DNA of 64,000 bases from assembly GCA_033442325.1 (NCBI GenBank), contig JAWQFM010000024.1, positions 862,027 to 926,026 of the forward strand, given 5' to 3'. The DNA comes from Salpingoeca rosetta (Eukaryota > Protista > Choanoflagellata). Position numbers and translations under genes: made by a program. The number at the start of each line of letters is the position of its first letter. Positions within the stretch are counted from its first letter, which is position 1. This document shows positions 1 through 64,000 of the stretch, piece after piece. The notes under the pieces were generated by a model. The model saw only the letters and a list, made by a program, of their open reading frames with translations. It did not search any database and was not told the origin of the DNA.

Positions 1-5
1 GCGTG

Positions 6-105
6 NNNNNNNNNNNNNNNNNNNNNNNNNNNNNNNNNNNNNNNNNNNNNNNNNNNNNNNNNNNNNNNNNNNNNNNNNNNNNNNNNNNNNNNNNNNNNNN
101 NNNNN
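6..105. other. Assembly gap (100 N)
   Basis: N run. Confidence 1.
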
Positions 106-154
106 AGACACACAGACACAGACAGACACACACACACACACACACACACACACA

Positions 155-188
<34 letters not shown>

Positions 189-212
189 CAACAGCAGGCA
201 GTGGCGGCGGCT

Positions 213-1589
<1,377 letters not shown>

Positions 1590-1920
1590 CGCCGCTGCTG
1601 TTGTGGAGTGGTTGGCTGGATGCAATTTATGATGTCGCCCGAGAGTGGCGGTTGGGTGGTGGTGGACGTTGTGTCCTTGTGTCTGCTGCCCACGTTGTCG
1701 TGTTGTGTTGGCGAGTGCACATGACACGTGACCCCTTTCTTTACTGCTCTAGGAGTCACGTCTATCACACCGTTTATATCAGCATCACAGCAAGAACAAC
1801 AAACATCACAGCCAAAACGAGCAAACAACAGGCATGGTGCCACATCACATCACAACATCACATCACACATACTATCTCTTCTCTTCCCTCTCTTTGCACG
1901 TGCGGTTTTGTCGTGTCGCA

Positions 1921-2714
1921 TCACTGGGTGAGGCCGCTTGCCTCGTACACGCTGCAAATGATGCTGGCCGTCTCCTGGACAAACGCAAGCTCCAACCGCT
2001 CAATCCCACTCGCCAGCTCGCCTGGCGAACGTGAGCATAGGGGGGGGGGGGAAGGGGGATGGGGAAGAGAAGGAGGCAACGATGAGGACGAAGACGAAAG
2101 TAGGCAGGCGGACAAATTCACAGACACAGACACAGACACAGACACAGACACAGACACACAGACACACAGACACACAGACACACACAAAAGGTACTCGGAC
2201 CAAAGTCGCTGACGGCGTGTCCAGTCTGCATGAGCAGGTCTTCGAGGATGGACGGTTTGCTCTGCAACATCGCGTGCAGCTTGGCACATCCGCTCTGTAT
2301 TCCCTCCATCAGCAGCTGGCAGCCCTCCGACCCAACGTCATGGCCCGTCCTACCACAGGGTGTTATCGTGGTGGAAATTGAAGCGGTTTGGTGACAGGTC
2401 ACACAACAGCACGAGCCGCAGACATGCAGACAGGCAGGCAAACAAACCGTGAGTTGAGGCGGAAAGATGGATGTTGACGACCAAGCATCATTGCAACCAA
2501 ACGCCCAACACAACAACACGACAGCAGTGCAAGCGCACGTGCGCGTACCCGTTGAGGATTGCATCACGAAGGCGCTTGAAGGGCTTCGAGTCGACGTTTC
2601 GCTCAACACACGCGGCGTGGGCGCCGTCACGCACACGCTCCATATATGATGCACGCCCTTTCTCGTTTGTGATGCACGTTGTGCCTTGCGACGGCGGGGC
2701 GTCATTCATTTCGG

Positions 2715-2788
<74 letters not shown>

Positions 2789-3350
2789 GGCTCGTGAAGA
2801 AAAAGAAAAAAGAAAAAAAAAGAAGAAAAAAAAAAAGGGCAAACACGCGACGGCTGCACGTCGCCACAACAAACCTCATGCCACTACAGTACACTTTACG
2901 GCACGTCCTTCAAACACATGGCAAGGACACTGGTCCAACCTTGGTCGATGCAAGCAATGCTCAGCTGGCCGTCATCCTCCTTCACGCGCCCTTGCACCTG
3001 CCGCAGCCATGCACATGTGCACACGCAATGAACGACCCACCAAGCACGACAGACAGCACATCTCACTTGTTGTGTGTCGAAACACATTCACCATCTTCCA
3101 ACCTCCCTCATTTTCTTCATGAATCTCTCAACAGATACCGCTGCAACCAAGCACGCCCCCAATCGCACACACACAGACACACAGACACACACAGACACAC
3201 ACAGACACACACACACACACGCTGCTTACCATGATATTTTCCATGTTTCCAAAGTTTGTCCAAATGAAAGGACCACCACTCCCCCACTCGTGCCGCAGCA
3301 AATTCGGGCCTGCACATGTGATTGGAGTGTATGAGAGGTAGATCGATGAC

Positions 3351-3388
<38 letters not shown>

Positions 3389-4372
3389 GAGTGTGCGTGT
3401 GTATGTGTGCGCGCGTGTCAATTCGCTGGTTTGGTGGTTGGTTCGTTGGCTCAAGATTGAGTGGAAGCGAATGTTGAAATGTGCGTGTGTGCGTTCTGTG
3501 GTGGAGTACGCAGACAGACAGACAGACCCGCGCACAGACACAGACAGACAGATACAGACACGCCACGATGTTTGGTGGCTGCAATGTCACCTGAGCTTTC
3601 TGCGAGAACCTTCATTGCGCATGCGGGCAGCGGGTAGCCCTTCACCAGCTCCATAAACACCAGGCCCTGTCGCGCGGTGTTGGTGTTGTTCGGTGAGTGA
3701 ACGAAGGCGTTTGTGCAGAGGTGGCGAGCGGGCTGCAGAGACAGCATGACAAAAGACAGACAGAAGAACAAGGTGCACAGACACAGACACAGACACAGAC
3801 AAAGACACACACCGACACACACGGACACAGACACAGACACAGACACAGACACAGACACAGACACAGACACAGACACACACGAATCCGGACCTGGATGCGG
3901 TGGTTGCGGAGGCGTTGGGTGTGCTCCTGTTTTCCGTTTGCAAATCGCATCGCGCGCAGAACATCCTGCCGGCGCGAGGGGAAGAGGTGAAGATGGTGGA
4001 AGGGTGAGGGTGGAAGCGGTGGGTGTGGGCATTTGGTGGCACATCCAATGGTTGGAGCCAACGCACAGCACGGAAAAAGGAATGAAAGGCACGGAAAAAG
4101 GAATGAAAGGCACGGGAAAAAGGAAACGTTACAAGACACCCACACACTCAGACACACTCAGACACACCATACACACCCAGACACACCCAGACACACACAC
4201 GTACACACGCACGCGCGCGCACAGCACCTCTTGGTCAGCGCATGCGAGTGTGCGAATGTTGGGGCAGCGGATGCCGAGTTGCTTTGCCAGGAGCGTGGCG
4301 AAGATCTCGCCCGCCGTCTCCGTGCCCGTCGGTTTCGCAACGACCCATCCTGAGGCACGCGCATTGGTGGTG

Positions 4373-4470
<98 letters not shown>

Positions 4471-5063
4471 ATTGATGCGAGCACACTTGTCGTGCTCTTC
4501 AAGGCAAGGTTTGATGTTGTCTGACTCTGTTGCGTGCGCATGTCACCTGTGCCAACGTCGGCAAAGAAGACGCCTGTGCTGCCGAGTCCACCAGCACTCC
4601 AATGCACAAACCTGGTGAACAGAGAGAGTGTGTGAGTGAGCGCACGGTGTGGTTGATTGCTTGATGCCACAGACGTGAGCACAAATGCAGGCAACGCACG
4701 CAGTCGATCATCAACGCGCGCACACACACACACACAGCACAGCACAGATGCAGGTAAGTGCACATTTCGTTTGTTCGCACTTGACGTTCCGCAGGCTTGC
4801 TGCGTCAAGATCGGCTGGCTCTGCCTTGTCCGGCTCAAAGCGGTGGCTCGGCTCTTCAGACACCTGTACCCCCCCCCACACCCACAGACAGACAGACAGA
4901 CAGACATACAAACAGTGGTGAGTGACGCGACTCTTGCAAAGATAGACATTGGCGTGACGTATCAAGTTCCGGGAACGCATGCTGGGTGTGTTGCTGACGA
5001 ACTTCTTTCCGCTCGAATGTGGGCACTGTCTCCTCTCTGGAGAAAAGCCACAAGATAGGGAGC

Positions 5064-5140
<77 letters not shown>

Positions 5141-5942
5141 CACTTGTGCGTGTGTGAGCAGCGAGACAAGTTCAAACAATACCACGGTAGGAGCGTTACC
5201 CCGCCTCTCCCCCTCACTCAGGGCAGCTGCACACTGATCGCATGCTCCCCTTGGGGGTTTCACGCACCCTTGGGCTTGCTTCCTTGGGGCCTTTGCTGGA
5301 GGGAGATGCTTGCGCACGCGTCGAGATACCGCGCCAGCCTTGACAATCGGCAGCCCTGTAAAATTTCAATGACATGCGCATGTTGTTAACACTTGGCAGG
5401 TGAGGGCCGGAACAAGGGAATGGAGGCCGTGTGCATATTCCAAGAACGTTCCCCTTGAACGCGAGTGCATGATTGCAAGCGCTGCTGCAGTTGAGGGAGG
5501 GTGTTTCCGAGCACACTCATGCATTCATTCATCTATCCAGTCACAACGCACCGAGAATGTCCTGGCACTGCGTCACGTTCATGCATCGCACCAACTGCTT
5601 TCCCGTGACGCCATCTGCTTCCACCTACACGTGTGTGCACAGAAGTGTGTGCACAGAAGCGTGAGCATGTGTGTGTGTGTCTGCTTGTGTCTGCGTGGAC
5701 AATGTACATCACCCTCAACGATCTTGCGACACACACACACACACACACACGCACAGGAGCGACGAATCCAGCATCTCAAACACAGACACACACACACACA
5801 GACACACACACACACACACCTTTTCGACGACGCGCGTGGTGTCTGCTGGCGTGAGGGGATCCTTGATGGACTTGACAAACTCCACGACTTGCTCCGTCGT
5901 CCACTCCTCCAGCCCACCCATCTTCAGCCCAGTCGATGACAT
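1921..5942 (-). CDS. SAM-like N-terminus + actin-fragmin kinase (AFK)-family atypical kinase domain; multi-exon, catalytic region apparently disrupted
   Basis: Exons encode EEWTTEQVVEFVKSI...ADGVTGKQLV (SAM-like), GGLGSTGVFFADV, VVAKPTGTETAGEIFATLLAKQLGIRCPNIR, LVFMELVKG, PFIWTNFGNMENIM, IACIDQG and YMERVR...SKPFKRLRDAILNGTGHDVGSEGCQLLMEGI. These track Physarum AFK motifs ([51 protein letters not shown]). Exons between ~4940 and 5520 and the SAM-kinase linkage are less certain. Confidence 0.75.
2713..2789. repeat. (GTT)n microsatellite, intronic
   Basis: Perfect trinucleotide run. Confidence 0.97.
4067..4122. repeat. 21-bp tandem repeat GCACGGAAAAAGGAATGAAAG (~2.5 copies), intronic
   Basis: Direct inspection. 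Confidence 0.9.
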
Positions 5943-6260
5943 CTCAACACACACACAACTCGTGGGTGGTGTGCACAGTGGTCCTCGCTTCTTGCTCACA
6001 GCCAAAACACAAACAACACACAACACAGCAGCGCAAAAAATAGCAGCTGTAATTGTGCATGGAATCATCTCACACCTGACAATAATAATTTTCACGGTTT
6101 TTCGTCCAACACGTGTGCCACTGCCACACGGCTTTTTCGTCGGTTTCAGTGCTGATTCGCGCCACTTCCCCTACCACTCTCGCCAACCAACAACGTCTCA
6201 GCTCCTCGTTGCCACACGCACGCGACCGCACACACGCACGCTCACATCACCAATACAAAG
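5943..6260. promoter_or_regulatory. Putative bidirectional promoter (AFK-like / NPM-like)
   Basis: ~320 bp between divergent start codons, free of long microsatellites. Confidence 0.5.
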
Positions 6261-6825
6261 ATGGCTCTCACCAAGGACGAGTACGACTACCCTTCCAGCG
6301 ACGAGGCTGAGTACGACTACCCTTCCAGCGATGAGGGTGACGTCGACGTCCCCGCTGAGATGACCGTCTTCTTCGGTACGTCACACCACACCACACTGCG
6401 TTTTGTCGCTCTCGCGGTTGCAGACATGACTTTGACGTGGATGTGTGTTCGTGTATGTTCGTGGATGTGTATGTGTGTGTGTGGATGTGCGTGTGTTTGT
6501 GGATGTAGGTTTGCGTGTGTATGGATGTGTGTGTGTGTGTGTGGGTGTAGGTTTGCGTGTGTTGATTTGCGCGTGTGCGGATGTGTGTTTGCATGTGCAT
6601 GTGCGTGTGCGCGCAACTATATCTCACTACGGTGCGCATTGTTCTGTTCTCCTTTGTTTTGTTTGTCGTGTTGTGGATCAGGTCGCACCCTCCACGCCAA
6701 GGAGGAGGAGCTCGCCGAGGGCAGGATGGGCGAGACGCTCGTCATCAAGCAGTTCACAGTCGACTCCAGCTGCAAGGACGACGTTGTCACGGTGCGTCCA
6801 TGCACACAGTGCATACTCGACACCC

Positions 6826-6877
<52 letters not shown>

Positions 6878-6966
6878 CACAGACAGACAGGCAGACAGAC
6901 AGACAGGCAGACAGACAGACAGACAGACACACAGACAGACAGACAGACAGACAGACACAGGCACAG

Positions 6967-7010
<44 letters not shown>

Positions 7011-9593
7011 TGCACTGCACAATCTTCTCCACTGATGGACCGTGTGTTCCCTGTGCAACAAAGCAAAAAGGCCATGGGTTACAAGGCATACAGTGCAATA
7101 ACACATGTTTGTTTTGACGCCTTGCAGGTCCAGGTTGAGCTCCCAGAGCAGGAGGTCAAGTTCCAGGTGTGCCACCTTCGTCCCGGCACTGTCGACCAGT
7201 TCAACACAGAGCTTGTGTTCGACGAGCCCGTCTCTTTCTCCCTCGTTCGCGGTAAGCGACTGCTTGCGATCGCGCGTGTGTTGTTTCGTGTGGTGTGCGC
7301 GTGTCTGTGTTTTGGGTGTTTAGTGTGTGGTGCACGCATGTGTATGTACTGTCTACTCGTGTTTTGTGTAATGGCTTCCCTTCCCACCTGTGAGGTGGCT
7401 TCCCTTCCCACGTGTGAGGTGGCTTCACTTGCCGCGTGTGGTGTGGCATCCTATTCCCTTGCCCACACCATTCACTCTCCGCTCCCAACCCATTCACGCA
7501 CAACCTGTCCCCCTCCAACCCCCAACCCACTACACACGCGTGTTATGCAGGCAAGGGCCCCGTGCACATGATTGGCAACGTGGTCATCTCCACCGGCCTG
7601 ATGGACTATGACTCTGACGATGAGGATCTCGACTCTGACGAGTCGTACGTCGCTTCCGAGGAGGACGAGGAGGAGAGCGATGATGAGAACCGTAAGTGAC
7701 CGAAACTGACTGCTCTGCCCAGCCAGCGGCCTCTCACCTGTCGTGTCACTGTGCATCTACATTCTCCCCCGATGCGCGCCAATGTCCACTGGCTTTCGCA
7801 GATGATTGATATCGCCTTCTCACACAACTTAATCATAAACACGCACACACGCACACAAACACACACGCAAACAAACAAACAAACAAAAAAAAATCAAACA
7901 AACAAACAAACACATACACACACATACACACTCCCGTAGTGCCCCGCATTGAGGATGTGACGGGTATGGACGAGGAGGAATCCGAGGATGAGGAGGAAGA
8001 GGCTCCCCAGCTCGTCAAGTCCTCTGGCAAGCGCGGTGCAAGCGCGGGCAAGTCTGCCGCCAAGAAGGTAAGTTGCACACAAGTGCCCGTCTTCTCTCGT
8101 GTCTTCTCTCGTGTCTTCTCTCGTGTCTTCTCTCGTGTCTTCTCTCGTGTCTTCTCTCGTGTCTTCTCTCGTGTCTTCTCTCGCTTCAGTTGCCCTGTGT
8201 CATGCAGATGGTTGTGGGGAACTTGTGTTTCCCATGACAGCGATGTGATGGCTTGCGTTGCGGGGGTTTCTTGCGTTGACGTAATGTCACAACGTGTTCT
8301 GCTTTGTTGCAAATGCCTCCTTTTGTTTCTCGCGTGAGAACAGGCCAAGGCCATGATTGAGGATGACGAGGACGAAGAGGAGGAGGAGGAAGAGGGTAAG
8401 CATGATGATGCTCGGGTGAACTGTTTGTGTCGTCGTCGTGAGGGTGATTGTTGTCTTGGCATGCGCATGAGCTGGCATGTATCCGGTTTTGTCTTCCCAC
8501 CTTCTTTTCACCATTGGTCGTTTTGGTTGGCTTGTCCAGATGAGGATGAGGATGAGGATGAAGAGGACGAGGACTTTGACCTCGAAGGTTTGTTTTGGAC
8601 GCATTGGTTTGCGCCACACCTCACGCCCCTCTCGGCTGCACGTATTGGGCTGACTTGAGTTTGACCAACAAACTGCACATTTGCACACACACACACACAT
8701 ATGTTTTGCGTTGTGGCAAGGACGCCTTGATGGTGCCCTTCTCCGCAGCATCGCGCCCCACACTACTGCACTTGGGGCTGGCCCCTTGTGTTGTCCTTGT
8801 TGTTGATGTTGATCACGCATGCATTCACTCGCGTGTTGTGCCTCTTTTCTTTCTTCTTTTGTAGATGACAACGAGGATGTGAAGACCAAGGTGAAGCAGG
8901 CTGTGACCAAGGCCACCCCACAGAAGAAGCAGAAGCAGAAGGCCAAGTCCGCTGCCACCACCCCGGCCAAGAACAACAAGGCCGCCAAGGCCGTCAAGTC
9001 GGCTGCCAACACCCCCGCAGCGAAGAAGGTGGCGTAGATGCCCGTGGTTTTTTTTTGTGTGTGTGTGATGTGCGTGTGATGTATGTGCGTGTGTTGTACT
9101 TTGCATGTGCGTGTGTGGCCACCACGTTTGTGGGTCAACACATGGATTGTGGCTTTCATGAGCATCTACGCCTTGCCTGTGCTTGCACACCAAATGCCCA
9201 AATGTCCACATGTCTTCTTTTCTCACCCCCTTTTTGAATTTGTTCACCACGTGTGTGGCTTGTGCGTTCTTTGTGACAGGAGGGCTCCAGCCTCTCGGTG
9301 AGTTGTGGAATTGTGTCGCTGCGTTGTGTTGCTGTGTTATATGCGTGTGTGTGTGCGTGAAGTGATGCGAATGCGCCTGATTGCATGACCTCCTCCATCG
9401 TCGCTCACCCACCACACGCACACACGCATTTTTGCAGGTTAACGACATGCTGAAGAAGGTGCTGGCGTCGCCCAACAAGCCCAAGAAGCAGAGCAAGTTC
9501 AAGAACTTCTGCAAGAACATGTTCAAGGCGGAGCCCGACGAGGCCACGCTCGATGAGCTGTGGAAGAAGTACTCTGCCAACATCAGCAAGTAG
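6261..9593 (+). CDS. NPM1: Nucleophosmin-like histone chaperone: nucleoplasmin-like core + acidic tracts + basic region + NPM1-type C-terminal three-helix domain
   Basis: Exons give VFFG, VCHLRPGTVDQFNTELVFDEPVSFSLVRG|KGPVHMIGN (nucleoplasmin core, GxGPVH), D/E tracts and a K/A-rich region. An 18-nt microexon at 9280-9297 (EGSSLS) joins VNDMLKKVLASPNKPKKQSKFKNFCKNMFKAEPDEATLDELWKKY, resembling NPM1 SSVEDIKAKM...PKVEAKFINYVKNCF...QEAIQDLWQW. Confidence 0.8.
8089..8183. repeat. 12-bp minisatellite (GTCTTCTCTCGT) ~8 copies, intronic
   Basis: Direct inspection. Confidence 0.95.
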
Positions 9594-9805
9594 ACCGGCC
9601 TGATGTGGCGTGTGCTTGTGTTTGTTTGTGTCGCTCTGTGTGCATGCAGCTCAGCTGTCCACGCTTGCGTTCCAGCTGACATGCCATGTAAGCAACATGA
9701 CACAAGGCCTCCCTGCTCGCGCGTGCTTGAGTCAAGCTCTTCCTCCAACATCAATTACATGTCACACCACGTGTCCCAGTGTCCCGTCACCCACCCTTTC
9801 TTCTC

Positions 9806-9870
<65 letters not shown>

Positions 9871-9894
9871 GCTGTTGTTGTTGTTGTTGTTGTT
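9806..9894. repeat. (TTG)n microsatellite, intergenic/3' UTR
   Basis: Direct inspection. Confidence 0.95.
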
Positions 9895-10304
9895 CTTCTA
9901 CTACTACTACTGCTGGCCACATTCAATCACTCTCAATGAATAATTTGACCGTCTCGTCTTGCGTGGCTGCATGGGCTGTGCGTCGTGCCAGAGGAGAGTA
10001 CAGCAGTTGGCGCACGACATGAGAGCATGCACATGAAAACATACACGCTCAGCCTGCATCACACATCATCATCATCGTCAGCACCACACATACACTGCGG
10101 TGGATCGTGTGATGCGCACGTGCTTTTCTGTGGAAAACATTCGATAATATTCGGCAATCGGACGAGTCCAGCTGGGCGTGCTTTTTTCCTTCTTCCTCCA
10201 AGCAAGCCCTTCTTTGCATCTTGCTGCACACTTTCCACGCGCCTGTGCCTCGTGTTGCATCTCCTTCTGTCTCTCTCTCGCGCAACAACAACAACACACC
10301 AGCC

Positions 10305-12495
10305 ATGCCCACCGTGAGTGATGAGTTGGGAGAGAGGGTTAGGGACCCGTGTGGGGAAGCTGTGTCGATCGCGTCGACCGTGCTGTTGGGCTGCATGTTT
10401 GGTGGTGGTTCAGTACGTGTTGGCTGCAAACAGTGGCGTGCTTGTGTTTGTTGTTTGAAGAGTTGGCGCGCCTGTCATCACAAGCAAAGGAGTGGTGCGC
10501 AAACCACGATCATCACTGACGCACGAGCTACCAACACCACTACTGCCCAACACCACTGGTCTCAACCACCACCATTCGCCACCACCGGTCTCCACCACCA
10601 CTGCTCACCACCACCACTGTTCATTACCATTGGTGTCCACCACCCCCTGCTCACCACATCCCCCCTCCCAAACACGTTTCTGACTCCTCGCCTCCTTCTC
10701 TCCGTTTCTATTTGTTCGTGTGTAGGTTTCCGGCTACCTGACCAAGCTCGGCTACAAGTCCGGCAAGTGGCAGTCCAGGTTCTTTGTGCTGGACGACACT
10801 GCGCTGCGCTACTACACGGAGCAGAACGGCCAGCTTAAGGGCGAGATTCTCGTGAGCACCATCACCTCCGCAGAGGCTGTCAAGCCCGGCTGCCAGGTCG
10901 CCCCCGATGCCAGCACCACGGCCCCCAAGAAGCCCGTGGGCCCCTTCTGCCTGAAGATCACCACCCAGGTCAAGGGCACCCGCACCTTCTACTTCCTCGC
11001 CTCCTCCAAGGAGGAGCAGCTCAAGTGGATCAAGGCCCTCCTTCCCAACAAGGAGGACGGCAAGGGCGACCGCCCGTCCTGCCCCTACGCCACCAGCATC
11101 AACGGCGCCCCGCTCGCTGACCCGCAGTACGCCCTGCGCGCCGGCGTCCGCGGCCCGCTCCTCCTCCAGGACTGGCAGCTCGTCGAGAAGCACACGCAGT
11201 TCAACCGCGAGCGCATCCCCGAGCGCATTGTGCACGCCAAGGGCTCCGGTGCATTCGGCACCTTCACCGTGACGCAGGACCTGAGCAAGTTCACCAAGGC
11301 CAAGTTCCTGAACGAGGTTGGCAAGAAGACCGAGGTCTTCATCCGCTTCTCCACCGTCGCCGGTGAGCTTGGCGCCGCCGATGCCGAGCGCGACGTGCGC
11401 GGCGTCGCCATGAAGTTCTACACGGAGGAGGGCAACTGGGACCTTGTCGGCAACAACACCCCCGTCTTCTTCATCCGTGACCCATCCCTCTTCCCGGACT
11501 TTATCCACACGCAGAAGCGCGACCCCCGCACCAACATGCGCAGCAACGAGGCCGCGTGGAAGTTCTGGTCCGAGCACCCAGAGTCGCTGCACCAGGTGAC
11601 CATCCTCATGTCCGACCGCGGCATCCCCACGGGCTACCGCTTCATGAACGCCTACGGCAGCCACACCTACAGCTTCATCAACAAGGACGACGAGCGCTTC
11701 TACGTCAAGTTCCACTTCAAGACCCAGCAGGGCCACAAGCACTACACCAACGCCGAGGCCGCCAAGGTTGTCGGCGGCGACCGCGAGAGCTCCCAGCGCG
11801 ACCTCTACGAGGCCATTGAGCTCGGCGACTTCCCCCGCTGGAAGTGCTACGTCCAGGTCATGACCGAGGACGAGGCCGGCGCGTGCCCCTTTGACCCCTT
11901 TGACCTCACCAAGGTGTGGCCCCACTCCATGTACCCGCTGCACGAGCTCGGCTTCCTCGAGCTCAACCGCAACCCGGACAACTACTTTGCCGAGGTTGAG
12001 CAGGCCGCGTTTGCGCCCAAGAACACCGTCCCCGGCCTGGGCCACAGCCCAGACCCCATGCTGCAGATGCGCATCTTCTCCTACATGGATGCCCAGAACT
12101 ACCGCCTCGGCATCAACCACAACCAGCTGCCCGTCAACCGCGCCCGCTGCCCCATCTTCTGCCCGCAGTACCGCTCCGGCCACATGTCCCTCGGCGAGAT
12201 CAAGGACGCCAACTTCAACCCCGATGCCAAGGTCAACAGCATGCTTGAGCCGCCACTGAAGCTCGAGGGCGACGCCTTCCGCCCCGTCCCAAAGAACCCG
12301 GACGACTACACCCAGCCCGGCAACCTCTTCCGCCTGTTTGACCAGGACCAGCGCAACCGCCTCTTCAACAACATTGCCGACGCCATGGAGGGCGTGTCCA
12401 AGGAGGTCATGGAGAAGCAGATTGAGCACTTCTCCCGCTGCGACCCTGCGTATGGGGCAGGCGTGCGCGATGCCATCCAGCGCCGCAGCAAGTAA
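10305..12495 (+). CDS. cat: PH domain-monofunctional heme catalase (clade 3) fusion, ~592 aa; exon 1 10305-10313 (MPT), exon 2 10726-12495
   Basis: ATG CCC ACC|gtgagt ... tgtag|GTT TCC GGC TAC is in frame with the 10786..12495 ORF. PH motifs: [21 protein letters not shown]...LRYY...KGEI...FCLKITT...[20 protein letters not shown]. Catalase motifs: [15 protein letters not shown] (distal His codon 11233-11235), [28 protein letters not shown] (proximal Tyr codon 12082-12084). Strong GC3 codon bias. Confidence 0.96.
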
Positions 12496-13528
12496 ACCCG
12501 GCACCTGCTTGCTACTCCTCATCCACCATCCGTCACACCACCACAACCCACCACCACAACCAGAACCAAACACACCCGTCAACATCAAGTGCCAGCGACA
12601 CCACTGCGCGCAAGATGCGAAAAATCAACCAAACAGCCCGACACCGTGCGTGTCTTGCTGTTTGGCATTTGTCTTTCGCTGTGATCTTGTCGTCTTTTGT
12701 TTTTGTCTCGTTTTTCTTTGTTGTTGATTGGGTTGGTTTGCAATTGTTTGCTGGTGGCGTGTAGCGTACCAGCCCCCCCCCCCGGACGTTGTTGCTTTTT
12801 GGATGTTGTTTCTCTCTTGTTCTCTGCTCCAATTTGCCAATGACGCTTGCTTGTCCCCCCCCCCCCTTTGCTTTTACCCCTTTCTCTTCTGCTCCCTTCT
12901 CCTGTGTTCCCCTCCTGCTGCATAACTGGTCCCGCGTGCTGTGTTGTGTCTCTTCGATAAGTACACACGATTCTCCACGCAACTGCGTCAGCCAACCCAA
13001 CAGCACAGCACATTGCCGCCAGTGTCAAAGTATGCAACGCGTGGCTGTTGTTTGGTTATGTACATTCATTGATCCCACTTCGTTGTGTTGGAACGAGAAG
13101 ACGAGTAAGACTGTCATGCGGGGGTGGGGGTGTGGTTGTGGCTTTGCTGGCGGTTGTTGGCGATGAGCAGGATTGAATTGGTTGTTTGATTGCTTGCTTG
13201 CTGGCGTGCACGTTCGATCCAGCAATGACATGACATGACGTGACATGACAGAAGTCTCTCTCATTGACAAACGCACGTGTCAAAGAGTGAAAGAAGGAGC
13301 AAAGGGAAGAGGTGCATCTTCGTCTGTGCCAAAATACAGATGATGACTGTCCTTGGGTGTGCGTGTGTGGCTGTGGTGGGTGTGGTATGCACAGGAACAA
13401 GAGTTGCAGCACGAAGTGCCGCAGCGTCAAAACCACGACAACAAAACAAAAACCGAGCCATTAAACCACACGCAACAGTAACTCGTGTTGGTGACACACA
13501 CAATGACCAGCGGCACCTATTGATTGCC

Positions 13529-14109
13529 TCAGCTGCTCTTCTTCTTCTTGTGCGACTTGTGCTTCTTGCGCCGGCCAAACAGCGTTCCAAAGAATCCCTT
13601 TCGCATCGTGTCCGTGTATTCCTTGGGCGCATCTGCCTGTTTCAGTGCATGTACAGAGAGCCGCTTCTTGATCTCGGGGTCAAGCTTGCGCGGGATCTGG
13701 TTTGGTGGCGGTGGTGGTGGCGGTGGTGGTGAGGGTGGGGGAGGCATGTAGGTTTCACATGGTGGCAGTGTTGTTGTTTAAGTTGTTGTTTACATTAAGT
13801 TGGTGGTGTTGTTGTTGGTGGTGGTGGTGGCAATGCAAGTGCACAGTGTGACAGACCGTGTCCTCGACGCTGCGCTCAACGGCATACAGATCCTCCACGT
13901 CATCCTCATCGTACGTGCCCATGCCATGCGCTGCTTCGTGCTCCTGTACAAGTGTGCGGGTGCAAGTGTGTGTGTGTGTGTGGGGGGGGGGGGAGGTGAG
14001 TTGGCAAATAAGGGGCAATGGCGTCTCTCGAGTGTGTTGCTGAAGCAGACACAACAACTCTGCAAACAGCTCGCTCCAAACACACACACACACACATATA
14101 TATACACAC

Positions 14110-14157
<48 letters not shown>

Positions 14158-14559
14158 GCACGCACACACCTGTCTGTCGAATTGTGTCTTGAGTTTCTTG
14201 ATTTCCATGCGCAGCTCGTCGTTGGTCTTCAGTACATCATTGAGCTTCTCAAGCTCCCTGCCAAGGCGAACGGACACGTTTACATGTGTACGTGTGTGTG
14301 TGTGTCAGTGAGTGAGGTATACTTGTCACTGGGAGCGATGGTGCCACATGCGTTGTTCTTGAATTGGAAAGCGCAGTGCAAAGCAGGTCGCCTCACGTGT
14401 CGATGGCTGTATCCATGGCGGCGATTCGGTCCAGTACTCCCTGTCGCTCATCGTCATCCATCGTCTCCTCCAGCAGCACATCGAGCACGCGCCGCTTCTT
14501 CCGGAATTCTCCAATGGCATCGCGGTGCACCTGTAACAGCAGCGTGTGTGTATGTGTGT

Positions 14560-14647
<88 letters not shown>

Positions 14648-15066
14648 CATCAAAGTGTGCCAATGACGGTGTTGTGGTTGATGACAGTGATGCAGCGAGC
14701 AAGTCCATCACAACGAAGCCACTGAGGTTGTGCTGACACTCCCCAGCACAGGTAACCACACACACACACACAGACACAGCGTACCTCGCAGGCGGTCAGC
14801 AATGCGGCAACAGCATCAAGTGTTTCGCGTTTTGCTGCCAGAATTGCCCGATATCGCACGCGCGCAATGAATCCTTTGCACACTTTCCGCACAAATCTCA
14901 ACGCCTCTGCGTGCTTTCGCATGGCAAGTTGCAGCTCGTCGATGTGGTTGTACTTCAGAAACACCTGTGTTTGTGTTTGTGTTTGAATTTGGGGAGGGCG
15001 AGGATGGATGGTTGGTGCAAAGAGAAATGAGGTGAGGCGTGCACAAGGCAGGCAGCAACGCAAGTA

Positions 15067-15143
<77 letters not shown>

Positions 15144-17078
15144 ACTGAACACCCAGACAAGTGCGCACAAAGGGCGGACCAACCTTGCTGGTGCCGATGC
15201 GGTAATTCTTGAGTCCAGCCAGCGTCAAGATGCGTTGCGCCGTTTCCGCGTCCGTGTTGGGCTGTTCGTCTGCCATTGGGTCGGTTTGCAGAGTACATGT
15301 GGGGTTTGCATTACACGTGAACTACGGAGAATGTTCTTGCATGCAACAACATAACTTCAGGACTCCACACAGGCAGACAGACAGACAGACAGACGTGCAC
15401 GCACGGGCGGGGGCATTGAGTGCACTCTGTACTGTTGAGTGAGCAACTTACGGGCTTTGCAGAAGATGATGCGGTAGTGTTTGCAAAACTCTTCAAAGGA
15501 CATGCGGACCGCGTATCCGGCCTGGCGAATCCGGACAGTTTCCAGGACACCGGCGTACTTGAGTTGTTTTGAAACGGCTTTGCTGTTAAACGCATGCGGT
15601 TTCTTGTCCGTGTTGGGCTTGATGCAGCGAACAAAATGGGGCCTTGATGCAGATAGTGCGTCATGGATGTGGTGGTGTAGTTCGGGAGTTTGTGGTTGAT
15701 TGGGTATTGTTGTTCGCGAATAAGGAAGGTGGTGATGGCATGTGCACAGGTGTACATCGTGAGAGGGTGAGGGGGTGGCAGGCAAGTTGTAACGCGACGC
15801 CAGCCGAGTACACACAGCAATGAGTACATATTCAGTCATCACCACAGGCACAGACACACACAGACACAGACACACACACACGCATGCATGCACGCACACA
15901 CACAGGCACAGACACAGATACAGACAGACACATACACACGCACGCATGCACGCACGCACGCACACACACACACACACGCATGCATGCACGCACACACACG
16001 CACACACGCACACACGCACATACAGCGGTGTTGAGTGCGCACATTGTTCTGTTGAGGGCAGACATGAGTTCGTCGAGGGATTTGAGGAAGAAGGAGGAGA
16101 GTGTGGCGAGATTTGCCTGAGGTTTTCGGAAAAAGCGGCCTGTGAATGAATGTCACACAACCACAACAACAGGAGACGGTGGGATGACAGAGTGGGTGTT
16201 GGACGTGAGGAGGAGGTGGAGGAAGATGGAGAAAGATGGAGAAGGTAACTTGCAAGAAGGATCAAGGGAATCGTGACGGCAGTGCTGACAACAACGGCAC
16301 AGACACACACCAACACCTACACCAACACCTACACCTACACATACACCTACACCTACACCGACACCTACACCTACACCCACACCTACACCTACACCGACAC
16401 CTACACCTACACCAACACCTTCACCTACGCACTCATTAGCACACGCTTTGCTTACTCTGTCTGCGTTTGCTCTGGACCTTGAAGCCGGAAGCCATGTCGC
16501 GTTGTGCGGTGTACAGCGCAACAAGAAACTCCGAGCGGCTCTGCAAGAGTGTTGGCACGACAGAGTCGGCCAACTTGTCCTTGTTCTTCTCCAGAAACCC
16601 TTCGCACGAGTACGTGACCTGCGCGCGCGCGTGTGTTGGTTTGTTGGGGGGAAGGGTTGGGGTAACGGGAGGAGGAGGGACAGCGCGTGATTTCGAGCAA
16701 GAGCAGCATGTGAGGGCGGTGGGCGCTGTCAGCAGCAAGGGCGTGATGGCAAGTGGCAGACATGTTTCGCTGCACGATGCAGTCAAACCACAGCGGACAA
16801 GGGAACACAAGGAAACAGATGACAACATCACCACCACTGAAACCGTCACCATCACCACCATCACCACCATCACCACCATCGTCACTGGCATCAGCGGACC
16901 TGGCCAGCAAAGTGGTTGACGGTGAATTTGAGATCACGGGATGACCGGGCGGGCGTGAAGGCGTTGGACCTGTGCTGCTTCAACTGCTCGCCGCACTTGT
17001 TCACAAACGCATTGTCGCTCCCTTGTGGAAACCGGGACTTCTTGCGGACACACACACACACACACAGGCACTCCTGCA

Positions 17079-17114
<36 letters not shown>

Positions 17115-18004
17115 NNNNNNNNNNNNNNNNNNNNNNNNNNNNNNNNNNNNNNNNNNNNNNNNNNNNNNNNNNNNNNNNNNNNNNNNNNNNNNNNNNNNNN
17201 NNNNNNNNNNNNNNAGCCAACCGTCCGAACCAATCAACCCAACGACTAACAAGATGAACAAGAGAAAGAGACAATACACAATCGACACACGCACGCACAC
17301 ACACATACACGCGCGCGCACACACACGCACACACACACACGCGCGCGCACACACAGACACACACACACACACACCTCGTTGAGAAGAGAAAGAATGCCGC
17401 CTTTGCCCGCGCAGAGAAAGATGATGTCTTGGTTGTCTGGATACGAAAACTCGGAGCCATCAATACCTTCTTGCTTGTACGCTTCAACCTCCATCTGAAC
17501 ACATGTCAGCAGTGCACGTAAAGAAGAACAGCAGGAGTGTGTCAAGGGTAGGTGGGCGCAGTCGAAGCAGTGGACAGATACACAGGCAAAGCCAGCACCG
17601 ACAAAGGCAGCATTGGCACACACTCACACACATTTACACGAATTAAAAATTCACCTTCACCCAAGCACGCAAGCGTACACAGACACACAGACACACAGAC
17701 ACACAGACACACACTTCGAAGATGTGTTGGTTGAAGAATCGCTGCAGGTGCTCGTTGGTGATGTTGATGCAGAGCTGCTCAAGTGAATTCTCTTCAAACT
17801 GCTCAAACCCAAAGATGTCCAGCACACCCATGCTGCACGCCTTGAGGTGCGACACGCTCGCGTCGCACGCCAGCGTGTCGTTGAGGGACGAGATGAGCCA
17901 CGCAAAGCATCGCGAGTACAGCGATTTCGCAATGGAATCACGCGCGTCTGCAGCAGCAGTTGGATCGTGCAACCGCACAATCTCCTCTCCTGGTGTGGTG
18001 GCGG

Positions 18005-18046
<42 letters not shown>

Positions 18047-20789
18047 GTTGTGGTGTATGGTGGTGGTGGCAGTGTATGATGGGTGGACGGAAGATGAGTG
18101 CAACGTGATTGACGATGGTCGCAGGCGCACTCTTGGAAGCACCTGGAATCTTGCGAGCCGCCACCACCTCCCGACAATGCCACGACCACATGCACGTGCT
18201 CACCTCGCGTTGTTGTGACGGCCGTTGTCAGGATGCTTTGCAGTTGTTGTTCATCAAGACCTGAGGCACCAAGGAGGTGCAGTTTGGTTGCAAGGGATGG
18301 TGTTTTGTTGGGGTTTAGCAAAACGCGTCAAATTGGGAATGCTGTTGGTTCGGTTACAGATAGACAGACAGACAGAGAGACAGAGACAGAGACAGAGACA
18401 GAGACAGAGACAAGCAGACAGAGACAGAGACAGAGACAGAGACAAGCAGACAGAGAGGCAAGACACACGCAAAACACAGACACACGCGGACCTGTGAGCT
18501 CGGCTGCGTGTTGCAGCGAGGGCGACGACGATGAGGAGACGCTGGCGCCGTCCTGATACCAATGTCATGTGAGGATGAGGACAACAAGGAGAGGAGTGCA
18601 TGCACGCGACGAGTGTGAGGACTCAAGAAATCATGGATGACACACACACACACACATACACGCACACAACCGTGACAGAAGCAGAGGCAGAGCGGAGGAA
18701 CAAACGAACAAGCGCGCGCACAGACACACACGCACACAGGCACAGACAGACAGACAGACAGACAGACACACACACACACAGACAAACACACACAGACAGA
18801 CAGACACAGACAAACACACACACACACATACACACACAGACACACGCACGTTTGGCGCCGGTGTGAACGCAATGTCGCCAATGTGCAGGATTGCGGATAT
18901 GACATCAAAGAGCGCATCGATCTCCGTCGCGTCGAAGCCAAAGTTGAACATCATGTCCAGCAGCTGGTGATAGCGTTGGTGGTGGTGGATGATGATGATG
19001 ATGATGATGCATGTGTGAGCAGTGGTGGCGGTGGTGATGATCGTGCATGAGTGCATGATGAGTAGCAACTGCGTGTGAGGCGACGTGAAATTGTACAACA
19101 AGACAGAGAGCCAACAATGTCCGGACAGCCAGCAGACGCATGCTCATACCTGGTTGAAATGCTGCTCCATGTTGCGCTTCTTGTTGTGTGCGCTCTTTGA
19201 AGTGTTGCGCACGTACGCGTGCTGGGATACGGGCCTGATTGGCGGTGTGATTCTCAGTGTCAGCGATTGTGCAAGGGGAAAAGAGCAGCGAGGCACGGGG
19301 GAACGAAGCAAGAAAGGAAGCAAGAAAGACCGCATCTGTCCTTTCCCAAAGCACACACACATACACACATACACACATACACGCATATACACACACATAT
19401 ACAGTTGCTCACTTGAGGTGGCGCTGTGATCTGTTCTCTTCGCTCATGCCCTCCAGGACGTAGTAGAAGATGTGGAAGTTGCTCTCGTTGTCCTGTACAT
19501 GACGGGACAGGTGGTGATTGTAATTGGTGAGGCATGGCGTGGCATGAATACATGTTCGTACGCTCGTGCGTGCATGGCCGTTGCGGATGTGTGTGTGTGT
19601 GTGTGTGTGTGACAGACGAAAGCACCTCCTCACAAGAGCGTGCATGAAAGTGGCATGAGTTGGGTCGAGGGCTCACTTGTAGATGCGTGACGCGTGATTT
19701 CTCCAGCAGATACGTGGTCAGCTCAGCTGTTGGTGTGTTGGTTGTGTGAATGTGTTGGATGGCATGAGCATCAGCAAGGCGCAGCCTGCACGCACGTGCA
19801 CAACACAGTCAGACAAAGATTCGCGAACGCACATGCACATGCACAGAAGAGACACACCTCCAAGCACAGAGCCAGTGCGATCAAAGTTGAGGTTGATGTA
19901 TTTGCCGAAGCGTGACGAGTTGTCGTTCATCACTGCACAACACAGGTGAATCAGGGTGTAAGCTGACATTAGACCCAGGAAGCGACTCGAATGTGCATAC
20001 GGGTGTGCACACGCTTGTAGTGATGCTACACACAGACAGACAGGCAGACACACACACACACACACACAGACGACCACACAGACAGACAGACACACACAGA
20101 CAGACAGACACACACAGACAGACAGATACACACACACACACCTGTCTGTGCGTTGCCGAATGCTTCAAGGAGCGGGTTGAGGCGAAGGATGTTGGTCTCC
20201 AGGATGGTCTTGCCTGCTTTGCACACCTCCATCACGTGTGTGATGATGTGTTTCGTTGTCTCCGTCTTTCCAGCTCCGCTCTCCCCGCTGTGACCAGCAG
20301 GCCACAAGGCAATGACACGTGGCGATGGTGAGTTCAAATGCATTGTGTGATTGTGTGATTGTGTGGGATAATGCATGCAGGTGTGCGTGCGTGTGTACAC
20401 GCGTGTGAGTGTGTGTTGCACGAAGGTGTTGATGTTTATGCGAGAGCAGCAACCGCTGCTGCCAGCGACTGACCTGATGACGAAGCTTTGATCTGTCTTG
20501 GTCTGCATCATGCGCTCGTAGGCGTAGTTGGCAACAAAGTACACATGCGGGGCAACCGCGGTGCGTGGGACGCGGCCTTTGTACTTGTCTTGCATCTATC
20601 GATGACGGTGATGAAGCGGGAGGCGGGGTGTGAGAGTGAACAGTAAGAGAAGCCTGAGGGCAAGCGATCGGCAGTAATCATGTTGAACAAGCTCAAGCAC
20701 ACAGTGTACAAGCTCACAGACACCAACACAAACACAGACACAGACACAGACAGAGTGAGACAAACACAGACACAGACACCAACACAAAC

Positions 20790-20824
<35 letters not shown>

Positions 20825-20839
20825 CACACACACACACAC

Positions 20840-20872
<33 letters not shown>

Positions 20873-21380
20873 CACTCACACACATACACNNNNNNNNNNN
20901 NNNNNNNNNNNNNNNNNNNNNNNNNNNNNNNNNNNNNNNNNNNNNNNNNNNNNNNNNNNNNNNNNNNNNNNNNNNNNNNNNNNNNNNNNACACAACACAC
21001 ACATACGCACCGCTTGTGTGTAGAGGCCCAGCTCCCGGTAAGGGTTACACGCCACGAGGATGTCACCAATGTATGTCTGTTGATCCAAGCATGGATGTCA
21101 TCATCCACACAGCAGGCATGAGCTGTGCAGCACAGTGACCCACGCAAACGCCTCACCACAGCCATCAACAGCGTCACAGGCATTCGTGCAGCCGGACAAC
21201 CAGCCGTCTGGTGCGAAGCCCTCACACACTTGAAGCACCCACATGACGCACTCGCATCAACATCAACATCCACATCTCAACACCCATGCTTACATAGATG
21301 ACATCCTTGGAGAATCGCGACGACAGCTGCTTGACGAGCGCTGATTCAGACAGCTCCCGCAGCTGGGCAAGGTCATCCAT
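13529..21380 (-). CDS. Unconventional myosin heavy chain (class III/XXVIII-like motor, no N-terminal kinase seen; IQ, coiled coil, Pro-rich/basic tail); many exons, spans two gaps
   Basis: Exons encode MDDLAQL...IY|[28 protein letters not shown] (P-loop), [12 protein letters not shown]|[12 protein letters not shown] (switch I), [39 protein letters not shown] (switch II), [32 protein letters not shown]|VFLK and an IQ-like [14 protein letters not shown]. The exact start and the class are uncertain. Confidence 0.93.
15069..15143. repeat. (GCAA)n microsatellite, intronic
   Basis: Direct inspection. Confidence 0.95.
16308..16428. repeat. (ACACCT)n degenerate hexamer repeat, intronic
   Basis: Direct inspection. 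Confidence 0.9.
17115..17214. other. Assembly gap (100 N)
   Basis: N run. Confidence 1.
20890..20989. other. Assembly gap (100 N)
   Basis: N run. Confidence 1.
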
Positions 21381-21848
21381 GCCTGCTCGCCTTGCTTGGC
21401 TTGCTGCTCGCGTCGCCACTCAGCCTCTCGCCAGCATCCACACAAGCCTACAAGGTGATCAGCACATACACAGAAGCAAGCTGGCACCACCACACCCTTG
21501 TTGCTTGTTGACTTCTTCTCGTATCCGTTCGTGCGTGTGCGTGAATTTCAGCGGAATTTAAGTGACGACGAAGGACAGAAGGTGACACCAACGATGACTG
21601 CCTTGTTGCCAACCTTGCTTGCCAACCTTGCTTGCACTGTTGCGATGTGCTGTGACATGACATGAAGTGACACAGTGCGCAAACAAGCTCGCTCGCTTGT
21701 TGGCGAAGCTTGACGCTTGATGGTTGTAGGGAGGATTCATCTCCTAATGCTGCTGTGTGCATGTGTGCATAGACAGATCGACTTGACGCAGGATTGCTGA
21801 CTCGCTTGCTTGGCTTTGCTGGATGGGATCAACAAGCTACCATCAGTG
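21381..21848. promoter_or_regulatory. Putative bidirectional promoter (myosin / NEK9-like)
   Basis: ~470 bp between divergent coding starts. Confidence 0.45.
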
Positions 21849-29385
<7,537 letters not shown>

Positions 29386-29849
29386 GGGTTATGACTCCTG
29401 CGTCGGGATTACTCTCGGCAATCGGTAGAATTTAGCGTACTGCCGCTCCCGCAGGTGTGAGGACAGCAAACCGCTGATGATGAGCGCTCATGTGTGCCTG
29501 CGTGCGTGCGTGCGTGCGTGCGTGCGATTGTGTGTGTGTGTGTGTGTGTGTGAAAGGGATGGGAGTTGTTTGGCTCAAGCAAGGAGCGCCATCAGGCTTT
29601 GTTTCAAAGCGGTGCGTACCCCTTTCTACGATTTGTAAATGCAGTTTTTGCTCCAAGACCGTTTCCTTCGAGCATTTAATGATAATGATGCAGCGAGCCA
29701 GCTGAAAACACACAGACACACACACACACACACACAGACACACACACACACACACACACACAGACAGACACACAGACACGCACATACAGACGCACAGACA
29801 GACACAGACAGACACAGACACATACACACACACGCACGCACGCACATGT

Positions 29850-30262
29850 CTATTGTCGACCGCTCATGGCCTGGGGCGGGAGCTTTCGAGCCGCGCGCTT
29901 GCCCTGGTTACGGCGGAGAACAACCAGCATTGCAAACGTGGCCGCTGCGAGCGAATACCTGCCAGCAAAGGAAGGAAGGAAGGAAGGAAGGAAACAGGGT
30001 GTGTGTGCGTGGATTGTGAGTCGTGCATACATGTATGTGAGCACGTGTATGTGCATGTGTTGTGCTGGCGAACAAGAAAGCAAGTGTTTAAGTGTACAAG
30101 TGTACAAGTGTGCGGAGGTGATGACAGCAACCATGAGAGCACAACAGCGGCAGTAGAGATGCAACCATGACGGACCAAGTGATGATGTACTGCATATGTT
30201 CGTTGCGGATGTTGATCTGCGTCTGTCCACCAAGCGGCATCCCTCCAGGCGGCGTGCACTCT

Positions 30263-30310
<48 letters not shown>

Positions 30311-31277
30311 GGTGATGAAGATGAGGGGTTGTGGTGCATGGATCGCTCATGGAATGGCGTGCAGTGTAATGCACGGGAGCATAACAGTGCAATCATCACA
30401 CTCTGCAGCAGCGAATCAAGACAATGCTTCTCACCTTCCACGACATCAATGAGGATTGGCTTTGTGTTTCGCGCTTCCGACATTGTCTGCAGGCAACCGG
30501 CAATTGTCAGCGTCGGTGAGAAACAGAGAGGGCGTGTGTGTGTGCGTGATTGTGTGCGTGCGTGATGGTGTGTGTGCGTGTGTGTGTTTGTGTGCGGTGT
30601 GCGGTGTGTGTGTGTGTCGGTCGCCTTGTTTGTGTGCGGTTTGCGGTGTGTGTGATGATGATGGCACCTTGATATCGATCCAGCGCCACTCATCCTTCTC
30701 CGGCTCATTCTCAGGAACAAACGCCCCTTTCTGTTCAGTGCAAGCACATGTGGGGGAGGGAAGGGGGGGGGGGAGGAGAGGTGTCACAATGTGAGCGGCA
30801 ACGAACGACAATTGTTTCCGGTTGTGGATGGACGACACTGACACAACAAGACGGACAGAAATAACCGAATGGACAAGGACAACAATAAGCAAGCAAGCAC
30901 ACATGTTCATCGCACACACACACACACCTTTTCTCCGAGGCGAACGATGCCCTCAAGCTTCTGCTTGCCCTGCACTTGTCCTTGCTGGCGTTTCGATGGA
31001 GGAACGTAGTCCTCTGTGACAAAACCGCGGTTGACTAGAATCACATCCCTGCCAGCACATCATGTGGTGGTGAGGTTTGTGCGTGCGTGTGTGCGTGCGT
31101 GCGTGTGTGCGTGCGTGTGTGTGTGGTTGATGGCGCGTGAGTGTCCAGGAGTGCTGCAGGCGGGAGGAGAGGGCACGCAACAACAACAATTCATGTTGTA
31201 TCAGCCATCGTGCGTACCCGGTGTCTGCGCGGCGGAACGGAGTGATGATCTGGGCACCGGGGGTGGGCACATCGCCC

Positions 31278-31355
<78 letters not shown>

Positions 31356-32165
31356 CGTCGTCGTCGAGGGTGGTGGTGGTGGTGGTGTCGTGTTTGGGGT
31401 TTGGGGAGTGAGTGCGATGTCCACACGCATGAAGGTGCAACACGCACACATACACACACACATACGGTTTGCACTGACCATGCTTGAGAAGGCCTCACGT
31501 GTGCGCGTGCGTGGTGACACAATAATCTCTGTTCACAGGCAAGGACAAGCGAGCAGTTGGAGGTGAGTGAATCAAGAACACACGTGCAAGAAGCGACAAG
31601 TAAGCACAACGACTGCACCACACACACATACGTACACATACAACGCACAACCAACACGGAACACACCCGCACTTGCTGACCTTGGTCGTGGAGAAACTCG
31701 CCCTCAACACTCACACGTTCATACTCCATACCAGCAACGTCGACAACTCTGCACAGCGCATATGTGTATGTGCGTGTATGTGTACAGGTGTGCATGCATG
31801 TACGCGTCTGTGTGTGTATGCATGATTGGGATGGGGGCGCACAAGGTTCTCACTCCACGATAACGGGCAAGCGTGGGCCGAGGCACACAGGAGGGCGTAC
31901 GCACGAGGTTGGCAGTGGAACAGCCTCCTTGGACAGCTTTCCCTCCATAACAGCGATGAGCTCCTCCTTCTGTTTCTTGCGGAAGATCTGCCAGGTACCG
32001 AGCCCAAAGGCAATCGCAGGCATGGCCATCAACAGCGGCGACACGCCCGAGCTGCCGCCACCATCCGCCGCTCCCTGAACGCGAGCATGGTTGTGCGGTG
32101 GAGGTAAAGGTACGTTGATGTGAGCAGTGGGTGCAGACGTAGTGCACGCCAAACATCCGCAAGCT

Positions 32166-32256
<91 letters not shown>

Positions 32257-32491
32257 ACGCGGCGCATGCCTTTTGGAACCGCTGTGGATGCAAGCCGACG
32301 CACAGGGACTTGGAGGCGCCTCGCTGACAACGCAATGCAAGAGAGAGGGGGGGCAAGAGAGAGTGTGTGTCTGCATGTGAGTGGTTGAAGGTAGGAGGTT
32401 GGCGTTGGTGGGTTCGTTGTGCCAAGACAGGAAGACTGACCCTGCCTCACGCACGCTGCCTTTCAAACGTACCAATCATGGAGAGCATCAT
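29850..32491 (-). CDS. SURF1: SURF1/Shy1 cytochrome c oxidase assembly protein
   Basis: Exons: PAIAFGLGTWQIFRKKQKEELI, MEYERVSVEGEFLH, IITPFRRADT, ILVNRGFV, FVPENEPEKDEWRWID, PLGGQTQINIRNEHMQYIITW|YSLAAAT. These are canonical SURF1 motifs with two TM segments. Confidence 0.95.
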
Positions 32492-32833
32492 CGTTGCGGA
32501 TCTGTGCCGCTGATCAGGCGAGGGTGAGGGTGAGGGTGAAGGGGGAGGGGGGGGGGGTATGCTGATGCTGATGGGGTGGATGAGGTGGTCGTGGTGGAAA
32601 CCCGAACAGCAAGTGCAGCAACAGCGCGCAACAATCACTGGTTGTTTGATTTCATGTCCAACACGCCTTATTACAGCAGAACGAACGAAGAAGTAACGAC
32701 GACTGACAACACCAGGCAGGCAGGCAGGCAGGCAAGCAGGCAGGCAAGCAGGCAGGCAAGCAGGCAGGCAGGCAACCAGGCAGGCAGGCAGACCAGTGTG
32801 AGCAGAGACAGCAGCGACAAGCAGGCGGCGGCC
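32492..32833. promoter_or_regulatory. Putative bidirectional promoter (SURF1 / UCHL5), with (GGCA)n tract
   Basis: ~340 bp between divergent ATGs. Confidence 0.5.
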
Positions 32834-35005
<2,172 letters not shown>

Positions 35006-35356
35006 CGGTGGTGATGGTTGTAAGGTGGCGGTGGTGGTGGTGACGATGATGATGACGATGGTGGGGAGTGGGGGTTGGGGTCGCATTTGCTGTCGTTGAC
35101 GTTCTTGCATTGCGTATCTTGTTGCTTCTTCCGGTTTGATAATGAACAGTGTAATCAGACTCGAGTGTGTACAGCAGAAGATCAAGTAGATAACACACTA
35201 ACACAGGGACACAGACACAGACACACAGACACACATACACGCACAGACACACAGACACACAGACACAGACACAGGGGCACAGACACACAGACACACAGAC
35301 ACAGACAGGGGCACAGACACAGACACAGACACACACACATACACGCCACATGAGCA

Positions 35357-35835
35357 TCACGGGAGGGAGAGGGCGTCTGTGGGCTGTGGCGTGCCCGCGG
35401 GCCTGAGACTGGTGCCTGTGAGTCGCATTCCATCGCCAGCAAGCGACTGCTGTCGCCGCTCCTGCGTTAGCCAATACAGCATCTCGCGCACGTCCGACGA
35501 CATCTTGTCCCTGGTGAACGTTTGGGGAGGAGGAGGAGGAGCGTGTTAGTGGTGGTGGTGATGGTGATGATGGTTGTGAGTGTCGTTGTGTGAGCGGACT
35601 GCCAACTGATTCAGCAGGCGAGCAAGCAGCAAGAACAGCCAGCCAACCAGCCAGCCACACAGACACACAGACGCAGACGCATAGATACACACACAGAGAA
35701 CAGACACACAGACACAGACACACACAGAGAACAGACACAGACACACACAGAGAACAGACAGACACACAGACACACACAAAGAACAGACACACACACACAC
35801 ACACACGCACAGACATACACACACACACGCACAGT

Positions 35836-35882
<47 letters not shown>

Positions 35883-36441
35883 CCCACCTGTACGGCCGCT
35901 GGTCGAATGCGACGACGTCGCCCAGAATCGTCTCCACACGATCAATCGCGGCCAGCACGCGTTTGCCGGCGCGTTCAAGTTTCCCCATCATCACGCCACG
36001 CTTCTTCGCCTCAGCAACACGGGACGATTGCGACACGCGCGCGTACAGCCGTGCAGGGTCGCTTGCAACGCGTTCAAACTCCTCCAGCTCGCTCAGTACA
36101 GCCTCGCGCGCAACAATGGCGGCGCGCACCTCCTCCCACAGCTCAACGGCCTGACGCAGGGCATGCAGCGTGTGGCCCTGCACACCACTGCCGTGACCAC
36201 TGGGACCACCGCCACCAGCGGCGCTTCGTGCTGCGCGCGTGTGTGCGGATGTGCGGACGCCGCGAATGCGATCGGCGACATCGAGCGGCTGCAGGCGGTG
36301 GCGCCGGCTGATGATGGTGGTTGATTGTTGAAGGTGGTGAATGGTTGATGGTGGTGATTGGTGGATGAGTTGGGGCATTGGAAAGGCACAATAAGCAAAT
36401 GAGACGCACTCTGTTCTTCTTCAACAACGGTCACCACCATG

Positions 36442-36514
<73 letters not shown>

Positions 36515-37212
36515 CAACCACGCGTGCCGTTCTTTCCCCACTCTCTCCTCGCCCCCCCCTACTTCCCTGCGTCACCAACACTGCGGCTTACGTTGTGGCC
36601 GATCCTGGGCGAGAGTACTTGACGCTGCTGTAGAGGATTGCCTTGTCTAGTTTCTCCATGGTGCTCAGCCGGAGGTCCCGCCAAACAACATCGAACCGCC
36701 GCTGCAACGCATCGAATTCCCGCTGCCGCCTGCACAGGGGCAAACACGGGTCGTGGTGATGGCGGTGGTGGTGCACGTGAGGTTGTGTGAGGTTGTTCGT
36801 ATGTATGGGTAAGTGTCTTCGTGCGCCAAGGACATTGGGAGGCAACGATCCAAGTCATGCCACCATCAGCAAATTCATCGTCATGATCGTTGTGATCGTT
36901 GTGATCGTTGTGATCGCACTTCATCTCATGGTCGTCGCCTGTGAGCTGATCCAGCGCAAGATCATTCATATCCGCAGCCAGGCCGCCCATCTGCACCAAA
37001 CACACACACACACACATGTGTCAAGTGAGAGTCGGTTGAGTGGAAGGAAGGCCTGTGCAGAAGGATGTGCACACGCAAACAAACAACCAACCAACCAACC
37101 AATCAACCAACCAACCAACCAATCAACCAACCAACCAACCAATCAACCAACCAACCAACCAACCAATCAACCAACCAATCAACCAACCAACCAATCAACC
37201 AACCAACCAAAG

Positions 37213-37266
<54 letters not shown>

Positions 37267-37569
37267 CCAAACCAACCAACCAAACAACCAAACAACCAAC
37301 CAAACAAATAAACAAAACAGAGTGTCCCTCATCACCATGGTGAGCCCACCTGCACGGCGTTGACGTTCCACATGCCCTTCTCGTACGACTTCTTCTCCTG
37401 CAGCAGCTGCTGGGAGCGGGCGTGATGCACAGCGAGCGCCTCTCGTCGCGCCTGCACCTCCGCCTCGTCCTCCTCAAGATCCGGCGGCGCCCGCTCAGGG
37501 AACATGCTGCCATCACGTGGGGAACGTCGATGTTGTTGTTGTTGTTGTTGTTGTTGTCGTTGTTGTTGG

Positions 37570-37630
<61 letters not shown>

Positions 37631-38832
37631 GAAAGTGTGCGTGTGTGAGAAATTGTGTGAAGTTTGGGTGTGTGAGTGCACGTCAAAGCAGCATTTCACG
37701 TCCCTGGCTCCAACATGCACAAACACACACACACACACACACATCTGCAATCGTGCACGCAAACGTTCATGTCTTCTCTCCCTTTTGTCCTTTTCACGCT
37801 GTCCAATCTATCCTGTGCACTCACGAGAAGACGGCGGGGAGGAAGTCTGCCTCGTGCTCCTCCAGCCACTCCTTGTAGTCGACAAACTCAAGCGTGTTCT
37901 GCCACCACTTGAGCCACGACTCGTACTGCCGCGCCTGCCGCGCCTGGGTTGTGGTGGTGGCGATAGTGGTGGCGATAGTGGTGGTTGTGGTGGTGGCGAT
38001 GGTGGTGGTGGGGTGTGAGCAGACTTCAGACGAATACACGAGACCAGCAACAACAACAAGAGCAACAAGAACAACAACAAGAACAGCAGCAACAACAAGA
38101 ACAACAAGAACAACAAGAAAAACAAGAACAACAACAACAACAACAACAAATTCAAGAAGAAGAACAAGAACAGCAACAACAACAACAAACAAACAAGAAC
38201 AGCAACAGCGAACTCCATGCGATAATGTGTCCCTGCGTGCTGTCGTTGTGAACTTACGAGGTGTTGTTCAGAGGGGTTGGCGACCACTTTTGGCGGGCGA
38301 TTGCGATATGAGCGGTGAAACCGCTTTTCCTTCTTCTCCTTCTCATCCTTCTCCCCACCTCTCTGCTTGCGGCCCTTCTTGCTCGTGCCGTTGCCGTCAC
38401 CGTTGTCTTTCTTGGTGTCGCCGGCAGTTGCCGCTGTCACTGCCAAGAGAGTGTGGCGTTGAGTTGAATGAGCATGAAAATGTGTGTGCACGTGTGCACG
38501 TGTGCATGTGAGTGGCGGTCAAACGATACAAGCTCTTGTACGAACAGCACTTGTCATTGCATCAGCTGACACGGTTCTCCCCAAAGCCTTCTTGTGTACA
38601 TGTGTACGTGTGCATGTGTGTGTGTGTGTGCGTATGAGTGTGTGTGTGCATGTGCACGTGTGTTGACATACACTCTGACGCCGCCGTCTCCTTGAGCGCC
38701 TCGTCGTTGCTCATGAGGACGTTGTTGACAGAGAACGGAAACTCGTTGTCGGCCCTTTGCAGGTTTCGATACGCACGAACAAAGCGATTGGTGGGAAATG
38801 TGAGAGCAGGGTAGCAACAAACATGCACGCAC

Positions 38833-38910
<78 letters not shown>

Positions 38911-39121
38911 GAGTTGCAAGCAATCCTTCGTGCGTGCGTGCGTATGGTGTTCACCTGTGTGGCATGAGCGCTCCCGCGATGTCCAAATCCTCTGGCGCCG
39001 GCAGCACCTGCCCAAATATCCTGTGCACATACACACGCATGTGTACAGATGATGGTGGCGGGTTGGAACATGCGGTGAGGAAAGCAATTGCGTACGTTCA
39101 AGCACACCCACATACACATAC

Positions 39122-39168
<47 letters not shown>

Positions 39169-39201
39169 CACACACACACACACACACACCCGCACTCACA
39201 C

Positions 39202-39239
<38 letters not shown>

Positions 39240-39492
39240 ACTCACCCATATGAGTGCAGCTCGCCCAGGGTGTCGTCCACGATGGTCTTGAGCGTGAATT
39301 CCTCTGAAAGTTTTCCGTATATTTTCGTCATTGAGACGAAGCGGTAGAGCGGGTCGTCCATGTCGGATATGGCGGCGGGCGTCAGCTGATGGTGGAGGAG
39401 GAAGGGGGGGGGGTGGTGAGGTGATGCGTTCATGACACAAATGAGACAGACAGACAGACAGACAGACAGACAGGTACGGAGAGACAAACAGG

Positions 39493-39590
<98 letters not shown>

Positions 39591-42546
39591 AACGCACCGC
39601 TGGGTCGTTCTCCATGAAGATGGGGAGGGAGGGCTGTAGCGTGATGAACCAGACGAGCTCTCGATCAGAGACGCGCGGGACCCGCGGACGGAAGTGCAGG
39701 TCATCGTCGTCCGCAGCCGATAGCGGTGCCTGTTGTGGCCGTCATCGTGGTGTTGTTGTTGTTGGTGGTGATGGTGGTGTCGGTGATGTAAGGACGCGTG
39801 GTAACGTGTGCGCGTATGTGTATGTGTGCACGTGTGAAAATGTGAGGGGGAAACAGGGCTGACGACAACCGAACCACGGTGGGCACACGTGTGCAACAAA
39901 CATGTGTAAAACAACATCAGCATTCACATGCGCGCGCGCGTGTGTGTCGACTGACGTTGGCAACAAACTCCTGGACGTGTGGGTGTCTTCGTGTTGCGTG
40001 GGAGAGAAGGTACCGACGCCCCGTCGGCCGCTCTTGCTCAGGTGGCGGGCGCTTCGGCTGGAACCACAAAACGGGAGAGGGAGAGGTGTGGAGGGAGGGA
40101 GGTGAATGATTTTGTTTGTTTGTTTGTTTTTGTATGTGTGTGTGTGTGTGTGCGCATGTGCGGAGGAAAGTGACGAGTATTGCGACGACAACAACAGTAC
40201 ACGACAACAACGACAACAGCCAAACAGGGCAACGCGTGCGCACCAGCACGGGGTCGAGCAGGTGTTTGGTGTTGAGATGTGCACTCAAGATGGGATCCAT
40301 GTCACCTGCACCAAGGGAAACCAAAGGAACGAGAACGCGTGAAACCTTCGCCGACCATCCCAACGCTTTGACTCAGTCCTGCTTCTTCATGCCCCAGCAA
40401 TAGCAACACACGCACACGCACACACAGACACACAGACACACGCACACACGCACACACAGACACAGACACAGACACAGACACACACAGACACACGCACGCA
40501 CAGACACACACAAACACACACGCACGCACAGACACAGACACACACACCGACACAGGCACACACACCGACACTCACACACGTACACAAACCCCCCTGCACA
40601 CTCCCAACCGCTGCTGCCTCACCGATGTCGGCGTCTGGTTTCTGCCGCCACCGCAGCATCGCCTGCGTCATATCGTGAACCTCTCGCGCGTGCTGCTTTC
40701 GCTGTCGTGTTGTTGCGCTGTCCGCAGGCGCCCGCTTCGTGGCTGCTGTTTCTGCTGTTTCTGCTGTTGCTGCCGTGAGCTGCGACGGCGTGGCTGCGAG
40801 CGTGCCCGTGCTCTCGACACGCGGGACGGTGCTGGAGGCAACAGCCGCTACAGACGCAGACGTGCGCAGTGCCATTGAGTCTCGCTTCTCCTGCTGCGAA
40901 AACGACGCCATAAGCAGTCGCGATGACATGGGCGGCGGTGTCGGGATGTTGACGCTGCCGTCTGTTGCCGGGCGCGTTTGCGACTGCGCGAGGGAGGTGG
41001 AGCGACGTGCACGGTACGCTTTCGATCGGCGGTGGCGGCGGCGATGATTGTGCTGGTGCTGGTGTGTTGATGGTTTGGGTGTCTCGTCCACGCCGACTTG
41101 CCCTTCATCCTCTCGCTCTGCTTCCTCCTGGTGGGTGTGGAGGCGGGATGAGGGTGGTGGGGGTATGGGTACGTGCAGTGTTTGAAGTGCAGCGAACATG
41201 CATGAGCGGTGAAGACAGGTGCGTGGATGGATACAACGAAAACCAGACACAATCAAGCGCATGGAACCGGCAAGGAGGAGTTAGAAAGGAGGTTTGAAGG
41301 AGGAATAACGAAGGAAACAAAGAGCAGGGAACAAGGAACACGGGGAACAAGGCAGCACAGTACAAGAAGCAAGGTGTCATGTAACAACGGCCTACCTGTG
41401 TGTAAAACAGGGAGGACAGGCACGAGGCGCTAACGGCGCGGCGAAGGGACCGGCGACCAGGTCCGCTTGTCCGCCACTTCACGTCCTCCAACAACCGCTC
41501 CATCGACAGCGGCTCCAAGATGGTTGGCAGTGACGCCCGCCGCCGCCGCGCCGAAGGCGACGCTACCATGCTCTCATCACCATCACCACCACCATCATCA
41601 TCACCATCATCACGACCATCACCAGCACGACGACGACGACGACCACGCAATCGCTGCTGCCGCTGTTGTTCGAGTTTTTGTTGCGCTTCCACAGGTACAT
41701 CAACCACAATCACACGACCGCCATCACCATCATCATTATCATCATCATCGCGCACAAGGCCACTGTCCCCGCTTCGCTGATGAGGCGGTGCAAGCCTCCC
41801 TCCCTGCATGTGCACACCCGCATCCATGCCCACACCTGCACCAGGCATTGCAGCCGACATCATGCTCGCCGACGATGGTGATGGCGACGGCGACTGTGTC
41901 GAGAGCGTGCGCGTGCCGCTGCTGTCGTACTGCACGAGGTGCTGGTTTGCAAACGGCAGCCCGAGCGCGGCCATCTGGCGAACGGAGAGCGCAGACGGGG
42001 ATGTGTTTACCACCGACACGCGGCGTGAAACCGCTCCCTCCAGCACCGACTCAAGCTCTGGTGGTTGATTGTCGGTGGTGGGCGGTGGAAGAAAGGCAAC
42101 GAGGCGATGGGACGTGAGAAACATGCGTGTGTTGCGTGTGTGTTTGTGTGTGTGTATGTGTGAGTATGTGTGAGTGTGTGTTTGTGCGTGAGTGTATGTT
42201 TATATGTGTGTGTGCGTGAGTGTGAGTGCGTGTGTGTGTGTGTGTGCGTGAGTGTGAGTGCGTGAGTGTGAGTGCGTGAGTGTGAGTGCGTGAGTGTGTG
42301 TGACTACATCTTGCTTCAAAGGCGCTCTGTACTACAGTCGCGCGTGCTTGCAGGCACGGCACCTTTGATTCGCTTGAGGGAGGTGTCAAAGGGGATGCTG
42401 GGCATTTTCATGTCGCGTTTCAGTGCCGCGATGCGGTCCGACAACTGGCGCTGGTACTTGTCATCTGCAAGGGCGGTGGTGGTGGTGGTGGTGGTGGTGG
42501 TGGTGGTGGGGATGGTCACATCAAAATGAACTCAAGCATGAGAGCA

Positions 42547-42577
<31 letters not shown>

Positions 42578-43523
42578 CGTACACACATTACACGCAATCT
42601 CTCACTCTCACTCTCTCACTACCATTTCCTCTCGCTTCATACCTCGCATGTCTTGGATGATGTACCATCGAATGAGCATGTAGACTGGCACATGACGTGT
42701 TGTTGATGTGCCTGCAAGCAAAACCAATGTCAGAGACGTTGGTAGACGGGGTCAGTGAAGTCTACGAACCTGTGTGCTGCGAGTTTGGCTCACAGTGTGC
42801 AAAACAGGCGAGCAGCTTGCACACACAGACACACGCACGCACCCAGACACAGACACACAAAACACACCCACAGACACACGCACGCACACAGACACAGACA
42901 CACAAAACACACGCACCCTGGAGGTCTTTGCTGGCCTGAGTGACAATGACAGGGCGACAGGGTCTGTTCTTGGAGCGCTTGAGCTGCTCCCCGAGATAGG
43001 CGCTAATCTCCTTGATCTTGAACGCCCTGCGCGCATCGCCAGCGAGTTTGGACAGATAACGGATGGTGTTGGCGCTGTCGGAGAAGACGCCTCGCTGGCG
43101 CGCACGGTCTGGTGTGTGTGCAGCGTGTTGCAAACAGGATGGGGGGGGGGGTAACAGAGGGTGAGCTGAGGAGGTGTGTGGTGTGGGATGTGTGCATGTG
43201 TGTGCACGTGCGTGTGTGCGTTTGGTTGTGCAATTTGTACGTCATGTGTGTGTGTGTGTGTGTTTGGGTGCACTTTGAATGTTGAGCTTACTGAGCAAGG
43301 TTCGTAGTCGTCGATACAGCAGCACGGAAATCTCAATCAGCGTCCACGGAATACGTCGGTCAATCTGATGGTGCGAGCAATGCATTGTTTGGGCATTGGT
43401 GGTGAGGATGCCGCAGGGAACAGAAACAGGACCACAACAGCGCAAAAGGCTCAGTTTGACATGCATGTACACCCACCCACACCCCCCCCCCACACACGCA
43501 CACACGCACACACGCACACACAC

Positions 43524-43604
<81 letters not shown>

Positions 43605-44228
43605 TTCACATGACCTGGCATGCCGATGCCTGCAAGGATCACCGACCTCTTTGTTGATGGCATCTGAGAGCACGGCGTTCCACTTGCGCCGCGAAAAGTC
43701 GTCCCACGCGCGTTTGAGCTCCGTGATGATGACATCGTGGAAAGGCGCCATACCTGCGGTGAGCAGGGAGGCGGCAGCAGCAGGAGAGAGACAGGGGGGA
43801 ACACAAGATGAGGGCGGTTGTTGTATCCGAAGGAGAGAGATAGACGGACACAGACACAGGCATACATACAGAGGCGCATGTACACGTACACATACACACT
43901 CACGCGCGCGCGCACACACACACACACCTGTTGGTGTAAAGCCTGCAGGACGGGGCTCTTCGAGGAATCGTTCAAGCACTGCGTGCAGCAGGTGGTCTTG
44001 GGTCCGGACATGACCGACGGCTGGATCCGTGTCAAACGCGTCGCTGGAGCCACTGCTACCACTCAACTCTGTTAACAAGGCAGCAGCAGCACACACACAC
44101 ATCAGCAAACCAACAACATCAACAACAATAACGTCATGCGCAAGCTATGCCACTTGAAACACAGCCACTTCCAACACAGTGAACAACAAGCGGCAACAGC
44201 AATCCACAACAGCACACACAGACACACA

Positions 44229-44269
<41 letters not shown>

Positions 44270-44389
44270 AGACACAGACACAGACACACACACACAGACA
44301 CACATACCTTTCTGGAGTGCTTGAAGCTTTGATTGCACATCCTTTTCTCGTTCTCGGGTGTCTTCCAAGTCCTCATCCACTCGCGACAT
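35357..44389 (-). CDS. CCDC87: CCDC87-like coiled-coil protein (C-terminal MAP65/ASE1-related region)
   Basis: C-terminal exons [60 protein letters not shown]...[12 protein letters not shown]|[20 protein letters not shown] and [23 protein letters not shown] match remembered CCDC87 motifs (RPYLDKMKSDKVEMLYWLQQ). N-terminal RGVFSDSAN...LAGD. Middle low-complexity exons are approximate. Confidence 0.8.
37077..37310. repeat. Compound (CCAA)n/(GCAA)n tetranucleotide array, intronic
   Basis: Direct inspection. Confidence 0.95.
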
Positions 44390-44749
44390 GGCTGCGCAGC
44401 CCGCAGGGCCTTGGCAAAGCACAGCGAGCAAAAACAACGCAGGCGAGCAAGCCAGCCAGCCAGCCAACGAAGATGTATTGGTCTTCTCTTGTCGCTGCTT
44501 CCTTCACAACCACCCAATAATTTACCAACCGCCAATCGATTTTGCCAACAGCAGCGTTGATTTTACCAACACCCCGTTGGCAAAAAGCCGCGCGAAGCCT
44601 TCGCTCGTCCACCTCATCCTTTGTTTGCCCTCCACTTCGCTTCGCTCTTCTGCTGTGCGTGTCCTGCCAATGCCGAAAGTGTGAGTGTGCACGATCAGCA
44701 CCAAACGACAACAACTCAGCTGAGGAAAGCACACATTGACCGTCCAGCA
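44390..44749. promoter_or_regulatory. Putative bidirectional promoter (CCDC87 / SH2 protein)
   Basis: ~360 bp between divergent ATGs. Confidence 0.45.
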
Positions 44750-47225
<2,476 letters not shown>

Positions 47226-47246
47226 CTGATGATGTATGCTCTGTGT

Positions 47247-47332
<86 letters not shown>

Positions 47333-47580
47333 TTGTGTGTGTATCCGATACAAGCGCGAGTCTAAGATATCTGTGATGTCTTGGAGCGCGCGCGTGAATC
47401 GCAAGAGAGAGGTGCGTCTGCTCGTCGGACCGGGGGAGGTGAATTCGAGATGAAAGCCGAAACGCACACGCATTCACGCACATGCGTGCTAGCTCGCACG
47501 TGAGCCGCCACGCACGACTGTCTGGCTGTTTCTGTAAGCAAAACACCCGAACCCAAAAGAAAGAAACAGATCGATAACCA

Positions 47581-47680
47581 NNNNNNNNNNNNNNNNNNNN
47601 NNNNNNNNNNNNNNNNNNNNNNNNNNNNNNNNNNNNNNNNNNNNNNNNNNNNNNNNNNNNNNNNNNNNNNNNNNNNNNNN
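47581..47680. other. Assembly gap (100 N)
   Basis: N run. Confidence 1.
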
Positions 47681-47940
47681 TATATATATACTAAACTATG
47701 TATATCTGTAGCTATCTTTAATTCTGTATTTTTTATATATTTATATATATCCTTTATATGTGTATGTGTATACGATAGATCGAGAGAGCGAGATATTCTG
47801 AGTGTGGGATGGGCTACATATGGACATCGAGATATGTATATACATCTATATATATATATGGATGTTTACATTCATAGACGTATATATATAGATTTTTATA
47901 TACCTATATATATAGCTATATATATCACATATATCACATA

Positions 47941-48026
<86 letters not shown>

Positions 48027-48034
48027 CGTCGTGC

Positions 48035-50967
48035 CTACATGCTGAGGATGGCCTGCAGCTCAATGCAGTCGAGCTGCTGTGCGGGCGGCCCAATGTGCCG
48101 CTGCAGGCGCGGGAGCAGCCACGAGCGGTGACGCGACAACGCCCGTTCAAAATGCACCAGCGCACCCATCTTCACGTCCTCAAGCACCTCGTCATAGCTG
48201 TTGGTGTCGCTTGTGCACGCATCAGCGTCGCCAGCATCACCATGGTTCCTGTCAGTGCTGTTGCTGTTGCTGCTGCTTGATTTAGCCTTCCCCTTCTTTC
48301 CTGCTGCCTTTCCTTTGTGCCCGTCCTTGTGCTGCTGAGGCTGAGGCTGCTGCTGCTGCTTCCTCGCTTGCCTTCCCTTGCGCTTCTTAGCATCACTCAT
48401 GTGCGTGTGTGCGGAGAGACAGAGCCAGGCCACGGCTTCGCACCACTCCGCCACCGCCCGCGCTGTCGCCTGCTTGCGCCCGGCCTCTGTTCGCTTCATC
48501 TGAATGCTGCGCGCACTCTGTTCACCATACTCAAACCCATCATCTTCATCATCTTCATCCTCCTCATCATTATCATCACCATCACCATCACCACAGCCGC
48601 TTCCGCCGTTGCACGCGTATCCGCCGTCATCTTTGCGCGTGTATGTGAGCGCTGTGCTGCCCTTTCCAATGTTCCCGTCCACCTCGCACACAAGGTCGCC
48701 GGACACCATTGTCAGCAGCAGGAGCAGCTCGCCGTGGTTGCACAGGAGCGGAGCAACAGCAGCAGCAGCAATGTGGCTATCACTCTCGCCAGCAGTGTCG
48801 TCGCGCTGTGCGTTTGACAGTGTATTTTTTGTGCCTGCAAGCACGGCGGCGGCGCTGCGAATGGAATCATCGCGAAGGGCAAACGCGCACCGGTCTGCGT
48901 CCCGTTTCACTGCGCGCAAAAACAAGAGGACATGGGGTGCAGGGGAGGGAGGGGAGAGGGTGGTGTGAGAGCAAGTGGCAGCGGTGGAGTATGTGGGATG
49001 TGGGATGTGTGACGGTAAGTGGAAGTTGATGTCTATGTGTTGGCTCGCTTGTGTGTGCCGGCGAGCAGCTACAACTACAACTTGAAGCCGGAAAGCATCA
49101 GGCCATGTTGAAATCACAGTACGCACCTGTGTATGCGGTGACGAGCGAGGCCAGGGCTGTGGGCTCTTCAAACGTCTTTGCATCTGTTTGGCATGCACGG
49201 AGACGCAAGCGTGAGGTGGGAGAAACGTATGTGGCGGGAAAAAACACAGGTATGACAATCCAAGAATGATAGGACATAGACGAGCAACACCAGTGGCAGC
49301 AAGAATATGTGCAAGCACACACAAACACACGCACGCACACGCACACAGACACACACAAAACACAGTCGTCTCACGTGCGAGAGTGGGGGCGAGGGTGCGT
49401 GCGAGTTGCGCAAGGGAGGCGGACTGGCGCGCCTCCGCTGGGTCCTCAACCAACACGTTGAGCAGCAAATTGCACGCGAGGTTGCATGCCGATGCGTCGT
49501 ACTCGTCATCATCGCCACTGCCCATCTTGGAATCGGTTGGTTGTGTAATGGACAGCCGTTCAAACGCAGCCTGCTCACCGCCATCATCATCACCATCACT
49601 ATCATCACCATCATCACTGTCGTCATCGCTGTTGCCGTGTGCAGCGGTTGTGCCCGTCGTTCTCGTCTTCTTTGCCGCCTGTTCGCCCTGAGCCGTCTTG
49701 GTGGGCGCATGCGCCACACCCACGGATGATGACGACGATGGCGACAGCGATGACGAAGCGTCCTCTGAAGGAATAACGCCTGCGCGCTGCAGATACGACG
49801 AGACGACGGTACACGCGAGCGAAATGCAGTTGGTGTCGCCCACGACCGAGTGCCGGAAGGGCGTGTGCGCTGTTCCCGTGCACAGCGCGGGCAGCAAATG
49901 CCGCAGAACAAGCCGCGACCACGACCGGTCTGGTTGTGTTGTGTTGTGTTTCGAAGGGGGTGTGTGTGTGAGTACAGGGAGAGGTGGAACTCGGCATGCA
50001 TGCACACACAACCACGTGGCGTGCGCATTGCCTGCAAGCAATGTAGCCATGTTAGCGCGTACCTTCAGGGTTGGCGGACAGGGAGCGGTCATTGATGAGT
50101 TGAAGAAGGTACTCCGCAGTCGGAAGGAACTGATGCGAGGAGGTGGTGGTGGTGTGAGTGAGAGTGAGTGAGAGTGTGAGTGAGTGAGAGAGTGAGAGAG
50201 AGAGAGTGAGAGAGTGAGAGAGTGAGTGAGTGAGAGAGTGAGTGAGTGAGTGAGTGAATGAGTCACATGTGTGTGAGTGAGTGAGTGACTTGTATGTGCG
50301 GGTGAGACAGTGCTCGCACATATGTGTGCGAGTGAGAGAGTGCATCCACGTGTAACAGAGTGCGAAAGCTGTGCGCGAGCATGCAATCACCCGTCATCCG
50401 CGCGCCAAACCTGATCGATGCCATTGTCGTTCTCGGCAAACCACGCCCCAAGCACGCGTGCACACCCGGCCAGCAGCAGCAGCACCCGCTCGGACTGCGA
50501 TTCCCACGCGTTGTCGCTGCTGTTTGCAGTGAAGAACAGCACAGCCTCAACCGTCATCTGCAGGGCGAACACATGCGCGAGTGTAGAGGTGTGTGTGTGT
50601 GTGTGAGTGTGTGCGTGTGCGAGTGTGTGCGAGAGAGAGAGTGTGTGTGTGAGGGAGAGAGAGTGTGTGTGTGCGTGTCCGTGTGAGTGTGTGTGTGTGT
50701 ACATGTGAACGTGCGCGGTGCGAAGGTTGAAGGAGGGAAGACACAAGTCTGCACGCACAAGCACTCATGCAGCTGCTCTGCTGTTTGTGTGTCTGCTCAC
50801 CTTGCACCCAGAGAGGGCGTTTTCAAGACTGGCGGTTTCCATTTCATCACCGCGGTTCACTGAAGATCAAGCACAACAAGTGGGCAGAAGCGAGGTGCAG
50901 TGAGCACATGCACATGCAAACGCAGACGGAGGGTGACACATGATAGACGGAAAAATACACACATCTA

Positions 50968-51033
<66 letters not shown>

Positions 51034-51377
51034 GAGCACAGCGCAGCGCAGCTGTGCGAGTTGTTGCGTACCGAGACATGAGATGGAGTCCTCGACGATG
51101 AAGAAGCAGCAGGCGGTCAGCTCAACATCCTCAATGCAGCTCTCAAGCTGCACACACACACACAGAAGTGCGAACATGTGAGCGTATATTCATTCCATGA
51201 GATGCAGGTGGTGTTGCAACGATACTCCTTCAAACCACTGTGCAGATCGCAGTCATGCATGCAGGCAAGGTGCATGCAGGCAAACAGGCGTCACAACTCA
51301 CGTGCTCCTGCTCAAGCGCCATGCGAACTTCAATGGCGGCGCGGCGACAAATGAGTGGCAGACATCTGCATACACAA

Positions 51378-51462
<85 letters not shown>

Positions 51463-52952
51463 AGGCGAGATGACGGACAAGATTGTGAGCTCAAATCCTT
51501 GTGATCCTTGTGTGTACACGCACCCTCCCTCAACACACAGTCGCACACATACACACACATACACCACCCACCGACGTGCCAGCGCTTACTCGTTGAGGGT
51601 CGGGGTGGGGAGGTGCTTGAAGTGGGCGTGTGCGACGGCGGCAGATATGAGCTGCAGCACCAAACGGCGCTCGCGGGGGCCAAGTTTGTGCTGCAATAGC
51701 GCTTTGCTCGTCCGCACAACAGAGGAGAACCAGTTCTTGCACGGCTCGTCGTCATCATCATCGCCATCATCATTGGCACCAGCATCACCAACACTGCCGG
51801 CGCTCTTCTTGTCTGCGCGTGTGTGGCTGCCTCCTTTACTGCTACTGCTGCTGCTGGTGGTGCTGGGGTAGAGGATGACGTGCGGTGTGGGCGCGGCAGC
51901 AAAGGCGGCAGGGGAGACTGACTGCAGCAGCGACGTGAGGGCCTTTGCACTCTCCAGCTTGTACTCGTCATGACGCGTGGCAAACACGTGCGCCAGGAAG
52001 ACGGCGGTGGTGGCGTGCATGGACGGATACAGGAGGCCGATGCGGTAGGCAAAGGCAAGCAGGGCTGACATGGGCGCCTGTGGTGCATCCACACCGCGGT
52101 CCTCGAGCCACGCGTTCAGGTCAGGCAGCAGCTCTAAACGAGTGGGAGGATGCGAGGGAGAGGGTGTGATATGAGTGGGAGGTGAATGGCGCACACGCGC
52201 AGCCATCAGAGGCAGATACAGTGGATCACACACAGACAAACAAACCCACATGCGCGCGCGCACACACACACACACACAGTCACAGATGCACACAGACACA
52301 CAGACACACACACGCACACACGCACGCACACGCGCACGAACGTACGTGGAGGGAGGCTCGGTTTGTGATTGTAGTCGAGGGCGGTGATGAGGATGTGCAG
52401 GGCGTCAAAGACAGCCTGATCTGATGGTGACAGTGGCGGCTGTTGGATGTCGGCACCTTCTTCTTCTTCACCATCACCGTTGCCTTCATCTTGACCGTTG
52501 CCTTCCTCAACCTCCTCCCTGGTGGCTGCAGCTGTGTTTGCAGCCTTCCCGCTGCTGTCTTCATCGTCGCCACGGTTCTCCACGCCATCATCGTCGCCAT
52601 CATGACCGCTGTGACGCGGGCGCGGCTGCCTCGGGTTGACCGGCACGGCGTCGGTGTCGCCTGATTGCTCGGATGGCGTTTCCAGCAGGCGTACAAGCGC
52701 ATTCACCACGTTGGGGAGGATGTGCGCAAACGACTTGGAACGTGCAATGCAGTCGGATGCGGCGTACAGGGACAGGATGGACATGGCCAGGCGTGGGTAC
52801 AGCAGGCCCACGTTCTGGTCGCCGTGCGAGTTGAGCAGCCGCTTCAGGAACGAGTAGCCCACAACCTTCTCAACAGCCTCCACGTCAGATGCATCACTTG
52901 GAGGTGTGCCTTTTGCCAACAGTAGCAGTCCGACAAACCGTTGCTGTACAGT

Positions 52953-53025
<73 letters not shown>

Positions 53026-53369
53026 AATTGGGCGTGTGTGAGGAATTGGGCGTGTGTGAGTGTGTGGTTGTGGGATTGTGAGCACGCACGAGGGGCAGTG
53101 AATAGCGAGCGAGTGAGTGAAATGTGACTGGATAGCAGTACAATTGCACGCATGGTTATGCGCGAGAGAGGGAGAGACGGAGGGCAACCAGTTCAAGCAG
53201 ACGTTCACTTCGCCAGCGACCATGCAAGCAGATGGTCATGGCTGCTTGTAGCGCACGACAATACCTCGTCCGTCTGTGCGTTCTTGAAGACACCCAGCGC
53301 TGTTCTCAGCTGCTGTTGTGGGTCGGCTGCGCCTTGGCCTGGCTGCTGCCAGTCAGCTTTCCCTTCCAT
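48035..53369 (-). CDS. NCDN: Neurochondrin-family ARM-like protein
   Basis: LRTALGVFKNAQTDE|QRFVGLLLLAK...VEKVVGYSFLKRLL (NCDN N-terminal signature), IEVRMALE, ELTACCFFIVE and ARVLGAWFAEN. An alternative upstream ATG lies at 53417. Confidence 0.82.
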
Positions 53370-53582
53370 TGTGGTCGTTGTTGTCGTCGCAGAAGAAGAA
53401 GAGGAAGACAGTGGCATGCTTTGTGATGTGATGATAGCAGCAGAGGCTGCGAACGTCTCTGTGTGCGTTGTGGTGTGGTGTGTGTGCGTGCTGACTGTGC
53501 CAGCGAAGGGAGGCTCGACTGGCGAAAGGTTATGGAAAATATTCACTGATCGTCCACATCACACGTGTGAAAGGCAGCCAAG
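53370..53582. promoter_or_regulatory. Putative bidirectional promoter (NCDN / ABCE1)
   Basis: ~170-210 bp between divergent starts. Confidence 0.5.
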
Positions 53583-58964
<5,382 letters not shown>

Positions 58965-59523
58965 ACCTATCGCTCCTCCCTCATTTCCCCCCCCCCCCCA
59001 ATTCTCTCTTCTCTCTGCAACTTCACGCCCTCGCCTCCTCTTCCCTTCGTACTTCGCTCGCCGAACCCATGTCACAATATGCACGCGAGTGCAAGTGCTT
59101 GGGGGTTGTTGGGTGGTCTTAGCTTGCGTCTTTGCTCTGCATCGCGCAGTGTAGCTGTGGGTTAAGGTGGTCACTCACTAACACCACGGCCAAGCCGTGT
59201 TGCCTGTTTCTGTTTCTTGTGTCTCAGATCGCTGTTCATCTGCTGTTGGTCGATGTGAGTTGATGTGAGTTGATGTGAGTTTCGCTTGTTCGAGTCGCTT
59301 CTTTGACTTCCTTCTTCTTCTCCTCTTTCTTTTTCGTCGTGTAGCCTTGCTGTTTCGGTTGTGCCCAGTTAATTTGCTGTCCGGTTTTGCATTGCGCGTC
59401 AAACCATCCAACAAACAACAACAACAAACGATCTCAAAGTACCATACGCTGCTGTGGCATGAGCACAGCGAAATCGACAACTCCAAATACACATCGTCAT
59501 CGTCATCATCATCACCCTGAACA

Positions 59524-59557
<34 letters not shown>

Positions 59558-59633
59558 CCCAGCAAGCATTCATTCAATAGTTGGTTTGTCAGCAGGCACC
59601 CCCACACAAGAAAAGCAGCAGAGTGTCATGTGT

Positions 59634-59729
59634 TCAGTCGTCATCGCTGTCATCATTGCGGCGAATGTGCAAACCGCCACCGGTGCGTCCAACGAGATCA
59701 ACCTGAAGTTTGGACGAAACGTGCGCGTG

Positions 59730-59801
<72 letters not shown>

Positions 59802-59998
59802 AGGGTGCGTGCGTGTGCGTGTGTGTGTATCTGTGTGTGTGTGTGTATTCATGTGTGTGTGTGTTTTGGTGTGCAATGCGCAATCAGGTCATATTCGCAA
59901 ATTCACACGCTGCACCTTCACGGTGACGTCCTTCAGTGCCGTTTTCCCAATCTGCGAACTCTTGGCGCGATTCAGGAACTCTTGATCCTGCGCGTGTA

Positions 59999-60057
<59 letters not shown>

Positions 60058-60956
60058 TGCTCATACGAAGACGAAGAGGGAACACGAATGTACAAGACAA
60101 CGTGCAGGTGCAAGCCTGGTGACGACAAACCTTGATAAACTTCTCCGCCTGTGCGGTCTTGATCGCCGTTCGCTTGTTGTTCATTTCCTACATCAAGCAC
60201 AGCGCATGAACATGTGAGCCGGCATGTTGACACGGACACACGGTAACAATCGTAACAACATGCCATCTGCCTCTTATACGCACTGGAATGTGCGCGTGTG
60301 TGCGTGTGTGCGGTTGTGCGGTTGTGCGGTTGTGTGTGCATGTGTGTGCATGTGTTTTACGTGGTAGTCGACGAGGCCGTCGTTGTCTTCGTCGAGGGAA
60401 TCGAGCAGGAACTGGATCTGCGCTTCATCCAACTGAACGCCAATCACCTGAAGACACAATCGGACAGCACCGAGAACACGATGGCACACCAGTTACGCAT
60501 GAGCACGACACATAACACTCTTACAGTTATGCATTGAGATCATGCTTGCAAGGACGCTTGGACGGGCACTTTCAGCATGCACAGTAGGCGTATATCGACG
60601 CATGCATGCACGTGGCAGCGACACACCTTCACGCCTTGGATAAACTCTTCGCGCGTGATGTTGCCGTCGTTGTTCTTGTCAAAGCGCTTGAACAGATCAA
60701 TCAGACGCAACTGCACACACACACACACACATACGCAGGTGGATGGACAGGTGTGTGAGCGCAGTGTGAACGTGCATATTGCGCAGAGCACAAGTGTGTG
60801 TGTGTGTGTGTGCACTGACGTTGTGGCGTTCGAGATATTCTTCAAAGATGAACCAGGGATCTGTACTCGTCTTCACTTGGTGACAGCGACCTGCAAACAA
60901 GTTAGGAATGCCAGAAACGTCACATGTATGAGGGGGATGTACACATGCGCAAATGT

Positions 60957-60999
<43 letters not shown>

Positions 61000-61556
61000 G
61001 GTGTGTGTGTGTGTGTGTGTGTGTGTACAAGGTGTGTTGGGACCAGAAGTACAACATCCCCAAGCATGTAGGTGAAGGATGGGTGACTTCTGGTGAAGCC
61101 TTCACCACCAAACAAGACAAGACACGCACCCTCATCCACGGTGACGGAGAGGTTTGGACGCTTTCCGCTCGCAACGTCGCTTTCAAACACACGCTCGACC
61201 TGACACACACGCACAAAAGTATGGTCATGAATGAGATCAGTGGTGGAAGGCTGTAGCCTCACACGCCGTGTGCATGTGTGTGTGTGCGCTTGCTTGTGTG
61301 TATGTGTGTGTGTGTGTGCGCGCGCTTGCTTGTGTGTATGTGTGTGTGTATCCGACGGTTACTGCGACACGACGATGACTAGTGCAAGACCACCAGCCCA
61401 CCTTGTCCTCGGCGGCCTTGACGGCTTTTTGTGCCGCTTCGATGTCGCGTTTGATGGCATCAGCGCCCTCGGCCGCTGTCCGCTGCACGTGTTCACATGC
61501 AGAGAGAGAGAGAGAGAGTGTGTGTGTGTGTGTGGTGGTGGTAATGATGATGATGT

Positions 61557-61597
<41 letters not shown>

Positions 61598-61610
61598 GTG
61601 ATGATGATGG

Positions 61611-61651
<41 letters not shown>

Positions 61652-61664
61652 GTGATGATGATGG

Positions 61665-61717
<53 letters not shown>

Positions 61718-61718
61718 T

Positions 61719-61794
<76 letters not shown>

Positions 61795-62051
61795 GGTGGT
61801 GGTGGTGGTCATGATGATGGTGGAGGTGGTGATGGTAGTGCATTCAAGCAAGAGCAGCGGTAGCAACCATCACATACACGCCCGCACATACGCGCACGAC
61901 CGTACCGTGATGACGGCCTGTGTCCGGGAGAGCTGTGCAATGTGTGTGACGAGGTCCTCATGGTGGCTCGAGGAAGACATGGCGTAATCTGAACGCAATA
62001 CCACACATGACGGCATGTGAGTTGCAAGTTGATGGCCAGTGTCATGCTCAT

Positions 62052-62113
<62 letters not shown>

Positions 62114-62332
62114 CCATACACACACACACACACAACCATACACACACACAACCATACACAGGCACCCTGCCCGCCCAAATTTTCAGCTGGGTTCTGGCTG
62201 CACCTTTGAGGGCCTTCTGTGCGGCCTCCGTGATTGCGTGCATGTCCTTGTCGTTCTTCATTGCCGCCTTCAACGCAGCGTTGCATGCAATGTCGAAAAT
62301 AGCAAGGTCATCTGCCATGTGCATGCACATTG

Positions 62333-62404
<72 letters not shown>

Positions 62405-62874
62405 TCGCAAAAAAAAAAGAGAACAGCACGCACGCGCGCTCTCTATGGAAGGAGGAGCACTGGACGGACGGTATACATGAATTCTCCTTAACCGGGTGTG
62501 GGGGGCAGGGGTGGAGGGAGCAGACAGGGGGGGACGGGATGCGAGCACAACCTGTTATTCGTTTGAGTGGGGGGGCCATCCAAACAGAAGGGCTATTGCT
62601 GTGTGGGGGAGAGGAGGGGTCGAACGCATTAAAGTTATTATTTATGGGCGAACTAGGAGAGGGGGGTGGTTGGTGGACGATGGCATAAGTCGGCAGATGG
62701 TGGTCGTGGAAAAAATTGGACCAACAAGACGGGAGGCGACGCGGCGGCNNNNNNNNNNNNNNNNNNNNNNNNNNNNNNNNNNNNNNNNNNNNNNNNNNNN
62801 NNNNNNNNNNNNNNNNNNNNNNNNNNNNNNNNNNNNNNNNNNNNNNNNGTCGGGGAGAGTGGGCAAATGAGTGT

Positions 62875-62917
<43 letters not shown>

Positions 62918-62954
62918 TTTCTCAAAGTGAGTCACGGCCGCCGCAAATACAGAA

Positions 62955-63012
<58 letters not shown>

Positions 63013-63870
63013 CTCAAGCACCAACAGCACCATCCATTCCCCATGCCAGCCATCTCAGTCATCGCCACCTCCGACCCCTCCTCCCCATGTCGCCTGCTGC
63101 GTGGGGTGCGCACACCATACCGTATTCTGGCGGGACGTGGTTTGCAGAGGTGTCTTCATCGCCGCTGCCGTCGGCCGTGTGCAGGGCCATTGACGTGCGA
63201 CGTGCAGTCTGAACCGCTTTGATGCTGAAACACACACACACACACACATATGGATGAAGAAAAGCAGGGCAAGCGTGGTCATGGGTATTGACACGCGTGA
63301 GCGCATGAGCTGTTTGAAATATTGCACGAATATCAACAAAAGCGAAAGCACACACACTTTGACTGCAGAGCAAGACACTGTACACACACACACACACAAT
63401 GAATATACAGACTCACAATGAACACACAGACTCACAATGCACACACAGACACACACCCAAACACACAAGCACACACGCCTCACTTGTCCTTGGGGTGTCG
63501 GGCGCGCACACGAGTGTACGATTCAAGACACGCGGCGAAACGAGGGCCGCCCACGCTGTCAATCAGCTGATGGTACACGGGAGCAAGAAGACGGTAAAGG
63601 GAGTTGATGGTGGCAGGGAAATGGCGATGACCATGAGGTGAGGATGCAATGTGTCCAAGCCATTGGCAGATGCAACACACACACACACACACATATGCAC
63701 ACACGCACACACAAATTCACACATGCACACACGCGCGCAACCCACCGCTTGCCCCTCTGCGAAGAGGAGGTTGAGTTTTCGTTCGTCAATTGGTTCACCG
63801 CTGCGCATGTGCGGATCCAACTTTTGCTCAACAAATTCTGTGATGAGATCGCGCGCATATGTGCCGTCAT
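59634..63870 (-). CDS. EF-hand-pair-containing protein, 5' end probably outside window
   Basis: Exons [14 protein letters not shown]|[28 protein letters not shown]|[29 protein letters not shown]|EM give two canonical EF loops. Upstream exons are helical. The last exon ends ...NDDSDDD*. Linkage of exons across the 62749-62848 gap is inferred. Confidence 0.7.
61534..61835. repeat. Long degenerate (GAT/GGT)n array, intronic
   Basis: Direct inspection. Confidence 0.95.
62749..62848. other. Assembly gap (100 N)
   Basis: N run. Confidence 1.
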
Positions 63871-64000
63871 CTGCACACGCAGCACAGGCACACGCACAGA
63901 GTGAACAGTGGTTGAGGGTGAGTGGCGTGAATGTTCACAAATGAGCACCCTTTAGCTCTCGGTTGCACAAATACAACATGTACGTATTCGCAGCCACACT

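What the first reader, a model, noticed from the sequence alone, without database searches (positions are those of the whole stretch)
10305..12495. PH domain fused to a complete heme catalase: candidate phosphoinositide-targeted H2O2 scavenger
Seen: one uninterrupted exon (10726-12495) encodes a full PH domain (~10726-11043), a short linker and a catalase with intact distal His (VHAKG), Asn (VGNN) and proximal Tyr (RIFSY). The junction lies inside unique coding sequence, so it is not a gene-model merge. The PH beta1-beta2 region ([19 protein letters not shown]) has the basic residues of a K-Xn-(K/R)-X-R-like phosphoinositide-binding motif, though the penultimate basic position is Q. The C-terminus (-RRSK) is not a PTS1. 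Known: monofunctional catalases are normally stand-alone homotetramers in peroxisomes or cytosol, and I know of no characterised PH-catalase. Inference: a tetramer would present four PH domains and could be recruited by avidity to PIP-marked membranes such as the phagocytic cup, food vacuole or plasma membrane. It could then remove H2O2 locally during bacterivory or tune redox-sensitive Tyr-phosphatase signalling.
Basis: partly seen in the sequence, partly recalled or inferred. Interest (0 to 1): 0.92.

Follow-up and report, generated by a model that had tools for sequence, protein, structure and literature searches.

The report
PH-domain catalase of a choanoflagellate
The only catalase gene of the choanoflagellate Salpingoeca rosetta is a real, expressed chimera: a bacterial-type catalase gained by gene transfer, with a host-type PH (membrane-binding-type) domain fused to its front, which may hold the enzyme at membranes, though that is untested.

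Summary
Window 10305-12495 (+) is S. rosetta PTSG_08456 (592 aa). It has a 9-nt first exon, a 412-nt GT..AG intron and one long exon encoding PH (Pfam E 3e-16), a roughly 15-residue disordered linker, then Catalase and Catalase-rel (E 7e-180 and 1e-21). RNA reads confirm the splice and cover the PH/catalase junction without a break. It is the only catalase locus in the genome. The first internal Met lies after the distal His, so any active enzyme carries the PH domain. The same architecture occurs in Microstomoeca roanoka and two uncultured relatives, and nowhere else in 5.8 billion proteins. The catalase half is bacterial-type: 62-65% identical to proteobacterial enzymes, and less similar to bovine and human catalase by bit score. 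It already appears as an HGT candidate in a published supplementary table, and sits among Proteobacteria in a published tree. The PH half belongs to a choanoflagellate N-terminal PH subfamily. It is basic (pI 9.6), under purifying selection (omega 0.16-0.35), and keeps K10/R21/Y32/K41, but has Q at the second basic motif position. No PTS1 is present. Membrane or phosphoinositide targeting is plausible but unproven. This is a new variant of a known enzyme, of moderate interest, in a genetically tractable organism.

The parts
10247..10304 (+). 5' UTR (the transcript 5' ends cluster at about 10247; no upstream ATG)
   Evidence: Read ends at 10247 in two RNA runs; the UTR has no ATG
10305..10313 (+). 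Exon 1 coding part: Met-Pro-Thr
   Evidence: Sequence; matches the N-terminus of the annotated protein P0001
10314..10725 (+). Spliceosomal intron, 412 nt, GT..AG, phase 0
   Evidence: Junction 10313>10726 in 25+70 RNA reads and one transcript contig
10726..11046 (+). PH domain (protein residues 4-110): seven strands plus a C-terminal helix at 98-108; basic, pI 9.55
   Evidence: Pfam PF00169 E 3.3e-16; AlphaFold2 model pLDDT 86; Foldseek PH hits at probability 1.0; pI
11047..11094 (+). Flexible linker (residues 111-126), poorly conserved
   Evidence: pLDDT below 50-55 in both models; omega 0.6-0.8 and 27-69% identity between orthologues
11092..12222 (+). Catalase core (PF00199), with His173 at 11233-11235, Asn246 at 11452-11454 and Tyr456 at 12082-12084
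   Evidence: Pfam 7e-180; catalytic residues invariant in 46/46 sequences; PDB hits up to 612 bits
12295..12477 (+). Catalase-related C-terminal helical region (PF06628)
   Evidence: Pfam 1.4e-21
12493..12495 (+). Stop codon TAA after ...QRRSK (no PTS1)
12496..12976 (+). 3' UTR with two poly-C tracts; transcript 3' ends near 12976
   Evidence: RNA coverage and read ends

Best explanation
SHOWN. The gene (PTSG_08456) encodes the sole monofunctional heme catalase of S. rosetta as a chimeric protein. An N-terminal PH domain of a choanoflagellate-type subfamily is joined by a disordered linker of about 15 residues to the start of the N-terminal arm of a small-subunit, bacterial-type catalase with every catalytic residue intact. 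It is transcribed and spliced as one mRNA. No internal start codon could give an active PH-less enzyme. The fusion is conserved, with both halves under purifying selection, in four related taxa. The catalase half is of proteobacterial type, that is, acquired horizontally and then fitted with an intron, host codon usage and a host domain. INFERRED. The enzyme works as an ordinary H2O2-dismutating catalase, probably a tetramer as in the family. It lacks a peroxisomal signal, so it probably stays in the cytosol. The basic PH domains (four per tetramer) would hold it on a negatively charged membrane surface through anionic lipids or phosphoinositides, possibly PI4P-like or PS-like rather than strictly 3-phosphoinositides. 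H2O2 would then be removed where it enters or is made. The lipid identity and the membrane concerned are unknown.
For: Architecture and residues. Expression, splice and unbroken coverage. Single catalase locus in the 55-Mb genome. First internal Met at 232, after His173. Four orthologues with the same three domains, including an independent complete M. roanoka transcript and two roughly 1.9-kb transcript-like contigs. The four form one clade, SH-aLRT 100. Bacterial affinity: the next 116 hits are all two-domain bacterial-type catalases at 60-66% identity, and every named one is bacterial. PDB bit scores are 569-612 for bacterial KatA-type chains against 480-483 for the bovine and human chains (organism labels from memory). 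The gene is listed as 'FOREIGN', best hit Kerstersia gyiorum at 62.8%, alien index 402, in PMC7971027 Supplement 2. It is nested among beta- and alpha-proteobacteria in the PMC7237987 File S2 tree. PH is a host module: its nearest relatives are M. brevicollis, S. punica, Didymoeca and Barroeca proteins, plus an S. rosetta paralogue sharing the 13-residue string [13 protein letters not shown]. PH is functional: omega 0.16-0.35, like the catalase half; the fold is confident; K10, W18, R21 and Y32 are invariant in 46 PH sequences; pI is 9.5-9.7 in all four against 6.4-6.7 for the catalase half. The structural neighbours are lipid-binding PH domains: PLEKHA6/7, TAPP1, evectin-2, DAPP1, GRP1, Akt.
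Against: No lipid-binding or localisation data exist. The strict K-Xn-(K/R)-X-R signature is not met (Q19 in all four orthologues), and most PH domains are known not to bind phosphoinositides specifically. PDB sequence matches for the PH part are weak and generic (best E 1e-5). Coverage dips at 11148-11355 and rises towards the 3' end. This looks like ordinary 3' bias, but a minor shorter transcript cannot be excluded. The donor lineage is unresolved in my own tree, which held no eukaryotic catalases. Tetramer formation with an N-terminal PH domain was not modelled.
Confidence: 0.6

Rival explanations
1. The PH domain is a protein-protein interaction or regulatory module rather than a lipid anchor. 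It might dock the catalase on a cytoskeletal or signalling partner, or gate assembly or activity.
For: The canonical phosphoinositide motif is incomplete (Q19). The same PH subfamily heads proteins of very different architecture (PH+CH, PH+TPR, PH+histidine phosphatase), and its beta1-beta2 string is almost identical between paralogues. That pattern could reflect a shared protein ligand. Many PH domains are known to bind proteins.
Against: The conserved positions K10, R21, Y32 and K41 are those that contact inositol phosphates in GRP1 and DAPP1-type domains (position equivalence from memory). Net charge is +6 to +7. The nearest structures are lipid binders.
Confidence: 0.27
2. The protein is still delivered to peroxisomes through a non-canonical or piggy-back route, and the PH domain is incidental.
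For: S. rosetta retains Pex14, Pex19 and Pex11 homologues. Catalases of other organisms use weak, atypical PTS1 signals.
Against: The C-termini of the four orthologues differ and none resembles a PTS1. The catalase is of bacterial origin, so it never had a peroxisomal signal. No PTS2-like nonapeptide was seen by eye in the N-terminus.
Confidence: 0.05
3. The PH domain is an evolutionary passenger without function: a neutral fusion product.
For: The architecture is confined to a small clade.
Against: Omega is 0.16-0.35 for PH against 0.6-0.8 for the linker. PH identity is 62-89% across taxa whose synonymous sites have diverged by about 0.4-1.3 substitutions per site. The fold is intact.
Confidence: 0.06
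4. Artefact: a bacterial contaminant, a mis-assembly, or a merged gene model.
For: None beyond the bacterial similarity of the catalase half.
Against: There is a spliceosomal intron. The gene lies on a 1.19-Mb contig. GC3 is 0.93, the same value as in the published S. rosetta gene table. Stranded RNA reads span every junction. Three independent assemblies from other organisms show the same fusion.
Confidence: 0.01

Closest known systems
Proteobacterial small-subunit (clade-3 type) heme catalases, e.g. PDB 4E37 and 1M85 (Pseudomonas aeruginosa KatA and Proteus mirabilis catalase; organism names from memory)
   Same: They are 62-65% identical over about 470 residues. They share the Catalase + Catalase-rel layout, all heme-pocket residues, and the absence of a C-terminal flavodoxin-like domain.
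   Different: The bacterial enzymes start 3-10 residues before the N-terminal arm. Here about 125 residues (PH + linker) precede it. This gene also has an intron and eukaryotic codon usage.
Peroxisomal catalases of animals and fungi (bovine, human, yeast CTA1)
   Same: The same family and chemistry.
   Different: Similarity is lower (480 bits for bovine and human, 420 for yeast, against 612 for the best bacterial chain). Those enzymes carry C-terminal PTS1-type signals and this one does not. This gene is not their orthologue.
Catalases with appended domains: large-subunit HPII-type catalases (C-terminal Catalase_C domain) and the coral allene-oxide-synthase-lipoxygenase fusion (catalase-related domain; from memory)
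   Same: They show that the catalase fold tolerates extra domains.
   Different: Those additions are C-terminal or involve a catalytic partner. None is an N-terminal membrane-targeting or signalling module.
Lipid-binding PH domains PLEKHA6/PLEKHA7, TAPP1, DAPP1, GRP1, evectin-2
   Same: The same fold (Foldseek probability 1.0, TM 0.6-0.66). The beta1 Lys, beta2 Arg and beta3 Tyr positions are conserved.
   Different: Identity is only 19-30%. The second basic residue of the beta2 motif is Gln. There is a long, conserved insert between strands 5 and 6 (PGx[14 protein letters not shown]). The ligand cannot be transferred by homology.
Choanoflagellate N-terminal PH subfamily (M. brevicollis XP_001749137 PH...CH, XP_001742250, XP_001748623 PH+TPR; the S. 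rosetta paralogue on contig C14)
   Same: They share the signature G[YW]LTK[LI]G[YF]xSGKWQxR[YWF]F, the PG...KP insert, and the N-terminal position.
   Different: Overall identity is only 32-44%, and the downstream partners are unrelated to catalase.
PX-domain targeting of the phagocyte NADPH oxidase subunits p40phox and p47phox (from memory)
   Same: The concept is the same: a phosphoinositide-reading module that positions ROS chemistry on a membrane.
   Different: That system places the producer and this one would place the scavenger. The domain family differs. It is an analogy only.

Membership tests
Monofunctional heme catalase (Pfam PF00199), small-subunit type | Catalase core HMM above the curated cut-off | tested here: met
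   598.6 bits against a cut-off of 25
Monofunctional heme catalase (Pfam PF00199), small-subunit type | Distal His and Asn, Ser, proximal Tyr and its Arg partner | tested here: met
   H173, N246, S212, Y456 and R452, each identical in 46/46 aligned catalases
Monofunctional heme catalase (Pfam PF00199), small-subunit type | No C-terminal flavodoxin-like domain (distinguishes small-subunit from large-subunit catalases) | tested here: met
   Only PF00199 + PF06628 were found and the protein ends 8 residues after PF06628. The HPII equivalog scores 452 bits against a cut-off of 1102.
Monofunctional heme catalase (Pfam PF00199), small-subunit type | Catalase activity, heme binding, homotetramer | not testable with these tools
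   Needs recombinant protein; the dimer or tetramer exceeds the complex predictor's size limit
PH domain (PF00169) | HMM above the cut-off, and a seven-strand sandwich capped by a C-terminal helix with the conserved Trp | tested here: met
   60.1 bits against a cut-off of 25.1; model pLDDT 86 with strands E4-94 and helix H98-108; W104 nearly invariant (at least 90% of the 46 aligned PH sequences); Foldseek probability 1.0
High-affinity phosphoinositide-binding PH domains | Beta1-beta2 signature K-Xn-(K/R)-X-R | tested here: not met
   K10 and R21 are present, but the (K/R) position is Q19 in all four orthologues and across the subfamily
High-affinity phosphoinositide-binding PH domains | Measured lipid binding | not testable with these tools
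   Needs liposome or lipid-strip assays
Peroxisomal (PTS1) catalase | C-terminal [SAC][KRH][LM]-like tripeptide | tested here: not met
   -RSK here; the orthologues end in -QSN, -AAQ and -KRQ
Horizontally acquired bacterial gene resident in the eukaryotic genome | Nearest relatives are bacterial, and closer than any eukaryotic homologue outside the clade | tested here: met
   After the 4 PH-catalases, the 116 best hits in each of two searches are two-domain catalases with no EukProt source, and all named ones are bacterial. PDB score ranking.
Horizontally acquired bacterial gene resident in the eukaryotic genome | Nested within bacteria in a tree that also samples eukaryotic catalases | tested here: inconclusive
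   My tree had no eukaryotic outgroup and left the attachment point unresolved. A published tree places it among beta- and alpha-proteobacteria with support 82.
Horizontally acquired bacterial gene resident in the eukaryotic genome | Integrated in the genome, not a contaminant (intron, host codon usage, host transcripts) | tested here: met
   Spliced intron, GC3 0.927, 1.19-Mb contig

The most novel reading that the evidence does not exclude
A lipid-recruited catalase. The tetramer would present four basic PH domains and be held by avidity on an anionic or phosphoinositide-marked membrane (plasma membrane, collar/phagocytic cup or food vacuole) of a bacterivorous choanoflagellate. There it would shape local H2O2 gradients. 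This would be the first catalase known to be positioned by a lipid-reading domain, and a clear case of a bacterial gene being domesticated by fusion to a lineage-specific host targeting module in the closest relatives of animals.
Probability: 0.35. Interest if true: 0.75.

Novelty: new variant of a known kind. Interest (0 to 1): 0.55.

Why it matters
Catalases are among the best-studied enzymes. They are almost always stand-alone proteins, targeted if at all by a short peroxisomal signal, so a conserved N-terminal PH domain is an unusual way to place one. In this organism it sits on the only catalase, so all catalase-dependent H2O2 removal must pass through the PH-bearing form. S. rosetta can be transfected and edited with CRISPR, so localisation, deltaPH rescue and H2O2-sensor experiments are directly feasible. 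The gene also illustrates how a horizontally acquired bacterial enzyme becomes integrated: it gained an intron, host codon usage and a host-specific targeting domain. Its reach is limited, with four related taxa and no link to animal biology yet.

Tried and rejected
1. I searched for further PH-catalases in four ways: a word-indexed search restricted to the PH region (only the known orthologues); an exhaustive HMMER search of 1.84 billion representatives with the PH region (404 hits, of which the best 150 were listed; among those only a PH-catalase fragment, and 10 likely candidates scanned by Pfam had no catalase domain); a profile search with the four orthologues; and a JGI metagenome scan with PH peptide patterns (none). 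The ESM Atlas has no PH+catalase cluster of 50 or more members. These blanks do not exclude rare or very divergent fusions.
2. My own tree could not name a donor. The clade sits on a long stem (0.43), attached at an unresolved node. I could not add eukaryotic catalases because no tool gave me their sequences by reference and I did not type any.
3. The PDB sequence search with the PH part gave only generic weak hits. A FAPP1/CERT-like reading of the 'WQxR' motif rests on short matches (E 1e-3 and 0.8) and on memory, so I kept it as a lead only.
4. NCBIfam gave only a below-cut-off HPII match, so no finer classification was possible.
5. Peroxin searches in six frames are weak tests. Pex3 and Pex2/12 gave nothing and the controls were blank too, so no conclusion is drawn about missing peroxins.
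6. No complex prediction was run. A dimer of the full-length protein exceeds the 1000-residue limit, and I make no claim about a specific protein partner.
7. The search of earlier findings returned nothing.
Full report
**What is there**

The window is from Salpingoeca rosetta. The translation of 10305-10313 joined to 10726-12495 is 100% identical to the NCBI protein 'catalase [Salpingoeca rosetta]', 592 aa. This is PTSG_08456 / EGD77363 / F2UJR4.

The sequence shows the following:
- an ATG at 10305
- three codons (MPT)
- a GTGAGT...TAG intron of 412 nt
- one open exon from 10726 to the TAA at 12493-12495

Pfam finds three domains:
- PH, PF00169: 60 bits, E 3.3e-16, cut-off 25.1
- Catalase, PF00199: 599 bits
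- Catalase-rel, PF06628: 77 bits

The heme-pocket residues R170, V172, H173, R210, S212, N246, F251, F259, R452 and Y456 are all present. Each is identical in 46 of 46 aligned catalases.

**Expression and gene model**

Two stranded RNA-seq runs and one older transcript assembly were laid on 9900-13000.
- The 10313>10726 GT..AG junction is read by 25 and 70 reads, and by a 2276-nt contig that runs from 10249 to 12938.
- Molecule ends pile up at about 10247 and about 12976.
- The intron is nearly empty (0-7x, against 49-138x in the adjacent exon).
- Depth is unbroken across the PH/catalase boundary (37-40x and 120-140x).
- No internal start site was flagged.
- Depth rises towards the 3' end and dips at 11148-11355. 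I read this as ordinary library bias, but a minor shorter RNA is not excluded.

The 5' UTR has no upstream ATG. The first in-frame Met after the start is residue 232, downstream of the distal His173. No catalytically competent PH-less protein can therefore arise by internal initiation.

A Pfam-profile search of the whole 55.4-Mb assembly finds exactly one catalase locus, this one.

**Conservation of the fusion**

Two searches of 5.8 billion proteins, one with the single sequence and one with a profile, return four clusters carrying PH+Catalase+Catalase-rel:
- S. rosetta
- Microstomoeca roanoka: a complete EukProt transcript, 84% identical
- an ENA assembly: P0003/P0121, 83%
- a Logan assembly: P0004, 70%

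The last two sit on 1.9-kb contigs with UTR-like ends and an uninterrupted ORF that includes the first codons, so they are probably transcripts. The four catalase domains form one clade with SH-aLRT 100.

The following searches found no further PH-catalase:
- an exhaustive HMMER search with the PH region
- Pfam scans of 10 likely candidates
- a word-indexed PH-region search
- a JGI metagenome scan
- the ESM Atlas

Nei-Gojobori estimates on the three available coding sequences give omega as follows:
- PH domain: 0.16-0.35
- catalase half: 0.20-0.31
- linker: 0.57-0.83

Both domains are thus kept by selection, and only the linker drifts.

**Origin of the catalase half**

After the four orthologues there is a gap of about 470 bits. 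Every one of the next 116 hits in both searches is then a 471-546-aa, two-domain catalase at 60-66% identity, apart from one partial match at 52%. No hit has a EukProt source. All named hits are bacterial: Alpha-, Beta- and Gammaproteobacteria, Calditrichota, cyanobacteria and others.

Against PDB sequences (organism labels from memory), the best scores are:
- 569-612 bits for 4E37, 1M85, 2ISA and 1QWL, which I recall as Pseudomonas, Proteus, Aliivibrio and Helicobacter catalases
- 480-483 bits for the bovine and human chains
- 420 bits for yeast catalase A

Two published data sets agree, although neither discusses the gene.
- Supplement 2 of the S. rosetta HGT survey (PMC7971027) lists PTSG_08456, with domains 'PF00199;PF06628;PF00169', as FOREIGN. 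Its best hit is Kerstersia gyiorum at 62.8%, the alien index is 402, and the M. brevicollis-orthologue column is empty. The main text never mentions catalase or PH.
- The Newick tree in File S2 of PMC7237987 places S. rosetta XP_004990707 on a long branch beside a betaproteobacterial clade (support 82), within alpha- and beta-proteobacteria.

My own tree lacked eukaryotic outgroups and does not resolve the donor. The intron, a GC3 of 0.927, the 1.19-Mb contig and the RNA data exclude contamination.

**Origin and nature of the PH half**

The nearest PH relatives are N-terminal PH domains of choanoflagellate proteins with unrelated downstream parts:
- M. brevicollis XP_001749137 (PH...CH)
- M. 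brevicollis XP_001742250
- M. brevicollis XP_001748623 (PH+TPR)
- S. punica, Didymoeca costata and Barroeca monosierra proteins
- one Vermistella (Amoebozoa) transcript

They share the signature G[YW]LTK[LI]G[YF]xSGKWQxR[YWF]F and a conserved insert (PG..V..A....KP) between strands 5 and 6.

S. rosetta itself has a paralogue on contig C14. Its first exon encodes ...[16 protein letters not shown](R), 13 consecutive residues identical to the PH-catalase, while the rest is about 32% identical. It is collinear with the M. brevicollis PH...CH protein beyond the PH domain. The PH module is therefore of host origin and was joined to the acquired enzyme.

AlphaFold2 predicts a canonical PH fold: pLDDT 86, seven strands, and a helix at 98-108. 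Residues 111-125 fall to a pLDDT near 50, in both the isolated and the full-length model.

Foldseek's best PDB matches (probability 1.0, TM 0.6-0.66) are all lipid or inositol-phosphate binders:
- PLEKHA6 and PLEKHA7
- TAPP1
- evectin-2
- DAPP1
- GRP1
- Akt
- P-Rex1
- ARAP3

K10, W18, R21 and Y32 are invariant in my 46-sequence PH alignment. K41 is invariant among the four orthologues. The domain's pI is 9.5-9.7 in all four orthologues, against 6.4-6.7 for the catalase half.

The (K/R) of the K-Xn-(K/R)-X-R signature is Gln in every member, so the strict high-affinity motif is not met. PDB sequence matches are weak and generic. A resemblance of 'WQxR' to FAPP1/CERT-type PI4P binders is only a lead, because it rests on short matches and on memory.

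**Localisation signals**

The C-terminus -RSK, and the orthologues' -QSN, -AAQ and -KRQ, do not resemble a PTS1. S. rosetta does keep Pex14, Pex19 and Pex11 homologues. Peroxisomes probably exist, but this catalase is not visibly addressed to them. NOX/FRE-type FAD_binding_8 loci are present, so membrane oxidases that could make superoxide or H2O2 are plausible. They were not characterised further.

**Most likely mechanism**

The chemistry is that of an ordinary small-subunit catalase, inferred from complete residue conservation. The PH domain hangs on a flexible tether at the very start of the N-terminal arm. A family-typical tetramer would therefore display four basic PH domains.

The best-supported reading is cytosolic residence with recruitment to a negatively charged membrane. 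The lipid is unknown and is not necessarily a 3-phosphoinositide. I put the membrane-tethering step at roughly 45-50%, a protein-partner or regulatory role for PH at about 27%, and the remaining alternatives in single figures. Everything up to 'a conserved, expressed, selected PH-catalase chimera of bacterial and host parts' is shown. Targeting and physiological role are inferred.

**Novelty and verdict**

The protein, its Pfam content and its HGT-candidate status are already in public tables, so those parts are not new. I found no paper that describes or discusses a PH-catalase:
- zero papers combine 'PH domain' with 'catalase domain'
- nothing relevant turned up among the papers listed for S. 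rosetta plus catalase
- nothing relevant turned up among the papers listed for pleckstrin homology plus catalase

The following points appear to be unreported:
- it is the sole catalase of the organism
- the PH half belongs to a lineage-specific host subfamily
- both halves are under selection
- the fusion is confined to a small clade

I rate the gene a new variant of a known kind, with interest about 0.55. It is an attractive and directly testable case in a tractable organism. It is lineage-restricted, and its special function remains hypothetical.

Noticed in passing
G000:C14, locus L013 minus strand about 5910-5173 (exon 1 5910-5839, intron, exon 2 from 5602): This paralogous PH gene has a beta1-beta2 region ([17 protein letters not shown]) that shares 13 consecutive residues with the PH-catalase, while the rest is about 32% identical. 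A phase-2 intron splits the Arg codon. Its introns are full of (GT)n. It is probably the orthologue of the M. brevicollis XP_001749137 (PH...CH) protein.
   Followed up: partly
window 9810-9895 and about 9953: A long (TTG)n microsatellite lies just upstream of the gene. A separate + strand transcript ends near 9953, shown by a poly-A loose end and RNA depth at 9900-10003.
   Followed up: no
window about 12764-12773 and about 12845-12857 (3' UTR): There are two poly-C tracts. In 30-50% of RNA reads, and in the contigs, they are 1-2 nt shorter than the reference. The cause could be slippage or a reference length error. Reads also break into poly-G loose ends there.
   Followed up: no
window 10678 (intron): A DNA-like contig of run X4 carries a 9-nt insertion (CCTTCTGCC) relative to the window. 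This is either a strain or culture polymorphism or an assembly difference.
   Followed up: no
window 10258-10259 (5' UTR): CA is read as GT in about 16-35% of RNA reads in both raw-read runs. This is either a variant among the cultured lines or a sequencing artefact near transcript ends.
   Followed up: no
G000:C2:1463851-1464006(-) and 1480570-1480725(+); G000:C15:1403641-1403925 and 1419234-1419518: Pairs of loci about 16 kb apart give identical scores for Pex19 and for the NOX/FRE FAD_binding_8 domain. They could be recent segmental duplications (inverted in the Pex19 case) or assembly duplicates.
   Followed up: no
protein P0187 (EukProt Vermistella antarctica transcriptome): The only non-choanoflagellate member of the '[10 protein letters not shown]' PH subfamily among the ten looked up. 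This may be prey or contaminant sequence, or a wider distribution of the subfamily.
   Followed up: no

What the first reader, a model, noticed from the sequence alone, without database searches (positions are those of the whole stretch)
11080..12495. The catalase moiety looks bacterial and is intronless: likely horizontal transfer domesticated by fusion
Seen: 1770 nt of coding sequence has no intron, while neighbouring genes mostly have 50-250 nt exons. Codon usage is extremely C/G-ending, consistent with host adaptation and high expression. Segments [46 protein letters not shown] and [12 protein letters not shown]...RLFNNIA...[16 protein letters not shown] resemble bacterial clade 3 KatA (Proteus/Bacteroides/Bacillus type) more than animal catalase (DPDYGIRDLF) as I remember them. 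Inference: a prey-derived catalase was inserted behind a host PH exon. Retroposition is an alternative explanation for the lack of introns.
Basis: partly seen in the sequence, partly recalled or inferred. Interest (0 to 1): 0.75.

Follow-up and report, generated by a model that had tools for sequence, protein, structure and literature searches.

The report
Bacterial-origin catalase fused to PH domain
The only catalase gene of the choanoflagellate Salpingoeca rosetta descends from a bacterial KatA-type gene that became a normal host gene and was fused to a host-type PH domain; a 2021 screen had already flagged it as foreign but never analysed it.

Summary
Observation confirmed; interpretation largely supported. 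Window 10305-12495 (+) is S. rosetta PTSG_08456 (592 aa). It has a 3-codon exon 1, a 412-nt GT..AG intron spliced in RNA reads, and one 1770-nt exon encoding a PH domain, a short linker and a complete small-subunit catalase.

- **Similarity:** the catalase part is 58-65% identical to bacterial KatA-type catalases and 43-47% identical to animal and yeast ones.
- **Tree:** in a careful ML tree it sits inside a clade of 34 prokaryotic sequences (100/100). Forcing it together with animal, fungal and amoebozoan catalases is rejected (p-AU 0.001).
- **Diagnostic sites:** it has the prokaryotic residue at 22 of 23 diagnostic columns and lacks two eukaryote-type single-residue insertions.
- **Other catalases:** none was detected in the genome, and the protein has no PTS1.
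- **Distribution:** the same fusion occurs in Microstomoeca roanoka and in two unnamed eukaryotic contigs.
- **Host features:** codon use matches host actin and tubulin genes. The PH domain has a host paralogue.

Caveats:
- The donor is unresolved and "prey-derived" is untested.
- PH and catalase share one exon, so "inserted behind a PH exon" is not literal.
- Intron poverty is not diagnostic, because host actin and tubulin genes are also intron-free over their coding domains.
- Matriano et al. 2021 (Table S1) listed this gene as FOREIGN (alien index 402) but filtered it out.
- This scan's first readers also noted the same stretch in other notes.

The parts
10247..10304 (+). 5' untranslated leader; the transcript start near 10247 is approximate
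   Evidence: Stranded RNA reads: molecule ends cluster at 10247 and there is low depth over 10170-10303.
10305..10313 (+). Exon 1 coding part: ATG plus 2 codons (Met-Pro-Thr)
   Evidence: Read from the sequence. The spliced product equals the 592-aa NCBI protein P0001 at 100% identity.
10314..10725 (+). Spliceosomal intron, 412 nt, GT..AG, phase 0
   Evidence: 25 RNA reads from 16 start positions join 10313 to 10726. DNA-run contigs retain the intron (table 8).
10729..11040 (+). PH domain of eukaryotic type
   Evidence: Pfam PF00169 scores 60 bits, E 3e-16, on exon 2 residues 2-105. The AlphaFold model shows 7 strands and a C-terminal helix with pLDDT 71-91. A host paralogue lies at C14:1533340-1533888.
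11041..11073 (+). Linker between the PH domain and the first residues that align to bacterial catalases
   Evidence: This stretch has no counterpart in bacterial catalases in alignment A1. Residues 112-136 have pLDDT below 50.
11074..12492 (+). Complete small-subunit clade-3 (KatA-type) catalase of bacterial ancestry. Pfam Catalase spans 11092-12222 and Catalase-rel spans 12295-12477.
   Evidence: Searches give 58-65% identity to prokaryotic catalases from query residue 1-8 onward. Both catalase signature motifs are present.
12493..12495 (+). Stop codon. The C-terminus reads ...RRSK, which is not a PTS1.
12496..12976 (+). 3' untranslated region; the end near 12976 is approximate
   Evidence: RNA depth of 169-635 continues to about 12983, and molecule ends cluster at 12976.

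Best explanation
A bacterial katA-type gene (monofunctional heme catalase, small subunit, clade 3) was transferred into an ancestor of the Salpingoeca rosetta / Microstomoeca roanoka lineage. Almost the whole bacterial reading frame was kept. It now lies in frame behind a eukaryote-type PH domain and a linker of about 11 residues, all within one exon. The gene has a host 5' end: a short first exon and a spliceosomal intron. It also has a host-like 3' UTR and the C-ending codon preference of highly expressed host genes. It is transcribed and spliced, and both parts evolve under purifying selection. It is the only catalase detectable in the genome, so it appears to have replaced the ancestral opisthokont-type enzyme.

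Inferred, not shown: the product is an active catalase tetramer that removes H2O2. Because it has no PTS1 and carries PH domains, it probably works in the cytosol or at phosphoinositide-bearing membranes rather than in peroxisomes.
For: **Identity of the gene**
- The spliced product is 100% identical to NCBI 'catalase [Salpingoeca rosetta]', 592 aa.
- It is PTSG_08456 / EGD77363.

**Similarity**
- After three other PH-catalase fusions, every one of the remaining 116 top hits is a stand-alone protein of 474-546 aa. All but one are 61-65% identical, and every named one is bacterial.
- 80 loci from named prokaryotic genomes across many phyla are 57-65% identical.
- An animal catalase is 47% identical.

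**Careful ML tree** (LG+C20+F+G4 PMSF, 55 rows)
- The PH-catalases are monophyletic (100/100).
- PH-catalases plus 34 prokaryotic rows form one clade (100/100, branch length 0.92).
- Animals, Ogataea and two amoebozoan rows form a separate clade (100/96).
- Prokaryotes excluding the PH-catalases form one clade in 0 of 200 bootstrap trees, so the PH-catalases are nested, not sister.
- A 91-row quick tree gives the same picture.

**Tests and diagnostic characters**
- AU test: holding the PH-catalases with the eukaryote-type clade costs 59.3 lnL, p-AU 0.0011.
- At 22 of 23 columns fixed differently in the two groups, the PH-catalases carry the prokaryotic residue. They lack two single-residue insertions of the eukaryote type.
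- Unnamed sequences in or next to this part of the tree lie in bacterial gene neighbourhoods.

**Integration and expression**
- The neighbours are eukaryotic genes (nucleoplasmin-like, myosin, kinase-RCC1) on a 1.19-Mb scaffold.
- The intron is spliced in 25 reads, and strand-specific depth is 24-635 over exon 2.

**Host adaptation**
- RSCU correlation is 0.91 with host actin and tubulin genes, against at most 0.87 with any of the 80 prokaryotic relatives.
- CTC, TCC and CCC are preferred as in the host, not CTG, TCG and CCG as in the GC-rich relative L003.

**Selection**
- dN/dS is about 0.2-0.4 in both parts.

**No second catalase**
- The Pfam model and an animal catalase each hit only this locus in the 55-Mb genome.
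- The same exon-level method does find a 50-residue ACOX exon.

**Published screen**
- Alien index 402, designation FOREIGN, best nr hit Kerstersia gyiorum at 62.8% (PMC7971027 Table S1).
Against: - The donor lineage is not resolved. The sister relation to Verticiella plus a metagenomic sequence has only 83/60 support.
- Named non-animal holozoan catalases (Monosiga brevicollis, Capsaspora) could not be brought into the tree. 'Replacement of an ancestral gene' therefore rests on the animal, fungal and amoebozoan clade and on absence in this genome.
- Eukaryote sampling is thin: 9 animal rows, 1 fungus and 2 amoebozoan transcriptome sequences that may be contaminants.
- The PH-catalase stem is long (0.68), so some long-branch effect cannot be excluded. 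The mixture model and the AU test argue against it.
- The window and the NCBI scaffold are the same assembly, with identical N gaps. Linkage to the flanking genes is therefore not independently confirmed beyond a 2.9-kb DNA contig.
- Enzyme activity, tetramer formation, lipid binding and localisation are untested.
Confidence: 0.88

Rival explanations
1. Vertical descent. A KatA-like catalase was already present in early eukaryotes or holozoans, was lost almost everywhere, and survives only in this choanoflagellate subclade.
For: Richter-type orthogroups place the S. rosetta catalase in a family with the last common ancestor 'Ureukaryote'. Eukaryote sampling in my trees is limited.
Against: - The PH-catalases are nested within prokaryotic diversity in all 200 bootstrap trees.
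- The AU test rejects union with eukaryote-type catalases.
- Apart from the four PH-catalase fusions, none of the top 120 word-search hits is a named eukaryote or comes from a eukaryote-only source.
- This scenario needs many independent losses.
Confidence: 0.04
2. Indirect route. The gene is bacterial in ultimate origin but reached the choanoflagellates through another eukaryote (eukaryote-to-eukaryote transfer).
For: Two of the four PH-catalase sequences come from unnamed eukaryote-like contigs. Other marine flagellates have acquired bacterial catalases (PMC7237987).
Against: No non-fused eukaryotic intermediate appears among the best hits. All four eukaryotic sequences share the PH fusion and form one clade (100/100). 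That fits a single entry followed by vertical descent.
Confidence: 0.06
3. Bacterial contamination or an assembly chimera rather than a host gene.
For: S. rosetta cultures contain bacteria (my knowledge). The window is the same assembly as the NCBI scaffold.
Against: - The reading frame is continuous with a PH domain.
- A GT..AG intron is spliced in RNA.
- Codon usage is that of the host.
- 20 runs from 8 studies hold at least part of the stretch, 18 of them half its words or more.
- An orthologous fusion exists in the Microstomoeca transcriptome.
Confidence: 0.01
4. The lack of introns in the 1770-nt exon reflects intron loss or retroposition typical of highly expressed host genes, not bacterial ancestry. 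This rival concerns the reader's intron argument only and is compatible with the transfer.
For: - Host actin genes match the full Pfam domain in single open frames, and host tubulins lie in open frames of 462-507 aa, about the full protein length. Their GC3 is 0.78-0.89.
- The PH part lacks the intron that its paralogue on C14 has after '...KWQSR'.
- 8.8% of S. rosetta genes lack introns, and candidate transferred genes have the same median of 5 introns as other genes.
Against: A bacterial gene arrives without introns, so no loss is needed for the catalase part. Neither route can be told apart from the sequence.
Confidence: 0.3

Closest known systems
Bacterial clade-3 small-subunit catalases (KatA type, e.g. 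the Pseudomonas aeruginosa, Proteus mirabilis and Helicobacter pylori enzymes with solved structures)
   Same: - The Catalase and Catalase-rel domains match over their full length.
- Identity is 58-65%.
- The active-site and heme-ligand motifs are the same.
- The subunit size is about 475 residues.
- The gene sits inside this group in ML trees.
   Different: - It is encoded in a eukaryotic chromosome with a spliceosomal intron.
- It is fused at the N-terminus to a PH domain.
- It has a deletion of about 8 residues and a 1-residue insertion in the C-terminal part relative to the bacterial sequences.
- The stem branch is long (0.68).
Animal and fungal peroxisomal catalases (clade 3, opisthokont type)
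   Same: Same enzyme family and fold, and the same catalytic residues. Identity is 43-47%.
   Different: - It forms a separate clade (100/96).
- It differs at 22 of 23 diagnostic columns.
- It lacks the two single-residue insertions of the eukaryote type.
- It has no C-terminal PTS1.
Bacterial catalases acquired by other protists (Diplonema papillatum from an alphaproteobacterium; Leishmaniinae; Blastocrithidia), PMC7237987
   Same: The same kind of event: a heterotrophic flagellate acquires, or functionally replaces its catalase with, a bacterial catalase.
   Different: It is a different host lineage, a close relative of animals. Here the enzyme is fused to a PH domain. No such fusion was found in the literature search.
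S. rosetta alien-index candidates of Matriano, Alegado and Conaco 2021 (PMC7971027)
   Same: This very gene is in their Table S1 with alien index 402.4, designation FOREIGN, 1 intron and GC3 0.926.
   Different: Its orthogroup was dated 'Ureukaryote', the class that the paper's filter excluded from the final 175 candidates. The word catalase does not occur in the main text, and I found no tree for it.

Membership tests
Monofunctional heme catalase, small-subunit clade 3 (KatA type) | Full-length catalase core domain plus the catalase-related C-terminal domain | tested here: met
   PF00199 scores 598.7 bits over model positions 1-378 of 383. PF06628 scores 76.9 bits.
Monofunctional heme catalase, small-subunit clade 3 (KatA type) | Catalytic His and Asn and the proximal Tyr heme ligand in their conserved motifs | tested here: met
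   The active-site motif at residue 162 (with His173) and the heme-ligand motif at residue 452 (with Tyr456) are present in all PH-catalases. The patterns were recalled from PROSITE PS00438 and PS00437. Asn246/247, Arg452 and Tyr456 are invariant in the 7-sequence alignment; His173 is invariant there and nearly invariant in the 42-sequence alignment.
Monofunctional heme catalase, small-subunit clade 3 (KatA type) | Small subunit without the C-terminal flavodoxin-like domain of clade 2 | tested here: met
   The catalase part is 474 residues and ends 18 nt (6 codons) after the Catalase-rel domain.
Monofunctional heme catalase, small-subunit clade 3 (KatA type) | Placement inside the bacterial KatA-like clade in a phylogeny | tested here: met
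   The clade of 34 prokaryotic rows plus 4 PH-catalases has 100/100 support. It has 98 SH-aLRT support in the 91-row tree.
Monofunctional heme catalase, small-subunit clade 3 (KatA type) | Heme binding and H2O2 dismutation activity | not testable with these tools
   This needs recombinant protein or a cell extract assay.
Opisthokont peroxisomal catalase | Groups with animal and fungal catalases | tested here: not met
   It lies in a separate clade. The AU test rejects the union, p 0.0011.
Opisthokont peroxisomal catalase | C-terminal peroxisomal targeting signal (PTS1-like tripeptide) | tested here: not met
   The C-termini are -RSK, -QSN, -AAQ and -KRQ in the four PH-catalases and are not conserved. 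The PTS1 consensus is from my knowledge.
Opisthokont peroxisomal catalase | Lineage-specific residues and single-residue insertions | tested here: not met
   It shares 1 of 23 diagnostic residues and lacks both insertions.
Bacterium-to-eukaryote horizontal gene transfer | The recipient sequence is nested within donor-domain diversity with support | tested here: met
   Prokaryotes form a clade without the PH-catalases in 0 of 200 bootstrap trees.
Bacterium-to-eukaryote horizontal gene transfer | Physical integration in the host genome, with host gene features and expression | tested here: met
   Eukaryotic neighbours, a spliced intron and stranded transcription, and host codon usage. Caveat: only one assembly is available.
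Bacterium-to-eukaryote horizontal gene transfer | Restricted distribution among relatives of the recipient | tested here: inconclusive
   Only S. rosetta, Microstomoeca roanoka and two unnamed sequences carry it among the best hits. Other choanoflagellate catalases could not be retrieved for comparison.
PH domain (PF00169) | Sequence match above the Pfam threshold and a PH fold (seven-stranded sandwich capped by a C-terminal helix) | tested here: met
   60.1 bits against a cut-off of 25.1. The model has 7 strands plus helix 98-108 with pLDDT 71-91.
PH domain (PF00169) | Phosphoinositide binding | not testable with these tools
   Basic residues lie in the strand 1-2 region (K...KSGKWQSR), but I could not match the classical 3-phosphoinositide motif as I recall it. 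A lipid-binding assay is needed.

The most novel reading that the evidence does not exclude
The S. rosetta lineage lost the ancestral peroxisomal catalase and now relies solely on a bacterium-derived catalase. A tetramer of this enzyme would carry four PH domains and dock on phosphoinositide-rich membranes (plasma membrane, phagosome or collar) to remove H2O2 locally. Its peroxisomes contain acyl-CoA oxidase and would be left without catalase. That would be a new way of placing an antioxidant enzyme, in a close relative of animals.
Probability: 0.3. Interest if true: 0.6.

Novelty: new member of a known kind. Interest (0 to 1): 0.4.

Why it matters
Catalases have moved from bacteria into protists several times, so the event itself is of a known kind. 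This gene had also already been scored as foreign in a published supplementary table.

What this analysis adds:
- It gives the phylogenetic proof.
- It shows that this is the sole catalase of a widely used model for animal origins.
- It shows that the gene lacks a peroxisomal signal.
- It shows that the transferred frame was joined to a host-type PH domain before S. rosetta and Microstomoeca diverged.

Consequences:
- Using choanoflagellate catalases as outgroups for animal catalase evolution needs care. The S. rosetta gene is not an orthologue.
- The gene offers a tractable case of how a transferred enzyme is re-targeted by domain fusion.

Tried and rejected
- **91-row careful tree.** The search did not finish after 680 s. 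Only its quick version is used. The careful result comes from a 55-row subset with long-branch rows removed.
- **Monosiga brevicollis catalase.** I could not obtain it or any other named non-animal holozoan catalase. The profile search returned almost only animals. Papers mention an M. brevicollis catalase used as an outgroup but do not state its type.
- **Amoebozoan sequences.** The two amoebozoan transcriptome sequences nest among animal catalases in the 91-row quick tree but lie just outside the nine animal rows in the 55-row trees, and may be contaminants. They were kept but carry little weight.
- **Pex3 search.** The Pex3 Pfam search of the genome was blank, but its control was blank too, so it says nothing.
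- **GC3 as an argument.** High GC3 alone was rejected as evidence of host adaptation, because GC-rich bacterial relatives reach 0.93 as well. Codon-by-codon comparison was used instead. The host figures were partly taken on the wrong strand and were corrected.
- **Independent assembly.** Confirmation from a second assembly was rejected because the NCBI scaffold and the window share the same N gaps.
- **Literature.** A search for a PH-catalase fusion found nothing relevant.
- **Earlier scan notes.** They contain no second catalase in this genome.
- **Handling of the spliced model.**
  - All database searches used exon 2 by reference, or the database protein P0001 that a tool returned.
  - Exon 1 is only 3 codons and was not searched.
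  - In one search a local script concatenated the 9 nt of exon 1 with exon 2 in memory, only to count substitutions against two orthologous contigs.
Full report
**What is there**

Window 10305-12495 on the + strand is one gene.
- Exon 1 carries ATG plus two codons (10305-10313).
- A 412-nt intron with GT..AG ends follows (10314-10725).
- A single 1770-nt exon (10726-12495) holds the rest.

The spliced product is 100% identical to the 592-aa NCBI protein 'catalase [Salpingoeca rosetta]'. This is PTSG_08456 / EGD77363 / F2UJR4. The window is part of scaffold GL832977.1 of assembly GCA_000188695.1, with the same N gaps.

Pfam finds three domains:
- a PH domain (60 bits on exon 2 alone);
- a full-length Catalase domain (E 6e-180);
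- a Catalase-rel domain.

An AlphaFold model shows a folded PH module (residues 1-110, pLDDT 71-91). A low-confidence stretch (112-136) covers the linker and the start of the catalase part, and the catalase core follows.

**Check of the observation**

- The gene as a whole is not intronless. It has one 5' intron, and PH and catalase share one exon.
- Stranded RNA reads cover exon 2 at depth 24-635.
- 25 reads from 16 start positions join 10313 to 10726.
- Transcript ends lie near 10247 and 12976.
- DNA-run contigs carry the intron and both flanks over 9921-12784.

**Is the catalase bacterial?**

By similarity, yes.
- The best solved structures are bacterial KatA-type enzymes (570-612 bits). 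Mammalian chains score 480-483 bits and yeast chains 420-432 bits.
- In the word search, three other PH-catalase fusions come first. All 116 further listed hits are stand-alone proteins of 474-546 aa. All but one are 61-65% identical, and every named one is bacterial.
- A scan of one genome per prokaryotic species gave 80 loci at 57-65% identity. They span Alpha-, Beta- and Gammaproteobacteria, Acidobacteriota, Ignavibacteriota, Bacteroidota, Bacillota, Desulfobacterota and others.

To obtain eukaryotic sequences I searched the 50%-identity representatives. I then ran a profile of the eukaryote-like representatives. This returned named animal catalases. Cluster look-ups named Ogataea and several animals.

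The trees and tests agree.
- Careful ML tree (LG+C20+F+G4 by PMSF, 55 rows, 481 columns):
  - the four PH-catalases form a clade (100/100);
  - PH-catalases plus 34 prokaryotic rows form a clade (100/100, branch 0.92);
  - animals, Ogataea and two amoebozoan rows form another clade (100/96);
  - the prokaryotes form a clade without the PH-catalases in none of 200 bootstrap trees, so the eukaryotic sequences are nested, not sister.
- A 91-row quick tree that keeps the long-branch rows agrees (98 and 95 SH-aLRT on the relevant branches).
- Holding the PH-catalases together with the eukaryote-type clade lowers the log-likelihood by 59.3, p-AU 0.0011.
- Independently of tree building, 23 columns are fixed differently (at least 90%) in the two groups. 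The PH-catalases carry the prokaryotic residue at 22 of them. They lack two single-residue insertions that mark the eukaryote type and are also absent from the outgroup.
- Unnamed sequences in or next to the prokaryotic clade lie in dense bacterial neighbourhoods: a LysR regulator, ABC transporters, OsmC and a group II intron reverse transcriptase.

**Is it a host gene?**

- Its neighbours are eukaryotic, intron-rich genes: nucleoplasmin-like, myosin and kinase-RCC1.
- Codon choice matches host actin and tubulin genes (RSCU r = 0.91) better than any of the 80 prokaryotic relatives (at most 0.87). The host's C-ending preferences CTC, TCC and CCC are used, not the G-ending ones of the GC-rich relative L003.
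- The PH part and the catalase part have the same bias (GC3 0.92 and 0.93).
- dN/dS against two orthologous contigs is about 0.2-0.4 in both parts.
- The stretch is held by 20 sequencing runs from 8 studies, 18 of them with half its words or more.

**The PH domain**

- The domain has a paralogue in the same genome, at C14:1533340-1533888.
- That gene also starts with Met followed directly by the PH domain.
- It shares 16 of 18 residues (89%) and 44 of 54 nt in the first strand region.
- It has an intron right after '...KWQSR' that the catalase gene lacks.
- The PH part is therefore of host type.
- Bacterial homology begins 1-8 residues into the 474-aa segment. Essentially the whole bacterial frame was kept behind a linker of about 11 residues.

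**Distribution and age**

- The same fusion is present in Microstomoeca roanoka (84% identity, EukProt).
- It is also in an ENA assembly (P0003/P0405, 83%) and in a Logan contig (P0004, 70%).
- The last two are single-gene contigs of about 1.9 kb with short leaders, and GC3 of 0.89 and 0.69.
- The fusion therefore predates the split of these taxa.
- No stand-alone eukaryotic intermediate was seen.

**No other catalase**

- The Pfam model and an animal catalase each hit only this locus in the 55.4-Mb genome.
- The same exon-level search finds a 50-residue exon of acyl-CoA oxidase and Pex19 fragments. A split canonical catalase should therefore have been seen.
- The four PH-catalases end in -RSK, -QSN, -AAQ and -KRQ. 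There is no conserved PTS1.

**What is not supported**

- 'Prey-derived' is untested. The donor cannot be named: the nearest relation has 83/60 support. Bacteroidota catalases, the phylum of the usual laboratory prey (my knowledge), fall in the other bacterial subclade.
- Intron poverty is not a mark of transfer in this genome:
  - host actin genes match the whole Pfam domain in one open frame, and host tubulins lie in open frames of about full protein length;
  - 8.8% of S. rosetta genes have no intron;
  - published candidate transferred genes have the genome's median of 5 introns.

**Prior knowledge**

- Matriano, Alegado and Conaco 2021 (PMC7971027) list this gene in Table S1. The entry gives alien index 402.4, designation FOREIGN, best hit Kerstersia gyiorum catalase at 62.8%, Pfam PF00199;PF06628;PF00169, 1 intron and GC3 0.926.
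- Its orthogroup was dated 'Ureukaryote', the class that the paper's filter excluded from the final 175 candidates. The word catalase does not occur in the main text, and I found no tree for it.
- Bacterial catalases in Diplonema and trypanosomatids are precedents (PMC7237987).
- No paper describing a PH-catalase fusion was found.
- This scan's first readers noted the same stretch four times. Those notes were not used as evidence.

**Mechanism and verdict**

Shown:
- bacterial ancestry of the catalase part;
- integration in the host chromosome, splicing and expression;
- host codon usage and purifying selection;
- a host-type PH domain in the same exon;
- this is the sole detectable catalase, and it lacks a PTS1.

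Inferred:
- an active tetrameric heme catalase;
- PH-mediated placement at membranes or in the cytosol rather than in peroxisomes;
- replacement of an ancestral opisthokont-type enzyme.

This is a solid, moderately interesting case of a known kind of event. It was partly anticipated in a published supplementary table.

- Searches used exon 2 by reference, or the database protein returned by a tool.
- A local script joined the 9 nt of exon 1 to exon 2 only for codon counting.

Noticed in passing
G000 C14:1533340-1533888 (-), loci L084/L087: A small host gene that starts with Met directly followed by a PH domain closely resembling the one fused to the catalase (16 of 18 residues identical at the start). 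It has an intron after '...KWQSR' and a Gln-rich tail. It is the likely source family of the fused PH domain.
   Followed up: partly
G000 C2:2719593-2720711, C13:1337218-1338336, C3:227422-228540 (actin); C13:56246, C11:546926, C7:1748297 (tubulin): Actin genes match the whole Pfam domain in one open frame, tubulins lie in open frames of 462-507 aa, and GC3 is 0.85-0.89. Highly expressed host genes therefore look intron-poor and C-ending, like the catalase gene.
   Followed up: partly
window 10678 (inside the intron): Contigs of two other runs (X7, X17) carry a 9-nt insertion (CCTTCTGCC) relative to the reference. This is a strain or culture polymorphism.
   Followed up: no
window 9624: All 151 RNA reads and the contigs of two runs read A where the reference has G. 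This is either a reference error or a fixed difference in the upstream gene's transcript.
   Followed up: no
window 9795-9920 and 12770-12855: A long Cys/Val-coding trinucleotide repeat lies upstream and a G-run lies in the 3' UTR. Contigs of public runs break at both, and reads show 1-2-nt length variation at 12773 and 12855.
   Followed up: no
run X19 (organism B, RNA-Seq 2021), window 10789-10975: A 187-nt contig identical to the PH-coding part occurs in an RNA library labelled as another organism. It is probably carry-over from S. rosetta material rather than a relative.
   Followed up: no
proteins P0141, P0152, P0153, P0241: Other catalases in the representative library carry large extra parts: N-terminal extensions of 172, 288 and 188 residues, and one 3560-residue protein with the catalase at 3066-3521. 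Their origin and partner domains were not examined.
   Followed up: no
proteins P0366 (Paradermamoeba levis), P0384 (Stenamoeba stenopodia), P0348 (Siedleckia nematoides): EukProt transcriptome catalases of two amoebae and an apicomplexan are 69-74% identical to an animal-type catalase representative (P0125). The two amoebae nest among animals in the 91-row quick tree but lie just outside them in the 55-row trees. They may be contaminants from animal material.
   Followed up: no
G000 C2:1463851-1464006 (-) and C2:1480570-1480725 (+): Two identical-scoring Pex19 matches lie in opposite orientation 16.6 kb apart, each with one in-frame TAG. This suggests an inverted duplication, or an intron read through.
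   Followed up: no
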